From the IMG/VR virus record IMGVR_UViG_3300047510_002627, positions 56,752 to 120,751 of that record: a DNA stretch of 64,000 nucleotides. One strand, written 5' to 3'. Origin of the DNA: a virus. The position numbers and the translations under genes were made by a program. Each line of letters starts with the position of its first letter. Positions within the stretch are counted from its first letter, which is position 1. The notes beneath the pieces are model-generated. The model ran no database searches and was not told where the DNA came from. It saw only the letters and a program-made list of their open reading frames with translations. Of this stretch, positions 1 to 64,000 are shown one piece after another.

Positions 1-261
1 GACCCAGATAGTTATCTTTATGGCGGTTTAGATGCAAATATGAATTTGTATTCTGATGGAACTTTATTCATATTGAATAGTAATTTCAGGTTGAATCATC
101 AAATAAGATTTAGAAAAATGTTCCCATATAGATTATCGGAACTTTCTTTTGATGCAACAAATACAGATGAAGAGTACTTTACTGCTAGTGTGAGTTTTAA
201 ATATATGATGTATAATATAGCAGATGAAAAAGGATACATTAAACCAAAACGATATAGTTAA
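1..261 (+). CDS. gp3: Tail completion/tail-tube terminator gp3 (5' truncated by window)
   Basis: Frame is open from base 1; YSDGTL..LNSN...FDAT.TD..YFTA...FKY motif of cyanophage gp3; usual position before uvsY. Confidence 0.8.
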   Translation, partial: DPDSYLYGGLDANMNLYSDGTLFILNSNFRLNHQIRFRKMFPYRLSELSFDATNTDEEYFTASVSFKYMMYNIADEKGYIKPKRYS

Positions 262-263
262 TT

Positions 264-701
264 ATGGCAATTGATTTAGATCTTATACAGTCAATGTGGG
301 AAAAAGATTCAAAAATAGATATAGATAATCTTCATACAGAATCTTTAAATATTCCCGTATTGCATTCAAAATATTTTGATTTATATAATAAAATAACAAT
401 TCTCAGAACAAACGCAGAAAATAAGAAAAAAACAGTAAGAAAAAATCGTCATGAGTATTATACTGGAAAAGCGGATCCTGATGAGTATGTGGAAAATCCA
501 TTCCCTAAAAAAATCCGTGATAAAGAAACTTTACGACAATATTTGGATGCCGATGAATCACTTTCTCAGATCTCACTTAAAGTAGAATATTATGACATTA
601 TGCTTCGATATTTGGAAGATATAATTAAAACAATCCATAATCGCACTTATCAAATTAAAAATGCAATTGAATATCAAAAATTCATGAGTGGGTTGGGATA
701 A
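264..701 (+). CDS. uvsY: Recombination mediator UvsY
   Basis: LHSKY, YYTGKA, IKNAIE motifs; synteny gp3-uvsY-uvsW. Confidence 0.92.
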   Translation: MAIDLDLIQSMWEKDSKIDIDNLHTESLNIPVLHSKYFDLYNKITILRTNAENKKKTVRKNRHEYYTGKADPDEYVENPFPKKIRDKETLRQYLDADESLSQISLKVEYYDIMLRYLEDIIKTIHNRTYQIKNAIEYQKFMSGLG

Positions 702-734
702 CAAATCTAAATACATTAGTTATAGCAATACTTT

Positions 735-2201
735 ATGACTAATGTGACAATCACAAAAAAGAATGAGGTTTACATTAAGTTGGAATGTGAACCTCATGTT
801 TTATATGACTTAGAACCTCATTTCACATTTGATGTTGATGGGGCAAAGTTTATGCCGCATATGAGAAATAAGTATTGGGATGGGAAAATAAGGTTACTTA
901 GTACTCATACTGGAGAAGTTTATGCTGGACTTCTTGATAAAGTAATTGCTAAGTTAAAAAAATATGATTACGATTATACGTTTAAAGAAAACAAATATTA
1001 TGGTCTTCCATTTGAAGTAAACGATGAGATATGCCCAGAAGGGGTTGCAGACTACATGAAAAGTATTTGTAGTCACATTCCCTATGACTATCAAATTAAC
1101 GGTGTTTATGAGTGTCTGAGGTACAATAGAAAACTTATACTGAGTCCAACTGCATCTGGTAAGTCTTTAATGATTTATTCGATCATAAGATATTATGTTG
1201 CAAAGGGGAAAAGGATTCTTATTGTTTTTCCAACTACATCACTTGTCCGTCAAATGTTTAATGACTTTAAGGATTATGGTTGGAATGCTGATGAATATTG
1301 CCATTTGATTTATTCGGGTAAAGAGAAAAATACGGACATGCCCGTTACTCTTTCCACATGGCAATCTTTATATACTTTACCAAAAAGTTTCTTTGAAAAT
1401 TATGACTGTGTAATTGTAGATGAGGCGCATACTGCCAAGTCCAAATCATTAATAGACATTATGAAAAAATGTCATAATGCAAAGTATCGTTTTGGATTTA
1501 CTGGAACTCTTTCTGGAAGTAATACCCATGAGTGGGTTGTTTGTGGTTTATTTGGACCGCAGTATAAAACTATTGGAACATCTGAGATGATTGAGAAGGG
1601 AAGAGCATCTCAACTTGATATTAACTGCTTACTATTAAAACATAAACCTCAAAAATTTGATACGTATGAGGATGAAATACAATTTTTAATTACTAATGAC
1701 AAGAGAAATAAATTTATACGAAATCTTGCTCTTAGTTTAAAAGGAAATACTCTTGTTTTATTTTCAAGAGTAGAAACTCACGGACAGATACTATTTGATT
1801 TAATAAATAATCGTAAGGAAGAAAGTCGAAAGGTTTTCTTCGTTCATGGTGGAGTAGATGCAGAAGAACGAGAAGCAATAAGGCAAATTACTGAACAAGA
1901 AGATAATGCGATTATTGTTGCTTCTTATGGAGTGTTTAGCACTGGAATTTCTATAAAAAGACTTCACAATATAATTTTTGCATCACCTAGTAAATCAAGA
2001 ATAAGAAATCTTCAAAGTATTGGAAGAGTTTTAAGAAAGGGTAAAGACAAAGATAAAGCAACCCTTTATGACATTGCAGATGATACTACATACAATTCAA
2101 AGAAAAACTATACATTAAATCATTTTATAGAAAGAATTAAAATTTATGTCGAAGAAGATTTTAACTATGAAATAATACCAATCAATATAGGAGGAACCTA
2201 A
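735..2201 (+). CDS. uvsW: RNA-DNA/DNA helicase UvsW (SF2)
   Basis: SPTASGKS Walker A, DEAH, TGT, QSIGRVLR motifs. Confidence 0.96.
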   Translation: MTNVTITKKNEVYIKLECEPHVLYDLEPHFTFDVDGAKFMPHMRNKYWDGKIRLLSTHTGEVYAGLLDKVIAKLKKYDYDYTFKENKYYGLPFEVNDEICPEGVADYMKSICSHIPYDYQINGVYECLRYNRKLILSPTASGKSLMIYSIIRYYVAKGKRILIVFPTTSLVRQMFNDFKDYGWNADEYCHLIYSGKEKNTDMPVTLSTWQSLYTLPKSFFENYDCVIVDEAHTAKSKSLIDIMKKCHNAKYRFGFTGTLSGSNTHEWVVCGLFGPQYKTIGTSEMIEKGRASQLDINCLLLKHKPQKFDTYEDEIQFLITNDKRNKFIRNLALSLKGNTLVLFSRVETHGQILFDLINNRKEESRKVFFVHGGVDAEEREAIRQITEQEDNAIIVASYGVFSTGISIKRLHNIIFASPSKSRIRNLQSIGRVLRKGKDKDKATLYDIADDTTYNSKKNYTLNHFIERIKIYVEEDFNYEIIPINIGGT

Positions 2202-2202
2202 T

Positions 2203-2622
2203 ATGATGGAAGATGATTTTTATGCATCAATAAAATTAATCAGTGGTGAAGAAGTATTCGCAAGAGTAATGCCTTGCATAGAAAATGAAAATATTAATTT
2301 ACTTTTAAATAATCCTGTAACATTCTCTGAAATTAAAAACAGAAATGGAATGTGTGGATATAAAATAGAACCATGGTTAAAAACTTCAAGAGAAGATTTA
2401 ATTATGGTAAATATGGAAAGAGTAATTACTATTTGCGAAAGTACTGATACTGAAATGATACAATTGCATCAATCATTTGTAGATAAGTATCAAAGTATAA
2501 AACACAAAAAACTCAGTAAAGGTAATGTGACTAGAAAGATGGGTTACATTGCTAATATAAAGGAAGCAAAAAATCTCCTTGAAAAGATCTATAAAAAATC
2601 CCCAGATAAACCAAGTATTTAA
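2203..2622 (+). CDS. Conserved T4-like cyanophage protein (KLxSGEE, putative Sm-like fold)
   Basis: IKLISGEEVFA motif; conserved position between uvsW and gp55. Confidence 0.7.
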   Translation: MMEDDFYASIKLISGEEVFARVMPCIENENINLLLNNPVTFSEIKNRNGMCGYKIEPWLKTSREDLIMVNMERVITICESTDTEMIQLHQSFVDKYQSIKHKKLSKGNVTRKMGYIANIKEAKNLLEKIYKKSPDKPSI

Positions 2623-2654
2623 AGATATTAAATTATCTCAAAGGCGACAAACCT

Positions 2655-2683
2655 AGTCTACTTGCTTTTTGCCCATTTGTCAA
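2655..2683 (-). promoter_or_regulatory. sigma70-type promoter on the minus strand, divergent from the gp55 promoter
   Basis: Reverse complement reads TTGACA-17 nt-TAGACT. Confidence 0.65.
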
Positions 2684-2687
2684 GTAC

Positions 2688-2716
2688 TTGCAATATTGAT
2701 GTTAAAATGTTATGAT
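2688..2716 (+). promoter_or_regulatory. sigma70-type promoter for gp55
   Basis: TTGCAA-17 nt-TATGAT. Confidence 0.65.
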
Positions 2717-2742
2717 GTCTACATAGTAAATTAGTAATTTTT

Positions 2743-3240
2743 ATGGCATACGGCAGTATCATGACTAAGAGGAAGAGGTCAGTTCATTACGTTAATAACA
2801 AAGATTTTTTGGAAGCTCTGATCAAATATAGAGAAGAAGTTGATTTAGCGGAGCAAAGAGGTGATCCAAAACCAAGAATAAACAATTATCTTGGAGAATG
2901 TTTCTTAAAGATTGCTACTCATCTATCTTTCAAACCTAATTTTGTAAATTATATTTTTAAAGATGATATGATTTCTGATGGGATTGAGAATTGTATTCAA
3001 TATATTCATAATTTTAATCCAGAAAAATCAAAGAATCCATTTGCATATTTTACTCAAATTATTCACTACGCATTTTTGAGAAGAATTCAAAGAGAAAAGC
3101 GTCAACTAGAAATTAAAAATAAAATTCTTGAACGAACTGGATATGATGAAGTGTTTCATGATGATTCCAGTATTGACGGAATGAACTATAGCGACTATAA
3201 TTCTATTAAGGACTCTGTTCACTCAAAACTTCGTAATTGA
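2743..3240 (+). CDS. gp55: Late-transcription sigma factor gp55 (start may be 2761)
   Basis: HYVNNKDFL, DDMISDGIENC, NPFAYFTQI motifs. Confidence 0.96.
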   Translation: MAYGSIMTKRKRSVHYVNNKDFLEALIKYREEVDLAEQRGDPKPRINNYLGECFLKIATHLSFKPNFVNYIFKDDMISDGIENCIQYIHNFNPEKSKNPFAYFTQIIHYAFLRRIQREKRQLEIKNKILERTGYDEVFHDDSSIDGMNYSDYNSIKDSVHSKLRN

Positions 3241-4278
3241 ATGAAAGTAGCAATTATTACTGATCAACACTTTGGAGCAAGGAAAAACTCTAAAATGTTT
3301 CATGAGCATTTTCTAAAATTTTATGAAAATGTTTTTTTCCCAACACTAGAATCCGAAGGTATTGCCACTGTCATAGACATGGGTGATACCTTTGATAGTC
3401 GTAAAGGAATTGATTTTTCTGCTCTTGCTTGGGCAAAAAATCATTACTATGATAAACTCCAAGAAATGGGGGTAAAGGTTCATACAATTGTTGGAAATCA
3501 TACTGCTTATTATAAGAATACAAATGAAATTAATGCAGTAGATTTGCTTCTAAGAGAATATTCAAATATAACAGTATACAGTAACCCAACAGAAATTAAG
3601 ATTGGAAATCTTGATGTTTTGTTATTGCCATGGATAAATGAAGAAAATGAAAAAGAAACTTACTCACTTATTGAAACTACATCTTGCATTTGTGCGATGG
3701 GGCACCTTGAGTTCTCGGGATTTAGAGTTAATTCGCAAATCGTCATGGAGCATGGTCTTTCAAGCAAATTATTTAAAAAGTTCAAACGTGTCTACTCGGG
3801 ACACTATCACACTAGATCGAATGATGGAAAAATTTTCTACTTAGGAAATCCATATGAAATTTATTGGACTGATGTTTACGATAAGAGAGGATTCACAATC
3901 TTTGATACAGAAACTCTTAAACATCAATCCATAGATAATCCTTATAATATTTTTGAAATTGTTTATTATGGAGAAGATACAACTCCAATTGAAAATAACG
4001 ATTACGAAAATAAAATTGTAAAAGTTATTGTAAAGCAAAAAGATAATCAACTTAAGTTTGAAAAATTTTTAGATAATTTGTATTCTCAAAATCCGGCAGA
4101 AGTTAAAATTGTTGAAAATTTTGAAATCAATATTAAAGACTTTGAAGAAGATATTGAATCTGAAGATACGGTCTCTATCTTAGATAGATATATTCAGGAT
4201 TCTGAAATTGATATGGATAAATCTAAAATTAGATCTATTATCAGGGAAATCTACAAGGAGTCGTGCGAGATGATTTAA
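3241..4278 (+). CDS. gp47: Recombination endonuclease subunit gp47 (Mre11/SbcD-like)
   Basis: DQHFG, GDTFD, GNH, SGHYH metallophosphoesterase motifs. Confidence 0.95.
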   Translation: MKVAIITDQHFGARKNSKMFHEHFLKFYENVFFPTLESEGIATVIDMGDTFDSRKGIDFSALAWAKNHYYDKLQEMGVKVHTIVGNHTAYYKNTNEINAVDLLLREYSNITVYSNPTEIKIGNLDVLLLPWINEENEKETYSLIETTSCICAMGHLEFSGFRVNSQIVMEHGLSSKLFKKFKRVYSGHYHTRSNDGKIFYLGNPYEIYWTDVYDKRGFTIFDTETLKHQSIDNPYNIFEIVYYGEDTTPIENNDYENKIVKVIVKQKDNQLKFEKFLDNLYSQNPAEVKIVENFEINIKDFEEDIESEDTVSILDRYIQDSEIDMDKSKIRSIIREIYKESCEMI

Positions 4279-4279
4279 C

Positions 4280-4558
4280 ATGTATATAATAACATTGGAT
4301 GGTAGAGAAGAAGAAGGCGCTTATTCAGTCACAAATGAACATGGAGAACAAGTTCTTTACATTTTTGAAGAAGAAGATGATGCAATTCGATTTGCCATGA
4401 TGTTAGAAGATGATAGAAACTATCCTCCCATGCACGTTATTGAAGTTGATGATGACGCAATACTGACTGCATGTAGAGAACATGATTATGAGTATAATAT
4501 ATTTTCACAACATGATTTTGTAATTCCTCCTGACGAAGAAGAAAATGATTTTATTTGA
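4280..4558 (+). CDS. Conserved acidic cyanophage protein
   Basis: FEEEDDAIRFAMML motif; lies between gp47 and gp46. Confidence 0.7.
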   Translation: MYIITLDGREEEGAYSVTNEHGEQVLYIFEEEDDAIRFAMMLEDDRNYPPMHVIEVDDDAILTACREHDYEYNIFSQHDFVIPPDEEENDFI

Positions 4559-6257
4559 AACAATTCGATGGAAAAACTTTTTAAGCACTGGAGATCAGTT
4601 TATTGAAGTTAATTTTTTAAAAGATCAAACAACATTAATTGTTGGTCAAAATGGTGCAGGAAAAAGTACTATTTTGGATGCTCTCACATTTGTTTTATTT
4701 GGTAAATCTTTTCGTGGAATTAACAAACCACAATTGATCAATTCTACAAATGAAAAAGAGTGTGTTGTTGAAATTGAATTCAAAATTGGATCTGTAAATT
4801 GGAAAGTTAAAAGGGGAATAAAACCTTCAATATTTGTTATTGAAAGAAATGGCAAAGAGTTGGATCAGCAACATTCATCCGCAGAACAGCAAAAGTGGTT
4901 TGAACAAACTGTTCTTAAAATGAATTATAAATCATTCACTCAAGTGGTAATTATTGGAAGCAGTAATTTTGTTCCATTTATGCAGTTAACTTCTGTTAAT
5001 CGTAGAGAAGTTATTGAAGATCTTCTTGACATTAAAATCTTTTCTTCAATGAATTCATTGATTAAAGATAAAATAAAATTGACTAAAGATGAAATTAGAA
5101 CTTTAGAACTCAAAAGAGATTCTTTGAGAGACAAAGTTGAAATGCAGGAAGATTTTATTAAAAAAATTAAAAATGAAGGAAATAATAAAGTTAAAGAATT
5201 AGAACAAGAAATTGAAGAGATCATATCTCAAGAAAAAGTGTCAATATCTTATAATAATAAGTATGAAGAAGAAATTATCTATCTTCAAAATAAGATGGAA
5301 GAACTTTCGTATTCTAAAGACACTTTAAAAAAACTTACAAATATTAAAGGTAAGTTGTCACAAAAAGTAGTAACGATTACTGAAGAGCATGAGTTTTTCC
5401 GTAATAATTCGGTATGCCCTACCTGCACACAAAATATAGAAGAATCTTTTAGATTAAATAGAATTAGTGATGCCATAAACAAGGCAAAAGAACTGCAATC
5501 TGGTTATGAAGAACTTGAGCAGACTATTCGTGATGAAGAAATTAAAGAAGATCATTTCCTTCAAATTTCAAAAGAAGTCACTAACTTAACACATGAAATT
5601 TCTCAAAATAATCTTAGGATCACTGGATTCCAACGGAGAATCAGAGATAATGAAAAAGAAATTCAAAGAATTACCAATGACCTGGAAAATGAAAATTCTG
5701 AATATGAAAAGTTAGAGGATTTTAAGAAAAGACTTAATACTATTTTTGAAGAATTGTCCGAGAAAAAGGAAACAAATTCATACTATGAATATTGTTATAG
5801 TCTTTTAAAGGATTCGGGAGTAAAAACTCAAATCATCAAAAAATATCTACCATTCATTAACCAACAGGTGAATAGATATCTTCAGATGATGGATTTTTAT
5901 ATCAATTTTTCTCTTGATGAAGAGTTTAACGAAACGATTCAATCACCGATTCACGAAGATTTTACCTATGGGTCTTTTAGTGAAGGTGAACGACAAAGAA
6001 TTGACTTAGCACTTTTGTTCACTTGGAGAGAAGTTGCTAAATTTAAAAATTCTACAAATACTAATCTATTAATTATGGATGAGGTATTTGATAGTTCTCT
6101 TGATGGTAATGGAACTGAAGAATTTATTAAAATTCTTCGTTATGTTGTTCAAGATGCAAACACTTTTGTCATATCTCATAAAGTTGGTATGGAAGATAGG
6201 TTTGAAAGTGTGCTAAAATTTGAAAAGTATAAAGGATTTAGTAGAGTTGTAAAATGA
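4545..6257 (+). CDS. gp46: Recombination ATPase subunit gp46 (Rad50/SbcC-like)
   Basis: GQNGAGKST, CPTC zinc hook, FSEGE signature, DEVFD. Confidence 0.96.
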   Translation: MILFETIRWKNFLSTGDQFIEVNFLKDQTTLIVGQNGAGKSTILDALTFVLFGKSFRGINKPQLINSTNEKECVVEIEFKIGSVNWKVKRGIKPSIFVIERNGKELDQQHSSAEQQKWFEQTVLKMNYKSFTQVVIIGSSNFVPFMQLTSVNRREVIEDLLDIKIFSSMNSLIKDKIKLTKDEIRTLELKRDSLRDKVEMQEDFIKKIKNEGNNKVKELEQEIEEIISQEKVSISYNNKYEEEIIYLQNKMEELSYSKDTLKKLTNIKGKLSQKVVTITEEHEFFRNNSVCPTCTQNIEESFRLNRISDAINKAKELQSGYEELEQTIRDEEIKEDHFLQISKEVTNLTHEISQNNLRITGFQRRIRDNEKEIQRITNDLENENSEYEKLEDFKKRLNTIFEELSEKKETNSYYEYCYSLLKDSGVKTQIIKKYLPFINQQVNRYLQMMDFYINFSLDEEFNETIQSPIHEDFTYGSFSEGERQRIDLALLFTWREVAKFKNSTNTNLLIMDEVFDSSLDGNGTEEFIKILRYVVQDANTFVISHKVGMEDRFESVLKFEKYKGFSRVVK

Positions 6258-7069
6258 GTAAACTAACTGAAATTGTAACTGTAGGAATTATTGGAAACGG
6301 ATTTGTTGGAAATGCAGTATATCAAAACTTTAGGGATAAAGTAACCTGTAAAGTTTATGATGTTGATGCAAATAGATCACTTAATACATTGTCTGAAGTA
6401 TTATCATGTGATTTTATTTTTGTTTGTCTTCCAACACCAATGAAATCTGGCGGGCAGTGCGACCTTTCTATTTTAGATAACTTTTTTGCTACTTGCTCCA
6501 CAAATATAAATGGCATATTTATCATTAAATCCACAGTTCCAATTGGAACTACTAAAAAGTATTCTCAAATGGGATTTAATGTTGTTCATAATCCAGAGTT
6601 TTTGACTGCAAGAAATGCAGTGGAGGACTTTAAAAACTCTGAGAGAAATGTTATTGGTGGTGATCTTAAATTGGTAGAAAAGGTTGATACCTTATTTGTG
6701 AATACTTTTCATTACATTCCTTCTATCTACACAACATCCGATGAGAGTGAGGCAATTAAATACTTTGCAAATAGTTTCTTAGCATATAAGGTAGCATATT
6801 TCAATAAGATCTATGACTTGTGCCAAGCAACTGGAATGGATTATGATACAGTATGCAATGGTGTCACCACAGACAGCAGAATCGGATCATCCCACACAAA
6901 AGTCCCTGGTATTGACAATGACAGAGGTTTTGGAGGAACATGCTTCCCGAAAGATCTGAATTCCCTGATAGTTCAGATGGAATCCCACGGAGTCAATGCC
7001 GATATGCTAAAATCTGTCTGGTCCTACAATCAAGAAATTCGCACGGTCATCGACTGGCCGACTACCTAA
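6254..7069 (+). CDS. Short UDP-glucose/GDP-mannose dehydrogenase family protein
   Basis: GNGFVG, KSTVPIGT, NPEFL, GFGGTCFPKD (catalytic Cys); only 271 aa. Confidence 0.85.
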   Translation: MSKLTEIVTVGIIGNGFVGNAVYQNFRDKVTCKVYDVDANRSLNTLSEVLSCDFIFVCLPTPMKSGGQCDLSILDNFFATCSTNINGIFIIKSTVPIGTTKKYSQMGFNVVHNPEFLTARNAVEDFKNSERNVIGGDLKLVEKVDTLFVNTFHYIPSIYTTSDESEAIKYFANSFLAYKVAYFNKIYDLCQATGMDYDTVCNGVTTDSRIGSSHTKVPGIDNDRGFGGTCFPKDLNSLIVQMESHGVNADMLKSVWSYNQEIRTVIDWPTT

Positions 7070-7070
7070 C

Positions 7071-7259
7071 ATGAAAGTCCCTAATTGGCAACATCATTCC
7101 AAGAAGGATCAAAAACGGAAACTGAAACCTCAGGCACTCCGACAAGCAAAAGCACGACTGAGACACTTTAAAAAGTGTCACATGACCTCCCCGAAACGGG
7201 AGGTTTTTTCGTGTATACTGATTTCAGTCGAACGAACCCACCATGTCTGTCAACTATGA
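7071..7259 (+). CDS. Small basic hypothetical protein
   Basis: NWQHHSKK..KRKLKPQALRQAK; its 3' part overlaps promoter/terminator elements. Confidence 0.55.
   Translation: MKVPNWQHHSKKDQKRKLKPQALRQAKARLRHFKKCHMTSPKREVFSCILISVERTHHVCQL
7162..7219 (+). promoter_or_regulatory. Cyanomyovirus early-type promoter (palindrome + TATACT) with an embedded terminator hairpin
   Basis: GACACTTTAAAAAGTGTC palindrome at 7162-7179, ACCTCCC..GGGAGGT+T-run, TATACT at 7214-7219; similar element at 9441. Confidence 0.65.
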
Positions 7260-9438
7260 AGTAAAGGGCGGCGTTGCCCGCATCCTTGCAACTGAAAACT
7301 TGATTGTTGAGCACCGCAAGTGCCAAACTGCTCAATTCAATGTTCAAACCCGTGTTCTAACTCTCCCAATGTGGGATCGAGCATCTGAAGAAGTATTTGA
7401 TCTCCTCGTTGCCCATGAAGTTGGACATGCTCTTTACACCCCCGATGTCAATTGGATTGTTGATCGTAAAATTCCTCCAGGTTATGTGAACGTAGTTGAA
7501 GATGCTCGCATCGAGAAATTGATGAAGCGTCGTTATCCTGGACTCCCTAAAACCTTTTATCGTGGTTATTCTCAAATGCATGAGGATGACTTCTTTGAAC
7601 TCAAAGATGACAAGATTGATACTTTTAGTTTGATTGATCGTATTAATCTTTATTTTAAAATCGGCAATTTCCTGGATCTTCACTTTGATAGTGTTGAGCA
7701 ACGGTTTGTTGACATGGTTGAAAATGCAGAAACTTTTGATGAAGTGTTGAATATTTCTGAGGAAATTTACAACTATTCTAAAAAAGAAAAGGAAGTAGTC
7801 AAGGAAAACGTTCCTGCACAAGTCGATCTCACCCAGGAATCTGGTGGTGCTGGGGATTTTTGTGAACCTCAAGTTCCTCAAGAATCTGGTGATTCTGACG
7901 AAGGGGAGGAGAAAGATAGTGGAGAAGATTCTACTGAAAATAGTGGTGCTCTAAATCCAGATTTTGAATCTTCTAGCGGTGATCAACCTAAAAGTACTAA
8001 TGATTCCACTGATTCATCTGCAGGAAAGGGCGATGAAGAAAAGTCTATTACTGATGAAATTCTGAATCGCAAACTTTCATCTTTGATCAATGATAATGCT
8101 CAACATGATAATTTGTATCTTGAATTTCCTGAATTTAAACTTGAATCCTTTGTGGCATCGAACAATGAAATTCATCAATATTTGAGTGGAGAATTTGCTG
8201 CTCAGCAAGAGCATTGTCCTGTTTACATTAATGGGGAATCTATTTTTTATAATGCAGACCAAACTTATCAAGAATACAAATCTTCTTGCATGAAAGAAGT
8301 GAATTATCTTGTCAAAGAATTTGAATGTAAAAAAGCAGCAGATTCTTATTCCCGTGCTTCTGTATCTAAAACTGGAGTTTTGGATTGCAATAAACTACAC
8401 ACGTATAAGTTGACGGATGACATCTTTAAAAAGGTGACTACCATTCCAGATGGTAAGAATCATGGATTGATTTTTATTCTTGATTGGTCTGGTTCTATGG
8501 GAAATACTATTCTTCCTACTCTGAAACAACTTTACAATCTTATCAATTTCTGTAAAAAGTGTTCAATTCCTTTTGATGTATATGCTTTTACTCAGAATTG
8601 GAAAACGGCACCTATTGATGTGAATCCATATGTTCGTAAAAATGGAACCATGAAAATGGACATCGAATTCTCTCTCATGAATTTGTTTACAAGTTCTGTT
8701 AGCAATCGTGAGTTGGAAAAGCAAATGAAGAATATTTGGAGGGTTGTATATGCTCTTAAAAACTGGACTCCGTATTCTTATCCTGCTCGTCTCAGTCTTT
8801 CTGGGACTCCTTTGAATGAAACCATGATGTGTCTTCGTAAAATTATCCCCCAATTTCAAAAAAAGAATAAAGCACAAAAGGTTCATTGCATTGTTTTGAC
8901 TGATGGTGAAGGTAATCCTTTGAATTATGATAAGGAAGTTCCTTCTCGTAATAATCCTAATGAAGCTTATCTTGGAAATGGTTCGGTTTTTTATCACAAT
9001 GGTAATGTCTTTCTTCGTAATCGTGTTACTGGAAAAGTTCGCAAATTCCTAAAACATGCCCCTTACAGTCATCAAGACACTATTCTTCAATCCATTAAAG
9101 ACGAATTTCCGAGTGTAAACTTCATTGCTTTTCGTATTGTTGAAAGTGGGCATGATGTGAATAAACTTCTGGATCAATATGTTCCTTTTTCAGAAAATGA
9201 CAAAAAGTATAAAGTTCTTGATATTTGGAAAAAGTTTAAAACATTTAGTATTGATTCTACTCCTTATGACAAATATTTTGGACTTGGTAATTCTCAATTG
9301 AATAACACGGTTGACCATTTGGAACAACTTGAAGATGGTGCAACTAAGATTCAAATTCGTAATGCAATGCGTAAAACTCTTTCTACTAAAAAAATGAACA
9401 AGAAAATCCTTTCGGAGTTTATCGAACTGGTCGCATAG
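7243..9438 (+). CDS. CobT-like protein: N-terminal HEXXH metallopeptidase-like domain, acidic linker, C-terminal VWA domain
   Basis: AHEVGH and NVVEDARIE; MIDAS DWSGS..GTP..LTDG; directly upstream of an AAA+ ATPase. Confidence 0.85.
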   Translation: MSVNYEVKGGVARILATENLIVEHRKCQTAQFNVQTRVLTLPMWDRASEEVFDLLVAHEVGHALYTPDVNWIVDRKIPPGYVNVVEDARIEKLMKRRYPGLPKTFYRGYSQMHEDDFFELKDDKIDTFSLIDRINLYFKIGNFLDLHFDSVEQRFVDMVENAETFDEVLNISEEIYNYSKKEKEVVKENVPAQVDLTQESGGAGDFCEPQVPQESGDSDEGEEKDSGEDSTENSGALNPDFESSSGDQPKSTNDSTDSSAGKGDEEKSITDEILNRKLSSLINDNAQHDNLYLEFPEFKLESFVASNNEIHQYLSGEFAAQQEHCPVYINGESIFYNADQTYQEYKSSCMKEVNYLVKEFECKKAADSYSRASVSKTGVLDCNKLHTYKLTDDIFKKVTTIPDGKNHGLIFILDWSGSMGNTILPTLKQLYNLINFCKKCSIPFDVYAFTQNWKTAPIDVNPYVRKNGTMKMDIEFSLMNLFTSSVSNRELEKQMKNIWRVVYALKNWTPYSYPARLSLSGTPLNETMMCLRKIIPQFQKKNKAQKVHCIVLTDGEGNPLNYDKEVPSRNNPNEAYLGNGSVFYHNGNVFLRNRVTGKVRKFLKHAPYSHQDTILQSIKDEFPSVNFIAFRIVESGHDVNKLLDQYVPFSENDKKYKVLDIWKKFKTFSIDSTPYDKYFGLGNSQLNNTVDHLEQLEDGATKIQIRNAMRKTLSTKKMNKKILSEFIELVA

Positions 9439-9440
9439 TG

Positions 9441-9497
9441 GACAGTTCGCAGGGTGTCCACTCTGGACACCCACCACCCCCATCCATGCTCTATACT
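9441..9497 (+). promoter_or_regulatory. Second early-type palindromic promoter, upstream of cobS
   Basis: GTGGACA-N10-TGTCCAC inverted repeat; TATACT at 9492-9497. Confidence 0.65.
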
Positions 9498-9524
9498 TAC
9501 TTCAGTTCAAACAAACACCACCAA

Positions 9525-10655
9525 ATGATTTCCATGACTAACGATCAAATCATCGAAGAACTCAAGTCCCTTTACGGAACTGAGATCACCACTAGTGATG
9601 TCAATGCATATTGTGCAATGCATGACATTTCTTATCCCACCATCACTCGCCGCCTTGAAAATTATAAGAGTGGTCGTGGTCGGTGGAATCTTGAAGTGAC
9701 TCAGGAACGAGTTGCTGAAATTGAAACCGCTTACAACTCTCCGTCTGCAATTCCCGCCCAAGAAAAGCAATGCATGATTCCTGCAAGGGATGATTCGTTT
9801 GTTCCTTTTGGCAATTTTGCCGATGTTAAAAAAATTATTAAATCTGAGATTTTCTATCCTGTGTTCATCACTGGTCTCTCTGGTAACGGTAAGACCTTCA
9901 GTGTCGAGCAAGCATGTGCTCAACTGAAACGTGAACTGATTCGTGTCAACATTACTATTGAAACTGATGAAGATGATCTTATCGGGGGTTTCCGCCTTCT
10001 CAATGGGGATACTGCTTGGCACAACGGTCCCGTCATTGAAGCACTGGAGCGAGGAGCAATCCTGCTTCTTGATGAAATTGACCTTGCCAGCAACAAAATC
10101 CTGTGCCTCCAGTCCATTCTTGAAGGTAAAGGTGTCTTCCTGAAGAAGATCGGTCGTTATGTGAAACCTGCTCCTGGTTTCAATGTCATTGCCACTGCAA
10201 ACACCAAGGGTAAGGGTTCTGATGATGGTCGTTTCATCGGCACCAACGTGCTCAACGAGGCATTCCTGGAACGATTCCCTGTGACCATGGAGCAGTCCTA
10301 TCCCTCTCCTGCAACTGAGCAAAAGATCCTTGAAGGCACTGCTCTGGATCTTGGGGTGGAAGATACCGACTTCTGCAAACGACTCGTTGACTGGGCAGAT
10401 AACATCCGTAAAACCTTCTTTGACGGTGGTGTGGATGAGATTATCAGCACTCGTCGTCTAGTCCACATCATTCGTGCTTATAGCATCTTTGGTAACAAAG
10501 AGAAAGCATTGAAATCCTGCATCAATCGCTTTGATGAAGAGACCAAACAGATTTTCATTCAAACTTATGATAAGTTCGATGCTGATTTCAATGCTAATGA
10601 AGCAGAAGAAGATGCTCCTGAAGGAAAAATTGTTATCGAGGAAAATTCCTATTGA
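9525..10655 (+). CDS. cobS: CobS-like MoxR/AAA+ ATPase
   Basis: GLSGNGKT, LLLDEID, ATANTKG, LNEAFLERF, ISTRRL; start moved to the ATG downstream of the promoter. Confidence 0.92.
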   Translation: MISMTNDQIIEELKSLYGTEITTSDVNAYCAMHDISYPTITRRLENYKSGRGRWNLEVTQERVAEIETAYNSPSAIPAQEKQCMIPARDDSFVPFGNFADVKKIIKSEIFYPVFITGLSGNGKTFSVEQACAQLKRELIRVNITIETDEDDLIGGFRLLNGDTAWHNGPVIEALERGAILLLDEIDLASNKILCLQSILEGKGVFLKKIGRYVKPAPGFNVIATANTKGKGSDDGRFIGTNVLNEAFLERFPVTMEQSYPSPATEQKILEGTALDLGVEDTDFCKRLVDWADNIRKTFFDGGVDEIISTRRLVHIIRAYSIFGNKEKALKSCINRFDEETKQIFIQTYDKFDADFNANEAEEDAPEGKIVIEENSY

Positions 10656-10680
10656 CAATGAAGTAGAAACCTGATATGAT
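10652..10680 (+). promoter_or_regulatory. sigma70-type promoter followed by a terminator-like hairpin
   Basis: TTGACA-17-TATGAT, then GGGAGAGG..CTTCTCCC+T-run. Confidence 0.7.
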
Positions 10681-10711
10681 TGGGAGAGGTAATTATGCTT
10701 CTCCCCTTTTT

Positions 10712-11275
10712 ATGGAAAATAATCAAAGTATGTTTGAGGCAGCAGCAAATTTAAATAAAAATCCAGTTAATTTGCCAAACGATCTTAGACAACTTCTAAA
10801 TCAATTATCCGAAGAAGATACTGCATGTGCAGAATGCTATGCAACCGCTCCTGATTGGACAAGACTAACTCCAAACATGCCATCAATTTTGAAGGAGAAC
10901 TCTCAAATGAATGGCCCAAAAATTAATGAAGAACAATTTGAAACTCTCCCCGAAATGCAAAAACAAAACCAAAGCAATTTAAGTAAGGAATCCAATAATG
11001 GGTTTTGGAAATATAATGAAGATAAAATTCTTAAGCAATTGGAAAGTTACATTTCAAGTACTTATAGTCAGCATTATGTTGACCGAACTGGAAATGGAAC
11101 GGAGCAAACTCTAGATAAAATTAAACATAATCGTCGTGAGGGGTTTTGTGCTGGTAATGTTACCAAGTACATTGATCGATATGATACAAAAGGAACTCCC
11201 CGAGCAGATTTGTTTAAAGTTCTTCATTATACAATTCTTCTCATCAACCATCTTGACCTGATTGAAAATAAGTGA
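10712..11275 (+). CDS. DUF3310-like conserved phage protein with an N-terminal extension
   Basis: TYSQHY...FCAGNVTKYIDRY..KG....DLFKVLHY. Confidence 0.75.
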   Translation: MENNQSMFEAAANLNKNPVNLPNDLRQLLNQLSEEDTACAECYATAPDWTRLTPNMPSILKENSQMNGPKINEEQFETLPEMQKQNQSNLSKESNNGFWKYNEDKILKQLESYISSTYSQHYVDRTGNGTEQTLDKIKHNRREGFCAGNVTKYIDRYDTKGTPRADLFKVLHYTILLINHLDLIENK

Positions 11276-11946
11276 TTATGAAACTCTCTGAAAAAACTAC
11301 CAGCATCCTCAAAAATTTCTCTGTAATTAATAGTTCAATTCTTTTTAAGAAGGGAAATCGACTTCGTACTATTTCGGTAATGAAAAACATTTACGCTGAA
11401 GCAGTTGTGACAGAAGATTTTCCAAAAGATTTTGGAGTTTATGATCTCCCTCAATTTCTTGGAGGATTGAATCTTTATAAGCAACCAGAACTCATTTTTG
11501 ATAATGATGGGTATGTTGTCATTAAAGAAGGTAAGTCACGATCCAAGTTCTTCTTTGCTAGTCAAAATACTATTGTAACTCCTCCCGATAAAGAAATTTC
11601 TCTCAATTCTGAAGATGTGTTCTTTCAAATTGACACAAATCAACTAGATAAACTGATCAAAGCATCCAATACTTATCAAGCACCAGATTTGTCTGTTATT
11701 GGTAAAAATGGTGAAGTTGATTTGATTGTAAGGGACAAGAAAAATGATACCTCTAACGACTTTTCATTTAATGTTGGAGAAACTGATTTGGATTTTTCTT
11801 TGAATTTTAAAGTGGAGAATCTTAAGATTATTACGGGATCTTATGAAGTTGCAATCTCAAAAAATAATCTTGCTAGATTTAAAAGTAAAGATTATGATCT
11901 GACATACTATATTGCTCTTGAACCAGATTCTTCATTTAATGAATGA
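11272..11946 (+). CDS. gp45: Sliding clamp gp45
   Basis: MKLSEKT..ILKNFS.IN, C-terminal YYIALEPDS. Confidence 0.95.
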   Translation: MIMKLSEKTTSILKNFSVINSSILFKKGNRLRTISVMKNIYAEAVVTEDFPKDFGVYDLPQFLGGLNLYKQPELIFDNDGYVVIKEGKSRSKFFFASQNTIVTPPDKEISLNSEDVFFQIDTNQLDKLIKASNTYQAPDLSVIGKNGEVDLIVRDKKNDTSNDFSFNVGETDLDFSLNFKVENLKIITGSYEVAISKNNLARFKSKDYDLTYYIALEPDSSFNE

Positions 11947-12161
11947 ATTCAAATACCCTTAGAATTTTAGGAAGTGTACTACTTGTAGTAGGGTACTTCC
12001 TTGTTTTGTATGTAGATATGAAAATCGGATGTACTGTCCGATTGGTTGGGAACTTGGCAATGATCCCATTTGCTGTTAAGATACGTACATGGGATGTCGT
12101 TGTTCTGGAAGCATTCTTTTCATTCATCGACCTCTCAAAAATTATTGAACTTTCATTATGA
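11943..12161 (+). CDS. Small membrane protein
   Basis: Hydrophobic 72-aa ORF overlapping both neighbours by 4 nt. Confidence 0.65.
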   Translation: MNSNTLRILGSVLLVVGYFLVLYVDMKIGCTVRLVGNLAMIPFAVKIRTWDVVVLEAFFSFIDLSKIIELSL

Positions 12162-12670
12162 ACATCTTTGTTACTTCACCATGGCCTGCGGAATCTGCTA
12201 TTTGTCTACCAGATAAGCACATTGTTAAAATGCCTCTAGAGTGCTGTCAGATGCTTTCCATTGTGGCATCGGAAAAATGGGGACACGGGTATGGATACCT
12301 TTATAAGACCGATCACACCCCGTACAAGACCGATAAGGGGGCATTCAGGAATCATCCATGCACCATCTGGGCAGCAGAGTCGATTCACAATGCTTATTGG
12401 TTGATTAAACATGGACTTAATTTGTGCGATGAGTATTCCTTGAGATATGGTAAAACCCACGCTTGCTACAAAACTCTTGTGGATTCCTTTTACTTATTTC
12501 CTAAAGGTAAAATTGACCAAGTAACATCATTTGCCCGTGCTATGCCAGATGAATATAAACTTGACACAAGCATTGACACTTTTACTGCTTACAAGATGTA
12601 TATCGCATCCAAACCTTGGGTTGCATCTAATTATCTTCGTATGCCGCAACGTAAACCTGAATGGATTTAA
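12158..12670 (+). CDS. Pyrimidine-dimer DNA glycosylase/endonuclease V-like protein
   Basis: MNIF, DKHIVKMPLE..QMLS, NHPCT.W, EY..RYGK.H, AMPD motifs. Confidence 0.75.
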   Translation: MNIFVTSPWPAESAICLPDKHIVKMPLECCQMLSIVASEKWGHGYGYLYKTDHTPYKTDKGAFRNHPCTIWAAESIHNAYWLIKHGLNLCDEYSLRYGKTHACYKTLVDSFYLFPKGKIDQVTSFARAMPDEYKLDTSIDTFTAYKMYIASKPWVASNYLRMPQRKPEWI

Positions 12671-12673
12671 ATT

Positions 12674-13621
12674 ATGAGTAACACTGATTTTCTTTGGGTC
12701 GAGCAATATAGACCCCAAACTATTGATGAATGCATTCTTCCGGAAAGAACCAAAGAAACATTCAAGCAGTTTGTAAATAAGGGTGAAATTCCTAATCTAC
12801 TTCTTGCTGGACCTCCAGGAGTTGGTAAAACCACAGTTGCAAAGGCATTGTGCTCCGAACTTGGAGTTGATTTTTATTATATTAATGGTTCTGATGAAGG
12901 TCGATTTCTTGACACTGTGAGGAATCAAGCAAAAAACTTTGCATCTACTGTTTCCATCACATCTGATGCAAAACATAAAGTTATTATTATTGATGAGGCA
13001 GACAATACTGGAAATGATGTCCAACTTTTGTTGAGGGCAAATATTGAACAATTTAGTAGTAATTGTAGATTTATTTTCACCTGCAACTATAAGAACAAGA
13101 TTATTGAACCACTACATAGTCGGTGTGCTGTAATTGAGTTTTCTTTGAAGGGTAAAGATAAATCTAAATTGGCGGGAGAATTTCTTCAAAGATTGGAAGA
13201 TATTCTTGATGAAAATTTAGTTTCTTACGATGAAAAAGTTCTAATTCAATTGGTTAAAAATTATTTTCCAGATTGGAGAAGAGTCCTAAATGAATGTCAA
13301 AGATATTCTGCCGGAGGTAAAATTGATTCTGGTATCCTTGCAATGTTTTCTGATGTTGCAGTTGATGATTTGATCGACAATTTGAAGGGTAAAAAATTTA
13401 ATGATGTTCGTAAATGGGTTGTGTCAAACCTTGATAATGACGCAAGCACTATTCTTCGTAAAATTTATGACGCTTGCTATGAAAAATTGACACCAGCGAG
13501 TATTCCTATTGCAATTTTAATTGTTGCAAAGTATCAGTATCAATCAGCATTTGTTGCCGATCAGGAAATTAACCTACTTGCAGCATTAACTGAAATCATG
13601 GTAGAATGTGAGTTTAAATGA
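12674..13621 (+). CDS. gp44: Clamp loader large subunit gp44
   Basis: LWVEQYRP, GPPGVGKTT, IIDEAD, SRC motifs. Confidence 0.96.
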   Translation: MSNTDFLWVEQYRPQTIDECILPERTKETFKQFVNKGEIPNLLLAGPPGVGKTTVAKALCSELGVDFYYINGSDEGRFLDTVRNQAKNFASTVSITSDAKHKVIIIDEADNTGNDVQLLLRANIEQFSSNCRFIFTCNYKNKIIEPLHSRCAVIEFSLKGKDKSKLAGEFLQRLEDILDENLVSYDEKVLIQLVKNYFPDWRRVLNECQRYSAGGKIDSGILAMFSDVAVDDLIDNLKGKKFNDVRKWVVSNLDNDASTILRKIYDACYEKLTPASIPIAILIVAKYQYQSAFVADQEINLLAALTEIMVECEFK

Positions 13622-13631
13622 GGTATTAAAA

Positions 13632-13925
13632 ATGTTGAATGTAAAACTTGTTAGAATGTCCAGTGGTGAAGATGTTATTACTAATATAGTCGAAGAGACT
13701 GATTCACACATTAAACTAAAAAATCCTATTGTGTCCTTTCCAACTCAAGAAGGCAGAATCGGATTTGTTCCTTGGTCTCCTTTGATCGATAAAAAAAATC
13801 CAGAAATGGAAGTTTCTAAGAATTTTATCGTTTACATTGCGGATCCAGATGTAACGATTGTTGAACAGTACAATCAAATGTTTGGAAGTAAACTTGTAAC
13901 TCCAAATAAAGATCTTATTCTCTGA
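13632..13925 (+). CDS. Conserved small protein (KLxSGED, putative Sm-like)
   Basis: VKLVRMSSGEDVI..PW..YNQMFGS motifs. Confidence 0.7.
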   Translation: MLNVKLVRMSSGEDVITNIVEETDSHIKLKNPIVSFPTQEGRIGFVPWSPLIDKKNPEMEVSKNFIVYIADPDVTIVEQYNQMFGSKLVTPNKDLIL

Positions 13926-14983
13926 TGTTATCACCCGAACAAGCAATTTGGGCAGCAGATCAATTTATTGACTACTACTCAAAATTCAATAGAATTGATG
14001 ATTATCTTAGATTTGTAAAGAATAGTAGAATTATGGAATCCTCTGGTAAATTATTTGGACCAGAGTATGAAATATTTTCAGATTTCAATATTCATCCAAT
14101 GGATATGGATTTTAAAATTTGCGTAGTTGATACTTCTGCAAAACCTAAATCCAAATATAATCAAGATCTTTATGCTGAAATTTTGAATGATACGGCATCA
14201 AATGCAATAGAAGAAGCAATTCCAGGAAGAACATTGAAATGGATAGTTGAAGAAACCAATACCAATAAAATTGTTGGAGTGATTAGATTTGGGTCTCCAA
14301 CAATAAACAGTAAACCTCGTAATGATTATTTCGGTGAAGTCCTTCCTCTATCTGATATTAACTCTCATTTTGTCATGGGTTTTAATATTGTTCCTACTCA
14401 ACCTTTTGGATTCAATTACTTGGGAGGGAAATTACTGGCCCTTTTAGCTTCATCAAATGAACTAAAGCGTCAATTTGATTCAAAGTATGGTACGGATCTT
14501 AAGTATTTTGAAACCACATCTTTATATGGAACAACTAAAGGTGTATCTATGTATGATGGACTTAAACCATATATTAAACATATAGGGGATACTGAAAGTA
14601 AATTTCTTCCTCTATTTCATGATGATTACTTTCGTGAAATGTTTTGGTGGTTTAATAATAATGCCAACGGTGGAGAACGATTAATCTCTGCCGACAAATC
14701 TTCTAAAAAATTGAAAATTCAAACCAAGATGATTTCAATCATCACAAAGTCTCTTCAAGATGCTTCAAAGTTACATGAGTTTAAACAATGTATTGAACAT
14801 GCCAAATCTTTAACTGAGAAAAAAAGATATTACTTATCAAAATTTGGATATGAAGTTGAAGAGGTAATTCAATGGTGGAAAAGAAAATCTACAAAAAGAT
14901 ATGAGAAATTGAAAAATTCAGGACTTCTTAGAACTGAACTTGAATTGTGGAAACCTGGAGTTGATTTGGAGATTATCCGATGA
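13925..14983 (+). CDS. DUF4338/DruA-like protein
   Basis: IPGR.L, G.IRFGSP, VPTQPFGFNYLGGKLLAL, TTSLYG motifs as recalled for this family. Confidence 0.65.
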   Translation: MLSPEQAIWAADQFIDYYSKFNRIDDYLRFVKNSRIMESSGKLFGPEYEIFSDFNIHPMDMDFKICVVDTSAKPKSKYNQDLYAEILNDTASNAIEEAIPGRTLKWIVEETNTNKIVGVIRFGSPTINSKPRNDYFGEVLPLSDINSHFVMGFNIVPTQPFGFNYLGGKLLALLASSNELKRQFDSKYGTDLKYFETTSLYGTTKGVSMYDGLKPYIKHIGDTESKFLPLFHDDYFREMFWWFNNNANGGERLISADKSSKKLKIQTKMISIITKSLQDASKLHEFKQCIEHAKSLTEKKRYYLSKFGYEVEEVIQWWKRKSTKRYEKLKNSGLLRTELELWKPGVDLEIIR

Positions 14984-15366
14984 CTATTGAATTGAAAGAC
15001 TGGTTAAATTCTATAAACTATACAAAAGAAAATTTGATGGAGGGTGACCCATCGAATAAAAAAGAATATCCATCTTATATTATTAATAGATGTTTGTCCG
15101 GACATTTGGATTGTGTTTTATTTGCTAATGAAATTAACAAATATCCAAGTCTGGATAAGGATCTTCAATATTTGTTTTTTATAAATACATTGAGGAAAAA
15201 GAAGAGATTCTCTCCCTGGCTCCGTAAGGATAGTGTAAAAGATTTGGAATGTGTTAAGCAATACTATGGTTATAGTAATGAAAAAGCATCCCAGGCTTTA
15301 AAGATCCTTAGAAATGATCAAATTAATTGGATCAAACAACGACTTGATATTGGCGGATTAACATGA
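14980..15366 (+). CDS. gp62: Clamp loader small subunit gp62
   Basis: LKDWLNSIN, YIINRCLS, RKKKRFSPW, YYGYSNEKA. Confidence 0.93.
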   Translation: MTIELKDWLNSINYTKENLMEGDPSNKKEYPSYIINRCLSGHLDCVLFANEINKYPSLDKDLQYLFFINTLRKKKRFSPWLRKDSVKDLECVKQYYGYSNEKASQALKILRNDQINWIKQRLDIGGLT

Positions 15367-15800
15367 CAAACCAAACTATTGAACCTCAAGTAAATTGGTC
15401 TCCCGACATGATGGTAGAAGTTACCCTTAGGGAACCAGACGATTTCTTAAAAGTAAGAGAAACCCTTACAAGAATCGGAGTAGCATCGAGAAAAGAAAAA
15501 AAATTGTATCAAAGTGCCCATATTTTACATAAACAGGGTAGATACTACATCACTCATTTTAAGGAATTGTTTGCTTTGGACGGCAAACATGCAAACCTTA
15601 CTGTGAATGATGTTCAAAGAAGAAACCGTATTATTCGACTTCTTTCGGATTGGGGACTTATTGAAGTAATTGATGAGGAAAAAATTATGGATATTGCACC
15701 TCTCAATCAAATCAAGGTCATTGCGTACAAAGAAAAAAACGAATGGATTCTTGAACAAAAATATAATATCGGTGTTAAAAAAAGAACAGTTTCTGAGTAA
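15363..15800 (+). CDS. regA: Translational repressor RegA
   Basis: PDDFLKVRETLTRIG, HILHKQG.YYI.HFKELF. Confidence 0.97.
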   Translation: MTNQTIEPQVNWSPDMMVEVTLREPDDFLKVRETLTRIGVASRKEKKLYQSAHILHKQGRYYITHFKELFALDGKHANLTVNDVQRRNRIIRLLSDWGLIEVIDEEKIMDIAPLNQIKVIAYKEKNEWILEQKYNIGVKKRTVSE

Positions 15801-15819
15801 TTCGGAAAACACTATAGAA

Positions 15820-15848
15820 TAATGGGGGTTTCAACACCTCCATTTTTT
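15820..15848 (+). terminator. Intrinsic terminator after regA
   Basis: ATGGGGG..CCTCCAT hairpin + T-run. Confidence 0.6.
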
Positions 15849-15924
15849 ATGCTTATGTTAATATATACTATGGATGCCTTCGGGGTCCACAAAATACAAA
15901 CTCGCTTTTAAAGGAGCTACTATA

Positions 15925-16362
15925 ATGACTAATCTCGCACGATTAAATACGTCGGATCTTCCTACCCTTATGGATAGGATTCATCGATATGGTATTGGTT
16001 TTGATGATTACTTTTTTGATAGATTCTGGAATCTTCACGAAACGACTTCAAATTATCCCCCATATAACTTAGTTACGTTAAGCAATGTCGAATCACGTTT
16101 GGAAATCGCACTCGCAGGATTTAAGAAAAAGGAAGTTTTTGTCTACACGCAAGACGGAAAACTCTTTGTGGAAGGGCAAAAAGAAGACAAGGAAACGGAG
16201 TCCACCTACGTACACAAAGGATTGGCGCAACGATCCTTCACTAGATCTTGGACTCTCGCAGATGACACAGAAGTTAGATCAGTTGAATTTGAGGATGGAT
16301 TGTTGAGCGTTGTTCTTGGTAAAATTGTTCCAGAATCTCATAAACGAAAAGATTATCTATAA
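15925..16362 (+). CDS. hsp20: Small heat-shock protein Hsp20
   Basis: NYPPYN, LEIALAGF, HKGLAQRSF, FEDGLL; AGGAG RBS before ATG 15925. Confidence 0.93.
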   Translation: MTNLARLNTSDLPTLMDRIHRYGIGFDDYFFDRFWNLHETTSNYPPYNLVTLSNVESRLEIALAGFKKKEVFVYTQDGKLFVEGQKEDKETESTYVHKGLAQRSFTRSWTLADDTEVRSVEFEDGLLSVVLGKIVPESHKRKDYL

Positions 16363-16410
16363 ATAATATTGGGCTACCCCCGATAACTATCGTTGTCGCA
16401 TACTCAAATT

Positions 16411-16463
16411 AGGAGGGGAACTGGCAAAAACCAGTTGACACCCCTCCTTTTTCTTGGTAAAAT
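16411..16463 (+). promoter_or_regulatory. Terminator hairpin with an embedded sigma70 promoter
   Basis: AGGAGGGG...CCCCTCCT+T-run; TTGACA(16435)-17-TAAAAT(16458). Confidence 0.65.
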
Positions 16464-16485
16464 GGTAAGAGGTATTAAGAGGAAA

Positions 16486-16863
16486 ATGACCGTAAAAGTT
16501 TTATTGTTAAAATCCGGTGAACAGATCATTGCAGATATTAATGGCATGTTCCGTGGAGAGGATCTAGTTAAGTATCAATTGATTAAACCATGTCAAGTGA
16601 TAATCAATGGGGAATTTCGCGTCACAGAACCTCATGAAGAGGTGGCTGAAAATCAAATGAGCGTTTCTCTTTATCCTTGGCCTGCTCTAACCGAGGATGA
16701 AACGGTTGAGATTTTTTGTGATTGGGCAGTAACTATGGTAAATCCTAGTAGTAATCTTAAAGAAATGTATGAAACACAGGTATTGAAAAATGACAGAAGA
16801 GAAGAAGGAACCGAAATTAATCAAAGCGATTCTTCTGATGAACAATCAATTGTTGATCAGTGA
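16486..16863 (+). CDS. Conserved small protein (KSGEQII, putative Sm-like)
   Basis: VKVLLLKSGEQIIADI..PW; GAGG RBS. Confidence 0.72.
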   Translation: MTVKVLLLKSGEQIIADINGMFRGEDLVKYQLIKPCQVIINGEFRVTEPHEEVAENQMSVSLYPWPALTEDETVEIFCDWAVTMVNPSSNLKEMYETQVLKNDRREEGTEINQSDSSDEQSIVDQ

Positions 16864-17080
16864 AATTGAACAGATAGCATGTGATATAGGTGAACCAGAT
16901 TGTAGATTGACAGACCCCTATTTGGTAAATCAATTGACGGGGGAAATCGAAGGAACATGGTTACAAGAATTTTCAAAACCAGGAGTAAATTCATTTGAAA
17001 TTCATTCCGATAAAATAGTAACCTTTTTTACTCCAAGAGCAACACTTCTAGAAAAATACACAGAGCATCTTATCAAATGA
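16790..17080 (+). CDS. Conserved small protein upstream of gp43
   Basis: DIGEPDC.L..PY, SDKIVT motifs. Confidence 0.72.
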   Translation: MTEEKKEPKLIKAILLMNNQLLISEIEQIACDIGEPDCRLTDPYLVNQLTGEIEGTWLQEFSKPGVNSFEIHSDKIVTFFTPRATLLEKYTEHLIK

Positions 17081-19584
17081 GATTTTATACGAACGTCCAA
17101 ATGATCGGGAATAAGTTTCTCGTTCGTGGTTATGAAAATGGTGAACGTGTGATGTTCAAAGAAGAGTATTCTCCTACTCTTTTTGTAAAATCAAATAAAA
17201 AAACTGAATATAAAACTCTTGAGGGGGAATACGTTCAAGCAATTAAACCTGGAACAGTTAAGGACTGCAGAGAGTTTTATAAACAGTATGAAGATGTAAA
17301 TAACTTTAAAATTTATGGAAATGATAGGTATATCTATCAGTATATTTCTGACAAGTATCCAGAAGAAGAAATAAAGTTTGACATTACTAAAATTAAACTT
17401 TATACTATTGATATTGAAACTACTTCAGAAAATGGATTTCCAGATCCCAAAGAATGTTCAGAAGAAATTCTTCTGATTACAATTCAAGATTATGCAACAA
17501 AACAAATTACAACATGGGGAATCGGTCCATTTGATAACAAACAAGAAAATGTTCATTATATTCAATGTGACTCTGAATATGATCTTTTGGTAAAGTTTCT
17601 CAATTACTGGGAGCACAATATTCCAGAAGTTGTTACTGGTTGGAATATCGAGTTTTTTGATATTCCTTATATTTGTGGTCGTCTTGCAAGAGTTCTTGGT
17701 GAAAAACGGATGAAAAGTTTTTCACCTTGGGGACTTGTAACTGAAAACAAAGTTTTCATGAATAATCGAGAACAAGTAAACTATGATATTGGTGGACTTA
17801 CTCAACTAGATTACTTGAACCTTTACAAGAAGTTTACTTATACTGCCCAGGAATCATATCGTCTGGATTATATTGCTGAAGTTGAATTGGGTCAAAAGAA
17901 ACTAGATCACTCTGAGTTCGATACGTTTAAGGATTTTTATACAAAGGGATGGCAGAAATTTGTTGAGTATAATATTGTTGACGTGGAACTTGTTGATCGT
18001 TTAGAGGATAAGAAGAAATTGATTGAATTGGCAATCAATATGGCATTCGACGCAAAAGTAAACTTTGTAGATGTATTCTACCAAGTCAGGATGTGGGATG
18101 CGATCATTTACAATTATCTTAAGAAAAAGAACATCGTAATTCCTCCTAAAGATCCAACTGAAAAGAATGATAAGTATGCTGGTGCTCATGTAAAAGATCC
18201 AATACCGGGGGTCTATGATTGGATTGTTAATTTTGATCTTAATTCCCTATACCCTCACTTGATTATGCAATCAAACATTAGCCCAGAAACACTAATCGAA
18301 GAAAGATTCCCAAATATTTCTGTGGATAAAATTCTTGACCGTAAAATTTCTATTGATGGTTATGAAGATTATGCAATCTGTCCAAATGGATCTATGTATA
18401 GAAAAGATGTTCGTGGATTTCTTCCTGAATTGATGGAAAAGATTTATAATGAACGTGTGATCTATAAAAAGAAAATGATTGCCGCTAAGAAGAAATACGA
18501 AAAAACTCCCACAGAAGAACTGAGAAAGGAGATTGATCGTTGTAATAATATTCAAATGGCACGTAAGATTCAATTAAATTCTGCTTATGGTGCTATTGGA
18601 AATCAATATTTCCGATACTACAAACTTGAAAATGCTGAGGCAATTACCCTCGGTGGACAAGTGGCGATTCGTTGGATCGAAAGTAAATTGAATGAATACA
18701 TGAATAAAGCTCTTAAAACTGAGGATATTGAATATGTCATTTATGCTGATACTGATTCTGTTTATCTCCATATGGGTCCTTTGGTTGAAAGTATATTCAA
18801 GGGAAGAGAGAAAGTTACTGAAAGCATTGTGGGGTTCCTTGATAAGGTCGCTAAAGTGGAACTTGAAAAATATATTGAAGGTTCTTACCAAGAATTGGCG
18901 GAATACTTAAATTCATACGAACAAAAGATGCAGATGAAGCGAGAGAACATTGCTGATCGTGGAATCTGGACTGCAAAAAAACGTTATATTCTCAATGTAT
19001 GGGATAGTGAAGGAGTTCGGTATGAAGAACCAAAACTTAAGATTATGGGAATTGAAGCAATTAAATCTTCAACTCCAGCTCCTTGTCGGCAGATGATTAA
19101 AAATGCCATTAAAATTATGATGAGTGGTACAGAAGATACTCTCATTGATTATATTGAAAAACAAAGAAAGGAATTTAAAAAGTATTCTCCAGAGCAAATT
19201 TCATTTCCCAAATCCATTTCCGATGTTGTAAAATGGAAATCACCAGCTACAATTTATTTGAAAAATACAGGAAAAGGATGTCCGATTCATGTTAGAGGAG
19301 CACTTTTGTTTAATCATTATGTGAACAAAAGCAAACTGACGAATAAATATTCACTGATTCAAAATGGCGAAAAAATTAAATATTGCTATTTGAAACTTCC
19401 AAATCCCATTCACGAAAATGTAATTTCTTTCATTCAGGAATTCCCGAAAGAATTGGGACTTAATGAGTTCGTAAATTATGACATTCAATTTGAAAAAGGA
19501 TTTCTTGAACCATTGAAAATTATTTTGAATGCAATTGGATGGAAACATGAAAAGATTGCATCTTTGGAGGACTTTTTTACTTGA
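17077..19584 (+). CDS. gp43: Family B DNA polymerase gp43
   Basis: DIET exo I, DLNSLYPH, KIQLNSAYG, YADTDS, KKRY. Confidence 0.98.
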   Translation: MRFYTNVQMIGNKFLVRGYENGERVMFKEEYSPTLFVKSNKKTEYKTLEGEYVQAIKPGTVKDCREFYKQYEDVNNFKIYGNDRYIYQYISDKYPEEEIKFDITKIKLYTIDIETTSENGFPDPKECSEEILLITIQDYATKQITTWGIGPFDNKQENVHYIQCDSEYDLLVKFLNYWEHNIPEVVTGWNIEFFDIPYICGRLARVLGEKRMKSFSPWGLVTENKVFMNNREQVNYDIGGLTQLDYLNLYKKFTYTAQESYRLDYIAEVELGQKKLDHSEFDTFKDFYTKGWQKFVEYNIVDVELVDRLEDKKKLIELAINMAFDAKVNFVDVFYQVRMWDAIIYNYLKKKNIVIPPKDPTEKNDKYAGAHVKDPIPGVYDWIVNFDLNSLYPHLIMQSNISPETLIEERFPNISVDKILDRKISIDGYEDYAICPNGSMYRKDVRGFLPELMEKIYNERVIYKKKMIAAKKKYEKTPTEELRKEIDRCNNIQMARKIQLNSAYGAIGNQYFRYYKLENAEAITLGGQVAIRWIESKLNEYMNKALKTEDIEYVIYADTDSVYLHMGPLVESIFKGREKVTESIVGFLDKVAKVELEKYIEGSYQELAEYLNSYEQKMQMKRENIADRGIWTAKKRYILNVWDSEGVRYEEPKLKIMGIEAIKSSTPAPCRQMIKNAIKIMMSGTEDTLIDYIEKQRKEFKKYSPEQISFPKSISDVVKWKSPATIYLKNTGKGCPIHVRGALLFNHYVNKSKLTNKYSLIQNGEKIKYCYLKLPNPIHENVISFIQEFPKELGLNEFVNYDIQFEKGFLEPLKIILNAIGWKHEKIASLEDFFT

Positions 19585-19718
19585 TGGAACTACCTATAAA
19601 TTCTGTAGAATTTGAAACAATTTTAAAAATGCTTGAAAAGGATAGATCTAAAAATTGGCAATTATGGTCAAAACTTTGGTCTTATAAAATGAACGTATTG
19701 AACAAGGAGAAAAATTAA
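19584..19718 (+). CDS. Small hypothetical protein (44 aa)
   Basis: [10 protein letters not shown]...KLWSYKMN; fills the gp43-uvsX gap with 1-nt overlaps. Confidence 0.55.
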
Positions 19719-20722
19719 TGGATTTTCTTAAAGATATAATTAAAGAAATTGGTGGTGAATACACCCAACTTGCTTCAGATATTAATGAAACTGAAACTTT
19801 TGTGGATACGGGTTCGTACATTTTTAATGCTCTTGTATCCGGCAGTATATTTGGTGGGGTATCTGGGAATAAGATTACTGCAATCGCAGGCGAAAGTTCT
19901 ACAGGTAAGACTTTCTTCTCTCTCGCCGTCGTTAAAAATTTTCTTGATAATAATCCTGATGGATATTGTCTGTATTTTGATACTGAAGCAGCAATCACAA
20001 AATCCCTTCTGGAGAGCAGGGGAATTGACACAACTCGCTTGGTGGTTGTCAATGTCGTAACTGTTGAAGAGTTTCGCACAAAGGCACTCAAGGCAGTTGA
20101 TATGTATATGAAGAAACCTGAAGGAGAACGCAGTCCTTGCATGTTTGTGTTAGACTCTCTAGGAATGCTTTCTACCAGTAAAGAGATCAATGATGCTCTG
20201 AACGATAAAGAAGTTCGGGACATGACCAAATCTCAACTGATTAAAGGTGCCTTCCGTATGTTGACTCTTAAACTGGGTCAAGCGAATATTCCCATGTTAG
20301 TTACTAATCACACTTATGATGTTATTGGTGCTTATGTTCCTACAAAAGAAATGGGTGGTGGTAGTGGTCTTAAGTACGCCGCTTCTACTATCATTTATCT
20401 TAGTAAGAAGAAAGAGAAGGATGGAACGGAAGTCATTGGAAATATTATCAAGGCAAAGACTCATAAATCGCGTTTAAGTAAGGAGAATCAAGATGTGGAA
20501 GTCCGTCTTTATTATGATGAGCGCGGCCTTGATCGTTACTATGGTCTTTTGGAACTTGGTGAACTTGGTGGACTCTGGAAGAATGTAGCAGGACGTTATG
20601 AAATGGATGGTAAGAAAATTTATGCCAAGGAAATTCTCAAGAATCCCGAGAAATACTTCACTGAAGAAGTAATGGAGAAACTTGATGTAATTGCCAAAGG
20701 TGAGTTTTCTTATGGAGAGTAA
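19718..20722 (+). CDS. uvsX: RecA-like recombinase UvsX
   Basis: [29 protein letters not shown]. Confidence 0.96.
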
Positions 20723-21257
20723 AGACTTTATCTTTCAAATTGATGATGCAATTTCTCCAAGATCTTGTGAACAAATAATTAATTTATTTGGAAATAATCC
20801 TGGGAAAGAAAGAATCGATCAGGGGGGTACTCCTAATTTTACTCAATTAAACATTAGTCAACATCTTCCAGATTTAGTTGATCCAATATCTGGAAGTGTT
20901 GTTAACCACCTTGAACAATATGAAAAAAAGTTTGAAAATTTTGCGGCATTTTTTCCAGAAGATATATGTCTTGAAGAATTCCGAATAAAGTGCTATGATT
21001 CCTCAAGAAGGGACAGATTTGATCTTCATGTGGATGTTACTGACCAGGATTCTTCCGTTAGGTTATTGGCATTTCTTTATTATTTAAATGATGATTTTAC
21101 TGGAGGTGAAACTATTTTTCCCGATCATGATCTGATTATTAAACCAAAAACAGGATCATTAGTTATTTTTCCCTCAACTTGGCAATATCCTCATAAGGGA
21201 ACACCTGTTAAAACAGGTAAAAAATATATTATGTCAACCTATCTACATTACTATTGA
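20712..21257 (+). CDS. 2OG-Fe(II) oxygenase
   Basis: [17 protein letters not shown]...HKG...K motifs. Confidence 0.9.
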
Positions 21258-22642
21258 TGGAAAAGATTGAATACTTGATTTTGCGGAATTTACTTTTCAA
21301 TGAAGAATATCTTAGGTTAGTTCTTCCATTCATTCAAGAAGAGTATTTTCAAGACAACGCTCAAAAAAATCTCTTCATTGCGATCAGAGATTTTGTGTTG
21401 GAGTATAATAAACCTCCAACAAAAGAAATTCTTCATGTAGAAATTGGAAATAAGCAAGATCTTACGGAAGAAGATTATAAATCAATCACTCACATCATTA
21501 ATTCTTTTGAACAAGTTGATGTTGAATTTGAATGGTTGATGAAAACTTCAGAAGAGTGGTGTAAAGATCGTGCTCTTTATAATGCTATTATGGAGTCTGT
21601 CAATCGCTATGAATCCAATGGAAAACAGGATAGAGGATCTCTTCCTGCATTGATGCAAGATGCGTTGGCAGTTAGTTTTGACACACACATTGGACATGAT
21701 TACTTAGAAGATGCAGAAAAACGATACGAATACCTTCACCGAAAACAAGAAAAAATTCCATTCGATCTTGAATATTTTGACAAAATTACAAAAGGTGGTT
21801 TATCTCCAAAGACTCTTACTGTCGCACTTGCTGGTACGGGTGTCGGGAAATCTTTATTCATGTGCCATTTTGCTAGCTCCGTGTTGCTCCAAGGACGGAA
21901 CGTTCTCTACATTACAATGGAAATGGCAGAAGAGAAAATTGCTGAACGAATTGACGCGAATTTATTGAATGTGTCAATTCAAGATCTGCAAACTCTTCCA
22001 AAGTCGGCATTTGAAACTAAGGTAAAGAAATTAGCAGCAAAGACTCAGGGTAATCTTATAATTAAGGAATACCCAACTGCGTCTGCACATGCAGGACATT
22101 TTAAATCTCTTCTTAATGATTTGGCACTTAAAAAGTCATTTCATCCTGATATCATCTTTATTGATTACCTCAATATTTGTGCTTCCTCTAGGTATAGGGC
22201 AGGAAGTAATGTCAATACTTACACCTTTGTAAAGGCAATCGCTGAGGAAATACGAGGAATTGGACAAGAATTTAATGTGCCAATCGTATCTGCCACTCAA
22301 ACTACTAGGTCTGGTTTTGGAAGTTCTGATCCAGACCTTACCGACACTAGTGAGTCCTTTGGTCTCCCTGCTACTGCTGACCTTATGTTTGCCCTTATTA
22401 GCAGTGAGCAGTTGGAGGAGATGGGACAAATTATGGTGAAGCAACTTAAGAATCGAGATAATGATCGAGGGTGGTATAAGAAGTTTTGTGTGGGTATTGA
22501 CAGATCGAAGATGAGGTTGTATGATGTAGAACAGTCAGCACAAGAAGGAATCCATGACTCTGGGCAAGATGAAGAATACGAATTCAAAGACAAATCTATG
22601 TCTAAAATGAAAGAAAAATTTGGAGGATTTAGTTTTGAGTAA
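21254..22642 (+). CDS. gp41: Replicative DnaB-like helicase gp41
   Basis: AGTGVGKS, TMEMAEE, DYLNI, ATQTTR, SESFGLPATAD. Confidence 0.96.
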   Translation: MMEKIEYLILRNLLFNEEYLRLVLPFIQEEYFQDNAQKNLFIAIRDFVLEYNKPPTKEILHVEIGNKQDLTEEDYKSITHIINSFEQVDVEFEWLMKTSEEWCKDRALYNAIMESVNRYESNGKQDRGSLPALMQDALAVSFDTHIGHDYLEDAEKRYEYLHRKQEKIPFDLEYFDKITKGGLSPKTLTVALAGTGVGKSLFMCHFASSVLLQGRNVLYITMEMAEEKIAERIDANLLNVSIQDLQTLPKSAFETKVKKLAAKTQGNLIIKEYPTASAHAGHFKSLLNDLALKKSFHPDIIFIDYLNICASSRYRAGSNVNTYTFVKAIAEEIRGIGQEFNVPIVSATQTTRSGFGSSDPDLTDTSESFGLPATADLMFALISSEQLEEMGQIMVKQLKNRDNDRGWYKKFCVGIDRSKMRLYDVEQSAQEGIHDSGQDEEYEFKDKSMSKMKEKFGGFSFE

Positions 22643-22949
22643 AAAGTATAAATCTGAAGATTATTTTTCAGTCATTGAAACTAAAACGGGAAAAAAGATT
22701 TGTGATTGTGCTGAACAGGAAGATGCTCTTATGATGGTATCTTTTGATTCCAGTAATAGAACTATTACTAGAAATAATTTTCTGATGGGACAAGTCGTCG
22801 ATATTGAAGTTCCAAAACAACTTCCCACAAATGAAGTTGTTCATATTCCAATTGATACAACTGAGTATAAAAATCACCAAGAAAACTGGATGGTTGATAA
22901 ACTTAAAAAACTACAACAAAGTGACCTGATAGAATTTACTGGAGAATAA
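22620..22949 (+). CDS. Hypothetical protein (start uncertain)
   Basis: Open ORF between gp41 and mazG. Confidence 0.6.
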   Translation: MEDLVLSKKYKSEDYFSVIETKTGKKICDCAEQEDALMMVSFDSSNRTITRNNFLMGQVVDIEVPKQLPTNEVVHIPIDTTEYKNHQENWMVDKLKKLQQSDLIEFTGE

Positions 22950-22952
22950 ATT

Positions 22953-23468
22953 ATGCCAATGAATACCGCAGCAATTCAACAAGGTGGCCGCCCACCAGAA
23001 CCAAATATTACAATTACAAAAGAAGTACAACCTGATCAATCTGTAAAATTTACTATGAGTCAAAAAAAAGTAGATCAAAAACGATACATTGAATTTGTTG
23101 ATGGAGTCACAAGTGCAGAAAGCACTGATTTTGCAACTCTTCTTAAGAGACTTACTGAACTTGAGGTTCAGGATGCAAATGTTCCAAAATTACTCACTGC
23201 CTCTCTTGGTATGAGTGCTGAGGCAGGTGAATTTACTGAAGTTGTTAAGAAAATGGTTTTTCAAGGAAAACCATACAGCGAAGATAATGTATTTCATTTG
23301 AAACGTGAACTTGGTGACATTCTTTGGTACGTTGCTCAAGCATGTATGGCACTTGATACCAACTTTGATGAACTTATGGAAATGAATGTTGAAAAATTAA
23401 AAGCACGTTATCCTGGTGGAGAGTTTGATGTCCACTATTCTGAAAATCGTAAGGAGGGAGATGTATGA
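22953..23468 (+). CDS. mazG: MazG-like NTP pyrophosphohydrolase
   Basis: EAGEFTEVVKK, ELGDILWY, N.EKL.ARYP. Confidence 0.92.
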   Translation: MPMNTAAIQQGGRPPEPNITITKEVQPDQSVKFTMSQKKVDQKRYIEFVDGVTSAESTDFATLLKRLTELEVQDANVPKLLTASLGMSAEAGEFTEVVKKMVFQGKPYSEDNVFHLKRELGDILWYVAQACMALDTNFDELMEMNVEKLKARYPGGEFDVHYSENRKEGDV

Positions 23469-23596
23469 GCACTCGTCAATTTGTAACTAAGTCTGGTGAT
23501 ACTTGGGAATGGGAAGAAAGTAAAGAAGTTGTTAAAGCAGTTAAAGATTACTGGAAAGTTGTAAACGAAAATCAATCAAAATCTGAAGACAAATAA
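23465..23596 (+). CDS. Small hypothetical protein (43 aa)
   Basis: MSTRQFVTKSGDTWEWEE..; RBS GGAG; 4-nt overlap with mazG. Confidence 0.55.
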   Translation: MSTRQFVTKSGDTWEWEESKEVVKAVKDYWKVVNENQSKSEDK

Positions 23597-23609
23597 ATAT
23601 ATGAATATG

Positions 23610-23639
23610 ACCTCTTCTAAATAATAGAAGGGGTTTTTT
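23610..23639 (+). terminator. Terminator with a late promoter-like CTAAATA at its loop
   Basis: CCTCTTCTA-AATAA-TAGAAGGGG+T-run. Confidence 0.65.
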
Positions 23640-23645
23640 ATTACT

Positions 23646-24203
23646 ATGCCTCGATATAGAAATAGATCTTCCTTCATGGAAGAGTTAAGAAGATTAGATT
23701 CGATAGATCGGGCAGTAAAAAAAACTTCTTGGGATGATACTAATGTATCTTATGATATTGGTGATCGAAGGACCACTGAGATTAAAACATCAGTAAATGA
23801 TTTTATTGATGAAATTGATTCGGTGGAGGATAATCCAAGACCTCAAAATATAATGGAGAGGTTGATTGAATTGAGTGATAATTCGGAATTTGAAACTCCG
23901 CAAAATAATATGTATAAATTAATTGACATACTAGATGAAAAAAAATATGGATATCCCCAACCAGGAGATATCTTTACTTTTATATACAGAGCAAAAACTC
24001 CAAATTTGATCTATGATATGCATCCAGTTACTATGATAACTGGTCTTGATCGAGGAAAATTTTGGGGATGGAACTATCACCTTAATATGATAAGGCAATA
24101 TTCCGGTAAAGATGGCAGAGTTCTTAGTAATTTTTATAAGATAGATCAAGATGAGTTGCCAATAGTTTTGTCAATCAACACTAAGTTATTGTTACGAACA
24201 TAA
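23646..24203 (+). CDS. Hypothetical protein; C-terminal part weakly resembles DNA end-protector gp2
   Basis: FIYRAKTP..YD.HP....FWGWNYH...RQY pattern. Confidence 0.5.
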   Translation: MPRYRNRSSFMEELRRLDSIDRAVKKTSWDDTNVSYDIGDRRTTEIKTSVNDFIDEIDSVEDNPRPQNIMERLIELSDNSEFETPQNNMYKLIDILDEKKYGYPQPGDIFTFIYRAKTPNLIYDMHPVTMITGLDRGKFWGWNYHLNMIRQYSGKDGRVLSNFYKIDQDELPIVLSINTKLLLRT

Positions 24204-24204
24204 A

Positions 24205-24798
24205 ATGAAAAGTTTTTCAAATTTCCAAACAGAAGCAAATAAATCACTTGCAGGATTTCATGCAAAAAGATTGGGATTGAAGTATGATAAAAAAACGGGC
24301 GGATATGTTGGAAGACATACTGGAGAATTTGTAGCAAAGTCGGTTAATGGTAATTTAAAATTTTATAATCAAAATCAACAAATTGGCAAAAAGGATCCAA
24401 AACAAATTAGAGGTAATCGTTTTCCTAATGCTGTTGCTTCAGATTATAAACCAAATACACCATTAAGAACCGAAGAACAAATAAAGGAACTCCGAGAACA
24501 ATATATTGCAAAAGAAATATTTTTAGAAGGCGATTGGATACAAAACCCAATGAATGGATTAGTTGGCAAAATCATTCGTAGAGGTACTAATTATCTGATT
24601 TGTGTAACTGAAGAAAATCAAATGTTTAAACCTTGGATACATGATGTTGTTGAATGGACAGAAATATCTGGTGTTCCGGCAGATCAAAGATTAATTGGAA
24701 CTGATTCACATAGAAATTATGTTGCTAAAATGGCGGGTGCTGAAGGAATAAGGAACTTCATAAATAAGTATAAGGCAAAGAGAGTAAATAAGAAATGA
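24205..24798 (+). CDS. Putative internal-head protein resembling the N- and C-termini of cyanophage 'cytidyltransferase'
   Basis: MKSFSNFQTE N-terminus; G.IIRRGTNYLICVTE...MFK.WI.DV C-terminus; no HxGH nucleotidyltransferase motif. Confidence 0.55.
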   Translation: MKSFSNFQTEANKSLAGFHAKRLGLKYDKKTGGYVGRHTGEFVAKSVNGNLKFYNQNQQIGKKDPKQIRGNRFPNAVASDYKPNTPLRTEEQIKELREQYIAKEIFLEGDWIQNPMNGLVGKIIRRGTNYLICVTEENQMFKPWIHDVVEWTEISGVPADQRLIGTDSHRNYVAKMAGAEGIRNFINKYKAKRVNKK

Positions 24799-25112
24799 AA
24801 TCATATCATCAATTTCTTTCTGAAGCAGTCAATATTGCTGGAGATTTTAATGGAAATCTCTATATCAACAGTTCTGAACCCGAAACGAGATCTGTTGGGG
24901 AAGATTATGTTGCTGATTTTGTTTGGGAAGGAAGCATTTATAGATTGGAGTTGGTATCAAATGGAATGCCATCTAAATTAGATTTGGCAGAAAGATTGCA
25001 GACCGAATATCCTGGAGCAATTGTTCATCAGATTTATCCAGCAATTCAAAAAACAGATGTAAACATTTCAAGCACCAAGAGATATCACCCAGGAAAATTG
25101 GAGTGGTTATAA
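24795..25112 (+). CDS. Putative internal-head protein
   Basis: MKSYHQFLSE N-terminus resembles the T4 capsid-targeting sequence; ATAAATA upstream. Confidence 0.6.
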   Translation: MKSYHQFLSEAVNIAGDFNGNLYINSSEPETRSVGEDYVADFVWEGSIYRLELVSNGMPSKLDLAERLQTEYPGAIVHQIYPAIQKTDVNISSTKRYHPGKLEWL

Positions 25113-25115
25113 ATT

Positions 25116-25847
25116 ATGGGATTTAAAAGTTATATTTGGGACGAGGCATGGGAACTTAATATCTCAAGGGGAAAAGTTCGTGGAGCATCAACCATCCATA
25201 AGTTTGGTGCTGTGCCAGCAATGTCTCAGAGCACTACGGGAACCATCTGGGATAAAAATGATACTGTTTACCCTTGGAGTGTTTGGACAACTGCAGGAAT
25301 AATTACTGCTTCAATTGCTAATGCTTCGGATAATGGAAAGGTTGTAACAGTTCTTGGTTTGGACAATGATTTCAATCCAGCATCAGATACTTTCACACTA
25401 TCAAGCATGGCAACAGTATCAGGAACTACACAATTTCGTCGTGTATACAGAGCATATATTTCATCAGGAACTAATAATGTTGGTGATGTGAATTTCACTA
25501 AAAATGGAACGGATGTATTGAGGATTACTGCCGATAAGGGTCAAACTCTTATGGCAATTTATACTGTTCCTGCTGGTAAAACTGGATATCTTTATCAAGG
25601 GGTATGTACTGCTCAAGCATCTGCCGATGGGACAGGAAATATGTTTGTAAGATATTTTGGTCAAAATGCATTTAGAATTGGGCACTCATTTGAAGTCGCT
25701 GGTGTTGGAGGTCAATATACTTATGACTTTGCATTTCCAATACAACTTCCAGAAAAAACTGATATTGATGTGAGAATTACTACAAGAACTAACAATGGAA
25801 GATACACCGCAGCATTTGATATTTTGTTAATTGATAATGATGAATAA
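25116..25847 (+). CDS. Hypothetical beta-rich protein, probably virion-associated
   Basis: Thr/Gly-rich 243-aa ORF in the late island. Confidence 0.6.
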   Translation: MGFKSYIWDEAWELNISRGKVRGASTIHKFGAVPAMSQSTTGTIWDKNDTVYPWSVWTTAGIITASIANASDNGKVVTVLGLDNDFNPASDTFTLSSMATVSGTTQFRRVYRAYISSGTNNVGDVNFTKNGTDVLRITADKGQTLMAIYTVPAGKTGYLYQGVCTAQASADGTGNMFVRYFGQNAFRIGHSFEVAGVGGQYTYDFAFPIQLPEKTDIDVRITTRTNNGRYTAAFDILLIDNDE

Positions 25848-25849
25848 TT

Positions 25850-25857
25850 TATAAATA
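25850..25857 (+). promoter_or_regulatory. T4-type late promoter
   Basis: TATAAATA. Confidence 0.7.
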
Positions 25858-25885
25858 AATACAAGGCAAATCATTTTAGAATAAA

Positions 25886-28699
25886 ATGTCATCAAATATT
25901 GCAAAAAATCTTTATGAGGCTTATCTCACTGAGATGGAACCTCAATTAGGTAAAAAACAAGAAGGTGGTGAAGGTGGTAGTGCGGCAGCATCACCTGATG
26001 AAGCATCTGCAAAAAGAATCAGGCAAGCTGTATACGATATTAGATATCGTGCGAGAAGAGAAGATATTGATGTAAGTCAAGCATATTCTCAGTATATGGC
26101 AAATACATCCATGGCAGCAAATGAAAAGTCTGCTGTAAGAGACAAACTTGGTCTTGGTCCTGGTGGACAAGCAGAAGGTTTTGAAATGGATGAAGACGCA
26201 AAAGCAGGAGAACACTATCTTCGTGTTACTCCACAACGAGGAACTGGAGAAAAGGAATACGTAAGAAAATTTGATCCTCAAAACCCATCTCATCGTGCTA
26301 AGAGACATTCTTTGGAAAAAAGAGGAATCAAAGCAACTGTAACTAAGCATGGAAATCCTTACGATCAGGATCACTCAGGTGCTGGCGAAAAGTATGAGAA
26401 GAAGTATGGTCCAGCAACTGGAAAGAATACTGTAGGTGATAAGGATAAGGATGGTACTGTAGAACCAGACGGTCATGAGTATGCTGGCGTAAAGGATAAT
26501 GCCATTAAAAAGGCGACAGCAAAGAAAGGAGTTAAAAAGGAATCATATTCTTCTTGGAGAGAAGAGATTCGTGAAGTAGTTGAGAAGGCAAATGCCATCA
26601 AAGAAAAGGATCAGCAAATTAAAGAAAAGGCAATAAAAAATAATATAGTTGTAAATCCAGATGTTCCCATTAAAGAATTTGCACATAATCTTGGTGGAGA
26701 ACTTGTAGAATCCGTTGATCTCGGTGAAGATTTTGAAGAACTGATTGCCGATTATGCAACTGAATATTTCTTCCTTGAAGGACTTAATGAAAACGGAATT
26801 GATATTCTTATTGAAGATCTCGGTGTCGATGAATTTGTTGATTATGTTTTTGATCTTTTTGAAGAGTTTGAAGAAGAAATTCTCACCGAAGCAAGAAGAA
26901 GCGGACGTATTGAACCAGTTACTAAAACTGGGAAAGATGTTGGATCACTGAAGGGTGGTGCAAAAACAGCAGCAATTAAGCGTCTTCGTGCTGAAAAGCA
27001 AAGTAGAAGAGATACAGAAGCAGCAGCATCTGCTGAAAGACCATCTAAATTGACTTCATCTCTCAAGAGTCAGTCTGAAAGAGCAAAGGTTGCTAAAGGA
27101 TTGAAGAAGGCATCAACTGAAAAGAAAGTTGAAAAGGCAAAAGAAACACAAGCACCCGCTGCAAATAAATCCTCTGAGGGGACTAAGAAAGAAGTCAAGA
27201 AGGGAATTCTTGGTGCAATCAAAGATAGAGCAGCAAGAGATACTGAACTTCTGAAGCAGTCATGGAAAACTGCTAGGGATGCTGGTAAATCGGCAGAGAA
27301 AAGAGTAGCAAGTGCTGCTGGAACTGCTGCAGGAGTTGCTGTCGGTGCCGCTAAAGCAGTTCATCGTGCTGGACAAGAAGCGGGCAAGAGTGAGGCGGGA
27401 CAAAAGGTTAAGGCAACCCTTGCCAAGGCAGGTAAAGCTGCTGTTGCTGGTGCTTCTGCTGGTGCTAGAAGTGGAGAAAATAATACTGCCGCAGGTAGAG
27501 CAGGTCGTGCTGTCGGAACTTTCGTCAAAAAAATGAAAGAAGATTATGAACTTTGGGTCGAAGAATTGATTGATGAGGGGTATGATGTTTGGGAATACTC
27601 TGAAGATTATCTGATTGAAACGTATCTCCCAGAAGATCTCGATGAGGGACTTGGAAGTGCTTTAAAAGGAATTCTTTCCCCTAAACCATCCGAAAGACAA
27701 AAACTTGCCAAAGAAAGATTAGCAAAACATGCTGAGGCAATGAGAACTGGGGGAACTTCTCCTTATTCACCTCAAAGAAAAACATCATCCACTCCTATTA
27801 AAAAACCAAATACTACAGAAAGAGATCCCTGGTCTGGTGATCCAGAAACTGATAAAGCATGGGCAAAGGGTAAATCGGCATCTAAACCTTATGCATATAA
27901 GGGAACTCATGAAGAATTTGAAGAGTGGTTGGAAGGAATTCTTGAAGAAGGAATTGAATTGGATGAAAATATGCTCTTCTTACTTTATGAATCAACACTA
28001 ACTAATGAAATGATGATGATCGCAGAATCATCTCATGTCAAGAAAGATGGTGTTGATGATAATGGAAATACTTCATGCTGGAAGGGGTATGTAAAAAAAG
28101 GTACTAAAATTAAAGGTGGTAAGGAAGTTAATAACTGCGTAAAGGCAGAAGATACTAAACTTGATAATATTATTGCTCAAATTAGAGGATCTCAACAAGT
28201 TGATGAGGCAGCACCAGCATTGGCTGCTGCGGGTAGATTGGCAATGAGAGCATTGACTTCAAAAACAGCACAAAAGGCTGCCAAGAAGGTTGGAAAGGCA
28301 GCAGTTAAAGGTGCTGCCGCTGGTGCTGCAGAAAGAGCGGGTGAAGTTGCTTATGATACTACAAGGAACATTGGGAAAAAAAACACTGAATGTGAAGAAT
28401 ACGTCAGTGAATTAAATCGTTATGAAAAGGAAACTGGCACATCTTCTGGTTCTCTTAATATGAGGAAAGGCAAACCAACTCAAAAAGGTGGAGATTCTGA
28501 TCCAGTAATGAGATTAGTTAGACAATCCATGCGTAAGCAATCGGGTAAACCTGTTGGTCAGCAGAAAAAGCAAAAAGGCAAGAAACCACCAGCAGCGGGT
28601 GAATACGGATCTGAAAGAAGATCTCCAGCACAAATAGTTGCAAATCGTCGTGCTGCTGCTCAAAGATCACAAGACTCAATGTCATCAAGATTTGACTAA
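25886..28699 (+). CDS. Large low-complexity protein (alternating acidic and Lys/Ala-rich blocks), putative internal/core protein
   Basis: 937 aa; late promoter; RQAVYDIRYRARRE and CWKGY motifs; several xxE|A/G sites. Confidence 0.7.
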   Translation: MSSNIAKNLYEAYLTEMEPQLGKKQEGGEGGSAAASPDEASAKRIRQAVYDIRYRARREDIDVSQAYSQYMANTSMAANEKSAVRDKLGLGPGGQAEGFEMDEDAKAGEHYLRVTPQRGTGEKEYVRKFDPQNPSHRAKRHSLEKRGIKATVTKHGNPYDQDHSGAGEKYEKKYGPATGKNTVGDKDKDGTVEPDGHEYAGVKDNAIKKATAKKGVKKESYSSWREEIREVVEKANAIKEKDQQIKEKAIKNNIVVNPDVPIKEFAHNLGGELVESVDLGEDFEELIADYATEYFFLEGLNENGIDILIEDLGVDEFVDYVFDLFEEFEEEILTEARRSGRIEPVTKTGKDVGSLKGGAKTAAIKRLRAEKQSRRDTEAAASAERPSKLTSSLKSQSERAKVAKGLKKASTEKKVEKAKETQAPAANKSSEGTKKEVKKGILGAIKDRAARDTELLKQSWKTARDAGKSAEKRVASAAGTAAGVAVGAAKAVHRAGQEAGKSEAGQKVKATLAKAGKAAVAGASAGARSGENNTAAGRAGRAVGTFVKKMKEDYELWVEELIDEGYDVWEYSEDYLIETYLPEDLDEGLGSALKGILSPKPSERQKLAKERLAKHAEAMRTGGTSPYSPQRKTSSTPIKKPNTTERDPWSGDPETDKAWAKGKSASKPYAYKGTHEEFEEWLEGILEEGIELDENMLFLLYESTLTNEMMMIAESSHVKKDGVDDNGNTSCWKGYVKKGTKIKGGKEVNNCVKAEDTKLDNIIAQIRGSQQVDEAAPALAAAGRLAMRALTSKTAQKAAKKVGKAAVKGAAAGAAERAGEVAYDTTRNIGKKNTECEEYVSELNRYEKETGTSSGSLNMRKGKPTQKGGDSDPVMRLVRQSMRKQSGKPVGQQKKQKGKKPPAAGEYGSERRSPAQIVANRRAAAQRSQDSMSSRFD

Positions 28700-28764
28700 T
28701 TTTAAAGATACTTTTTCATAAATAATCATAGTCGTAATGATTTTTTAAAAATAGGAGGTAAATC

Positions 28765-28956
28765 ATGACTCTTGCAGCAATCTGGGCTTGGATTGCAGCT
28801 AATGAAGCTGCTTTAGCAACAGTCCTGTTAATTGTTTCCGAACTCATGGGAGCAAGCACAAGATTTAAGTCTAATGGAATTGTTTCTTTTGTTCTTATTC
28901 AACTTAAGGAACTTGCTAAGAAGAAAGGTGCAGTTGATCCAACACCCAACGAGTGA
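28765..28956 (+). CDS. Small membrane protein (holin-like)
   Basis: 63 aa with hydrophobic segments; AGGAGG RBS; ATAAATA upstream. Confidence 0.6.
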   Translation: MTLAAIWAWIAANEAALATVLLIVSELMGASTRFKSNGIVSFVLIQLKELAKKKGAVDPTPNE

Positions 28957-28985
28957 TTGGGCATATAAATAAAATACATTTTGAT

Positions 28986-29025
28986 GGGGAGATATAAAAA
29001 TTAAACTCCCCTTTTTTTATAAATA
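28986..29025 (+). terminator. Terminator followed by late promoter TATAAATA
   Basis: GGGGAG..CTCCCC+T7, then TATAAATA at 29018-29025. Confidence 0.65.
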
Positions 29026-29059
29026 TCTTTATAGATCCTAAAATTACGGAAGAAGAAAC

Positions 29060-29845
29060 ATGGCACTCTGGGGTAATAATGATAATGTAACGTCAGCAGG
29101 TATTGTAACTTGCGACTATACGACTACCGATTCTAATGGTAATGTTATCGTAAATGGTTGGTTAACTAATTTTGGTGCGGTTGGGTCAGCAAAAACTGGA
29201 GATGTAATTCGATTTGGTAGAGGAGATGCTACATACATTGGAGATGCTGTAATTGTTTCTATTGCGGGAACCCAGCAACTTTCAATTGCATCCACTACAG
29301 GACTCAGTGGTGCTGCTATTGCTGGTGCTAATTTTACAATTAGTGAATTACCAAAATACACTATATTAGATTCTACTTATAGTAATGCACTGGATACATC
29401 AACTACCCTTAAGGATTTTGGTGTAACTGGAACTGCAACAACTAATTCTCCTGTTGGTTACAGTACTGTTTATGTAGTAACTACAGGTAAAGATATTGTT
29501 ATTGGTGATACTTTATTGAATGATGGAAATGATATCGCAATCATTACTATCAACGCTACAAATGTTGTACTTGGATCAACAATCTCTGCTGGCATTTCTA
29601 CAGGAGACTCTCTTTCATTCAAGAGATATACTGGGGGATATGAGAAAAATGTTTACGGTGTTGCTGGAGCTGGAGTCACAGCATCACATGCAACCAAGTA
29701 TGAATTGTCTCATGCCGGATGGGTTGGAGTAACTACATATGTAGATTGCCATGGAGAATATAGAGTTAAGACTGAAGTACTGGTAGCAATGTCTGGAATT
29801 ACAACAGGCAACGCCCCACTTTACGATGCAAATCCACTTGTATAA
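29060..29845 (+). CDS. Putative virion structural protein
   Basis: MALWGNND start and HAGWVG...RVKTEVLVAMS end, typical of cyanomyovirus structural proteins; late promoter. Confidence 0.7.
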   Translation: MALWGNNDNVTSAGIVTCDYTTTDSNGNVIVNGWLTNFGAVGSAKTGDVIRFGRGDATYIGDAVIVSIAGTQQLSIASTTGLSGAAIAGANFTISELPKYTILDSTYSNALDTSTTLKDFGVTGTATTNSPVGYSTVYVVTTGKDIVIGDTLLNDGNDIAIITINATNVVLGSTISAGISTGDSLSFKRYTGGYEKNVYGVAGAGVTASHATKYELSHAGWVGVTTYVDCHGEYRVKTEVLVAMSGITTGNAPLYDANPLV

Positions 29846-29855
29846 TAATTGACAC

Positions 29856-30239
29856 ATGTTATTTGATGAATTGAATGAGGACAATTTTCTTTTATTCGCA
29901 ATAAAAAATTATAGAAATCCTCAAGCGGTTACTGAAGAGGATTTCTATAAGGATTTAAATCATTTTAAATATATTAAACGCCTTTTAAAAAGGTATAAAA
30001 AGGATGGCGAATTGAGATGCAATCTTCTCATTATTCATTTTATAATTCTTTATAATATTTTTGGTGATGCTGCAACACCGATGTTATTCTACAAGGTTGA
30101 AGATGAATTGTGGTCTTGTGTAAAAACATTTATAGTATTTTTAAATAAATTGCCACCAGAACCTAAATGCCACCTACATAATATCCCATTTGATGTTGAA
30201 TGCCTTAAACAATTAGGAGAATTATCAAAAGAAAAATGA
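29856..30239 (+). CDS. Conserved T4-like hypothetical protein
   Basis: ELNEDNFLLFAIK.Y.NP, FKYIKRLL motifs. Confidence 0.75.
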   Translation: MLFDELNEDNFLLFAIKNYRNPQAVTEEDFYKDLNHFKYIKRLLKRYKKDGELRCNLLIIHFIILYNIFGDAATPMLFYKVEDELWSCVKTFIVFLNKLPPEPKCHLHNIPFDVECLKQLGELSKEK

Positions 30240-30439
30240 ATATTGATAAACTCATTTCCATAATAAGAGAAAATATGGTTGTTGGTGGTGGTGGATTTAC
30301 AGGATCGTCACCTGCAGAAGGACCAACTGCTGGATTTGATCCTTTGTTAGGGTTCCGAAACAAAAAAAAAGGAAATGTTGATTTTCGTAGAGTTCCTAAG
30401 GATTATAAGAGTTGGGTAAAATCTTTAAAAAATAAATAA
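30236..30439 (+). CDS. Small conserved hypothetical protein
   Basis: GGGF.G....GP.AGFDP motif. Confidence 0.65.
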   Translation: MNIDKLISIIRENMVVGGGGFTGSSPAEGPTAGFDPLLGFRNKKKGNVDFRRVPKDYKSWVKSLKNK

Positions 30440-30488
30440 TTAATAACAAAAGGATGAATGCGTGACGTATAAATTAGTGGTATGTAAA

Positions 30489-30923
30489 ATGTCACCATTC
30501 CAATTAAGAAGATCAGATCTCTCAAAATTAGATGTTTTAGAAGCAAAATTTAACATTTATGAAGATTTATCTAGACAGATGATGGATAAGTTGGAAGTCG
30601 CTGTGGATAAGATATCTGAAGCAAACAATAAGATTGCTACGATTCTTAGTAAGCATGACGAAAGAATTGATCAAACAATTAAGAATGATGAAAACTTTGC
30701 CAAACAACTTGATGAATTGAAGGAAGAGAATAAAGAAGATCATAAGGCAGTTGTAGATAGAATACAAAAATTGGAACTCAAAATAGAAGACCTTGTTAAA
30801 TTTCGTTGGATAATTGCTGGTGCAGTAGTTATTATAAGTTTTGTATTTTCTCAATCTGGTATGGTTGTTGATATTTTGACACCTGATACTCAACCAAATT
30901 ATAGAATAGAAACAAAGAAGTAA
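30489..30923 (+). CDS. Coiled-coil protein with a C-terminal transmembrane helix
   Basis: Heptad region, then KFRWIIAGAVVIISFVF. Confidence 0.7.
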   Translation: MSPFQLRRSDLSKLDVLEAKFNIYEDLSRQMMDKLEVAVDKISEANNKIATILSKHDERIDQTIKNDENFAKQLDELKEENKEDHKAVVDRIQKLELKIEDLVKFRWIIAGAVVIISFVFSQSGMVVDILTPDTQPNYRIETKK

Positions 30924-31067
30924 TAAATATTACAAGTTATGGCATTAAGATGCCAATGAAAAAAATTAAAGATAGTAAAAAAATAAATCATTATAATTTA
31001 TTGAAATTAACGAATACCATTCTTAAATGGACTTCTGAAATAACTGCAGAATGCTGTAAGAAGGCAG

Positions 31068-31096
31068 TTGACAGGGAGTCCTGAATACTGTAGGAT
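31068..31096 (+). promoter_or_regulatory. sigma70-type promoter for primase-nrdAB
   Basis: TTGACA-17-TAGGAT. Confidence 0.7.
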
Positions 31097-31118
31097 GTGA
31101 CCCTACCCGAGGTTTGTC

Positions 31119-32087
31119 ATGGATCACGTTGATGCAAAATACATCATGCTCTTAAGTTCTCGCTTAGAAAAATTTAAGAAAATAAAAGTAGATACATATA
31201 ATTTCCGTTGTCCAATATGTGGAGACTCTAAAAAAAATAGGACAAAGACTAGAGGTTATCTATACGGCATTAAAAATAATACTAATTATAAGTGCCACAA
31301 TTGTGGTGTAAGTATGTCTTTTAATAATTTTTTGAAAGACTTAGATGTAAATCTTCACAAAGAATATGTTTTTGAAAAATATAAGAAAGGAGTAACTGGT
31401 AAAAATTTCCAAACTGAAGATCCAAAGTTTGAATTTAAGAAACCAGTTTTTGATAAAAAAATAGACTTGCCAAGAGCAGTAGAAAATGAAAAGTCTAAAA
31501 ATTATCTTGAAAGTAGAAATTTAAACCCTTATAAATTTTATTATACCCCCAATTTTAAAAAGTGGACTAATTCTCTCCAACAAACTTTTGATAATACAAA
31601 TTATGATGAAGAGAGAATTGTAATACCGCTTTTTTATAAACGAAACTTAATTGGATTTCAGGGGAGAGCTATCGGTCCAAGTCAGGTAAAATATATTACC
31701 ATTATGCTGGACGAAGATGCACCAAAAATTTACGGACTCGATGAAGTAAATTCGGATGAAACAATTTACATTACTGAAGGGCCTTTCGACTCAACCTTTA
31801 TTAAAAACTCTATTGCTATGTGTGGGGCCGATATTGATATTAGCTCGTTTGGTTGGGGCAGTGTTGTTTACATTTATGATAACGAACCACGCAATCGAGA
31901 AATCGTCAACAGAATCTCCAAAACAATCGATAGAGGTGACAAAGTAGTGATATGGGGATCTGATGTTGGTGAAAAGGATCTTAATGATATGATTCTTGCT
32001 GGACGAGACGTTCAAAATATGGTAGAATGTAGTACCTACCAAGGACTAGAAGCAAAACTTAAGTTTATTAACTGGAAAAAAGTATGA
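31119..32087 (+). CDS. gp61: DNA primase gp61
   Basis: CPICGDS...CHNC zinc finger; EGPFDS, YDNEPRN, KDLNDM TOPRIM motifs. Confidence 0.96.
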   Translation: MDHVDAKYIMLLSSRLEKFKKIKVDTYNFRCPICGDSKKNRTKTRGYLYGIKNNTNYKCHNCGVSMSFNNFLKDLDVNLHKEYVFEKYKKGVTGKNFQTEDPKFEFKKPVFDKKIDLPRAVENEKSKNYLESRNLNPYKFYYTPNFKKWTNSLQQTFDNTNYDEERIVIPLFYKRNLIGFQGRAIGPSQVKYITIMLDEDAPKIYGLDEVNSDETIYITEGPFDSTFIKNSIAMCGADIDISSFGWGSVVYIYDNEPRNREIVNRISKTIDRGDKVVIWGSDVGEKDLNDMILAGRDVQNMVECSTYQGLEAKLKFINWKKV

Positions 32088-34381
32088 GTAACGGAACGAG
32101 TGTTGTCAAGAGAAATGGACGAATTGAATCTCTTGATTTGGATAAAATGCATCTTATGGTAGATGAAGCAACCAAGAATCTTGCTGGAGTATCTGCAAGT
32201 CAAGTTGAAATGAAATCTGGCATTCAATTTTATGATGGAATCACCACACAAGAAATTCAAGAAATTTTGATTCGTAGTGCTAGTGATCTAATTGATTTGG
32301 ATCATCCAAATTACCAATATGTTGCTGCTAGACTTCTTTTGTTTTCTATTCGTAAACAATTATATGGAAAGATGAGAGAACTTCCTCATCTTGAAGAACA
32401 TATTTTTAATTGTGCTTCTAAGAATCTTTATGATTCTGAAATTTTTGATAAGTATTCAAAAGAAGAAATTGAAAAGGCAAATAGTTTCATTGATCATGAT
32501 CGTGACTATTTGTTTACTTATGCTGGTCTTCGTCAGGTAGTAGATAAATATTTGGTTCAGGATAGAAGCACTGGTGGAGTCTATGAAACTCCACAATATA
32601 TGTACATCATGGTTGCTTTGACTATGTTTGCTAATTATCCTAAGGATAAACGAATGTCATATGTTAAGAGGTATTATGACGCGATCTCAAAGCACAAAAT
32701 CAACATTCCTACACCAATCATGGCAGGTGTTAGAACCCCACTTCGCCAATTTGCAAGTTGCGTTCTTGTTGATGTTGATGACACCCTTGACAGCATTTTC
32801 ACTTCTGACATGGCAATTGGTCGCTATGTTGCTCAAAGAGCAGGAATTGGTATCAACGCAGGTCGAATCAGGGGCATCAACAGTAAGATCCGAGGTGGAG
32901 AAGTTCAACACACTGGTGTTGTCCCTTTCCTCAAAAAGTTTGAAGCAACTGTCCGATGCTGCACTCAAAATGGCATCCGTGGCGGATCAGCAACTGTCCA
33001 CTTTCCAATCTGGCACCAAGAAATAGAAGACATTCTGGTGCTTAAAAATAATAAAGGTACTGAAGATAATCGTGTTCGTAAACTTGACTATTCTATCCAA
33101 ATTACAAAAATCTTTTACCAAAGGTTTATTGAGGGGGGTGACATCACACTTTTCTCCCCACACGATGTACCTGGATTATATGATTCTTTTGGGACGGATA
33201 GATTTGATGATTTATACGTTTCGTATGAAAAAGATCCCTCTATTAAAAAGAAAACTATTTCTGCTCAAGAATTAATTTTTTCTCTTCTTAAGGAACGTGC
33301 AGAAACGGGTCGAATTTATATTATGAATTTGGATCATTGTAATTCTCATAGTTCCTTTAAGGATAAGATTGAGATGAGTAATCTCTGCCAAGAAATCACT
33401 CTTCCAACTTTCCCTCTGCAACACATTGATGAAGAACATGGTGAAATTGCACTTTGTATTCTCTCCGCAATTAATGTTGGCAAAGTAAAGTCGGATGAGG
33501 AACTTGAAGAACTTTGTGATCTTTCTGTTCGTGGATTAGAAGAATTGATTGACTATCAAGACTATCCAGTTAAAGCAGCAGAGATCGCTACAAAGGCACG
33601 GAGATCGCTTGGAGTGGGGTTCATTGGACTTGCTCACTATCTTGCTAAACTTGGATTCAATTATGATTCTCAGGAGGCATGGGACGCAGTTCACGGTCTT
33701 TCAGAATCTTTCCAATATTATCTTCTGAAGGCATCTAATCAAATTGCAAAAGAAAAGGGTCATTGTGAATACTTTGGACGTACTAAGTATTCTGATGGTA
33801 TTCTCCCAATCGACACCTATAAAAAAGATGTAGACGAAATTTCTTCTATTAAATTACAACATGATTGGGAATCTCTTAGGGTATCTATCTTGGAACACGG
33901 TCTTAGGCACTCAACATTGTCCGCACAGATGCCATCGGAGAGCAGTTCCGTTGTGTCAAATGCAACCAATGGAATCGAACCGCCTAGAGATTACTTGTCC
34001 ATTAAAAAATCGAAGAAAGGTCCACTTGTTCAAATTGTTCCACAATATTCGTCCCTTAAAAACCATTATACTCTTCTTTGGGATATGGAGTCTAACCGTG
34101 GTTATATTAATGTTGTTGCTGTGATGCAAAAATTCTTTGATCAGGCAATTAGTGGTAATTGGAGTTATAATCCAAGAAATTATGCGAACAACGAAATTCC
34201 AATTTCCGTGATGGCACAAGACTTTTTAAGTACTTATAAATTTGGATGGAAGACTAGTTACTATCAAAATACTTATGATATGAAATCTGATGAAATTGAG
34301 CATAAAGAAGATACTTTGAGTTCACTTTTAGATGAAATTATGGCCTCCGAAGAAGAGGATTGTGAGAGTTGCAAAATTTAA
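32084..34381 (+). CDS. nrdA: Class Ia ribonucleotide reductase alpha subunit
   Basis: ATP cone (VVKRNG), ASCVL, SNLCQEI, KTSYY, C-terminal CESC. Confidence 0.98.
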   Translation: MSNGTSVVKRNGRIESLDLDKMHLMVDEATKNLAGVSASQVEMKSGIQFYDGITTQEIQEILIRSASDLIDLDHPNYQYVAARLLLFSIRKQLYGKMRELPHLEEHIFNCASKNLYDSEIFDKYSKEEIEKANSFIDHDRDYLFTYAGLRQVVDKYLVQDRSTGGVYETPQYMYIMVALTMFANYPKDKRMSYVKRYYDAISKHKINIPTPIMAGVRTPLRQFASCVLVDVDDTLDSIFTSDMAIGRYVAQRAGIGINAGRIRGINSKIRGGEVQHTGVVPFLKKFEATVRCCTQNGIRGGSATVHFPIWHQEIEDILVLKNNKGTEDNRVRKLDYSIQITKIFYQRFIEGGDITLFSPHDVPGLYDSFGTDRFDDLYVSYEKDPSIKKKTISAQELIFSLLKERAETGRIYIMNLDHCNSHSSFKDKIEMSNLCQEITLPTFPLQHIDEEHGEIALCILSAINVGKVKSDEELEELCDLSVRGLEELIDYQDYPVKAAEIATKARRSLGVGFIGLAHYLAKLGFNYDSQEAWDAVHGLSESFQYYLLKASNQIAKEKGHCEYFGRTKYSDGILPIDTYKKDVDEISSIKLQHDWESLRVSILEHGLRHSTLSAQMPSESSSVVSNATNGIEPPRDYLSIKKSKKGPLVQIVPQYSSLKNHYTLLWDMESNRGYINVVAVMQKFFDQAISGNWSYNPRNYANNEIPISVMAQDFLSTYKFGWKTSYYQNTYDMKSDEIEHKEDTLSSLLDEIMASEEEDCESCKI

Positions 34382-34404
34382 GTAGTAAACCCAACGATAA
34401 GCAA

Positions 34405-35586
34405 ATGCAATACAATTTTAAAGTTTCCGAAGAATCTTCAACCAGTATCCAAGGAATGACTGTTTTTAATACAAACGTTGTTGATACCAAAAAGCAGCAC
34501 ATGTTCTTTGGTCAACCACTTGGGATACAAAGATATGATACATTTAAATATCCAGTATTTGATAAACTGACAACTCAACAACTTGGGTTTTATTGGAGGC
34601 CTGAAGAAGTTTCATTGCAAAAAGACCGTGGAGATTATCAAACGCTTCGCCCAGAACAAAAGCATATCTATACAAGCAACCTCAAGTATCAGATTATGCT
34701 TGACTCCGTACAAGGCCGTGGTCCTGGGATGGCTTTTATGCCATACTGTTCACTACCTGAACTTGAATCTTGTATGAACATTTGGCAAACTATGGAAATG
34801 ATTCATAGTCGCTCCTACACATACATCATCAAGAATGTATATTCAGATCCTTCTGAAGTCTTGGACAAAATTGTAACCGATGACAAGATTCTTGAGAGGG
34901 CAAAAAGTGTTACTGAATCTTATGATGATTTTATTAATTCTGCACAACACTATGGAAATTCAAATGATTGGAAACACGCTCTTGAAGGAGTTCATTATGC
35001 AAAACTTTCTTTGAATGATGTTAAACGAAAACTTTATCGAGCAGTTGCAAACGTCAATATCCTTGAAGGTATTCGTTTTTATGTTTCTTTTGCTTGCTCC
35101 TTTGCTTTTGGTGAACTGAAACTTATGGAAGGATCTGCTAAGATTATTTCCTTGATTGCAAGAGACGAAAATCAACATCTTGCAATCACTCAAAATATTT
35201 TGAATAAGTGGAGAGAAGGTGATGATCCAGAAATGAAACAAATTGCTAAAGAAGAAGAAGAATGGGTTTACACTATGTTTAAACGTGCTGTAGATGAAGA
35301 AAAGAAATGGGCAGATTATTTGTTTAAAGATGGTAGTATGATTGGACTAAATGATAAACTACTTCAACAATATGTTGAATGGATTGCAAATCGTAGAATT
35401 AAGGCAATAGGATTAAAACCAATCTATGATATTGCCGCAAATAATAATCCACTTCCTTGGACTCAACATTGGATTTCATCTAAAGGACTTCAGGTTGCAC
35501 CACAAGAAACTGAAGTTGAATCATATGTAATTGGAGGAATTAAGCAGGATGTTGGTAAAGATACTTTTAGTGGATTTAAACTTTAA
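34405..35586 (+). CDS. nrdB: Class Ia ribonucleotide reductase beta subunit
   Basis: WRPEE, E..HSRSY, LEGIRFY.SF, RDEN.H, VAPQE.E. Confidence 0.97.
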   Translation: MQYNFKVSEESSTSIQGMTVFNTNVVDTKKQHMFFGQPLGIQRYDTFKYPVFDKLTTQQLGFYWRPEEVSLQKDRGDYQTLRPEQKHIYTSNLKYQIMLDSVQGRGPGMAFMPYCSLPELESCMNIWQTMEMIHSRSYTYIIKNVYSDPSEVLDKIVTDDKILERAKSVTESYDDFINSAQHYGNSNDWKHALEGVHYAKLSLNDVKRKLYRAVANVNILEGIRFYVSFACSFAFGELKLMEGSAKIISLIARDENQHLAITQNILNKWREGDDPEMKQIAKEEEEWVYTMFKRAVDEEKKWADYLFKDGSMIGLNDKLLQQYVEWIANRRIKAIGLKPIYDIAANNNPLPWTQHWISSKGLQVAPQETEVESYVIGGIKQDVGKDTFSGFKL

Positions 35587-35591
35587 TTTTT

Positions 35592-35622
35592 AGAGGGGTA
35601 ACACCCTCTTTTTTTATAAATA
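35592..35622 (+). terminator. Terminator after nrdB followed by a late promoter
   Basis: AGAGGG-GTAACA-CCCTCT+T-run; TATAAATA at 35615-35622. Confidence 0.7.
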
Positions 35623-35646
35623 TTTGTATTCTTAGAAACTAGTGTC

Positions 35647-37062
35647 ATGAATCCATTATCTTTATATGAATCTTACGCAGCAGTATATAACGAAGAATTG
35701 CTGTATGTCTCCGAAGACTACTCTTCTATCGATGAATTTTCTGATGAAGAACTCATTGCAATTGTAGAAGAGGTTATTTCTGAAGAAGGATTTGATATTG
35801 ATGAATCACTTGAGTTTCTTGATGAAGCAAAAGTTACTTATGGACATGATACTGAAGATCCAGATGCACAGAAAAAGGCAGAAAGAGTAGATAGAATTAA
35901 ATCTGCTGCATCTAAAGCTGGATCGATGGCTAAAGATGTTGCAAAAAAAGTATATAAAACTGCAAAAGAAAAGGGTCCTGGACTCCTTGATCGTGCCAAA
36001 AAGGCAGTAAAGGGTGCTCTAAAAACTGGAAGATCTCTTCTTGCAAAGGGACTTCGCAAGGGAGCAGAACTTGCAGGTAAGGCGGCTTCCAAGGTCGAAC
36101 CGAAGGAAACGCCAAAAGCAGAACCCAAAGCAGAACCCAAAGCAGAACCAAAGGCATCAGCACCTGAGAGCAAAGGACCTAAGTATAGAAATGTTGGCGT
36201 AGGTAGAAAGGAAAGAGTTGGTGGTAAGGTTGAATCAGAACCTAAATCTGTTTCAGAACCAAATAAGGAAAGAATTGAAAGGGCAAGAGAAAAATTAAGA
36301 AAAGCAGCTAAAGGATCTCCTTCAAGGGGAGTTAGATTTGCTACTCCTGGGGGAAAAGTAGCACCTACAGTAATGCGTAGCGGTAAAGATTCTCCATCTG
36401 AAAGAACTAAAGCAGCATCAAGATTTGCTAAAAAGGCAGGAATTAGTGATAGTTTTGAGTATCTCTTAGGTGTAATTTTTGATGATATGATTAGTGAGGG
36501 ATATGTTAGTGATTATGAAACTGCTTCTTATGTCCTTGAATCACTTACAGAAGATGATTTTGACTATGTATTTGAAACATACTCTGTGTTATTGAATGAA
36601 GCAACTGCAATGGCAAAGCGTGGACTTGATGAACCTGCCATCCGTCAACAGATTGCTAAGAGCACTGGTGGTGGGCAGGCAGCAGATCGTGCAACTGCTC
36701 TGGCAGACAAGCAGACCTATGGACAGAGTGGTGTGGATCCTAAGGCAAGACAGCAACTTGCTGCCAAGCAGAGAGGTGACTTCCGCAACACCACATCCTC
36801 CAATCCAGGATTGCATGGTTACGCAAATAAGGTAACAACCGCTGCAGATAAAGCAAAACAAGCAGCAAGAGGGTTACAGAGGGGAGTTCTTACTCCTGCA
36901 GAGAGACAAAGACTTAACATGGGCGATGAGTCCTTTGATACTTATGATTTGGTTCTTGAATTCCTTTACGTTGAAGGATATGTAGAAACAATTGAAGAGG
37001 CAGAACAAATGATGGTCAATCTGACACAAGAGCAGATTGATGAAATTATTGCGAATAACTGA
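35647..37062 (+). CDS. Low-complexity late protein with acidic repeat modules and Lys/Ala-rich linkers
   Basis: 471 aa; three acidic 'EG[YF]' modules; PKAE repeats. Confidence 0.7.
   Translation: MNPLSLYESYAAVYNEELLYVSEDYSSIDEFSDEELIAIVEEVISEEGFDIDESLEFLDEAKVTYGHDTEDPDAQKKAERVDRIKSAASKAGSMAKDVAKKVYKTAKEKGPGLLDRAKKAVKGALKTGRSLLAKGLRKGAELAGKAASKVEPKETPKAEPKAEPKAEPKASAPESKGPKYRNVGVGRKERVGGKVESEPKSVSEPNKERIERAREKLRKAAKGSPSRGVRFATPGGKVAPTVMRSGKDSPSERTKAASRFAKKAGISDSFEYLLGVIFDDMISEGYVSDYETASYVLESLTEDDFDYVFETYSVLLNEATAMAKRGLDEPAIRQQIAKSTGGGQAADRATALADKQTYGQSGVDPKARQQLAAKQRGDFRNTTSSNPGLHGYANKVTTAADKAKQAARGLQRGVLTPAERQRLNMGDESFDTYDLVLEFLYVEGYVETIEEAEQMMVNLTQEQIDEIIANN
36112..36156 (+). repeat. 12-bp tandem repeat encoding (PKAE)3-PKA
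   Basis: CCMAAAGCAGAA x3 plus a partial copy. Confidence 0.85.
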
Positions 37063-37111
37063 TTTTAAATCATGATCAATAAATAGGGGAGAGATTATCT
37101 CCCCTATTTTT

Positions 37112-37267
37112 ATGCCTAAAAATCAACTTACTAAAGATGAATTAAAAGTTCGTATTTTGAAATTAAAAGAAAGATTATATAGAGATCAACCTGGTTGGGA
37201 TTCTAAAGGACTTGCTCATAAATATCTAGACGAAGTTCTTGATATAATTGATGAATACAGATATTGA
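37112..37267 (+). CDS. Small hypothetical protein (51 aa)
   Basis: MPKNQLTKDELKVRILKLK...KGLAHKYLDEVLDII; late promoter upstream. Confidence 0.6.
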   Translation: MPKNQLTKDELKVRILKLKERLYRDQPGWDSKGLAHKYLDEVLDIIDEYRY

Positions 37268-37697
37268 ATATGAAAATCCATGGATCTATGAAAACAGGTG
37301 TTTTACTAGCGATGACATTGGGGATTATTTTGGGTTTGTTTACCTCATCATCAACACTAAAACCAGTAAAAAATATATAGGAAGAAAATATTTTTGGTCA
37401 TTTAGAAAACCTAAAGGGAAAAGTAGAAAAGTAAAACTAGAATCCGACTGGAAAAAGTATTATGGATCTTGCCCAGAACTTAAAGAAGATATTAAAAATT
37501 ACGGTAAGGGGGATTTTAAAAGAACTATTCTCTCTTTACATAGAACTAAAGGAAGAGTTAACTTTGAGGAAACCAGACAACTCTTCCTCAACGGAGTCCT
37601 TACAGAATCTCTTGACAATGGAGAACCTGCCTACTACAATAGTAACATCCTCAGCAGGTATTTCAGAAAAGACTACTATGGAAAAAATTGTGATTGA
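37248..37697 (+). CDS. GIY-YIG family endonuclease
   Basis: GFVYLI.N....KKYIGRK; ESDWKKYYGS; YYN.NI. Confidence 0.85.
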   Translation: MMNTDIEYENPWIYENRCFTSDDIGDYFGFVYLIINTKTSKKYIGRKYFWSFRKPKGKSRKVKLESDWKKYYGSCPELKEDIKNYGKGDFKRTILSLHRTKGRVNFEETRQLFLNGVLTESLDNGEPAYYNSNILSRYFRKDYYGKNCD

Positions 37698-37923
37698 CTC
37701 TACGGAAGAAGTAGTTATTTGGGTAGTCGATAAAATTAATCAATTAATTGATGAAGATACAGAAGAATCTAGGAAAAATGCAATTTCTTTGATTGAAGAA
37801 TATCAAGAATGGATTAATGCACTTCAAGATAATGAAGAAATTAATTACACTGCCATGAAAAGCGAAGAAAATGAAGGATGGACTGAAGAACAGGAAATTG
37901 ACATACAAGATCCTTGGGCTTGA
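37678..37923 (+). CDS. Acidic hypothetical protein
   Basis: Likely start ATG 37678 within the longer ORF call 37462..37923. Confidence 0.55.
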   Translation: MEKIVIDSTEEVVIWVVDKINQLIDEDTEESRKNAISLIEEYQEWINALQDNEEINYTAMKSEENEGWTEEQEIDIQDPWA

Positions 37924-37980
37924 CAAATCCTAAATAATAACTTATTATGTGTAGACCTGTCGAAAGGCAGGTTTTTTATT
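37920..37980 (+). promoter_or_regulatory. sigma70 promoter (CTAAATA in its spacer) followed by a terminator-like hairpin
   Basis: TTGACA-17-TATTAT; ACCTGTC-GAAA-GGCAGGT+T-run. Confidence 0.65.
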
Positions 37981-38000
37981 ATGAGATTTTGATTTGATTT

Positions 38001-38064
38001 AGAGCCGTGGAAGGTGCCCTTTGAGAAAGGGGTGTACCCCCCTTCTATACGGATGTAGAGTTCT
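38001..38064 (+). ncRNA. GC-rich structured 5' leader of the lysozyme gene (candidate cis-regulatory RNA)
   Basis: CCGU/ACGG and GGAAGG/CCUUCU stems enclose competing CCCUUU-GAGA and GGGG-UGUA-CCCC hairpins. Confidence 0.5.
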
Positions 38065-38074
38065 ATTAAACTAA

Positions 38075-38710
38075 ATGCTTAAAAACCTTACAAGTTTGAC
38101 CGTATCTCTTTTTGGTGCGGTTGTAACATCAGCGGCAACACTGCCAACACCGGGATTTGCTACTTCAAGTAATAACCCATCAAAAATTGAAGAAATTAAA
38201 TCTCAGGAGACAGCGACCAAAGAGGTTGCTCCCGAAACATCCAAAGTGAAACGGTTTATTTGTAACGGATGTAATACTAATGAATTGACAACATTAGATT
38301 TCCTACAAGATCGTGGAATCACTGACAAAAACGCTCTAGCTACCATTATGGGCAATATTCGACAGGAATCTACCTTCGTTCCAAACATTTGCGAAGGTGG
38401 TGCCCGAACTTCCTATCCTAACTGTGGTGGGGGGTATGGTCTTATCCAATGGACTAATGCTCCTCGTTTTTATGGATTAGGAAAACATGCTGCTAGTATT
38501 GGTGGAAATCCTTCTTCACTTGATACTCAATTGAAGTTCATGTTGCATGAAGGTGACTGGAAAATGATCGAACCTTATATGAAAACACCTGGCAAAACAA
38601 TCAATCAATATATGAGACTTGCTAGTAGGTGGATTCGTTGGGGACATCATGGATCTAGAACTAGTTATGCTCATGATTATGCTAATCGATTTGTCTTAGT
38701 GCAAAACTGA
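38075..38710 (+). CDS. Phage tail-type lysozyme (Phage_lysozyme2-like) with an N-terminal signal peptide
   Basis: ALATIMGNIRQES (catalytic Glu), GGYGLIQWT, LDTQL motifs; hydrophobic N-terminus. Confidence 0.8.
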   Translation: MLKNLTSLTVSLFGAVVTSAATLPTPGFATSSNNPSKIEEIKSQETATKEVAPETSKVKRFICNGCNTNELTTLDFLQDRGITDKNALATIMGNIRQESTFVPNICEGGARTSYPNCGGGYGLIQWTNAPRFYGLGKHAASIGGNPSSLDTQLKFMLHEGDWKMIEPYMKTPGKTINQYMRLASRWIRWGHHGSRTSYAHDYANRFVLVQN

Positions 38711-38742
38711 ATAAATAGGGGGAGAGCAATCTCCCTTTTTTT

Positions 38743-39213
38743 ATGTCTAAATTATTAATTGATTTCAAAGAAAAACTTATAGGTCTTTATCACAATCGAA
38801 ATCAAGCATATAGTCATCCACAACAATGGGCACATATATACATTGAATTTAAAGAGTATGAAGATGGGAGTATCAATTCAAAAAGTTGGTATGCTGTAGA
38901 GAATCCAAATAAACCATACAGGGATACTTTGTTGAAATTGAAAGAAAATGGAAAAACTATAATTGCTACTCCCATAAACAAAGTTACAAATACGAAATCT
39001 TGTGATATTATTTTTGAAAAATATGGTGAGTATTGGATAGGTGAAAATGAGAAATGCGTTATTCCAGATAAAGATACTTACATATCAACATCTATTAAAT
39101 TTGATGGAAAGAATTACTTTTCAAGAGATGCTGGATATGATTTAAAAACTGATAGATTTCTTTGGGGAAAAAATAAACATGATGGTCATTTTCATTTTAT
39201 AAAAACAACTTAA
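38743..39213 (+). CDS. cpeT: CpeT/CpcT-like phycobiliprotein lyase
   Basis: G.Y.NRNQAYSHP..WAHI, PYR, SCDI.F, SRD.GYD....F.WG. Confidence 0.8.
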   Translation: MSKLLIDFKEKLIGLYHNRNQAYSHPQQWAHIYIEFKEYEDGSINSKSWYAVENPNKPYRDTLLKLKENGKTIIATPINKVTNTKSCDIIFEKYGEYWIGENEKCVIPDKDTYISTSIKFDGKNYFSRDAGYDLKTDRFLWGKNKHDGHFHFIKTT

Positions 39214-39504
39214 ATGGAAAATCTGCCAGAAAATCCGGAAGAAGTCATAGACATACTTGCTAAAACTAAAATATTAAAAATTGAAGATGAAACTGGATCT
39301 ATAACTTTAGAAGCACACAATCAAGTAAATGTTCAACCAAGTGGAACTCCATTTGGAGCAAAGTTGAAGTTGGAAACAAATGGTTCTATAACACCAACTC
39401 TAACATTTGATACTAAGAAAATGAGAGAGAAAATTAAAAAAAAAGAACCATCCCAATCTATAGACAATGCCCTAGAGGAGTATTTAAAAAATGAAAATAA
39501 TTGA
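39214..39504 (+). CDS. Hypothetical protein
   Basis: ORF tightly packed in the operon. Confidence 0.6.
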   Translation: MENLPENPEEVIDILAKTKILKIEDETGSITLEAHNQVNVQPSGTPFGAKLKLETNGSITPTLTFDTKKMREKIKKKEPSQSIDNALEEYLKNENN

Positions 39505-39820
39505 ATATCTAAAACAAATTCATTGGTTTGATCAAGAAAATAAATTCAATATACTTCATTTTAAATTTGGAAAAGAAAGAAAACCAATAACTCACTATAT
39601 GAAAGTTGGAGCGGTTTTTAGATTGACTCTTGATTTAATTTTATTTTTTCCAGGTGCCGATAAAGAAAAAATTTTTAATCTAATTGATGAAGCGCAATTA
39701 CATTTGGGAATTGATTTATTGAATGATTATATTATTCAAGATAAAGAATTGCTTACTTATAGAATTAGGAGAAAAATTCAAAAATCTATAGAAGACTACA
39801 AAATTAAAAATGAGAATTAA
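39491..39820 (+). CDS. Hypothetical protein
   Basis: Shares an ELL.Y...R.....I.DY motif with the next ORF. Confidence 0.6.
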   Translation: MKIIEYLKQIHWFDQENKFNILHFKFGKERKPITHYMKVGAVFRLTLDLILFFPGADKEKIFNLIDEAQLHLGIDLLNDYIIQDKELLTYRIRRKIQKSIEDYKIKNEN

Positions 39821-40403
39821 CATTCTTGGAAAGCAATCTCTTGCTTCTGCTATTATTGTTGCTGGTGTAAATTGGATTCAATTCTGGTTAAAGAGTAAAA
39901 CCGGAATCCAGTTGGAGGAAAATATTATCTGGAAAATATATTATGAACTTGATAGATTTTCTGAGAGATTAAAACTTCAAAAAATGATAGAAAGCATTAA
40001 TGAAGAAGAATTTTTTGAATTTCTTGATGAATTTATTGAAGTCGTGGATGAGGAGACAGTAAAAAATCCAAAAATACTTGAGAACAGGCAACTTCTTTGG
40101 GAAATGTTTAAAGTTTTAAAGGAGTTTTCTAAAAAGGGTTGGGTGAAAGATAATCCTGTCACGAATGAAGTTAAATATCAAATAAATAAAAAAATAAATG
40201 AAACACCGGAGTTACTTGATTATAAAGTAAAACGGGATGTTGATAGAGCAATATCCGACTATAATAAAGAATCGGAAAAAATTCATAAACCAGAACCAGA
40301 AATAAAACCAATATTTACAGAAACTCTTGAAGGTGAAACACTTTTAGGTGGTGAAATGAGATTAAGAGCACCTTGGATTAACGAAGATGGATCAACAAGA
40401 TAA
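39810..40403 (+). CDS. Hypothetical protein with an N-terminal hydrophobic segment
   Basis: ORF track; shares a motif with the previous ORF. Confidence 0.6.
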   Translation: MRINILGKQSLASAIIVAGVNWIQFWLKSKTGIQLEENIIWKIYYELDRFSERLKLQKMIESINEEEFFEFLDEFIEVVDEETVKNPKILENRQLLWEMFKVLKEFSKKGWVKDNPVTNEVKYQINKKINETPELLDYKVKRDVDRAISDYNKESEKIHKPEPEIKPIFTETLEGETLLGGEMRLRAPWINEDGSTR

Positions 40404-40551
40404 AGAAGCACTTGACAAAGCGTATTCAGATATGATAAAAAGTTTATTTCAAAATTATGTTTTGGATCAAGATTTCAATAAGTTAAAGAGAGGTTTGACA
40501 CACCTTAAAAAATCAAGAGATACCGTCTCAGATCTCCTTCAGGGGGGTTGA
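40387..40551 (+). CDS. Small hypothetical protein (54 aa)
   Basis: MDQQDKEALDKAYSDMIKSLF...; overlaps the previous stop codon. Confidence 0.5.
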   Translation: MDQQDKEALDKAYSDMIKSLFQNYVLDQDFNKLKRGLTHLKKSRDTVSDLLQGG

Positions 40552-40576
40552 CAAAGAGAAAGTTCAGTGGTATTCT
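40548..40576 (+). promoter_or_regulatory. sigma70 promoter at the start of the tRNA cluster
   Basis: TTGACA-17-TATTCT. Confidence 0.65.
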
Positions 40577-40614
40577 TAAGAAGTGGTCAGGGCAGTCCTA
40601 AGGACACTCTCCAC

Positions 40615-40647
40615 TTGACAATCAAATTCTGATATGATATGATTGTC
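40615..40647 (+). promoter_or_regulatory. Palindromic sigma70 promoter, copy 1
   Basis: TTGACA-17-TATGAT; GACAATCA..TGATTGTC inverted repeat. Confidence 0.75.
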
Positions 40648-40651
40648 CCAT

Positions 40652-40728
40652 GTCTCGGTAGCTCAGTTGGATAGAGCATCTGCCTTCTAAGCAGTTGGTC
40701 ACAGGTTCAAGTCCTGTCCGAGACGCCA
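40652..40728 (+). tRNA. trnR: tRNA-Arg(UCU), CCA encoded
   Basis: Cloverleaf; anticodon loop CT-TCT-AA; GGTTCAAGTCC T-arm. Confidence 0.93.
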
Positions 40729-40801
40729 GGGGAATTAGCTCAGTTGGTAGAGCATCGCCTTTGCAAGGCGGGTGTCAGGAGTTCAAGTCTCCTATTCTCC
40801 A
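40729..40801 (+). tRNA. trnA: tRNA-Ala(UGC)
   Basis: GGGGAAT/ATTCTCC acceptor with G3-U70; TT-TGC-AA loop; directly abuts tRNA-Arg. Confidence 0.93.
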
Positions 40802-40802
40802 C

Positions 40803-40835
40803 TTGACAATTTGAGGTTTATACCTTATAATTGTC
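40803..40835 (+). promoter_or_regulatory. Palindromic sigma70 promoter, copy 2
   Basis: TTGACA-17-TATAAT; GACAATT..AATTGTC inverted repeat. Confidence 0.8.
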
Positions 40836-40845
40836 TCAACCCAAT

Positions 40846-40917
40846 GGGACTGTCGCCTATGGGTTAAGGCCCACTGCTTATAACGGTGTGAACTGAGTTC
40901 AAGTCTCAGCAGTCCTA
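40846..40917 (+). tRNA. trnI: tRNA-Ile(UAU)
   Basis: GGGACTG/CAGTCCT acceptor; CACTG-CT-TAT-AA-CGGTG; CTGAG-TTCAAGT-CTCAG. Confidence 0.88.
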
Positions 40918-40918
40918 C

Positions 40919-40951
40919 TTGACAATCATATTAAAATATGATATGATTGTC
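40919..40951 (+). promoter_or_regulatory. Palindromic sigma70 promoter, copy 3
   Basis: TTGACA-17-TATGAT; 11-bp inverted repeat GACAATCATAT..ATATGATTGTC. Confidence 0.78.
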
Positions 40952-40954
40952 TTC

Positions 40955-41065
40955 TGCTTATCTATTTTATAGTAGGTTTAAAGGATAAGCAACAGTAAAC
41001 CTACTTGAAAAAAGGAAAAGTATGAAGCCCGTGAATTTTAAATTCACAATTTGCATCTGCTTTTC
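40955..41065 (+). ncRNA. Candidate small RNA: H-type pseudoknot followed by a long hairpin
   Basis: TGCTTATC/GATAAGCA and AGTAGGTTTA/TAAACCTACT stems are interleaved; GAAAAGTA/TGCTTTTC encloses GTGAATT/AATTCAC. Confidence 0.55.
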
Positions 41066-41071
41066 TTAATT

Positions 41072-41142
41072 GCGGGCATGGTGTAGCGGTAACATCTGAG
41101 CCTTCCAAGCTCCAGTCACCGGTTCGATCCCGGTTGCCCGCT
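41072..41142 (+). tRNA. trnG: tRNA-Gly(UCC)
   Basis: GCGGGCA/TGCCCGC acceptor; CT-TCC-AA loop; GGTTCGATCCC. Confidence 0.93.
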
Positions 41143-41166
41143 CTTGGAGATCGACGGATTTCCAAA

Positions 41167-41354
41167 GGGTGTGACAGAAAAATCTATGTGGTCAAGCACT
41201 GGATATTGTATAGTAAGGTAGGGGTGGTGCCCGCTGTAAAACTGGGAGACCAGAGTTACAGAATCCAATGCCAAGGAACCTAAAAGTGCTGGAATAATTA
41301 CGTTGTCAGTGAGACCTTCCAGTTGTGAGTATGACAGAATCTCACCACCCACCA
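41167..41354 (+). ncRNA. Highly structured ~188-nt RNA with tRNA-like ends (GGGTG...CACCC-ACCA)
   Basis: Terminal stem + ACCA; T-arm-like GTGAG/CTCAC; GAGA-tetraloop arm; potential loop-loop pairings. Confidence 0.65.
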
Positions 41355-41358
41355 AAAT

Positions 41359-41430
41359 TCCTCTGTAGCTCAGCGGTAGAGCGAGCGGCTGTTAACCGCT
41401 TGGTCGCAAGTTCGATCCTTGCCGGGGGAG
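41359..41430 (+). tRNA. trnN: tRNA-Asn(GUU)
   Basis: TCCTCTG/CGGGGGA acceptor; AGCGG-CT-GTT-AA-CCGCT. Confidence 0.93.
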
Positions 41431-41469
41431 TTGAAAGGATTGGAAATGTCCGATTCTTTCAAATTGAAA

Positions 41470-41626
41470 ATGCTGGACAAACTTTGGAGGTAACTCCCAC
41501 CCCATTTGGGTGCCTTCCTGAGAACAGGGAAAATAAGGTTTGGTGTTTTCTCTTATCATTGCCCTCTAATGCAGTGAAAGTTGGAGAAGTGATCCTGCGG
41601 ATTCGTCCAAGAGCTCTCCTTCTCCT
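41470..41626 (+). ncRNA. Multi-stem structured RNA, possibly the manA RNA motif
   Basis: ACTTT/AAAGT closes a junction of several hairpins; TGGAC/GTCCA pseudoknot; GGAGAAG/CTTCTCC; manA RNAs are described in cyanophages near tRNAs, but the family is not verified here. Confidence 0.6.
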
Positions 41627-41629
41627 AAA

Positions 41630-41701
41630 GGGCGATTAACTCAGCGGTAGAGTGCCTCCTTTACACGGAGATGGTCACTGGTTCAAATCCAGTATCGCCC
41701 A
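41630..41701 (+). tRNA. trnV: tRNA-Val(UAC)
   Basis: GGGCGAT/ATCGCCC acceptor; TT-TAC-AC loop; GGTTCAAATCC. Confidence 0.93.
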
Positions 41702-41727
41702 TTTTTTCCAAATTTTACTTATATATA

Positions 41728-41928
41728 ATGAAAGGAAAAACAATTAAAAAATGGGTCCAGAAACCGCTTAGGTTTCATCATCAGGATATTCATGAAGAAT
41801 TAGAAGAAATTAAGGGGTTGATAGGATATGTTAGTGGTCAGATGCAAGAGTTGCGGGATAGAGTTGACAGGATCAACGAAAACACAAGTTTGTGGTTGTC
41901 CAAACAAAATGGAACTGAAGGAGAATAA
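41728..41928 (+). CDS. Hypothetical protein overlapping the next ORF
   Basis: MKGKTIKKW..RFHHQDIHEEL; ~100-nt overlap in another frame. Confidence 0.4.
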   Translation: MKGKTIKKWVQKPLRFHHQDIHEELEEIKGLIGYVSGQMQELRDRVDRINENTSLWLSKQNGTEGE

Positions 41929-42085
41929 AGTCTCCGCAGTCGATTTGACTCAGGTTGTTGTGACTAATTCCGAGTTGTCTAAAAAGTCTAAAAAGCAACA
42001 AAAATTTCTTTCAGATCAAGATCTTGCTTTTCAAGAAGCAAGAAAAGCACGAAAAGTGAGAAAATTGGATTTTGAAATCCGATAA
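41828..42085 (+). CDS. Small Zn-ribbon-like conserved cyanophage protein
   Basis: CKSC..CGCPN; RKVRKLDFEIR. Confidence 0.7.
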   Translation: MLVVRCKSCGIELTGSTKTQVCGCPNKMELKENKVSAVDLTQVVVTNSELSKKSKKQQKFLSDQDLAFQEARKARKVRKLDFEIR

Positions 42086-42090
42086 TATTT

Positions 42091-42174
42091 GGAGAGGTGG
42101 CCGAGTGGTTTATGGCAGCAGTCTTGAAAACTGCCGTGTTAATAGCACCGTGGGTTCAAATCCCACCCTCTCCG
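42091..42174 (+). tRNA. trnS: tRNA-Ser(UGA)
   Basis: GGAGAGG/CCTCTCC acceptor; CT-TGA-AA loop; long variable arm. Confidence 0.93.
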
Positions 42175-42218
42175 TTCTTAATATTTTCTTCAACACTGTT
42201 ACTACATGAACACATTTG

Positions 42219-42247
42219 TTGACAATAGAAATTATTTCTAGTATAAC
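42219..42247 (+). promoter_or_regulatory. sigma70 promoter
   Basis: TTGACA-17-TATAAC. Confidence 0.65.
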
Positions 42248-42276
42248 TATATAATGACCTCTATTGATGCAGATTG

Positions 42277-42426
42277 ATGGACGAAGAAAGGATCCAACAA
42301 ATGATAGATCAAGCAATTGATCGTCACAATAAAACAGCATCCCTGATTAGTGCTTGCATTGGATCAGTGTTGCTGTTTTTTTATGCACATGGAGTAATTT
42401 GTTTGGTCAATAAAATTACTGGTTAA
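42277..42426 (+). CDS. Small membrane protein (49 aa)
   Basis: MIDQAIDRHN..ASLIS...FYAHG. Confidence 0.6.
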   Translation: MDEERIQQMIDQAIDRHNKTASLISACIGSVLLFFYAHGVICLVNKITG

Positions 42427-42594
42427 TGTCCAGGGAGGTATAGGAGTAAAGTGTTTGAATTCACAGATGAAGATTTTATCGATCTTTATGAACGAATGAA
42501 CAAACAAAAAATACAAGAATTATTTGAAGAACCATCGACATATGAAGATGATTTAGAAGAAGATTCTTGGTACTTTATAAAATAGGAGAAATTT

Positions 42595-42819
42595 ATGCCC
42601 GAAACTTTTTTGGGGTTATACGTCTTACTTATTGTTTTAGCAATGCTTATTGCTTATGCTGGATTTGATGAAACTCTTCGTATCTTTGCTTATCTTGATT
42701 TGCAAGTAAGATATTTGCTCATCAGAATGCAGATGAAACAAATGCAAAGAAAAATGGAAAGAGAATTAAAATTACCAGCAAAAGATTGGGAGGATTATTT
42801 GAAAAATGACGAATTCTAG
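42595..42819 (+). CDS. Small membrane protein
   Basis: N-terminal TM helix; AGGAG RBS; TATAAATA upstream. Confidence 0.65.
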   Translation: MPETFLGLYVLLIVLAMLIAYAGFDETLRIFAYLDLQVRYLLIRMQMKQMQRKMERELKLPAKDWEDYLKNDEF

Positions 42820-43060
42820 AGAAGTTTCAGATCTAAAATTTTCCAGGTTAGAGTGTCCTAAATGTGGTGCTCTCTGGATGAACGGTGATCACTATTGGTC
42901 CGGCACCGGAAAAAAAGGAAATGAATTGGACCTAGCAGGACTTGTCTGCAATAAACTTGGCGATGATACATGCATCAACCCATGCAGGGGTAAAACAGGT
43001 GGTGAAACATGGGAGGATAGACTGGAAAGTTTAGAAAAGGATATGCCAAGAGATGATTAA
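42806..43060 (+). CDS. Small Cys-rich conserved cyanophage protein
   Basis: CPKCGA.W.NG.HYW...LDLAGLVCN...CINP. Confidence 0.7.
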   Translation: MTNSREVSDLKFSRLECPKCGALWMNGDHYWSGTGKKGNELDLAGLVCNKLGDDTCINPCRGKTGGETWEDRLESLEKDMPRDD

Positions 43061-43187
43061 AATTTTTGCACATTGGATCTCTAATCATACATATATTATG
43101 ATTATTATTAGTGGATTTATTACTGCACCTATAACTTATTTTATGCTAGATAGTATGGAGCATCCAGAGAGGTACAAGCATAAATGA
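43053..43187 (+). CDS. Small membrane protein (44 aa)
   Basis: MIKIFAHWISNHTYIMIIISGFI..; overlaps its neighbours. Confidence 0.5.
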   Translation: MIKIFAHWISNHTYIMIIISGFITAPITYFMLDSMEHPERYKHK

Positions 43188-43384
43188 CCTACGAAGAGTT
43201 CTTAGATATGCCCACCACATTTTTTGATGATATGGTGAAGGTAATTGCTTTAAAGCATAAGTATCGATTAGAATTCACCGAAGAGGAAAAGAAAATTAAT
43301 CAACATTTGATGAAATATGATGAAGAATTAAAAATTAATGCATTAAGATACAAATTTGAAAGATGTTGGGAGAAAGATAAATGA
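43184..43384 (+). CDS. Hypothetical protein
   Basis: Coupled by ATGA overlaps. Confidence 0.6.
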   Translation: MTYEEFLDMPTTFFDDMVKVIALKHKYRLEFTEEEKKINQHLMKYDEELKINALRYKFERCWEKDK

Positions 43385-43575
43385 AAAGTCTTATTCTCTT
43401 GTCATGTTTTTTACCTTTGATTATCATCTACATAATTATGAAATTATCTGTTTGGATAGCAAGTATAGAAACAGAAACCGAGTATGTCCGAAAAGAATCC
43501 AAACGACCCCATGGACCATACGTGGCAGATGCATATGCAGACGTTGATAAGGAGGAAGAAAAATTTGGAGATTAA
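43381..43575 (+). CDS. Small membrane protein
   Basis: N-terminal TM helix; HGPY.ADAYADVD. Confidence 0.6.
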   Translation: MKSLILLSCFLPLIIIYIIMKLSVWIASIETETEYVRKESKRPHGPYVADAYADVDKEEEKFGD

Positions 43576-43713
43576 AGAAACTTTAGAATCTGCAATTTCC
43601 AAGTGGTACTTTGATCACGGAATTGCAGAACCTAATTGGAAAATGCAAAAAGATCCACAGTGGTGGATTGATTATTTAAATGAAATTGAAAATGGGGAAC
43701 AAGAAAATGAGGA

Positions 43714-43908
43714 TTGGTAATTTTTCACTTTTGGGAGAAATTTATGAAATTTGAAAATTTAACAAATTACGAAAGAGAATTACTCATTGATGCAGTATGG
43801 ATCAGACAAAGATGCTTTATTGCAGGAGATAAAAAGTTTAGAGAATACGGAGAAATTCTTGATGAACTTAAAAAAAATTACGACTACACACCTGGGAGAT
43901 TGAGGTAG
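43714..43908 (+). CDS. Hypothetical protein (start may be the downstream MKFENL)
   Basis: LLIDAVWIRQRCFIAGDK. Confidence 0.6.
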   Translation: MVIFHFWEKFMKFENLTNYERELLIDAVWIRQRCFIAGDKKFREYGEILDELKKNYDYTPGRLR

Positions 43909-43912
43909 AATT

Positions 43913-44944
43913 ATGAAAGTAGGAATGATTGGACTAGGACGAATGGGAGAAGGAATGTCCCGTCGTATGCTAAAGGAAGGTATTGAAGTTTGGGGATACC
44001 GAAGAAATTACGAAAAAGCAAATGAAGCATTTGAAAAAGGATATGTTTCTGGTATTTGTACAACTATCGAAAATCTTGTCAAAGTAGTTAAAAACGATAA
44101 AGGACTTGAGCAACCAGGAATTTTCCAGATGGTTGTGCCAGCAGAAAATGTAGAGGAGACGATCAGTGAGTTACTACGATATTGTGGTGAAGGAGATATT
44201 ATTATTGATCATGGCAATAGCAATTTTAAAGACAGTCGGAAAAGAGCAGAACGTCTGGCAAAGTTGGGTATCCAATATATTGATTGTGGCACTTCTGGGG
44301 GTGTTTACGGTCTGGATCGTGGATACTGTCTTATGGTTGGGGGCGGAAATACTGCAGTCTCCACTTGTTCGCGCATTTTTAATGCCCTTGCCCCAGGAGT
44401 CAACTCTGCCCCCAGGACTGAGCATGACTCAGACATAACTTCCGCAGAGAGGGGTTGGTTGCATTGTGGTGGTCCTGGTGCTGGGCATTTTGTGAAGATG
44501 GTTCATAACGGCATTGAGTATGGTATGATGCAGGCATATGCAGAAGGATTCAACATTCTCAAGAATGCCAACAATGGAGCACAGTATGTCAGAGAAGGAG
44601 ACGCAGAGGTTGCCCCTATGGCAGACCCAGAATCCTACTGCTATGATATTGACGTTGCTGAGGTTGCTGAGTTATGGCGTCGTGGTAGCGTTGTTGGTTC
44701 TTGGTTACTTGATCTTACTGCTTCTGTGCTACGCAGCAGCCCACAGCTTTCTAACTTCTCTGGAGGGGTATCCGACAGTGGTGAAGGTAGGTGGACGGTT
44801 AATGCTGCTGTGGATCTGGGGGTTCCCGCTCCTGTCATCACAACTGCTCTTTATGAAAGATTTAATTCACGCAATCTTGGTACTTTCGCTGCCAAGATTT
44901 TAAACGGCATGAGGTACATGTTTGGTGGACATCATGTCAGATAA
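43913..44944 (+). CDS. gnd: 6-phosphogluconate dehydrogenase (short form), auxiliary metabolic gene
   Basis: GLGRMG, IIDHGNS, DCGTSGG, GAGHFVKMVHNGIEYG, DSGEGRW, MR..FGGH. Confidence 0.96.
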   Translation: MKVGMIGLGRMGEGMSRRMLKEGIEVWGYRRNYEKANEAFEKGYVSGICTTIENLVKVVKNDKGLEQPGIFQMVVPAENVEETISELLRYCGEGDIIIDHGNSNFKDSRKRAERLAKLGIQYIDCGTSGGVYGLDRGYCLMVGGGNTAVSTCSRIFNALAPGVNSAPRTEHDSDITSAERGWLHCGGPGAGHFVKMVHNGIEYGMMQAYAEGFNILKNANNGAQYVREGDAEVAPMADPESYCYDIDVAEVAELWRRGSVVGSWLLDLTASVLRSSPQLSNFSGGVSDSGEGRWTVNAAVDLGVPAPVITTALYERFNSRNLGTFAAKILNGMRYMFGGHHVR

Positions 44945-44978
44945 ATAAATAAAACAAAAGTAATTACTTAATAATAAA

Positions 44979-45494
44979 ATGGCATTCCCATATACTTTCC
45001 AGTTTCGTGGAGGTCAAGGTCCAAATTTCGATGTTAGAATAACTTCGGGATCTTCAACTGGTACTACAATAATTAGTACTCCAGTAAGTTCTATACTCTG
45101 GATTGAATTAAATGACTTAGAAATACCAACTGGAAGAACACGTAGTTTTGTACCTGGGTCGGACACTGGAATTCCTGGGTCAAACGCTGTGTATGTTCCC
45201 CCAGCAAGAGAATATTTTAATTGGAGAACTGGTGATTCAGGAAGACATCCAATATCGAAAGGAACAACACCATCTACTGGTGAATATAGTTTTGATATTT
45301 GGACAGATCCAAACGGAGGTCAAAGTGATTTGCCCTTACAAATTGCTCAATTTGATTTAACTTGGAATGGTTTACTTAGTGTTTATAATACCATAGCTTT
45401 ACATCCAAACAAACATAGTGTTTTTTATGATTATGGAACTCCTTATGCACTTGGATGGAAACTTGGAGGTACGATCACTATCGCTGGATCCTGA
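44979..45494 (+). CDS. Hypothetical beta-rich late protein
   Basis: ATAAATA upstream; Gly/Thr/Pro-rich. Confidence 0.6.
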   Translation: MAFPYTFQFRGGQGPNFDVRITSGSSTGTTIISTPVSSILWIELNDLEIPTGRTRSFVPGSDTGIPGSNAVYVPPAREYFNWRTGDSGRHPISKGTTPSTGEYSFDIWTDPNGGQSDLPLQIAQFDLTWNGLLSVYNTIALHPNKHSVFYDYGTPYALGWKLGGTITIAGS

Positions 45495-45504
45495 TTTTAC
45501 CACC

Positions 45505-45533
45505 TTTACAAGTCACTGATTTTACTTTATAAT
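45505..45533 (+). promoter_or_regulatory. sigma70 promoter
   Basis: TTTACA-17-TATAAT. Confidence 0.65.
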
Positions 45534-45556
45534 AGTCTAGTTCATTGAATAAAAAA

Positions 45557-45775
45557 ATGTCCATTACAGCAAAATTCAAAAAAGATATCAGCACACTCAA
45601 AGCAGCGGCTGAAGGAGAAATTTTACTTGATGTAAAAAATCCAAAACTTTTTAAAAAAGTCAAAAAGTATTACGAAAATGTGGGAATTGTATTTTCTGAT
45701 GATCCTCTTGATAATTATGATATATTAATTGATAACTTGTATTTGGATTTGCAACCTGAAATGTTAGAAAAATAA
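45557..45775 (+). CDS. Small conserved cyanophage protein
   Basis: LDVKNPKLFKKV.KYYEN.G..F..DP.D.Y. Confidence 0.7.
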   Translation: MSITAKFKKDISTLKAAAEGEILLDVKNPKLFKKVKKYYENVGIVFSDDPLDNYDILIDNLYLDLQPEMLEK

Positions 45776-45782
45776 TTTTATA

Positions 45783-45809
45783 AGTGGCACAAATTGTGTC
45801 ACTTTTTTT
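45783..45809 (+). terminator. Terminator
   Basis: AGTGGCACA..TGTGTCACT+T-run. Confidence 0.6.
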
Positions 45810-45866
45810 GTTCTATATAGATTAGTTAAAATTCTTTGTTAGAATATAGGATGATTTTGGAAAACC

Positions 45867-47540
45867 ATGAATAAAAATAAACTGAATTCTGATTATATCT
45901 GCATTAATGGTGGGCATAATACGTCTATTACTTTTGTCGATAAAAACGATCAAATAAGAATTTTTGAATTTGAAAGATTCTGCAAAAAAAGATATGCGGG
46001 AATTTGGGAATTGTCAAAACGTGATGATAAATCCGAAGAGCGCAAAAAAGTAATTACTGAATTTTTAGAATATACTAAAACTCAGATTAAAGAATATCCT
46101 AAAGTTATTGGATTTAGTGAACTGAATCCAGTTGTACTTGAGTTTGTTTTGAGTGTCTTTCCTGGATGTCAATTTTATCAGATGGGACATCACATGTCTC
46201 ATTGTGCTGGAGCATATTATCAAAGTGGATTTAAAAGAGCACTGGCAATCTCAATAGATGGGGGAGGTCTTGATTATGATAATGAAACCAGTACTTTTAT
46301 TAGAAGTTACTCTATTTTTAAATATGAGGGAGATGAGTGTGAAGTAATCTCTCATACCAATGATGGCAAGAGCGAAATATGCAACCCAGGAATTTATGGT
46401 GCATTTGCATATTATGTAAGTGAAATTAAGAAAGATCTTAATGATGATGGAATACCTGAAAAGAATTCACTTGCGTATGCTGGAAAAATCATGGGTCTTG
46501 CTGCTTATGGTAAAGTGAGATTGGAATGGATAACTCCAATAAGAAATTTTTATATGAATCATCCAACAAAACATTGGAATTCATTTAATATGGAAGAGAA
46601 TGACATAGAAAATAAACTGTTTAAGGATATTGGTATTCAATTAACTCAAGATCACTTTAGTGGACAAGATAGTTATGACCTTGCCGCTACAAATCAATAT
46701 GTTTTTGAAGAATTATGCTTTTCCTTAATTAAAAAATATATCGATGTATACAATATTGATGTTGTATTTTCTGGGGGATCTGCTCTTAATGTTCTTTTCA
46801 ATCAAAAACTGGCAGAATATCTTGAACGTAAATCATTGAAATTATACATTCCTTCTCATCCAGGTGATGAGGGATTGTCTTTTGGGCATTATGTTAGTCT
46901 TCAACATGAATACATTGATCCCTCCCCTTATTGCGGAATTGATATCATGGATAGGGATAAACTAAGTTATTACTATGAAAAATATGATAAGCAAGATAAG
47001 GTCAAAGAAAGAAGTGTAAAACTTATAGTTGATCTGATTAAAGATGGAAAAATTGGGGGAATTATACAAGGGTATTCTGAAGTTGGACCTAGAGCACTTG
47101 GAAATAGAAGTATTATATGTGATCCTTCTATTCGTGATATGAAAGATATTTTAAACTCTAAAGTTAAATTTAGAGAATGGTTTAGACCTTTTGCTCCAGT
47201 TTGTAGAGAAGAAGATAGGGATTTATATTTTGTAAAATCGTATCCTTCCGAATACATGAGTTTTGCTCCAGAAGTAAAAGAAGAGTATCGTGATGTTTTG
47301 CCAGCAATTACACATCAAGACGGTACTGCTAGACTTCAAACTGTAACCTCTTGCCAGCATCAGTTGTTCTATGATATACTTACAGAATTGAGTGACAGGG
47401 GTAACATTGCTGTTATTATGAATACATCGTTTAATATTAGAGGTAATCCAATTCTCACTACATATGAGGATGCATTCCATGTACTGGAAAATACCGAATT
47501 GGATTTTATTGTTACTGAAGATTATTTGTTCATCAAATGA
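45867..47540 (+). CDS. Carbamoyltransferase (NodU/CmcH family)
   Basis: [45 protein letters not shown]. Confidence 0.92.
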
Positions 47541-48544
47541 AAAAAGCACTAATTACTGGCATCACTGGGCAAGATGGTTCTTATCTTGCTGAATTACTTT
47601 TGGATAAAGGTTACGAAGTACATGGAATCGTTAGAAGAAGTTCTCTCATCAATACGCATAGGATTGATCACATTTATGATAATATCAAGTTGCATTATGG
47701 CGATCTTACTGATTCTACTAACTTAATAAGAGTTATTCAAGAAGTTTGTCCTAATGAAATTTATAATCTTGGTGCCCAGAGTCATGTAAAGGTATCGTTT
47801 GAAATACCGGAATATACTGGGCAAGTTGATGCGCTTGGAACACTTCGTATCCTTGAAGCAGTTCGTATTCTTGGAATGGAGAATGATATTCGCATCTATC
47901 AGGCATCTACTTCAGAACTTTATGGTAAGGTTCAAGAGATTCCTCAGACGGAAACAACTCCTTTCTATCCAAGAAGTCCTTATGGTGTTGCTAAGATCTA
48001 TGGTTACTGGATTGTCAAAAACTATCGTGAGGCATATGGAATGTATGCTTGCACAGGGATTCTTTTTAATCATGAATCTCCTCGTCGTGGTGAGACATTT
48101 GTTACTCGTAAGATTACCAGAGGTTTCAAAGCAATGTCTGAAGGTAGGCAAAATGTTCTTAAACTGGGTAATCTGAATGCTCTTCGTGACTGGGGACACG
48201 CAAAAGATTATGTTGAGGCAATGTGGTTGATGCTTCAACAGGATGAACCTGATGATTTTGTAATTGCCACTGGTAAGCAGTACTCAGTTCGTGAGTTTGT
48301 AGAGAGATCAGCACCTTACTTTGGAATGGATATTGAATGGCAGTTTACTGATCAGGGAACCGAAGTTGGAATTGATAAGAACACTAGATTAGTTCGTATA
48401 ATTGTTGATTCCAAGTATTTCCGACCTGCTGAAGTGGAGACTTTATTGGGAGATGCCACCAAAGCAAAACAGAAATTGGGTTGGGAACCTAAAATTTCTT
48501 TTGATGAATTGGTAAAAGAAATGTGTGAAAGTGAGGGTAAATAA
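47537..48544 (+). CDS. gmd: GDP-mannose 4,6-dehydratase
   Basis: [41 protein letters not shown]. Confidence 0.97.
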
Positions 48545-48546
48545 AA

Positions 48547-49485
48547 ATGACAAATTATATTGGTATTACTTGGTATGGTTATTTTGGAAATAATTTACAA
48601 CAACTTGCTGGATCTATTTTTTACGCAAAATGTTGCGAAGGTACGACAATAATCAATACTAGAAACCAATGTCACGACCCAAATTATGAATTAATGAATC
48701 AAATTGATCCACAGTTGGTAGTGGAAAAGGAATTTGATATTGAAGTTAAAACTGCCTCACCATTACACTGGGGTACTAATCATTACTATGGGCATATTTT
48801 TGAATACATTGATTACTCCAAATATTCAAAGTTTTTGGAAAGTAATATTATTAAAGTTTATAGGAATGAAATTTACAATATAATTAACAAAGTTTTTAAC
48901 TTTGATATGTTTAGTAAAGAACAATGGGATTTAGAAAATAGTCTTGTTATACATCTTAGATCTGGAGATGTAATAGAAGAAAATCCGCATCCCAGTTATA
49001 TACAATCTCCTTGGACTTATTTTAAAAAAATACTGGAAAAAGTTAACCCAAAAAAAGTTATCCTTTGTACAGGAAATCAAGGAACTAGGGTTTTAAATTC
49101 TAGCCAACTTACATTAAACCCTTGTTATGATAAAATTATATCTTTTTGCAATGGAAATAATATAGAAGTTGATTCCAGAATAAGAACTCAACAGGAAGAT
49201 GTCTATATACTATCTCATGCAAAGAACATAGTAGTTGGTGGAATTTCTAGTTTTTCTGCAATTTGCATTTACATGAACAAAGAAAACCCATCAGTATATT
49301 ATCCAATTTTCTTTGATGACTGTGATGATATAGAATTAAATAGATATCGTTATTTTAAGATATTTGATAATATGATAGATCTTCATTGCTATAAGTTTGA
49401 AGATTATTATGAAATGGGTAAATGGAAATGTGATTTTAAAACTATGATGGAATTTCCTGAAAATAAAATTAAAGAACTTGTTTAG
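48547..49485 (+). CDS. Divergent GT11-like (fucosyl-type) glycosyltransferase
   Basis: G.FGN.L.Q, VIHLRSGD, SSFS motifs. Confidence 0.6.
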   Translation: MTNYIGITWYGYFGNNLQQLAGSIFYAKCCEGTTIINTRNQCHDPNYELMNQIDPQLVVEKEFDIEVKTASPLHWGTNHYYGHIFEYIDYSKYSKFLESNIIKVYRNEIYNIINKVFNFDMFSKEQWDLENSLVIHLRSGDVIEENPHPSYIQSPWTYFKKILEKVNPKKVILCTGNQGTRVLNSSQLTLNPCYDKIISFCNGNNIEVDSRIRTQQEDVYILSHAKNIVVGGISSFSAICIYMNKENPSVYYPIFFDDCDDIELNRYRYFKIFDNMIDLHCYKFEDYYEMGKWKCDFKTMMEFPENKIKELV

Positions 49486-49487
49486 TT

Positions 49488-50114
49488 ATGGCAAATAAAA
49501 ATATTTTTATAGACTGTGGTACTCATTGTTTTCAAGGATTTAAAGATTTTGCGAACAAGTATAATATAGATTCTAACTGGGATTGCTACTGTTTTGAAGC
49601 AAATCCCTTTACTTACAATGAATCTAAAAAGTATTACAATGAACTTATATCCAGTGGATATAATATAACACATTACAATCGGGCAGTGTCTAATAAGACT
49701 GGTAAAATAAAAGTTAATTGTTCCTTGGAATGGGATAAAGATCCAAATAATAAAGAGTCTTATTTTAATCAAGGATCGAATATTTTAGATAATCCTCCAA
49801 ATTGGGAGCAATGTGTCAACAGAAATTATGATTATATTTCTAATGATGTCTTTGTAGATTGTGAAGATTTTTCTAATTTTATTTTAAGTAATTGTAATTC
49901 CGATGATTATGTTTTAATTAAGATGGATATTGAGGGGTCAGAATTTGATGTTTTGTCTTCTTTGATTGAAACTAATGCTTACAAACTAATCAATGAAATA
50001 TATTGTGAATGGCACCATAGATTTTTTAATGATCAAAGAGAATATCATAAATTATCTGAAAATATTAAACGTACTTTTTTAGAAAATAATATTTTGTTGT
50101 ATGACTGGATCTAA
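49488..50114 (+). CDS. FkbM-family methyltransferase
   Basis: FIDCG, FEANP, IKMDIEGSE, EWH. Confidence 0.85.
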   Translation: MANKNIFIDCGTHCFQGFKDFANKYNIDSNWDCYCFEANPFTYNESKKYYNELISSGYNITHYNRAVSNKTGKIKVNCSLEWDKDPNNKESYFNQGSNILDNPPNWEQCVNRNYDYISNDVFVDCEDFSNFILSNCNSDDYVLIKMDIEGSEFDVLSSLIETNAYKLINEIYCEWHHRFFNDQREYHKLSENIKRTFLENNILLYDWI

Positions 50115-51042
50115 AATGAAAAATGACTCTAAAATTTTAGTTGCTGGTGCCTATGGAATGGTAGGCAGAGCAATTGTTAAAAATCTTGAAAAAAATGGAT
50201 ATACAAACATCATCAAAGGAACTCGGGATGATGTGGATTTCACAGATCAAGATGAAACCGAACGATATTTCTGTTCGGAAGAACCTGAGTATGTTTTTCT
50301 TGCTGCCGCTAAAGTCGGTGGCATCATGGCAAACAAAAGATACAAAGCAGATTTTTTAACTGAAAATCTTCAGATTCAAACAAATATTATTCAAAGTTCT
50401 TACAATTTTGGTGTTAATAAACTTCTATTCCTTGGGTCTTCCTGCATTTATCCAAAATTAGCAACTCAACCGATTACAGAAGATCAGTTGATGACAGGTC
50501 CTCTTGAACCAACAAATGATGGATATGCCCTTGCTAAAATTGCAGGAATTAAAATGTGTCAGGCATATAATGAGCAGTATGGATTTAATGCTATTTCATT
50601 GATGCCTACTAATCTTTATGGACCTAATGATAACTTTGATTTGGAAACATCTCATGTTCTTCCTGGATTTATTGCCAAGTTTCATAATGCAAAAGAATCT
50701 GGTGAAATTCCTCTTATGTGGGGAGATGGATCTCCCTTCAGAGAATTTTTACATGTAGATGATCTTGCAGATGCCTGCCTTTTCCTTATGGAAAATTATG
50801 ATAGTCCAGAAATTATTAATGTTGGTACTGGCAAAGATATTACGATTAAAGAATTGGCAAAAACTATTGCTAAGGTTGTTGGATATGAAGGAGACATTGC
50901 TTGGGATACAAATAAACCTAACGGAACTCCAAGAAAATTATTAAATGTTGACAAACTACATAGTCTTGGATGGAAGCATTCTATAGAATTGGAAGCAGGA
51001 TTAAAGAAAACTTACGAATGGTATTTGAAGAATGAAAAATAA
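50101..51042 (+). CDS. fcl: GDP-L-fucose synthase/ColC-like epimerase-reductase
   Basis: GAYGMVG, AAKVGGI, GSSCIYP, YALAK, NLYGP, REFLHVDD. Confidence 0.92.
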   Translation: MTGSKMKNDSKILVAGAYGMVGRAIVKNLEKNGYTNIIKGTRDDVDFTDQDETERYFCSEEPEYVFLAAAKVGGIMANKRYKADFLTENLQIQTNIIQSSYNFGVNKLLFLGSSCIYPKLATQPITEDQLMTGPLEPTNDGYALAKIAGIKMCQAYNEQYGFNAISLMPTNLYGPNDNFDLETSHVLPGFIAKFHNAKESGEIPLMWGDGSPFREFLHVDDLADACLFLMENYDSPEIINVGTGKDITIKELAKTIAKVVGYEGDIAWDTNKPNGTPRKLLNVDKLHSLGWKHSIELEAGLKKTYEWYLKNEK

Positions 51043-52198
51043 AATTACTTGGCCTTTGATGAAAGATAACATGACCCTTGGCGATAGGGTTAAGATGGCA
51101 AATTTTTGTTTGACTTCTAATAAATTTACTAATGGATCTAAAGTCAGGCAATTTGAGAATGAGTGGGCAGCATGGGTTGGGAGTGAATATGCTCTTTATG
51201 TTTCTTCTGGAAGCACCGCTAACTATTTACTCCTTGCTGCAGTCAAAGAAGTATTTGGATTGAAGAATGGGGACAAAGTAGTTGTACCTGCCTGCACTTG
51301 GGTTACCAATATCAACCCAGTATTTCAACTGGGGTTTCATCCAATTTTTTGCGATGTTGACATTAATTCATTTACATTTAATGAAGATAATTTGAGATAT
51401 ATTGCTGAAAAGCATCCAGATATTAAATTGGTGTTCACCACTCATTTGATGGGATTTCCTGCTCCCGTAGAAAGATATCGAGAAATTTTCCCGAATGCTT
51501 TATTTTTGGATGATGTTTGTGAATCTCATGGGGCTAAAAATTTTAATGGATCAAAGGTAGGTTCAGATAGTCTTGGTGCTACTTTTAGTTTTTATTTTGG
51601 ACACCATATGTCCACTATTGAAGGTGGTATGATTTGCACCAACGATTGGAGAATCTATGATATGATGAGACTTAAAAGAAGTCATGGTCTTGCAAGAGAA
51701 TCTGATGAAAAAGAAGTCTATTATGAAACGTATAAAGATTTAAATCAACAATTTCTTTTTGTTACTGATGGATACAACTTTAGAAATCATGAGTTGTGTG
51801 CAATTTTGGGAATGTCACAACTTAAAAGACTTGATGGTATGATTGAAAAAAGAAATAATAACTATAAAAAATTTATAAAAATCCTATCAAATCATTGTCA
51901 TAAAGTTCATATACCCTGTGTTCCCGAAGGCATTAGTAGTTTCTGTTTTCCTTTAGTGTTTTATAGTAAGCAGTTAAAGGAAAAATTTGAATTAATATGT
52001 AAAAAAAGAAATGTTGAATATAGACCTATTATTGGAGGAAATCTTTTAGTTCAACCATACTTGAAGCAGTATTCAATCACTAATAATAAAAATAATTTTG
52101 TTGATATTATTCATGATTGCGGATTATATCTTGGAAATAACCAATTTATTGGCGACAGAGAATTGAGTGAATTGAATTTAATGCTTGAGGAATTATGA
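51032..52198 (+). CDS. DegT/DnrJ-family PLP enzyme, ColD-like GDP-4-keto-6-deoxymannose 3-dehydratase
   Basis: SSGSTAN, DVCESHGA, FSFYFGHHMSTIEGG (His at the usual Schiff-base Lys position). Confidence 0.75.
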   Translation: MKNKITWPLMKDNMTLGDRVKMANFCLTSNKFTNGSKVRQFENEWAAWVGSEYALYVSSGSTANYLLLAAVKEVFGLKNGDKVVVPACTWVTNINPVFQLGFHPIFCDVDINSFTFNEDNLRYIAEKHPDIKLVFTTHLMGFPAPVERYREIFPNALFLDDVCESHGAKNFNGSKVGSDSLGATFSFYFGHHMSTIEGGMICTNDWRIYDMMRLKRSHGLARESDEKEVYYETYKDLNQQFLFVTDGYNFRNHELCAILGMSQLKRLDGMIEKRNNNYKKFIKILSNHCHKVHIPCVPEGISSFCFPLVFYSKQLKEKFELICKKRNVEYRPIIGGNLLVQPYLKQYSITNNKNNFVDIIHDCGLYLGNNQFIGDRELSELNLMLEEL

Positions 52199-52992
52199 GT
52201 TTTTCTATTAATCATCTTGGTAACAATGGGCATCTTGGAAATCAAATGTTCCAGTATGCATTTGTGAAGGCTATGTCCGTTAAGCACAAACGATCTTTTT
52301 ATATACCTCCATCTGATGTTTTTGGTAAGTATTACTATCAAGATCTTTTTAGCAATATCGATGAAGCATTTAATATTGAATGTAAACGTTCGATGACGGA
52401 CTATGGAAATCTTGTCGAACGATTTTTTCATTTTGATGAAGATTTATTTGAAAATCCTCCAGAGCAAGATATTAATTATGTTGGGTTTTTTCAGAGTGAA
52501 AAGTATTTCAAACACATTGAAAAGGAATTGAGAAATAAAGATTTTCAATTTAAAAGAGAAATTCAAAATGCATGTGAACCAATTATTGCGGAAATGCATA
52601 ACGATGATTGTATCGGTATACACATAAGAAGAAATGATTTTCTGAAAAATCCAAATCATCCAGTGCAACCAAACTCATATTACGAAAAGGCATTATCCGA
52701 ATTTGATAATGATCTTCCCGTATATGTTTTTTCAGATGACCCAGAATGGTGTATGCAGCAAAAGATTTTTGAAGAAGATAGATTTTCTGTTTCTGAGATT
52801 GGAGATGCGTACATGGATTTGTATCTCCTTTCTCAATGCACTCATCACATCATTTGCAATAGTACGTTTGGATGGTGGGGAGCTTGGTTGGCAAATAGTA
52901 TAAATGTTATAGCACCCAAAAATTGGTTTGCTGGTGACTGCAAAGACCATGATACTAAAGATTTGTATTTAAATCATTGGAGAATTTTATGA
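52195..52992 (+). CDS. GT11 alpha-1,2-fucosyl/colitosyltransferase
   Basis: GHLGNQMFQYA, HIRRND, FSDD, NSTFGWWGAWL. Confidence 0.9.
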   Translation: MSFSINHLGNNGHLGNQMFQYAFVKAMSVKHKRSFYIPPSDVFGKYYYQDLFSNIDEAFNIECKRSMTDYGNLVERFFHFDEDLFENPPEQDINYVGFFQSEKYFKHIEKELRNKDFQFKREIQNACEPIIAEMHNDDCIGIHIRRNDFLKNPNHPVQPNSYYEKALSEFDNDLPVYVFSDDPEWCMQQKIFEEDRFSVSEIGDAYMDLYLLSQCTHHIICNSTFGWWGAWLANSINVIAPKNWFAGDCKDHDTKDLYLNHWRIL

Positions 52993-53786
52993 AGACGTGT
53001 ATTATAACTTATACTAATCGAAAGTTTGTATCAAAAGTACAAACAATGATTACTGAAATTAGAGAAATTGGAAAATATACCGAAGACATTGTTGTTATCA
53101 TTGGAGAAGATCTAAAAGATGAATTGGAATATATTGGTGATGATAGAGTTATTGTAAAATATTTTCCAGAAATTGATAGAGAAGAAAGTATTGCAAAACT
53201 GAGAAAAAAACCAATTACTGAGGGATTGGGAAATCCTGAGTTTAATAAAACATTTATGTGGCATAAACTCTACGCTTTTCATCCATTCTTCAAACAATGG
53301 GATAAGTGTTTTGCTATGGATGGTGGAATGAAAATTTTCAAACCATTAGATAAAATATTAAATCTCGATTGTAAAAATTCTATTCTAGCTCATTATGATG
53401 GATATCCAACTAATAATGATTGGAAATTGAGAAGACAATTTGATGATACTCAATTCCCAGAAATTTTTGCAGAATTGGAAAGTGAATTTGATTTGGATAT
53501 TGATTACTTTCAAGCAACAATGTTCATTTATGATACTTTTTTACTTAAAGAAGATACTTTTGATACTATCATTGATCTTTCTAAGAAATATTTCACCAGT
53601 AAACTTACGGATCAAGGTATAGTAAATCTATATTTTAATAATAAAAAGTATTATAACGTTTGGAAGCAAATTCAAATTAAGGATCATGAAACTTATTATT
53701 ATGATTATATGGAAAGAGATAATTTGAATTATACAAATTACATAATGTTAAAAAGAGCACATACTTGTCCTCATTGGAGACCTTAA
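52989..53786 (+). CDS. GT8-like glycosyltransferase
   Basis: KLYAF, YFQA, DQGIVNLYF motifs. Confidence 0.6.
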   Translation: MKTCIITYTNRKFVSKVQTMITEIREIGKYTEDIVVIIGEDLKDELEYIGDDRVIVKYFPEIDREESIAKLRKKPITEGLGNPEFNKTFMWHKLYAFHPFFKQWDKCFAMDGGMKIFKPLDKILNLDCKNSILAHYDGYPTNNDWKLRRQFDDTQFPEIFAELESEFDLDIDYFQATMFIYDTFLLKEDTFDTIIDLSKKYFTSKLTDQGIVNLYFNNKKYYNVWKQIQIKDHETYYYDYMERDNLNYTNYIMLKRAHTCPHWRP

Positions 53787-54536
53787 ATGAAATCCATCAG
53801 TTTAGCTATACCGTTTTATAATACCTCTAAATTTTTTTTAGATTGTATTAAATATTCTATTGATAATGAATTTGTTTCTGAAATTGTAGTAAATGATGAT
53901 TGCTCCAATTCAGAAGAATGGAAGAATCTTAACGTATTGGTGAAAACTTTAGGCAGTGAAAAAATTAAAATTTTTAGAAACGATAAAAATGTTAAAGCAT
54001 TTAGAAACAAATATATAACTGTAAACAGGTGTACAAACGAATGGGTATATTTGTTGGATAGTGATAATTATCCATTTGAAAATAATTATGACATTTTAAA
54101 AGAAGTTGACCAAACTTTAGAATACATCTGTTATTCTCCTTGTAAATTATTTTGCAAGTATGATCATCAATATGAATATCAAACTATATCAGATTACTCG
54201 TTTAAATATGATTTGATAGGAATTGAAGAATCAAAAGATGCAATATTTAAAAAGACGAAGTGGTTTGATTGGTTTTTAAACACTGGAAATTATTTCTTTA
54301 ATAGAAATTTTTATTTGGACAGTTTGAAAGAAGCATTTTTAGATGAGTCTGTTCCTTTGTTGGATGCTGATACTGCGGCGGCTTTTTATTTTTGGTTAAA
54401 AAACAATGGACAATTTAAAGTTATTCAAAATTTATCTCACAACCATAGACTTAGAGATGATAGTAACTGGTATTCTTGCGGCCAAAATTCTCAATTGTCC
54501 GTAGATTATTACAAAGAATTAATTACAGATTTATGA
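53787..54536 (+). CDS. GT2-family glycosyltransferase
   Basis: IPFYN, VNDDCS, LLDSDN. Confidence 0.8.
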   Translation: MKSISLAIPFYNTSKFFLDCIKYSIDNEFVSEIVVNDDCSNSEEWKNLNVLVKTLGSEKIKIFRNDKNVKAFRNKYITVNRCTNEWVYLLDSDNYPFENNYDILKEVDQTLEYICYSPCKLFCKYDHQYEYQTISDYSFKYDLIGIEESKDAIFKKTKWFDWFLNTGNYFFNRNFYLDSLKEAFLDESVPLLDADTAAAFYFWLKNNGQFKVIQNLSHNHRLRDDSNWYSCGQNSQLSVDYYKELITDL

Positions 54537-55405
54537 TACGTATTGCTGAAGTTCCTGAGGCATTTATGCCTCCTTTGCCAAATGTATATCCTCCACATCA
54601 AGGAACAAATCCAATGATTGAAGAGAGGGCATATTCTTTCTTTTCGTCAAAAGAAGAATTGGAGTCTGATTATATTTACATACCAATTCAATGGACTTCT
54701 TGGCACATTGATAATAATTACGGACAAAACACAAGTCCTCTAATTGAATTTTGTAATCAATTGACCGAGAAACATCCAAATGAAAAGTTTTTTACTGTGG
54801 TTCAATATGATGGTGGAACATTAGTTCCAATTGATAACTGTAAGATATTCGCTTCTTCTGGAAGTTTTAGTTCTCCAATTGGAAAAGATTCTTTATATGA
54901 ACCTATTCCACTTTTGTGTGATCCCCATAATGGATTACCTAAGGAAGTGAGAGAGTATAAAGTTGGATTTGTTGGGAGAGATACTCATCATGTGAGATCT
55001 AAAATGTATGAGATTCTTTCTAAAATACCAGATTATAAATTTGTTATGAATGCTTACCATAATCAAACTGAAATTTTTCGTGAGGTTTTATATAATTCAG
55101 TATTTGCACTTTCTCCACGGGGTTTTGGTTCAGCTTCATTTAGAATGTATGAGGCAATTCAAATGCAATGCGTTCCAATTTACATTACTGATGAATTTTG
55201 GTTGCCCTTTACAGAATACATCGATTGGAGTAAAATGTGTTTGTTGATTGATGTTGATGAAATTCACACAATACCAAACAAAGTTGATCAATTATTAGAA
55301 AGTGGGGAATATCAAAACATGATAGATTATGGGCAGGAGATATATGAAAAACATTTAACTTGGGATGGATGTCTAAATACGATTGCTAAAATTTTAAGAC
55401 CATAA
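54533..55405 (+). CDS. Exostosin/GT47-family glycosyltransferase
   Basis: FVG, SVFALSPRG.G..SFR.YEA....CVP, LPF. Confidence 0.8.
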   Translation: MIRIAEVPEAFMPPLPNVYPPHQGTNPMIEERAYSFFSSKEELESDYIYIPIQWTSWHIDNNYGQNTSPLIEFCNQLTEKHPNEKFFTVVQYDGGTLVPIDNCKIFASSGSFSSPIGKDSLYEPIPLLCDPHNGLPKEVREYKVGFVGRDTHHVRSKMYEILSKIPDYKFVMNAYHNQTEIFREVLYNSVFALSPRGFGSASFRMYEAIQMQCVPIYITDEFWLPFTEYIDWSKMCLLIDVDEIHTIPNKVDQLLESGEYQNMIDYGQEIYEKHLTWDGCLNTIAKILRP

Positions 55406-55427
55406 TAAAAATAATCTGAGGTGTACT

Positions 55428-56057
55428 ATGTTATTGGATTTCAATCAAATTTTAAAAAAATACAATATGGATATAACAGGAATTATTCATATTGGTGCCC
55501 ACTATGGAGATGAGGTTATTGATAATTATATTGTCAATGGTATAACAGATATCATTCTTTTTGAACCAGTTTCAAGAACATTTGATATTCTTGAAGACAG
55601 GATGAAAGATTTGAATGCCAATATCTCTGCTTATCAAGTAGCACTTGGAAGTGAAAAAGGAAAGGCATCCATAAACATAAACACCAATAATGACGGAAAA
55701 AGTTCATCACTATTAAAACCAAAGCAACATCTTATTGATCACTCTTGGGTTCTTTTTGATGGTACAGAAGAAGTTGAAGTAGATACTTTAGATAGTTACG
55801 ATACTGGGAATGCTAATTTTATTAATATCGATGTGCAGGGGTATGAATTAGAAGTATTCAAAGGATCTCAAAATACACTTACAAAAATAGATTATATTAT
55901 TAGTGAAGTTAATAGAGCTGAAATGTATGAACAAAATGTTTTAGTAACTGATTTAGATAATTATCTTTCGCAATATGGGTTTAAACGAGTAGAAACTTTT
56001 TGGCCCACAGAAGAATACAATTGGGGTGATGCTCTTTATATTAAAGAAAAGCAATGA
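55428..56057 (+). CDS. FkbM-family methyltransferase
   Basis: IHIGAH, FEP, IDVQGYELEV. Confidence 0.88.
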   Translation: MLLDFNQILKKYNMDITGIIHIGAHYGDEVIDNYIVNGITDIILFEPVSRTFDILEDRMKDLNANISAYQVALGSEKGKASININTNNDGKSSSLLKPKQHLIDHSWVLFDGTEEVEVDTLDSYDTGNANFINIDVQGYELEVFKGSQNTLTKIDYIISEVNRAEMYEQNVLVTDLDNYLSQYGFKRVETFWPTEEYNWGDALYIKEKQ

Positions 56058-56896
56058 TGAATAAAAGGCAAATTTATGGAATTGGCAGTCTTATAGATAT
56101 GATTGCTCAATATCCTCATATATTTTGTTCCAGCGGAACTAACAAACCTAAAGAATATGAATGGTCTTCAAAGACTGATGAAAATCATTTAATTTTTATT
56201 GATCAATATATTTTTAATTCATCATCATTTAAAAATAAGTTTAAATTTGCATGGTTAATGGAACCAGAATGTGTAATTCCAAATGTCTATAGACATGTGG
56301 AAAAAAATATTGAAGACTTTGATCTTATTTTTACTCATGATAAACAAATCTTAAGTCTTTCCGAAAAGGCAAAGTTTACTCCTTTTGGTGGTATTTGGAT
56401 TGAACCAGAAAATAGATTTGTTCAAGAAAAAAATAAATTAAATTCTTTTCTTTTTTCTGAAAAGCGTTCAACTCCTGGACATAGATTTAGACATGAAGTA
56501 GCAAAAAATATCACTGGGGTTAATATTGACATGTTTGGTAATGGTGTTGGAAAACATCTTGAATCGAAAACAACATCCTTAAAGGATTATATGTTTTCAA
56601 TCATTATAGAAAATTCAAAAACTGATTATTGGTTCACCGAAAAAATAATAGATTGTTTTGCTGTGGGAACTATTCCAATATATTGGGGTTGTCCATCGAT
56701 AGGAAATTTTTTTGATACTAATGGGATTATTGTTTTTGACACAATTCAAGAACTTGAACAAATATTAAATAATTTGTCACCAGAGTATTACTATGATAGA
56801 CTTGATAGTATAAACAAAAACTTTGAAATTTCCAAAAAGTATTGGATTGCGGATGATTATATTTACTCTTATCTGAAGGATTATGATATCATTTAA
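56054..56896 (+). CDS. GT10 alpha-1,3/4-fucosyltransferase-like protein
   Basis: Y.FSI.IENS....WFTEKI...F..GTIPIYWG motif. Confidence 0.85.
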   Translation: MMNKRQIYGIGSLIDMIAQYPHIFCSSGTNKPKEYEWSSKTDENHLIFIDQYIFNSSSFKNKFKFAWLMEPECVIPNVYRHVEKNIEDFDLIFTHDKQILSLSEKAKFTPFGGIWIEPENRFVQEKNKLNSFLFSEKRSTPGHRFRHEVAKNITGVNIDMFGNGVGKHLESKTTSLKDYMFSIIIENSKTDYWFTEKIIDCFAVGTIPIYWGCPSIGNFFDTNGIIVFDTIQELEQILNNLSPEYYYDRLDSINKNFEISKKYWIADDYIYSYLKDYDII

Positions 56897-57716
56897 TAAT
56901 ATTGGTAATTATGGAAGATTAGGAAACCAGATGTTTCAATATGCTTCTTTAAAGGGGATTGCAAGAAAGCATGGATATGATTTTTGCATTCCACCTAAAG
57001 AAAACTTTGGAACTGTAGATCCTAAAGTTCGTGATGCTGGATGTGACATTTATGATGTGTTTGATTTGCAAAAGAATAATATTATTAAAGTAACATCAAA
57101 TATAGATTTAAAAGAATCTACTATGAACTTTGATGAAAATTTATTTGAAACTTGTCCAGATAATGTAAACATAGATGGGTATTTCCAATCTGAAAAATAT
57201 TTCAAACACATTGAAGATGAGATTCGTAAGGACTTCATGTTTGATGAAAACATACTTGCAGATGCCAATGAATTCCTTACAAAATTTTATCCAGGTGAAG
57301 ACGTAATTTCGTTGCATATACGTAGAACGGATTATAAGGAATATCCAAATCATCATCCAATTTGTTCTTTGAATTATTATCAAAATGCATTATCTTTAAT
57401 TGACTCATTAATTTTCGGTGAAAGGATAGACGAAAAGGCACCAGTAATTATTTTTACGGATGATGAAGAATGGATTGAAACACAAAGTTTATTTAATGAT
57501 GATAGATTCGTAATATCTCAAAACAATACTGTAGATTTTGATTTGTGCTTAATGTCTTGTTGTGATTATCATATAATTGCAAATAGTTCTTTTAGTTGGT
57601 GGGGTGCTTGGTTATCTAAGAGTAAAGGTGTCATAGCACCTAAAAAGTGGTTTGGTGAGTCTTATTCTGATTGGAACCCCGAAGATAGATTTTTAAAAAA
57701 TTGGGTGACGTTATGA
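56883..57716 (+). CDS. GT11 alpha-1,2-fucosyl/colitosyltransferase (paralog of 52195)
   Basis: GRLGNQMFQYA, HIRRTDY, NSSFSWWGAWL. Confidence 0.9.
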   Translation: MISFNNIGNYGRLGNQMFQYASLKGIARKHGYDFCIPPKENFGTVDPKVRDAGCDIYDVFDLQKNNIIKVTSNIDLKESTMNFDENLFETCPDNVNIDGYFQSEKYFKHIEDEIRKDFMFDENILADANEFLTKFYPGEDVISLHIRRTDYKEYPNHHPICSLNYYQNALSLIDSLIFGERIDEKAPVIIFTDDEEWIETQSLFNDDRFVISQNNTVDFDLCLMSCCDYHIIANSSFSWWGAWLSKSKGVIAPKKWFGESYSDWNPEDRFLKNWVTL

Positions 57717-58378
57717 AAACATTAAATGATTATTTTGATCAAGTATACTGCATAAATCTTGATAAGAGAACTGATAGATGGGAAGAATCGCAAGAAGAAT
57801 TCCAAAAACATGATATTACTGCTGAGAGATTTAGTGCTTTAAGTGGTAATGATTTTCCTAAAGATTCTGTATTGGGAAAGAGATATAGATCTATTGGTTT
57901 AAATTCTGGGCAAGTTGGTTGCTCTATTTCCCATAGAGAATTGGTGAAAAAAATAAAGTTAAAAAAATTAAACAACGCATTAATACTTGAAGATGATGTG
58001 GAGTTTGATGATAACTTAAATGAAGTTTTACCTACTGTGATGGATGAAGTTCCTGGTGATTGGGACATGTTATATTTTGGAGGAAATCATTGTGGTAACA
58101 ATGTTTGGAATCCTCAGAGTACATTGGAGCAAATATCTAAAAATATTTTTAAAGTTACAAACTGCTATGCAACACATGCATATGCCATTAGAAATACAGT
58201 GTATGATAAAATAATTTCTGTTTGGGAGGATGATGTCATAGATCATGTAGATGTTTGTTTATCGAAGGTTCAAGCAGAAGTTAATTGCTATATTATTAGA
58301 CCACATCTGGCATGGCAAAGACCTAGTTTTTCTGATTTGCAGAAACAATTTGAAACTTATGATTTTTTAAAAAACTAA
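57713..58378 (+). CDS. GT25 glycosyltransferase
   Basis: YCINL..R.DR, GC..SH, LILEDD. Confidence 0.87.
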   Translation: MKTLNDYFDQVYCINLDKRTDRWEESQEEFQKHDITAERFSALSGNDFPKDSVLGKRYRSIGLNSGQVGCSISHRELVKKIKLKKLNNALILEDDVEFDDNLNEVLPTVMDEVPGDWDMLYFGGNHCGNNVWNPQSTLEQISKNIFKVTNCYATHAYAIRNTVYDKIISVWEDDVIDHVDVCLSKVQAEVNCYIIRPHLAWQRPSFSDLQKQFETYDFLKN

Positions 58379-58379
58379 A

Positions 58380-59084
58380 ATGACTAATATTTCTATAGCA
58401 ATCCCAACTTGGGAATCTTATGGTAGAGGTTCAGAATTTCTTGATGATTTATTGAGAACCATTGAAATTCAAAAAGGTCATCATTCCTATGAAGTTTGCA
58501 TTTCTGACCATAGTAAAGATGATGAAGTGCTTAATAAAGTTGAAGAATTTAAAGACAGACTTCCAATTCGTTATCAACGAAATGAAAATGATTATGGAAA
58601 TGGTCCAGCAAATACTAACAAAGCAATTGAAATGTGTTCTGGGGATATGATAAAAGTCATGTTCCAGGACGATTTCTTTTATGATGATGAGGCACTTGAA
58701 AAGATTTACAATGCGTTGTATAATAGTGACAAGGTTTGGTTATTGAATGGATGTAATCACACTGCTGATCATGGAAACTCATTTTATTGGGATTTGTATC
58801 CAAGATTCAATGATAAATTATTAGATGGAACTAACACTTTAAGTTCTCCATCTGTTTTATCTTTTAAAAGGGAAGTTAAAAATAGATTTGATGAAAATCT
58901 TGTTCACTTTATGGACATTGATTTTTTCTATGGAATGAGACTTGATCATGGAGATCCTATATTTTTAGATGATGTTTTAATTTCAAATAGGTTTCCAAAT
59001 GATGCATCAATTTCAAGTAATGCACCAAAAGATTTCACAAAAGAATCTAAGTACTGTAAAGAAAAGTATGGAGTAAATGTATGA
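58380..59084 (+). CDS. GT2-family glycosyltransferase
   Basis: IAIPT, ISDHS, N.N.AI, FQDD. Confidence 0.8.
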   Translation: MTNISIAIPTWESYGRGSEFLDDLLRTIEIQKGHHSYEVCISDHSKDDEVLNKVEEFKDRLPIRYQRNENDYGNGPANTNKAIEMCSGDMIKVMFQDDFFYDDEALEKIYNALYNSDKVWLLNGCNHTADHGNSFYWDLYPRFNDKLLDGTNTLSSPSVLSFKREVKNRFDENLVHFMDIDFFYGMRLDHGDPIFLDDVLISNRFPNDASISSNAPKDFTKESKYCKEKYGVNV

Positions 59085-59701
59085 TTGATTTTATTATACC
59101 TTCTATTGCAAGGCCAACACTCAATAGAACATTAAAATCTATACAAGAACAACAATTTATGTTTGCTAAAGACAAAAATTGGAATGTATTTGTTGGATTT
59201 GATGGAATATCTGCGACTAACATTGAGTATAATAATTTAATTCAAGATGATAAATTTAATTTCATCTTCTTTGAAGAAAAACTTGGTAAGGTTGGAGAAT
59301 ATGGAATAGGTAATGCTGGTATTGTTAGGAATGAAATTATAAAAAAAGTAAATTCCCCTAATAAATGGATTGCTTTTGTTGATGACGATGATACTTTAAC
59401 TCCATATTATATTGATAGTTTGTCTGTAGAACTTGAAAACTCAGACCCTCCTTTTGATGTATGTGTCTTCAGAATGAGGTATGATCCAGGTGGAGAAAGA
59501 ATTCTTCCTCCAATAATGAATGATGAATTGGAAGAAGATAAAGTTGGTATATCTTTCTGCGTAAAGAAGGACTTTATCAAAAAACATAATATAAAGTTTG
59601 TCAATGATATACGAGAAGATTTTAAATTCTTGATGGATTTAAAAAACGCTGGAGCAGTTATAAAAGTTTCAAAGTATGTTACTTATAACGTGGGGTTTTG
59701 A
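59081..59701 (+). CDS. GT2-like glycosyltransferase
   Basis: IIPSI.R, AG..RN, FVDDDD, EDF. Confidence 0.75.
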   Translation: MIDFIIPSIARPTLNRTLKSIQEQQFMFAKDKNWNVFVGFDGISATNIEYNNLIQDDKFNFIFFEEKLGKVGEYGIGNAGIVRNEIIKKVNSPNKWIAFVDDDDTLTPYYIDSLSVELENSDPPFDVCVFRMRYDPGGERILPPIMNDELEEDKVGISFCVKKDFIKKHNIKFVNDIREDFKFLMDLKNAGAVIKVSKYVTYNVGF

Positions 59702-59704
59702 TTT

Positions 59705-61123
59705 ATGATTAACTTTGTTGTACCTAGTATTGGTAGGGAAACTTTAAAATTTACTTTGGAATCATTAGTTAATCAAACAGACCCTGATTGGGAATGTTGG
59801 GTTGGATTTGATGGGTTATCTGAAGAAGAAGTGAAAAGCGAAATTCTAATAAAAGATGAAAGGATTCATTACATTTATCTTAAAGATAAATTGGGAAATG
59901 CTGGACATCATGGAAATGCTGGATTAGTCAGAAATAGCATCATATCTCAGATTGATAATGATAGAAAATGGATAGGATTTGTAGATGATGACGACACTTT
60001 AAATATAGATTACGTTAAAACTACAAAACGAATTGAAGAAGAGGCTCCAGATTTTGATGCATGTGTCTATAGAATGCAATATGATAGGCATGGAATGAAG
60101 ATTATTCCTCCTCCAGGAATGAAACAAATTCAACAAAATTTTGTTGGTATTTCTTTTTTTGTAAAGAAAAAGTTTATTGACGATGCTAAAATTGAATTTG
60201 TGAATGATAATGCTGAAGACTTTAAATATTTGAGTTCTATCGGTGAAAATGGTGGAAAAATAGCAATTACTGAATTTGTAATGTATAATGTGAACGGACA
60301 TGAATATGCAAATGAGGAAGATGAAGATATGCATTTGATGGATAAAAATAAATCAGTTTATAAATTGAAGGATTTTGGTCCGATATATTGCATCAATTTG
60401 GATGGTCAACCAAATAGGTGGGACTATATGGAAAGGCAATTTAAGCATTGGGAATTAACTGATTATACTCGTATTACTGCTTATGATGGTAGAGAAGATG
60501 ATCTAAGTGATATTCTTGTTGGAAGGTATCCCGAAATGATGACTTCTGGAGAAATAGGTTGTGTAACATCTCATCTAAAGGCAATTAAGCATTGGTTGGA
60601 TACTTCAGATTCTCCATATGCAATCATTATGGAAGATGATTGCAACATAGACATGGCAAAGTTTTGGGATTTTACTTGGAGGGATTTTATTGCTAGGGCA
60701 CCTTATGCTTGGGATGTAATTCAATTGGCAATTATTTCTACAGGTGAAATTCATATTCCGATTCATACGAGATTTGTCAACGATTTCTCTACAGCATGTT
60801 ATGTAATTACAAGGCACCATGCTGAAAAATTAGTTAAGTATCATGTACGTGGTCATAAGTATAAACTTGACAATGGAGTTAAACCTAGACCAGTTGCTGA
60901 TGATTTGATTTATAATTCTGGTTGTACTTATGCATGTCCAATCTTCTTGTATAAGATTCAATTGGGATCTTCCATCCATCCTGAACATGTGGACATTTTC
61001 CATAGACAATCGCATAATGGACTCTTAAACTTTTGGTCTCAAAGGGGGTCACAGATGTCTCTTAGTGATATAACTAAATTCGACCCCTATCTTGGTAGAA
61101 TTTCTGGAACTTCCCAACAGTAA
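59705..61123 (+). CDS. Two-domain glycosyltransferase (GT2-like N-terminus + GT25 C-terminus)
   Basis: N-terminal half is paralogous to 59081; C-terminal half has YCINLD, GC..SH, MEDD. Confidence 0.8.
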   Translation: MINFVVPSIGRETLKFTLESLVNQTDPDWECWVGFDGLSEEEVKSEILIKDERIHYIYLKDKLGNAGHHGNAGLVRNSIISQIDNDRKWIGFVDDDDTLNIDYVKTTKRIEEEAPDFDACVYRMQYDRHGMKIIPPPGMKQIQQNFVGISFFVKKKFIDDAKIEFVNDNAEDFKYLSSIGENGGKIAITEFVMYNVNGHEYANEEDEDMHLMDKNKSVYKLKDFGPIYCINLDGQPNRWDYMERQFKHWELTDYTRITAYDGREDDLSDILVGRYPEMMTSGEIGCVTSHLKAIKHWLDTSDSPYAIIMEDDCNIDMAKFWDFTWRDFIARAPYAWDVIQLAIISTGEIHIPIHTRFVNDFSTACYVITRHHAEKLVKYHVRGHKYKLDNGVKPRPVADDLIYNSGCTYACPIFLYKIQLGSSIHPEHVDIFHRQSHNGLLNFWSQRGSQMSLSDITKFDPYLGRISGTSQQ

Positions 61124-61146
61124 AAGTGGTGATTTCCGCACCCCCC

Positions 61147-61180
61147 TTGACAACCTGAAAAAAATCCTGTATCATAAATA
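61147..61180 (+). promoter_or_regulatory. Overlapping sigma70 and late promoters for the porin
   Basis: TTGACA-17-TATCAT overlapping ATAAATA. Confidence 0.7.
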
Positions 61181-61244
61181 CATCGAGTTGAGTTGTAACA
61201 AAACTTAACTCGTTTTTCTTTAGTAAATTATTTTCTAATCGATT

Positions 61245-62726
61245 ATGAATTTTCTCAAACAACTGATGTTTGTACCTGTTGCACTGGGTCTTGTTGCTCC
61301 TGCGGTAAATGCCGCAGAACTCAATACTGAGGATATCAACAAGTATGCCTCTGCTGAACAGGTTACTAACATTACTCAATTCTCTGATGTTCAACCTACC
61401 GATTGGGCATATCAGGCACTCAGTAATCTCGTTGCCCGTTATGGTTGCGTAGCAGGTTATCCTAACGGCACCTATGGTGGTGGTAAGGCGATGACTCGTT
61501 TTGAGGCAGCAGCACTTCTGAATGCTTGCCTTGATCGTGTAACCGAAACTACCGATGAACTGCGTAAACTTCTTGTTGAATTCCAGCAGGAACTGATTGT
61601 TCTCCGTGGTCGTGTAGATGGTTTGGAAGCAAAGGTTGGTGTGCTTGAGGCACAGCAATTTTCTACTACTACCAAACTGAAGGGCGAAGCAACCTTTGTT
61701 CTGGGTGGAGTTCCTGGACTTGAAACTAATGCTGGTGGAAACGTTGGCAACACCGCATTTAATTATGATGTCCGTCTGAACTTCGACACCTCGTTCACTG
61801 GTCGTGATCTTCTTCGCACTCGTCTGCGTTCTGCTAACTTCAGCAGTGATCCTTTCGGTTCGTCTTCTTCCATGTTCAAACTGGACAAGGCAGACAACAC
61901 TACTGCTCTGACTGGAGACAATGTTGTTCTTGATCGTCTCTACTATCAGTTCCCTGTGAGTGATAGTGTGACCATCACTGCTGGTCCTAAGGTTCGTAAC
62001 ACTGAGATGGCATGGGTTCCTTCTGCTTATAAGTCGGAAATCCTTGACTTCTTCCAAGTTGCTGGTGCTCCTGGTGTCTATAACAAGGCAACTGGTGCTG
62101 GTGTTGGTGCTCAGTATATCGGCAAGGGTGGATTCGTTGCTGGTCTGAACTATGTTGCCGAAGATGGTGAGAATAGTTCTACTGGTGTCTTTGATTCCGA
62201 TGGTGCTCTGAACTTCATTGCTCAACTCGGTTACAAAGGATCTAACTGGGGTATTGGTGCTGGTTATCGTTATGGTTCTGAGGGCACCCGTCCTCGCACC
62301 TACAATGGTCTCCTGGGTGCCTCTGGTGCTCTTGTAGATGGTCAAGAATCTAATGCTGTTGCTATCAACGCATACTGGCAGCCTTCTGAATCTGGTTGGG
62401 TTCCTTCCATCAGTGCTGGTTACGGATATAACTTCGTAAGTGGCACTACTGGTAAGACTGATGCCACCGATTCGGATTCCTGGTTCGTTGGTCTTCAGTG
62501 GGCAGATGCTTTCTTTGCTGGTAATACCGCTGGTATTGCTGTCGGTCAAGCACCTTCCGCCGAAACCGCTGGTGTATCTGATGCCACGATGCTTGAGTTC
62601 TTCTACAAGTTCCAAGTTACCGACAACATCAGCATCACTCCTGCTCTGTTCTACGTTGACAACAATCAGCGTTATCAGGACAGCAGCAAGTGGGGTGGTG
62701 TAATCCAGACCAAGTTCACGTTCTGA
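61245..62726 (+). CDS. Cyanobacterial outer-membrane porin (SomA/B-like, SLH + OprB-type barrel)
   Basis: Signal peptide; FSDVQPTDWAYQAL..L..RYGC..GYP SLH motif; FSTTTKL.GE; C-terminal TKFTF. Confidence 0.93.
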   Translation: MNFLKQLMFVPVALGLVAPAVNAAELNTEDINKYASAEQVTNITQFSDVQPTDWAYQALSNLVARYGCVAGYPNGTYGGGKAMTRFEAAALLNACLDRVTETTDELRKLLVEFQQELIVLRGRVDGLEAKVGVLEAQQFSTTTKLKGEATFVLGGVPGLETNAGGNVGNTAFNYDVRLNFDTSFTGRDLLRTRLRSANFSSDPFGSSSSMFKLDKADNTTALTGDNVVLDRLYYQFPVSDSVTITAGPKVRNTEMAWVPSAYKSEILDFFQVAGAPGVYNKATGAGVGAQYIGKGGFVAGLNYVAEDGENSSTGVFDSDGALNFIAQLGYKGSNWGIGAGYRYGSEGTRPRTYNGLLGASGALVDGQESNAVAINAYWQPSESGWVPSISAGYGYNFVSGTTGKTDATDSDSWFVGLQWADAFFAGNTAGIAVGQAPSAETAGVSDATMLEFFYKFQVTDNISITPALFYVDNNQRYQDSSKWGGVIQTKFTF

Positions 62727-62749
62727 TAAATCACTCATAACCTGAGTGG

Positions 62750-62776
62750 AAGCACCCCTTTCTGGGGTGCTTTTTT
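62750..62776 (+). terminator. Terminator after the porin
   Basis: AAGCACCCC-TTTCT-GGGGTGCTT+T-run. Confidence 0.8.
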
Positions 62777-62792
62777 ATGTGTAAATCAAAAT

Positions 62793-62837
62793 CTTAACCA
62801 AATCTTAGTGGACTTTAATTTCCATCTTTAGTATAAT
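62793..62837 (+). promoter_or_regulatory. Putative Pho box and promoter of pstS
   Basis: CTTAACCA at 62793 and CTTAG 11 bp later; TGGACT-17-TATAAT. Confidence 0.55.
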
Positions 62838-62871
62838 TACTCACGAAGTCTTTATTTTTACTTCACTTTTT

Positions 62872-63834
62872 ATGAAACTTAAAAATCTTATTGCTATGGG
62901 TCTGGTTGCTGCTCCTGTTGCAGCACTTGCTGGATCTCCTCTGAATGGTGCTGGTGCCACCTTCCCTGCACCGATCTACCAACGTTGGTTCCAAGATTAT
63001 GCACGAACTTCTGGGAGTAGGGTTAATTATCAGTCCGTTGGTTCTGGTGCTGGTGTTCGTCAATTTGTCGCAGGAACTGTCGATTTCGGTGCCTCTGATG
63101 AACCTATCTCGTCAAAAGAGGCGGCTAAAGTAAAACGTGGTGTCGTTCAAATTCCGATGGTGGGTGGAACGATTGCCGTTGCTTACAACAAACCTGGATG
63201 CACTCTGAAACTCACGCAGAAGCAAACTGTTGATGTGTTTGCTGGACGTATTAAGGATTGGAAGCAAGTTGGATGTGCTGCTGGACCGATGAAAGTTGTT
63301 TATCGTTCTGATGGTTCTGGAACTACTTTTGCTTTCACTAATTCCCTTGATGCCTTTGGCGGTTGGGGTCCTGGTGTAGGCAAATCTGTCAAGTGGCCTG
63401 TTGGTATTGGTGGCAAAGGCAACGAAGGAGTTGCTGGAACTGTCAAGAACACCCCAGGTTCCATTGGTTATGTGAACACTGGATTTATTAAAGCAAATAA
63501 ACTCCAAGCAGCAGCAATTCAAAATAAAGCAGGTAAGTTCGTTCTTCCTTCTGCTACTTCTGGTGCTGCCGCTTTGAATAATATTACTCTGGATGCTAAT
63601 CTTTCTGGAGAAAATCCCAACCCTTCAGGAGTAACTGCTTATCCTATCTCAACTCTTACTTGGATTCTTGCATATAAAACTGGAAACGGAGAAAAAGCGG
63701 ATGATATTCGTTCTGCTTTGAATTATGCTTTAAGTACTAAGGCACAGAGTATTGCTGATGATTTGGGTTATGTTCCTCTAAGTGGATCTATTCTTAATCG
63801 AGCAAGACTTGCGGTTAATCGTATCGGAAAATGA
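62872..63834 (+). CDS. pstS: Periplasmic phosphate-binding protein PstS
   Basis: GAGATFP, YQSVGSGAG, DFGASD, RSDGSGTT, GKGNEGV, YPI. Confidence 0.97.
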   Translation: MKLKNLIAMGLVAAPVAALAGSPLNGAGATFPAPIYQRWFQDYARTSGSRVNYQSVGSGAGVRQFVAGTVDFGASDEPISSKEAAKVKRGVVQIPMVGGTIAVAYNKPGCTLKLTQKQTVDVFAGRIKDWKQVGCAAGPMKVVYRSDGSGTTFAFTNSLDAFGGWGPGVGKSVKWPVGIGGKGNEGVAGTVKNTPGSIGYVNTGFIKANKLQAAAIQNKAGKFVLPSATSGAAALNNITLDANLSGENPNPSGVTAYPISTLTWILAYKTGNGEKADDIRSALNYALSTKAQSIADDLGYVPLSGSILNRARLAVNRIGK

Positions 63835-63841
63835 TTATGTT

Positions 63842-63869
63842 CCTCCCCTTCTCTGGGGAGGTTTTTTTT
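63842..63869 (+). terminator. Terminator after pstS
   Basis: CCTCCCC..GGGGAGG+T-run. Confidence 0.8.
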
Positions 63870-63899
63870 ATTTACTACATAAAATAGATTACTTTTTAA

Positions 63900-64000
<101 letters not shown>

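What the first reader, a model, noticed from the sequence alone, without database searches (positions are those of the whole stretch)
40548..41701. The tRNA cluster is a mixed tRNA/ncRNA array
Seen: nearly every inter-tRNA spacer is structured. The order is promoter, small hairpin, palindromic promoter, Arg, Ala, palindromic promoter, Ile, palindromic promoter, pseudoknot RNA, Gly, hairpin (41145-41164), 188-nt RNA, Asn, 14-bp hairpin (41431-41462), multi-stem RNA, Val. Inference: the tRNAs could act as processing punctuation that releases several small RNAs from strong host-polymerase promoters, giving the phage an RNA-only module for translation takeover or counter-defence.
Basis: partly seen in the sequence, partly recalled or inferred. 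Interest (0 to 1): 0.75.

Follow-up and report, generated by a model that had tools for sequence, protein, structure and literature searches.

The report
Cyanophage tRNA array carrying folded RNAs
This cyanobacterial virus packs conserved folded RNAs flush between its tRNA genes (one catalogued as manA, at least two not catalogued), where the host's tRNA-trimming enzymes would probably cut them free, much as in phage T4.

Summary
The window is part of a T4-like cyanophage contig. Positions 40548-41701 hold six tRNA genes, four near-consensus sigma-70 promoters (three palindromic) and three conserved structured RNA units.

- **manA RNA:** the "hairpin + 188-nt RNA" is one catalogued RNA, manA (Rfam RF01745, 104.9 bits). 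It lies flush between two tRNA genes in 6 of 6 copies examined. Two metatranscriptomes hold it as short exact contigs.
- **RNA behind tRNA-Asn:** the "14-bp hairpin + multi-stem RNA" is an uncatalogued family. It sits behind tRNA-Asn in 36 of 41 viral contigs and has strong covariation. The window's copy carries a swapped-in 3' hairpin module.
- **Pseudoknot:** it is conserved in 24 other contigs, in 14 of them directly behind tRNA-Ile(UAU).
- **Small hairpin at 40577-40614:** no better than chance.

Release of these RNAs by RNase P and RNase Z is inferred, with a precedent in T4 species 1 and 2 RNAs. It is not shown here. Their functions are unknown, and translation takeover or counter-defence remains untested.

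This is a new variant of a known kind: structured RNAs in phage tRNA islands, as with T4 rnaC/rnaD, GOLLD and ROOL.

The scan has already found this theme, and the RNA behind tRNA-Asn, in other cyanophage genomes.

The parts
40548..40576 (+). Sigma-70-type promoter P1 (TTGACA, 17 nt, TATTCT; 10/12)
40577..40614 (+). Small hairpin between P1 and P2; not better than chance
   Evidence: z = -1.2, 23 of 200 shuffles fold as well
40615..40647 (+). Palindromic promoter P2 (11/12). The 8-nt arms GACAATCA / TGATTGTC span the -35 box to just past the -10 box.
   Evidence: z = -2.7
40652..40728 (+). tRNA-Arg(TCT), CCA encoded
40729..40802 (+). tRNA-Ala(TGC)
40803..40835 (+). Palindromic promoter P3 (12/12), starting right after the tRNA-Ala 3' end
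   Evidence: z = -4.5
40846..40918 (+). tRNA-Ile(TAT). Together with P3 it is a cassette absent from relatives L021 and L022, flanked by repeats of the promoter's 5' part.
40919..40951 (+). Palindromic promoter P4 (11/12; 11-nt perfect arms). It also scores as terminator-like.
   Evidence: z = -5.5
40956..41005 (+). H-type pseudoknot. S1 pairs 40956-40963 with 40983-40990. S2 pairs 40971-40979 with 40997-41005.
   Evidence: It is conserved in 24 other viral contigs. All of 323 cells are paired. S1 has 2 compensatory pairs; S2 does not vary.
41013..41067 (+). Long hairpin leading into tRNA-Gly. It holds a 15-codon mini-ORF (41022-41069) whose stop is not conserved.
   Evidence: z = -3.75; conserved in L021, L022, L046, L050
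41072..41143 (+). tRNA-Gly(TCC)
41145..41355 (+). manA RNA (Rfam RF01745), full length, flush between tRNA-Gly and tRNA-Asn.
   Evidence: 104.9 bits against a gathering score of 55.2; exact RNA-library contigs at 41155-41350 and 41177-41345; loop-loop covariation
41358..41431 (+). tRNA-Asn(GTT), no CCA encoded
41432..41581 (+). Uncatalogued RNA behind tRNA-Asn. H1 is a 14-bp hairpin (41432-41461). A 13-bp closing stem pairs 41466-41478 with 41538-41550. It encloses a four-way junction of stems P2, P3 and P4. Hairpin P5 follows, within 41552-41581.
   Evidence: The family occurs in 41 viral contigs plus phage S-SRM01. 96.7% of cells are paired. 15 pairs changed on both sides; 0 of 500 shuffles reach that.
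41583..41625 (+). 43-nt hairpin module standing where relatives have hairpins P6 and P7. In 6 other contigs the same module directly follows tRNA-Ala (5) or tRNA-Gly (1).
41630..41701 (+). tRNA-Val(TAC), followed by a T-run

Best explanation
Positions 40548-41701 are the tRNA island of a T4-like cyanomyovirus. It is probably transcribed by host RNA polymerase from several near-consensus sigma-70 promoters (inferred from sequence).

Conserved structured RNA modules are packed end to end between the tRNA genes:
- a pseudoknot plus hairpin ahead of tRNA-Gly;
- a manA-class RNA between tRNA-Gly and tRNA-Asn;
- a roughly 150-nt four-way-junction RNA directly behind tRNA-Asn, capped here by a separate 43-nt hairpin module.

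Each module begins 0-2 nt after a tRNA 3' end (or just after a promoter) and ends 2-5 nt before the next tRNA. The enzymes that mature the tRNAs would therefore release each module as a discrete RNA. RNase Z, or RNase E plus exonucleases, would cut at tRNA 3' ends, and RNase P at tRNA 5' ends. Terminal hairpins would protect both ends of each released RNA.

This is the T4 scheme, in which species 1 and 2 RNAs come out of the tRNA precursor. It also matches the tRNA-island setting of the phage RNAs GOLLD and ROOL.

The larger RNAs (manA and the RNA behind tRNA-Asn) most likely act as free RNAs during infection. The palindromic promoters probably double as RNA hairpins on read-through transcripts, at the 3' side of the upstream tRNA.

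What is shown: the anatomy, the conservation, the covariation, and the presence of manA in RNA libraries. What is inferred: the cleavage, the stability and the function.
For: **Identity of the phage.** The window is part of an IMG/VR viral contig. Its relatives are Synechococcus myoviruses.

**manA**
- It scores 104.9 bits, full length.
- In 6 of 6 distinct manA copies examined it lies within about 4 nt of a tRNA gene on both sides. The copies are the window, L021, L023, S-CREM1, RB11-B and RN05-S.
- Two metatranscriptomes from different studies hold it as short contigs with no differences: 196 nt at 41155-41350 and 169 nt at 41177-41345. Among the 32 pieces the call printed (125 more were not shown), no exact contig covers the adjacent spacers or ORFs.
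- Two manA loops keep their complementarity through a switch from UGUCA/UGACA to CAUUA/UAAUG.
- A 2026 preprint reports that manA RNAs form cages through intermolecular kissing loops (passages read).

**RNA behind tRNA-Asn**
- It occurs in 41 viral contigs. The upstream neighbour is tRNA-Asn in 36, an odd tRNA-like element in 4, and a 3' half that looks tRNA-like but was not called in 1.
- It also occurs in the isolate S-SRM01.
- RNAalifold finds compensatory changes in 20 of 61 pairs.
- On 26 sequences, 96.7% of cells are paired, against 44-52% when partners are slid. 15 pairs changed on both sides; 0 of 500 shuffles reach that.
- There is no Rfam match at E <= 10, and none at E <= 1 for the S-SRM01 copy.

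**Pseudoknot.** It occurs in 24 other contigs, in 14 of them directly behind tRNA-Ile(TAT). Stem S1 covaries.

**Promoters**
- Four sites score 11/12 or better in 3.5 kb, against 0.14 expected.
- Across the window and the loci fetched up to, 26 of 65 promoter-like sites next to tRNAs carry a palindrome. Only 1 of 63 elsewhere does.

**T4 precedent.** tRNA-Arg, rnaD and rnaC abut each other. The T4 precursor yields eight tRNAs plus species I and II RNAs (PMC2330249, passage read).
Against: - No RNA 5' or 3' ends were mapped. The contigs laid cannot show ends, strand or level. By the tool's own caveat, presence in an RNA library does not prove transcription.
- The small modules (the 43-nt hairpin, the pseudoknot, the promoter hairpins) could be purely cis-acting processing or stability elements.
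- Modules are shuffled and swapped between phages. Hairpin P5 is absent in L006 and L008, and P6 and P7 are replaced in this window. So no fixed whole RNA is required.
- No function is indicated by any match.
- Pseudoknot stem S2 never varies, and the search patterns fixed one arm or the other. It is compatible with pairing but not proven.
Confidence: 0.65

Rival explanations
1. The spacer structures are only cis-acting parts of tRNA expression. They would be folding insulators, processing guides, 3'-end hairpins or weak terminators that help each tRNA mature. Once cut off they would be waste with no role of their own.
For: - The hairpins abut tRNA ends exactly.
- The modules are tied to particular tRNAs: the pseudoknot to Ile(TAT), the four-way-junction RNA to Asn, and the 43-nt hairpin to Ala or Gly.
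- The modules are swapped freely between phages.
- The promoter hairpins sit 0-1 nt behind tRNAs.
- One promoter hairpin scores as terminator-like.
Against: - manA is a complex RNA of about 210 nt that occurs behind different tRNAs: Gly, Leu, Arg.
- The source paper describes manA in 5' UTRs of gamma-proteobacterial genes.
- manA is reported to self-assemble in vitro.
- manA stands alone in RNA-library contigs.
- The core of the RNA behind tRNA-Asn keeps long invariant unpaired stretches and a four-way junction. That is more than an insulator would need.
Confidence: 0.2
2. manA and the RNA behind tRNA-Asn are ligand- or signal-sensing cis regulators, like riboswitches. They would tune read-through into the downstream tRNA genes.
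For: - manA was proposed as a riboswitch candidate (PMC2864571, passages read).
- The terminal hairpin of the RNA behind tRNA-Asn in relatives is followed by a short U-rich stretch.
Against: - No protein-coding gene follows.
- Downstream tRNAs differ between phages (Val, Thr, Met, Ala) while the RNA stays attached to the upstream tRNA-Asn.
- The scan found no terminator-like site behind manA or behind the RNA that follows tRNA-Asn.
- Separate strong promoters already serve the array.
Confidence: 0.07
3. Some spacers encode micro-peptides, for example the 15-codon ORF at 41022-41069 with an upstream AAGGA, rather than functional RNAs.
For: An ATG lies 7 nt after AAGGA, and the frame is open for 15 codons.
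Against: - The stop codon is lost in L021, L022, L046 and L050.
- One of the few substitutions is non-synonymous.
- The changes preserve the hairpin instead.
Confidence: 0.03

Closest known systems
Phage T4 small stable RNAs rnaC (species 1, 139 nt) and rnaD (species 2, 119 nt) in the T4 tRNA cluster
   Same: - They are non-tRNA structured RNAs of 100-200 nt that directly abut a tRNA gene in a T4-type phage tRNA island.
- They are made from the same precursor as the tRNAs (PMC2330249, passage read).
- Their function is unknown.
   Different: - There is no sequence similarity to any of the three units here.
- T4 places both RNAs at the end of the array. Here the RNAs are interleaved with tRNAs and with internal promoters.
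- In the MFE fold, T4 rnaC ends in a T-arm-like hairpin closed by an outer stem pairing its two ends. The RNA behind tRNA-Asn is not called as a tRNA by ARAGORN or Rfam.
manA RNA motif (Rfam RF01745; Weinberg et al. 2010)
   Same: Positions 41145-41355 are a full-length member, at 104.9 bits against a gathering score of 55.2.
   Different: The family is annotated as a cis-regulatory 5' UTR element. Here, and in all 6 copies examined, it lies flush between two tRNA genes with no gene to regulate.
GOLLD and ROOL RNAs of phages and prophages
   Same: - They are ornate non-coding RNAs of unknown function, encoded by phages and "often near tRNA islands".
- They form RNA-only cages (10.1101/2024.12.08.627333 and PMC5737381, passages read).
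- manA RNAs are now reported to form cages too.
   Different: - GOLLD and ROOL are 580-800 nt or more. The units here are 50-210 nt.
- Neither family gives an Rfam match in the window.
- Self-assembly of the RNA behind tRNA-Asn is untested.
abiF RNA motif (Rfam RF03085) in cyanophage tRNA arrays
   Same: It is a small structured RNA lying between tRNA genes in the relatives S-SRM01 and S-CREM1 (PMC9964418 Table 4).
   Different: It is not present in this window at E <= 10.

Membership tests
manA RNA (RF01745) | Covariance-model score at or above Rfam's gathering score, over the full model | tested here: met
   104.9 bits against 55.2; model positions 1-192 of 192
manA RNA (RF01745) | Usual context: the 5' UTR of a protein-coding gene (a family description, not a structural criterion) | tested here: not met
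   It is flanked by tRNA-Gly (ends 41143) and tRNA-Asn (starts 41358). The same holds in 6 of 6 copies.
manA RNA (RF01745) | Complementary loop pair that can form a kissing interaction (reported as intermolecular in the 2026 preprint) | tested here: met
   UGUCA/UGACA in 4 sequences switches to CAUUA/UAAUG in 2. Whether these are the preprint's L8-L9' loops is my inference.
T4 rnaC/rnaD-type small stable RNAs | Encoded inside the phage tRNA cluster, directly abutting a tRNA | tested here: met
T4 rnaC/rnaD-type small stable RNAs | Sequence homology to rnaC or rnaD | tested here: not met
   Only 7-8-nt chance words by blastn. nhmmer profiles of the two new families find nothing in the T4 region.
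T4 rnaC/rnaD-type small stable RNAs | Cut out of the tRNA precursor and stable in the cell | not testable with these tools
   Only a weak hint: discrete exact manA contigs in two RNA libraries.
GOLLD / ROOL | Match to the Rfam models; size above 500 nt | tested here: not met
   No such match in the window.
GOLLD / ROOL | Homo-oligomeric RNA cage | not testable with these tools
   No RNA 3D or assembly tool was available. There is a literature lead for manA only.
tRNA / tRNA-like element (for the four-way junction behind tRNA-Asn) | Recognised by ARAGORN or by the Rfam tRNA model | tested here: not met
   No call at 41432-41629.
Intrinsic terminator (for the promoter palindromes) | G+C-rich stem followed by a U-run | tested here: inconclusive
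   Only the palindrome at 40921-40951 passes the scan. It has 3 G-C pairs out of 13. The other two lack a U-run.
abiF RNA (RF03085) | Rfam match | tested here: not met
   None in 40300-42300 at E <= 10. It is present in the relatives' arrays.

The most novel reading that the evidence does not exclude
The array would be a production line for self-assembling RNA particles. On this reading:
- manA and the RNA behind tRNA-Asn are made in bulk from strong early promoters.
- Both are cut to exact length by the tRNA-processing enzymes.
- manA may have its ends joined. One RNA-library contig of a relative closes on itself.
- The RNAs then build RNA-only oligomers or cages through kissing loops.
- The cages would sequester tRNAs, ribosomes or host defence factors during infection.

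If so, the RNA behind tRNA-Asn would be a new class of such RNAs. In relatives its P6 and P7 loops (AGUGUC / GRCACU) would be the assembly interface.
Probability: 0.15. Interest if true: 0.85.

Novelty: new variant of a known kind. Interest (0 to 1): 0.6.

Why it matters
Phage tRNA genes are usually read only as codon-usage helpers. Here the tRNA island is also the home of several conserved folded RNAs. At least two of these families are in no catalogue. One, manA, is catalogued as a gene-control element but in these phages never sits in front of a gene.

If tRNA-processing enzymes release these RNAs, cyanophages have a general and cheap way to make exact-length small RNAs. That would put an unexplored layer of RNA-based host manipulation in very abundant aquatic viruses.

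Two isolated phages, S-SRM01 and S-CREM1, carry the elements. The question is therefore directly testable at the bench.

Tried and rejected
- **Rfam on the spacers.** At E <= 10 on 40300-42300, nothing credible matched spacer A (40919-41071) or spacer C (41432-41629). Only snoRNA and miRNA noise appeared.
- **Spacer A against phage records.** blastn against 50,697 phage records gave no match.
- **Spacer C against phage records.** It matched only S-SRM01 (two records of one phage) and, for its last hairpin, DSL-LC02.
- **Bacterial and archaeal genomes.** A scan of one genome per species (185,579 species) with the 20-nt core word gave 3 hits. nhmmer shows these match only the word itself, so they are chance.
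- **Homology to T4 rnaC and rnaD.** None was found.
- **Pfam on six neighbouring ORFs.** Nothing reached threshold.
- **Reading the RNA behind tRNA-Asn as "manA-like".** Rejected: the manA model does not hit it.
- **Reading its four-way junction as a tRNA.** Rejected: neither ARAGORN nor Rfam calls it.
- **Mini-ORF at 41022-41069.** Rejected, because its stop is not conserved.
- **Small hairpin at 40577-40614.** Not better than chance.
- **Kissing of the P6 and P7 loops in relatives.** The evidence is weak. One sequence (L023) compensates, one (L039) breaks the pairing, and one position is unpaired in 7 of 26 sequences. The window's own copy lacks these hairpins.
- **Sequencing runs.** All ten listed holders (nine on record as RNA, one probably DNA) hold only small shares of the stretch, 0.04-0.09. 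In the four runs laid, spacers A and C had no cover. I draw nothing from that.
- **Pattern hits judged to be chance matches.** L028 and L062, L066 and L067 were dropped from the counts.
- **Supplementary files.** Those of Weinberg 2010, Weinberg 2017 and the S-CREM1 paper were not opened. They may already note the tRNA context of manA.
Full report
**What the window is.** The window is G000:C1:56752-120751, part of an IMG/VR viral contig of 120,751 bases. blastn of 40300-42300 against phage records matches mainly Synechococcus myoviruses, and chiefly over the tRNA genes. Rfam at gathering threshold finds seven tRNAs and one other RNA, manA, in the 64 kb.

**Checking the observation.**
- ARAGORN places the tRNAs at Arg(TCT) 40652-40728, Ala(TGC) 40729-40802, Ile(TAT) 40846-40918, Gly(TCC) 41072-41143, Asn(GTT) 41358-41431 and Val(TAC) 41630-41701. 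Ser(TGA) follows at 42090-42175 after two small ORFs.
- The promoter scan finds TTGACA-17-TATAAT-type sites at 40548 (10/12), 40615 (11/12), 40803 (12/12) and 40919 (11/12).
- Positions 39500-43000 hold four sites scoring 11/12 or better. 500 dinucleotide shuffles give a mean of 0.14, and one shuffle reaches four. The whole window has 16 such sites, 14 of them on the + strand.
- Of 12 strict sites in the window, only the three inside the array are palindromes that pair GACA of the -35 box with TGTC just past the -10 box.
- Spacer folds beat shuffles: z = -3.65 for 40950-41071 and z = -4.03 for 41432-41629.
- Single elements give z = -5.6 for the 14-bp hairpin, -4.0 for manA stem P1, -3.75 for the hairpin before tRNA-Gly, and -2.7, -4.5 and -5.5 for the promoter palindromes.
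- The small hairpin at 40577-40614 is not significant: z = -1.2.

**Unit 1, manA.**
- Positions 41145-41355 match Rfam RF01745 over the whole model, at 104.9 bits against a gathering score of 55.2.
- The family was described as a likely cis-regulatory or riboswitch element in 5' UTRs (PMC2864571, passages read). Here it lies 1 nt after tRNA-Gly and 2 nt before tRNA-Asn.
- I examined every other manA copy I could reach. These were L021 and L023 among 14 relatives' loci, and the isolates S-CREM1, RB11-B and RN05-S. All are flush between two tRNA genes, so the count is 6 of 6 including the window. The upstream tRNA differs between copies (Gly, Arg, Leu).
- Two manA loops stay complementary through a double change: UGUCA/UGACA in four sequences and CAUUA/UAAUG in two.
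- A July 2026 preprint (10.64898/2026.07.01.735769, passages read) reports by cryo-EM that manA RNAs form decamers and a 60-mer cage held by intermolecular kissing loops.

**manA in RNA libraries.**
- Contigs of four metatranscriptomic runs were laid on 40500-42200.
- Run X1 holds a 196-nt contig covering 41155-41350 with no differences.
- Run X2, from another study, holds a 169-nt contig covering 41177-41345 with no differences.
- Among the 32 pieces the call printed (125 more were not shown), no exact contig covers the flanking spacers or the ORFs. General DNA carry-over would not give this picture. Still, contigs cannot show ends or levels, and the tool warns that presence in an RNA library is not proof of transcription.
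- X2 also holds a 248-nt contig of a relative, about 88% identical over the 92 nt printed. The tool reports a joint in it running from 41352 back to 41143 with one A between (table 5c).
- By my arithmetic, the contig's start and end overlap by about 31-37 nt. A circular path of about 211 nt would look like this. It could be an end-joined (circular) manA RNA or a tandem duplication. None of the six genomic copies is tandem. This rests on one contig in one run and is only a lead.

**Unit 2, the RNA behind tRNA-Asn.**
- Spacer 41432-41629 matches S-SRM01 at 80% identity, again directly behind tRNA-Asn. The changes in the 14-bp hairpin are compensatory.
- Two conserved words were scanned through IMG/VR. 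The first gave 27 stretches, one of them a chance hit in coding DNA (L028). The second gave 41 stretches.
- Together they give 41 contigs. The upstream neighbour is tRNA-Asn(GTT) in 36. In 4 it is a 90-nt tRNA-like element that ARAGORN calls Phe(gaa). In 1 it is a 3' half that looks tRNA-like to me but was not called.
- The downstream tRNA varies: Val, Thr, Met or Ala. In some contigs 0.8-1 kb intervenes.
- RNAalifold on 16 distinct sequences predicts 61 pairs, 20 with compensatory changes.
- I counted my own nine-helix model on 26 distinct sequences. 96.7% of 1,435 cells are paired, against 44-52% when partners are slid. 15 pairs changed on both sides, and 0 of 500 shuffles reach that. The covariation score is 0.184 against 0.104 for shuffles.
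- The fold runs as follows:
  - hairpin H1 comes first;
  - a 13-bp G-U-rich closing stem follows, whose rare changes (G-U to A-U, C-G to U-G) all keep pairing;
  - a four-way junction with almost no linkers holds P2 (variable length), P3 and P4;
  - then come P5, P6 and P7.
- The family is modular. P5 is missing in L006 and L008. One subgroup has two extra hairpins after H1. L041 has extra hairpins.
- In this window P6 and P7 are replaced by a 43-nt hairpin (41583-41625). In six other contigs the same hairpin directly follows tRNA-Ala (5) or tRNA-Gly (1), with covarying stem ends.
- No Rfam family matches at E <= 10, nor at E <= 1 for the S-SRM01 copy.
- A scan of one genome for each of 185,579 bacterial and archaeal species found only three chance word matches.

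**Unit 3, pseudoknot and hairpin.**
- S1 pairs 40956-40963 with 40983-40990. S2 pairs 40971-40979 with 40997-41005.
- Two word scans give 24 other contigs after three chance hits are dropped.
- In 14 of the 25 copies the element starts within about 3 nt of the 3' end of tRNA-Ile(TAT).
- In 9 copies, including the window, it lies 44-45 nt behind a tRNA. In the five of these I read (the window, L021, L022, L046, L050), that gap is the palindromic promoter. Two copies are unresolved.
- On 19 distinct sequences all 323 cells pair. S1 has two compensatory pairs: U-A, U-G and C-G at one position, and C-G to U-A at another. S2 never varies apart from one A-U to G-U change. My patterns fixed one arm or the other, so S2 is only compatible with pairing.
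- What follows the pseudoknot differs between contigs. It is either the hairpin seen here and then tRNA-Gly, or a roughly 95-nt element and then tRNA-Met(cat), or tRNA-Leu(taa) at once.

**Promoter palindromes.**
- The count covers the window and the loci fetched up. Of 128 distinct strict sigma-70-like sites, 26 of the 65 next to tRNAs carry a perfect palindrome of 6 nt or more starting at GACA. Only 1 of 63 elsewhere does.
- Most palindromic sites begin 0-1 nt after a tRNA 3' end.
- The inner arms differ between copies but stay complementary. When the -10 box is TATTAT instead of TATGAT, the left arm changes to match it. That argues for selection on pairing.
- The left arm lies upstream of the start site, so only read-through transcripts would contain the whole hairpin.
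- My reading, which is inferred, is a dual element: a promoter for the next tRNA, and a 3' hairpin, processing site or weak terminator for the previous one.
- Alignment with L021 and L022 shows tRNA-Ile plus one promoter copy as an insertion/deletion bounded by repeats of the promoter's 5' part. The repeated promoters may therefore also serve cassette gain and loss.

**Mechanism.**
- Shown: the tight packing, the conservation, the covariation and the RNA-library presence of manA.
- Established elsewhere: in T4, tRNA-Arg, rnaD and rnaC abut each other. [quoted passage not shown]
- Also established elsewhere: GOLLD and ROOL are phage RNAs "often near tRNA islands" that form cages (passages read).
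- Inferred: RNase Z (most tRNAs here lack an encoded CCA) and RNase P release each unit with hairpins at both ends. The larger RNAs then act in trans.
- I put 0.65 on this reading, 0.2 on purely cis-acting processing elements, 0.07 on riboswitch-like control of read-through, and 0.03 on micro-peptides.

**Comparison and novelty.**
- The idea of a mixed tRNA/ncRNA array is not new. T4 has one, and GOLLD and ROOL sit in tRNA islands.
- manA is a known family.
- I believe three things are new:
  - two families that recur and covary yet are absent from Rfam 15;
  - the consistent tRNA-bounded setting of manA, which the passages I read in PMC2864571 and PMC9964418 do not mention;
  - the tRNA-array-specific palindromic promoters.
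- Four literature searches turned up no description of these families. Supplementary files were not opened and may bear on the manA context.
- Earlier notes of this scan report the same RNA behind tRNA-Asn, and the same array theme, in other cyanophage genomes. I reached the same reading independently before reading them. The exception is the end-joined manA lead, which made me re-read table 5c.

Noticed in passing
window 41143-41352 (run X2, table 5c): An RNA-library contig of 248 nt, from a manA relative, runs from the manA 3' end (41352) through one A back to 41143. This is the signature of a circular path of about 211 nt. It could be end-joined manA RNA or a tandem copy.
   Followed up: partly
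L013 12312-12571: A viral contig carries a cyanobacterial-type permuted tmRNA (RF01851, 121.6 bits). It lies about 180 nt after the last tRNA called in the same array that holds the RNA behind tRNA-Asn.
   Followed up: no
L039, L043, L044, L045 (upstream of the RNA that elsewhere follows tRNA-Asn): A 90-nt tRNA-like element takes the place of tRNA-Asn. ARAGORN calls it Phe(gaa), and it has an A/T-rich acceptor. It may be a degenerate or mimic tRNA.
   Followed up: no
L001 1223-1259 (S-SRM01); L081 918-954 (S-CREM1): abiF RNA motifs (RF03085) sit between tRNA genes in both isolates. There is none in this window.
   Followed up: partly
window 40803-40918 against L021 and L022: tRNA-Ile(TAT) plus one promoter copy is a 116-nt insertion/deletion bounded by repeats of CTTGACAAT. 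This suggests that tRNA cassettes are gained or lost by recombination between promoter copies.
   Followed up: partly
L006 13282-13372 and about ten other contigs: A conserved element of about 95 nt, closed by GGAGAG/CUCUCC, lies between the pseudoknot and tRNA-Met(cat). It may be another uncatalogued module. It is absent from this window.
   Followed up: no
L008 6798-6898, L009 1605-1705, L023 11222-11326, L024 9966-10063, L081 132-229: wcaG RNAs (RF01761) lie a few kb from, or beside, the tRNA arrays of relatives.
   Followed up: no
window 42219-42247: Another 11/12 sigma-70-like promoter lies about 45 nt after tRNA-Ser (42090-42175).
   Followed up: no
window 41752-42085: Two small ORFs (58 and 85 aa) lie between tRNA-Val and tRNA-Ser. 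Neither has a Pfam match above threshold. Related phage records annotate Phd-like antitoxins somewhere under the match to this neighbourhood.
   Followed up: partly
L041 3709-3965: This copy of the RNA behind tRNA-Asn has two extra hairpins between P5 and P6. One has a CGUGUC loop resembling the P6 loop.
   Followed up: no

Follow-up and report, generated by a model that had tools for sequence, protein, structure and literature searches.

A manA RNA gene between two tRNA genes in a T4-like cyanophage

The window analysed here, a 64,000-nucleotide stretch of a 120,751-base virus record, carries at positions 41145-41355 of its plus strand the gene for a manA RNA (RF01745) of a T4-like cyanophage. 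The gene is set between tRNA-Gly and tRNA-Asn, and the best explanation of its structure and surroundings, which we consider likely, is a discrete manA RNA of ~215 nt that would be released by the tRNA-processing enzymes and would carry self-associating loops. The finding as it was first posed, an RNA that could not be assigned, matters little, as the RNA belongs to a catalogued family; the new information lies in its context.

Identity and architecture of the element

The element was identified in a scan against Rfam 15, in which it matched the manA model at 104.9 bits compared with a gathering score of 55.2. The match covers model positions 1-192 of 192 and is not truncated (E 1.3e-27 in the local Rfam scan). 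Eight matches at gathering level were obtained in the whole window, seven tRNAs and the manA RNA, and this is the only manA copy in the virus record. The family model had matches in 0 of 14 control genomes. ROOL, GOLLD and the other large ornate phage RNAs gave no match in the whole-window gathering scan, and no ribozyme covariance model of Rfam matched at E up to 1 in 40300-42400.

The first-pass annotation of this DNA had placed the start of a structured RNA at 41167 and had stated that no family could be assigned to it. The element in fact begins at 41145, 22 nt earlier, with a hairpin (41145-41164) that corresponds to positions 1-20 of the match, and it is a full-length manA. By the annotation's own criterion the element would cease to be novel if it strongly matched a family already in Rfam, and the novelty is lost. 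The description of the parts holds up well. The words quoted all lie where they had been placed: GGGTG (41167-71), CACCC (41346-50), ACCA (41351-54), GTGAG/CTCAC (41325-29/41341-45), TGACAGAA (41172 and 41332), TTGTCA (41303), TGGTG (41225), TGCCA (41269), GGTC (41190) and GACC (41313). The internal helices that it drew are the same as the Rfam manA consensus helices, ARAGORN confirmed the flanking tRNA-Gly (41072-41143) and tRNA-Asn (41358-41431), and the G+C enrichment it had noted amounts to 45.7% in the element against 34.6% in the window.

The features of the locus are given below. Helices are numbered 5' to 3', with P1 the 5' hairpin, P2 the closing helix and then P3-P9, a numbering that we infer and under which L6 is the GNRA loop, in agreement with the preprint on manA assemblies (bioRxiv 10.64898/2026.07.01.735769).

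40919-40947, plus strand: sigma70-like promoter TTGACA-17-TATGAT, 11 of 12 consensus matches; predicted to form a unit with tRNA-Gly, manA and tRNA-Asn
41072-41143, plus strand: tRNA-Gly(tcc), called by ARAGORN; Rfam tRNA at 41072-41142, 58.1 bits
41145-41355, plus strand: manA RNA (RF01745), full length, from the Rfam match
41145-41164, plus strand: 5' hairpin P1, 6 bp, cap CGACGG; from the Rfam match and covariation
41167-41171, plus strand: 5' strand of the closing helix P2, GGGTG, pairing with 41346-41350
41172-41179, plus strand: junction word TGACAGAA, near-invariant (family consensus GTGACNGAA)
41190-41193, plus strand: L3 word GGTC, pairing with GACC 41313-41316 as a pseudoknot or as a contact in trans
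41213-41284, plus strand: multibranch domain, P4 (41213-19/41278-84) around P5, P6 and P7; from Rfam
41221-41232, plus strand: P5 hairpin with L5 loop GTGGTG (41224-41229); from Rfam
41234-41261, plus strand: P6, capped by the GNRA tetraloop GAGA (41246-41249); longer in this clade
41264-41277, plus strand: P7 hairpin with L7 loop AATGCCAA; from Rfam
41288-41323, plus strand: P8, with outer stem 41288-94/41317-23 and inner stem 41298-301/41309-12
41302-41308, plus strand: L8 loop GTTGTCA, with the P8 internal loop GACC at 41313-41316; from Rfam
41325-41345, plus strand: P9 hairpin with an 11-nt L9 loop (41330-41340); from covariation
41346-41350, plus strand: 3' strand of the closing helix P2, CACCC; from covariation
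41351-41358, plus strand: single-stranded tail ACCAAAAT, reaching to the predicted RNase P site at the 5' end of tRNA-Asn
41358-41431, plus strand: tRNA-Asn(gtt), called by ARAGORN; Rfam tRNA at 41359-41430, 64.2 bits

The consensus manA architecture is present in the window, with the 5' hairpin, the closing helix, P3, the three-hairpin multibranch domain, the long P8 and the terminal P9. Standard pairs are found at 51 of the 53 Rfam consensus pairs mapped onto the window, and the two non-standard ones are a G-G at 41188/41202 and a G-A at 41213/41284. The conserved unpaired words of the family, GUGACNGAA in the junction and GGUGGUG in L5, are also present. The predicted fold has an energy of -65.1 kcal/mol (z -2.78), and one of 200 shuffles was equally stable. 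Two open reading frames overlap manA, of 79 aa on the minus strand and 49 aa on the plus strand; both are mechanical.

The window's manA therefore carries every sequence and structure feature by which membership of the family is judged, and departs from the textbook description in context only. The tRNA-Gly gene encodes no CCA, and its 3' end abuts the manA 5' hairpin at a distance of 1-2 nt, with 7-8 nt on the other side to tRNA-Asn. The locus does not lie in the 5' UTR of a protein-coding gene, the position on which the 'Cis-reg' label of manA is based. This is a matter of context and not a property of the window's manA RNA, and it is the same for most of its clade.

The nearest sequence in the phage collection, at 77.1% identity over 276 nt, comes from Synechococcus phage S-CREM1, where it carries the annotation manA and lies next to tRNA-Asn. 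Together with the neighbouring genes in the window, which encode a tail lysozyme, CpeT and 6-phosphogluconate dehydrogenase, this fits an origin in a T4-like cyanomyovirus. Other spacers of the tRNA array are also structured, and 41432-41629 folds with z -4.03. This spacer was considered as a second manA and rejected; it has no Rfam match at E up to 1, and the covariance models R1 and R2, described below, match the window once.

Covariation of helices and loops

Homologues were collected by pattern scans of IMG/VR, which returned at least 120 loci for a first pattern and 49 for a second, the latter set being complete. Both patterns fix L5, and the context fractions given below are fractions of this sample, not population estimates. 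Besides the window, 65 loci of the first set (among the matches listed) contain manA according to the covariance models, as do 46 of the 54 sources searched in the second sample. The combined set comprises 100 loci (among the matches listed) with 84 distinct core sequences, three isolate phages included, and Rfam confirmed all 24 of the manA loci submitted to it, at 100-197 bits. The first model, R1, was built from a MAFFT alignment with the structure taken via the window row, which left P7 and the inner part of P8 out of register for the majority; it was used only for finding copies, and R2 is the rebuilt model. Alignment A4 holds 62 rows and was fitted to the nested structure, which favours nested helices, and not to the three loop pairings. 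In a further alignment, A5, indels scatter L8 across columns.

The first-pass annotation had proposed covariation among homologues as a check, and the helices do covary. Across the 62 homologues (among the matches listed), 90.0% of cells are paired, compared with 38-44% if the 3' partners are displaced by 1-3 columns, and both sides vary in 51 of 71 pairs. None of 500 shuffles reached any of the observed measures. The closing helix P2 is paired in 99.7% of cells and shows compensatory change in 4/5 pairs, for example GAATG/CATTC in the homologue L003. In alignment A4 all 6 pairs of P4 covary (97.8% paired), as do all 7 of the outer stem of P8 (helix 12; 98.4%) and 4/5 of P9 (100%), and the 5' hairpin P1 is paired in 82.6% of cells with all 6 pairs changing on both sides. 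For P3 two registers were compared; the Rfam register is paired in 89.0% of cells, and an outer-shifted one in 72.0% overall and in 100% for its first three pairs.

Three loop pairings had been suggested, and they fared differently. GGTC/GACC and TTGTCA/TGACAG covary, whereas TGGTG/TGCCA is conserved without variation. The first of these joins L3 (GGTC, 41190) to the internal loop of P8 (GACC, 41313) and is paired in 100% of cells of alignment A4, with compensatory changes at 2 of its 4 positions (columns 55/218, CG 48, AU 7 and UA 7; columns 56/217, AU 54, CG 4, UA 3 and GU 1). On this comparative evidence the predicted L3-J8 contact is a real one, in competition with the inner part of P3 as drawn by Rfam, with which it shares bases in columns 53-55.

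The L8-L9 pairing (TTGTCA 41303-08 with TGACAG 41332-37) has compensatory change in 5/7 pairs of alignment A4. Seven different L9 loop centres occur in the window's clade, and the main pairings are TGACAG/TTGTCA, TAATGT/ACATTA, TGATAG/CTATCA, TAGTAG/TTACTA and AGCC/GGCT. Within this clade, 24 of 31 distinct RNAs can form at least 6 bp between their own L8 and L9, compared with 144 of 694 mismatched combinations. The family-wide control is weak, with at least 5 bp in 66 of 84 cognate and 3569 of 6382 non-cognate combinations (means 5.37 and 4.77), because compatible words are common to many members and A/U-rich loops pair by chance; only the comparison restricted to the clade discriminates cognate from non-cognate loops. 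The L5-L7 pairing (TGGTG 41225 with TGCCA 41269) is present in 90.5% of cells of alignment A4 with no variation to test it, an invariance that is due in part to search patterns that fixed L5. At columns 94/160 the pair is UA in 61 rows and UG in one, the window being the single U-G exception among the 62. The loops of the window are complementary over 5 bp for L5-L7, including two G-U, and over 6 bp for L8-L9.

The double occurrence of TGACAGAA had been read as a possible switch, in which either copy could pair with TTGTCA. As a feature of the family this is rejected: the 5' copy pairs with L8 in 46.4% of cells, and its central pairs form in 7/59 and 2/57 sequences. The duplication is a coincidence, as the near-invariant junction word (GTGACNGAA) happens to match the L9 loop of this copy.

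The loops are of interest in view of a recent preprint, which describes manA_A0F1 as a 60-subunit T=1 cage by cryo-EM and four other members as decamers or octamers, all of them pentamer-based, with the pentamers held by intermolecular kissing loops L5-L7' and L8-L9' (10.64898/2026.07.01.735769). A member from Photobacterium makes the contacts L6-P6', L5-L7' and L3-L8' in the same work. By our mapping, which uses helix order and the identity of the L6 GNRA loop, L5/L7 and L8/L9 of the window correspond to the kissing loops of these assemblies.

Covariation is equally compatible with intra- and intermolecular pairing. A processed, discrete manA that stays a monomer, with L5-L7, L8-L9 and L3-J8 all formed within one molecule and shaping a site for a small molecule or protein, would explain it equally well. 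On this view the cryo-EM oligomers would reflect high concentrations of RNA and Mg, and assembly has been seen only in vitro, in other members, at 10 mM MgCl2 and ~3 mg/mL RNA (10.64898/2026.07.01.735769). The many invariant unpaired nucleotides (GTGACNGAA, GGTGGTG) are also like those of ligand-binding RNAs, and manA was rated a probable riboswitch when it was described (Weinberg et al. 2010, PMC2864571). However, the preprint reports defined stoichiometries (8, 10 and 60) for five members with kissing loops resolved as intermolecular, and no manA ligand is reported in the literature found. We regard the monomer as rather unlikely, and prefer a released RNA with self-associating loops.

Genomic context across the family

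A single junction letter splits the manA family into a TGACAGAA clade, which includes the window, and a TGACTGAA/TGACCGAA clade; the A at 41176 in the junction word is the mark of the former, tRNA-embedded clade. Among the matches listed, the TGACAGAA clade has 46 rows, and a tRNA has its 3' end -1 to +2 nt before the 5' hairpin in 39 of the 44 that could be evaluated; the remaining rows have a promoter in four cases, all one sequence, and one is ambiguous. On the other side, a tRNA starts within 10 nt of the closing helix in 21 of 45 rows of the clade (among the matches listed). The upstream neighbour may be a tRNA for Ile, Arg, Gly, Met, Ala or Leu and the downstream one for Pro, Asn, Val, Gly, His, Met or Thr, which argues that the arrangement is kept and not a particular tRNA. 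Isolates with manA sandwiched between two tRNAs are S-CREM1 (Leu upstream, Asn downstream) and RB11-B and RN05-S (Arg upstream, Thr downstream).

In the TGACTGAA/TGACCGAA clade a tRNA abuts the 5' end in 0 of 54 rows, and a TTGACA-N16-19-TATAAT promoter is found in 52 of 53 evaluable loci (both among the matches listed). The promoter call is a mismatch-tolerant test; a stricter regular expression for the -10 box (TA...T) left 19 loci classed as 'other'. From the end of the -10 box to the closing helix there are 20-32 nt, a distance that would place the transcription start of this clade at the 5' hairpin. With a promoter or a tRNA end at the same boundary, the 5' hairpin would form the 5' end of the RNA in both clades. 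Among the matches listed of the TGACTGAA/TGACCGAA clade, five loci have a tRNA directly after manA and four an intrinsic terminator, so that the latter four appear to be stand-alone genes. The first-pass annotation had predicted a discrete structured RNA with ends made by tRNA-processing enzymes, and the comparative context strongly backs this prediction (39/44 rows in one clade, 52/53 loci in the other).

It could be argued that the RNA is only a structured spacer for tRNA maturation or stability, acting as a guide for RNase P and RNase Z or as a block to exonucleases and having no function after release. Its ends do match tRNA ends, to 0-2 nt, in 39 of the clade's 44 evaluable rows (among the matches listed), and other spacers of the array are structured too, as seen from the z of -4.03 for 41432-41629. 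But in the other clade 52 of 53 loci (among the matches listed) have the same RNA, with its conserved loops, directly behind a promoter and without a tRNA, compensatory changes keep the loop-loop complementarity, which a mere spacer would not need, and the flanking tRNAs change where the manA RNA stays. We consider a spacer role quite improbable.

The motif was described by Weinberg et al. (2010, Genome Biol 11:R31, PMC2864571), with a 'pseudoknot?' marked, and was placed there in 5' UTRs of mannose/fructose, nucleotide-synthesis, ibpA and photosynthesis genes; an ORF shortly downstream is the arrangement that first suggested cis-regulation (PMC2864571). At the window locus, being a classical cis-acting leader of a protein gene cannot be its role. 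A cis-acting riboswitch or leader could instead control the transcription of the downstream tRNAs, and both Rfam and Weinberg et al. (PMC2864571) class manA as cis-regulatory. Of 100 loci among the matches listed, 47 have the start of an ORF no more than 80 nt downstream, including 9 that also have a tRNA upstream, and many promoter-clade copies have a T-run right after the closing helix. Against this, the next gene in the window is a tRNA at 7-8 nt, and there is no terminator, T-run or ribosome-binding site to occlude; on the plus strand, from the promoter to 42400, the only terminator-like site is the promoter's own palindrome. With no terminator-like site and so short a spacer before tRNA-Asn there is no expression platform, and without room for one a cis riboswitch role is unlikely at this locus. 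Across the sample, a tRNA follows directly in 26 of 100 loci, a constitutive-looking terminator in 4, and manA is itself the 3' trailer of a tRNA in 39 (all among the matches listed). Overall, we judge cis control very improbable.

The annotation had also offered a tRNA mimic, a decoy or a ribozyme. In the window copy the closing helix, with P9 stacked on it and ACCA behind it, superficially resembles an acceptor/T minihelix, and in 73 of 100 loci among the matches listed the first base after the closing helix is an A (ACC 51, ACA 16, AAC 6). The tail is not conserved, however; ACCA is found in 12 of 100 loci and TCT or TCC in 20 of 100 (among the matches listed). The hairpin likened to a T-arm has an 11-nt loop in the window, and L9 in general is a loop of 11-12 nt that pairs with L8 and not a 7-nt T-loop. 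Neither ARAGORN nor the Rfam models call a tRNA or tmRNA within 41144-41357, which upholds the annotation's own view that the element is neither. We found nothing to support a self-cleaving ribozyme, with no ribozyme model of Rfam matching in this interval, and by these models such an activity is not predicted. A mimic, decoy or ribozyme therefore seems extremely unlikely.

Proposed release of the RNA and known systems

RNase P makes the 5' ends of tRNAs, and RNase Z the 3' ends of CCA-less tRNA precursors. We propose that manA would be transcribed from the early-type sigma70 promoter at 40919-40947 together with tRNA-Gly and tRNA-Asn. RNase Z or an equivalent would cut after the discriminator of tRNA-Gly and RNase P at the 5' end of tRNA-Asn, releasing a free RNA of ~215 nt (~41143-41358). 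This would fold into a nine-helix core closed by GGGTG/CACCC and displaying the complementary loop pairs L5/L7 and L8/L9, through which it could self-associate by kissing, as other manA members do by cryo-EM. Co-transcription of tRNA-Gly, manA and tRNA-Asn is highly probable, and we hold processing sites at the tRNA boundaries to be just as probable. Self-assembly of this copy in infected cells, which is proposed by analogy, is an evenly balanced prospect.

RNA libraries contain contigs identical to the window at 41155-41350, 41177-41345 and 41161-41249, from runs of three studies, which indicates presence and is not proof of transcription. The identical contigs stop short of the flanking tRNAs, and contigs of this kind cannot show RNA ends. 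A contig from a relative (X3, 10 differences) bridges manA into tRNA-Asn, so that precursor or DNA must also be present in the RNA libraries.

The label of probable riboswitch has been attached to manA for sixteen years. One clade forms the trailer of one tRNA and the leader of the next, and in its sister clade a promoter, in some cases with a terminator, stands at exactly the same boundaries, which suggests that manA functions as a free RNA whose ends are defined. A self-assembling cage needs an RNA of this form, and the arrangement recalls the position of ROOL and GOLLD near tRNA islands; a free RNA of this kind with self-complementary conserved loops fits what the assemblies of the preprint require. 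The manA family, the formation of cages and one annotated tRNA-flanked copy, that of S-CREM1, are already public. The main texts found, in the portions available, hold no statement of a tRNA-embedded clade or of a promoter and a tRNA being equivalent at the 5' boundary, and their supplements may hold one. S-CREM1 or RB11-B on cultured Synechococcus would be tractable systems for asking about manA cages in vivo.

The window's copy shares with the Rfam description of RF01745 its helices, its invariant junction and loop words and its host range (T4-like cyanophages and marine metagenomes). It differs in lying between two tRNAs, in a P6 that is ~12 nt longer than in the family majority, in an L7 that reads GCCA where the family has ACCA, and in the A in place of U at 41176. 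The manA of S-CREM1 (OP535465, 10215-10429) is listed as cis-regulatory in Table 4 of PMC9964418, whose manA passages make no comment on the tRNA flanks. The two copies have the same sandwich of tRNA, manA and tRNA-Asn and the same L8 and L9 words, and S-CREM1 differs in having tRNA-Leu upstream instead of tRNA-Gly and another L7.

The release of other RNAs by tRNA punctuation has precedents in mascRNA/MALAT1 and in the tRNA-miRNA units of gammaherpesviruses, where cuts by RNase P and RNase Z set the ends. Those systems are eukaryotic or from animal viruses, whereas in this cyanophage the same logic is put forward by inference and a large folded domain would be released.

The window's clade belongs to the same family as the manA RNAs studied by cryo-EM, and the complementary loops L5-L7 and L8-L9 are conserved or covary in it, under a mapping that is our own. 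The assemblies are a feature of other members, and the main text of the preprint (10.64898/2026.07.01.735769) contains the word tRNA 0 times. ROOL and GOLLD, RNAs of phages and prophages, assemble into closed cages made of RNA only and lie 'often near tRNA islands' (Kretsch et al. 2025, Nature 643:1135, PMC12286853). Their likeness to manA is one of function and context only; sequence and fold are unrelated, and ROOL and GOLLD are 3-4 times longer. By this analogy manA may work like ROOL and GOLLD. There is a minority chance that the window's manA is a sign of RNA cages of phages and tRNA islands being functionally linked in general. In its fullest form the idea is unlikely: manA would be a third unrelated phage RNA family, after ROOL and GOLLD, to combine closed RNA-only cages with tRNA-island wiring, being excised from tRNA precursors by RNase Z and RNase P and forming pentamer-based shells in the infected cell with a tRNA- or translation-linked job, so that the link between cage and tRNA array would be functional. 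If this were true, the cages could hold or shield phage tRNAs, or trap a host factor that acts on them.

The manA RNA and its 3' flank

In the 62-row manA alignment (columns 46-66; window 41183-41204), the Rfam register of the P3 hairpin and the fully covarying L3-J8 pairing, in which the P3 loop GGTC (41190-41193) pairs with GACC (41313-41316) in the internal loop of P8, have three bases in common. An alternative outer register for P3, pairing columns 46-48 with 64-66, is formed in 100% of the sequences and covaries. The published secondary structure may be open to revision at this hairpin.

A further observation concerns L132, one of the homologous IMG/VR loci.

L132:369-603, - strand: manA RNA, core identical to that of the window

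L132 shares both the core and the upstream tRNA-Gly with the window and differs downstream of manA, where its letters diverge and no tRNA lies within 10 nt. With respect to what lies 3' of it, the manA RNA moves as one unit. Another observation came from the contigs of RNA libraries compared with the window. In run X1, contig record 2, which comes from a relative, aligned at window 41323-41350, the manA 3' end, and 6 nt past that end it carries what resembles another 5' hairpin of the manA type, with a CGACGG cap between its two stem strands, an arrangement that hints at tandem manA copies.

Many promoter-type copies, which have a sigma70-like promoter at the 5' boundary, are followed on the 3' side by a conserved element, usually preceded by G.

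ACCTAAGATGCAAC ... GGGCAGATGG, about 10-50 nt after manA: conserved element in L024, L027, L029, L034, L052, L068, L084, L103, L108, L115 and L119

In L034 the Rfam tRNA model also matches 50 nt downstream (3764-3834, 52.3 bits), and ARAGORN gave no tRNA call at these positions.

Promoters, leader and a structured spacer in the tRNA array

Four sigma70-like promoters lie inside a 400-nt stretch of the window (40548-40947, + strand). Those at 40615, 40803 and 40919 match the consensus at 11-12 of 12 positions, and inverted repeats enclose all three. Each is placed just 5' of a tRNA or tRNA group.

40948-41071, + strand: AT-rich leader, from the third promoter to tRNA-Gly
41432-41629, + strand: 198-nt spacer between tRNA-Asn and tRNA-Val

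The leader contains long inverted repeats and had no match in the Rfam scan; the Ile-Gly spacer (40919-41071, 153 nt) has a GC content of 27.5%. The Asn-Val spacer has a predicted fold of very high stability (-67.7 kcal/mol, z -4.03; none of 200 shuffles was as good) and, taken together with tRNA-Asn, shares 79.8% identity with Synechococcus phage S-SRM01. Neither Rfam, at E values up to 1, nor our manA covariance models gave a match to it, and it is likely a second uncatalogued structured RNA of the array.

Other non-coding RNAs near manA

Further cyanophage RNA motifs, the wcaG RNA and glutamine riboswitch aptamers, occur repeatedly within a few kb of manA, and the IMG/VR phage contig L079 surrounds its manA with at least 17 tRNAs.

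L079:1705-1955, + strand: cyanobacterial permuted tmRNA match within the tRNA array (RF01851, 116.6 bits; RF04321, 80.1 bits)
L003, L125, L134: wcaG RNA (RF01761)
L007, L052, L084: glnA RNA
L115: Glutamine-II

Since the wcaG RNA and glutamine aptamers recur in this way, the arrangement suggests that tRNA arrays are surrounded by ncRNA-rich islands, and the same recurrence is seen in Synechococcus phage S-CREM1, which has an annotated manA.
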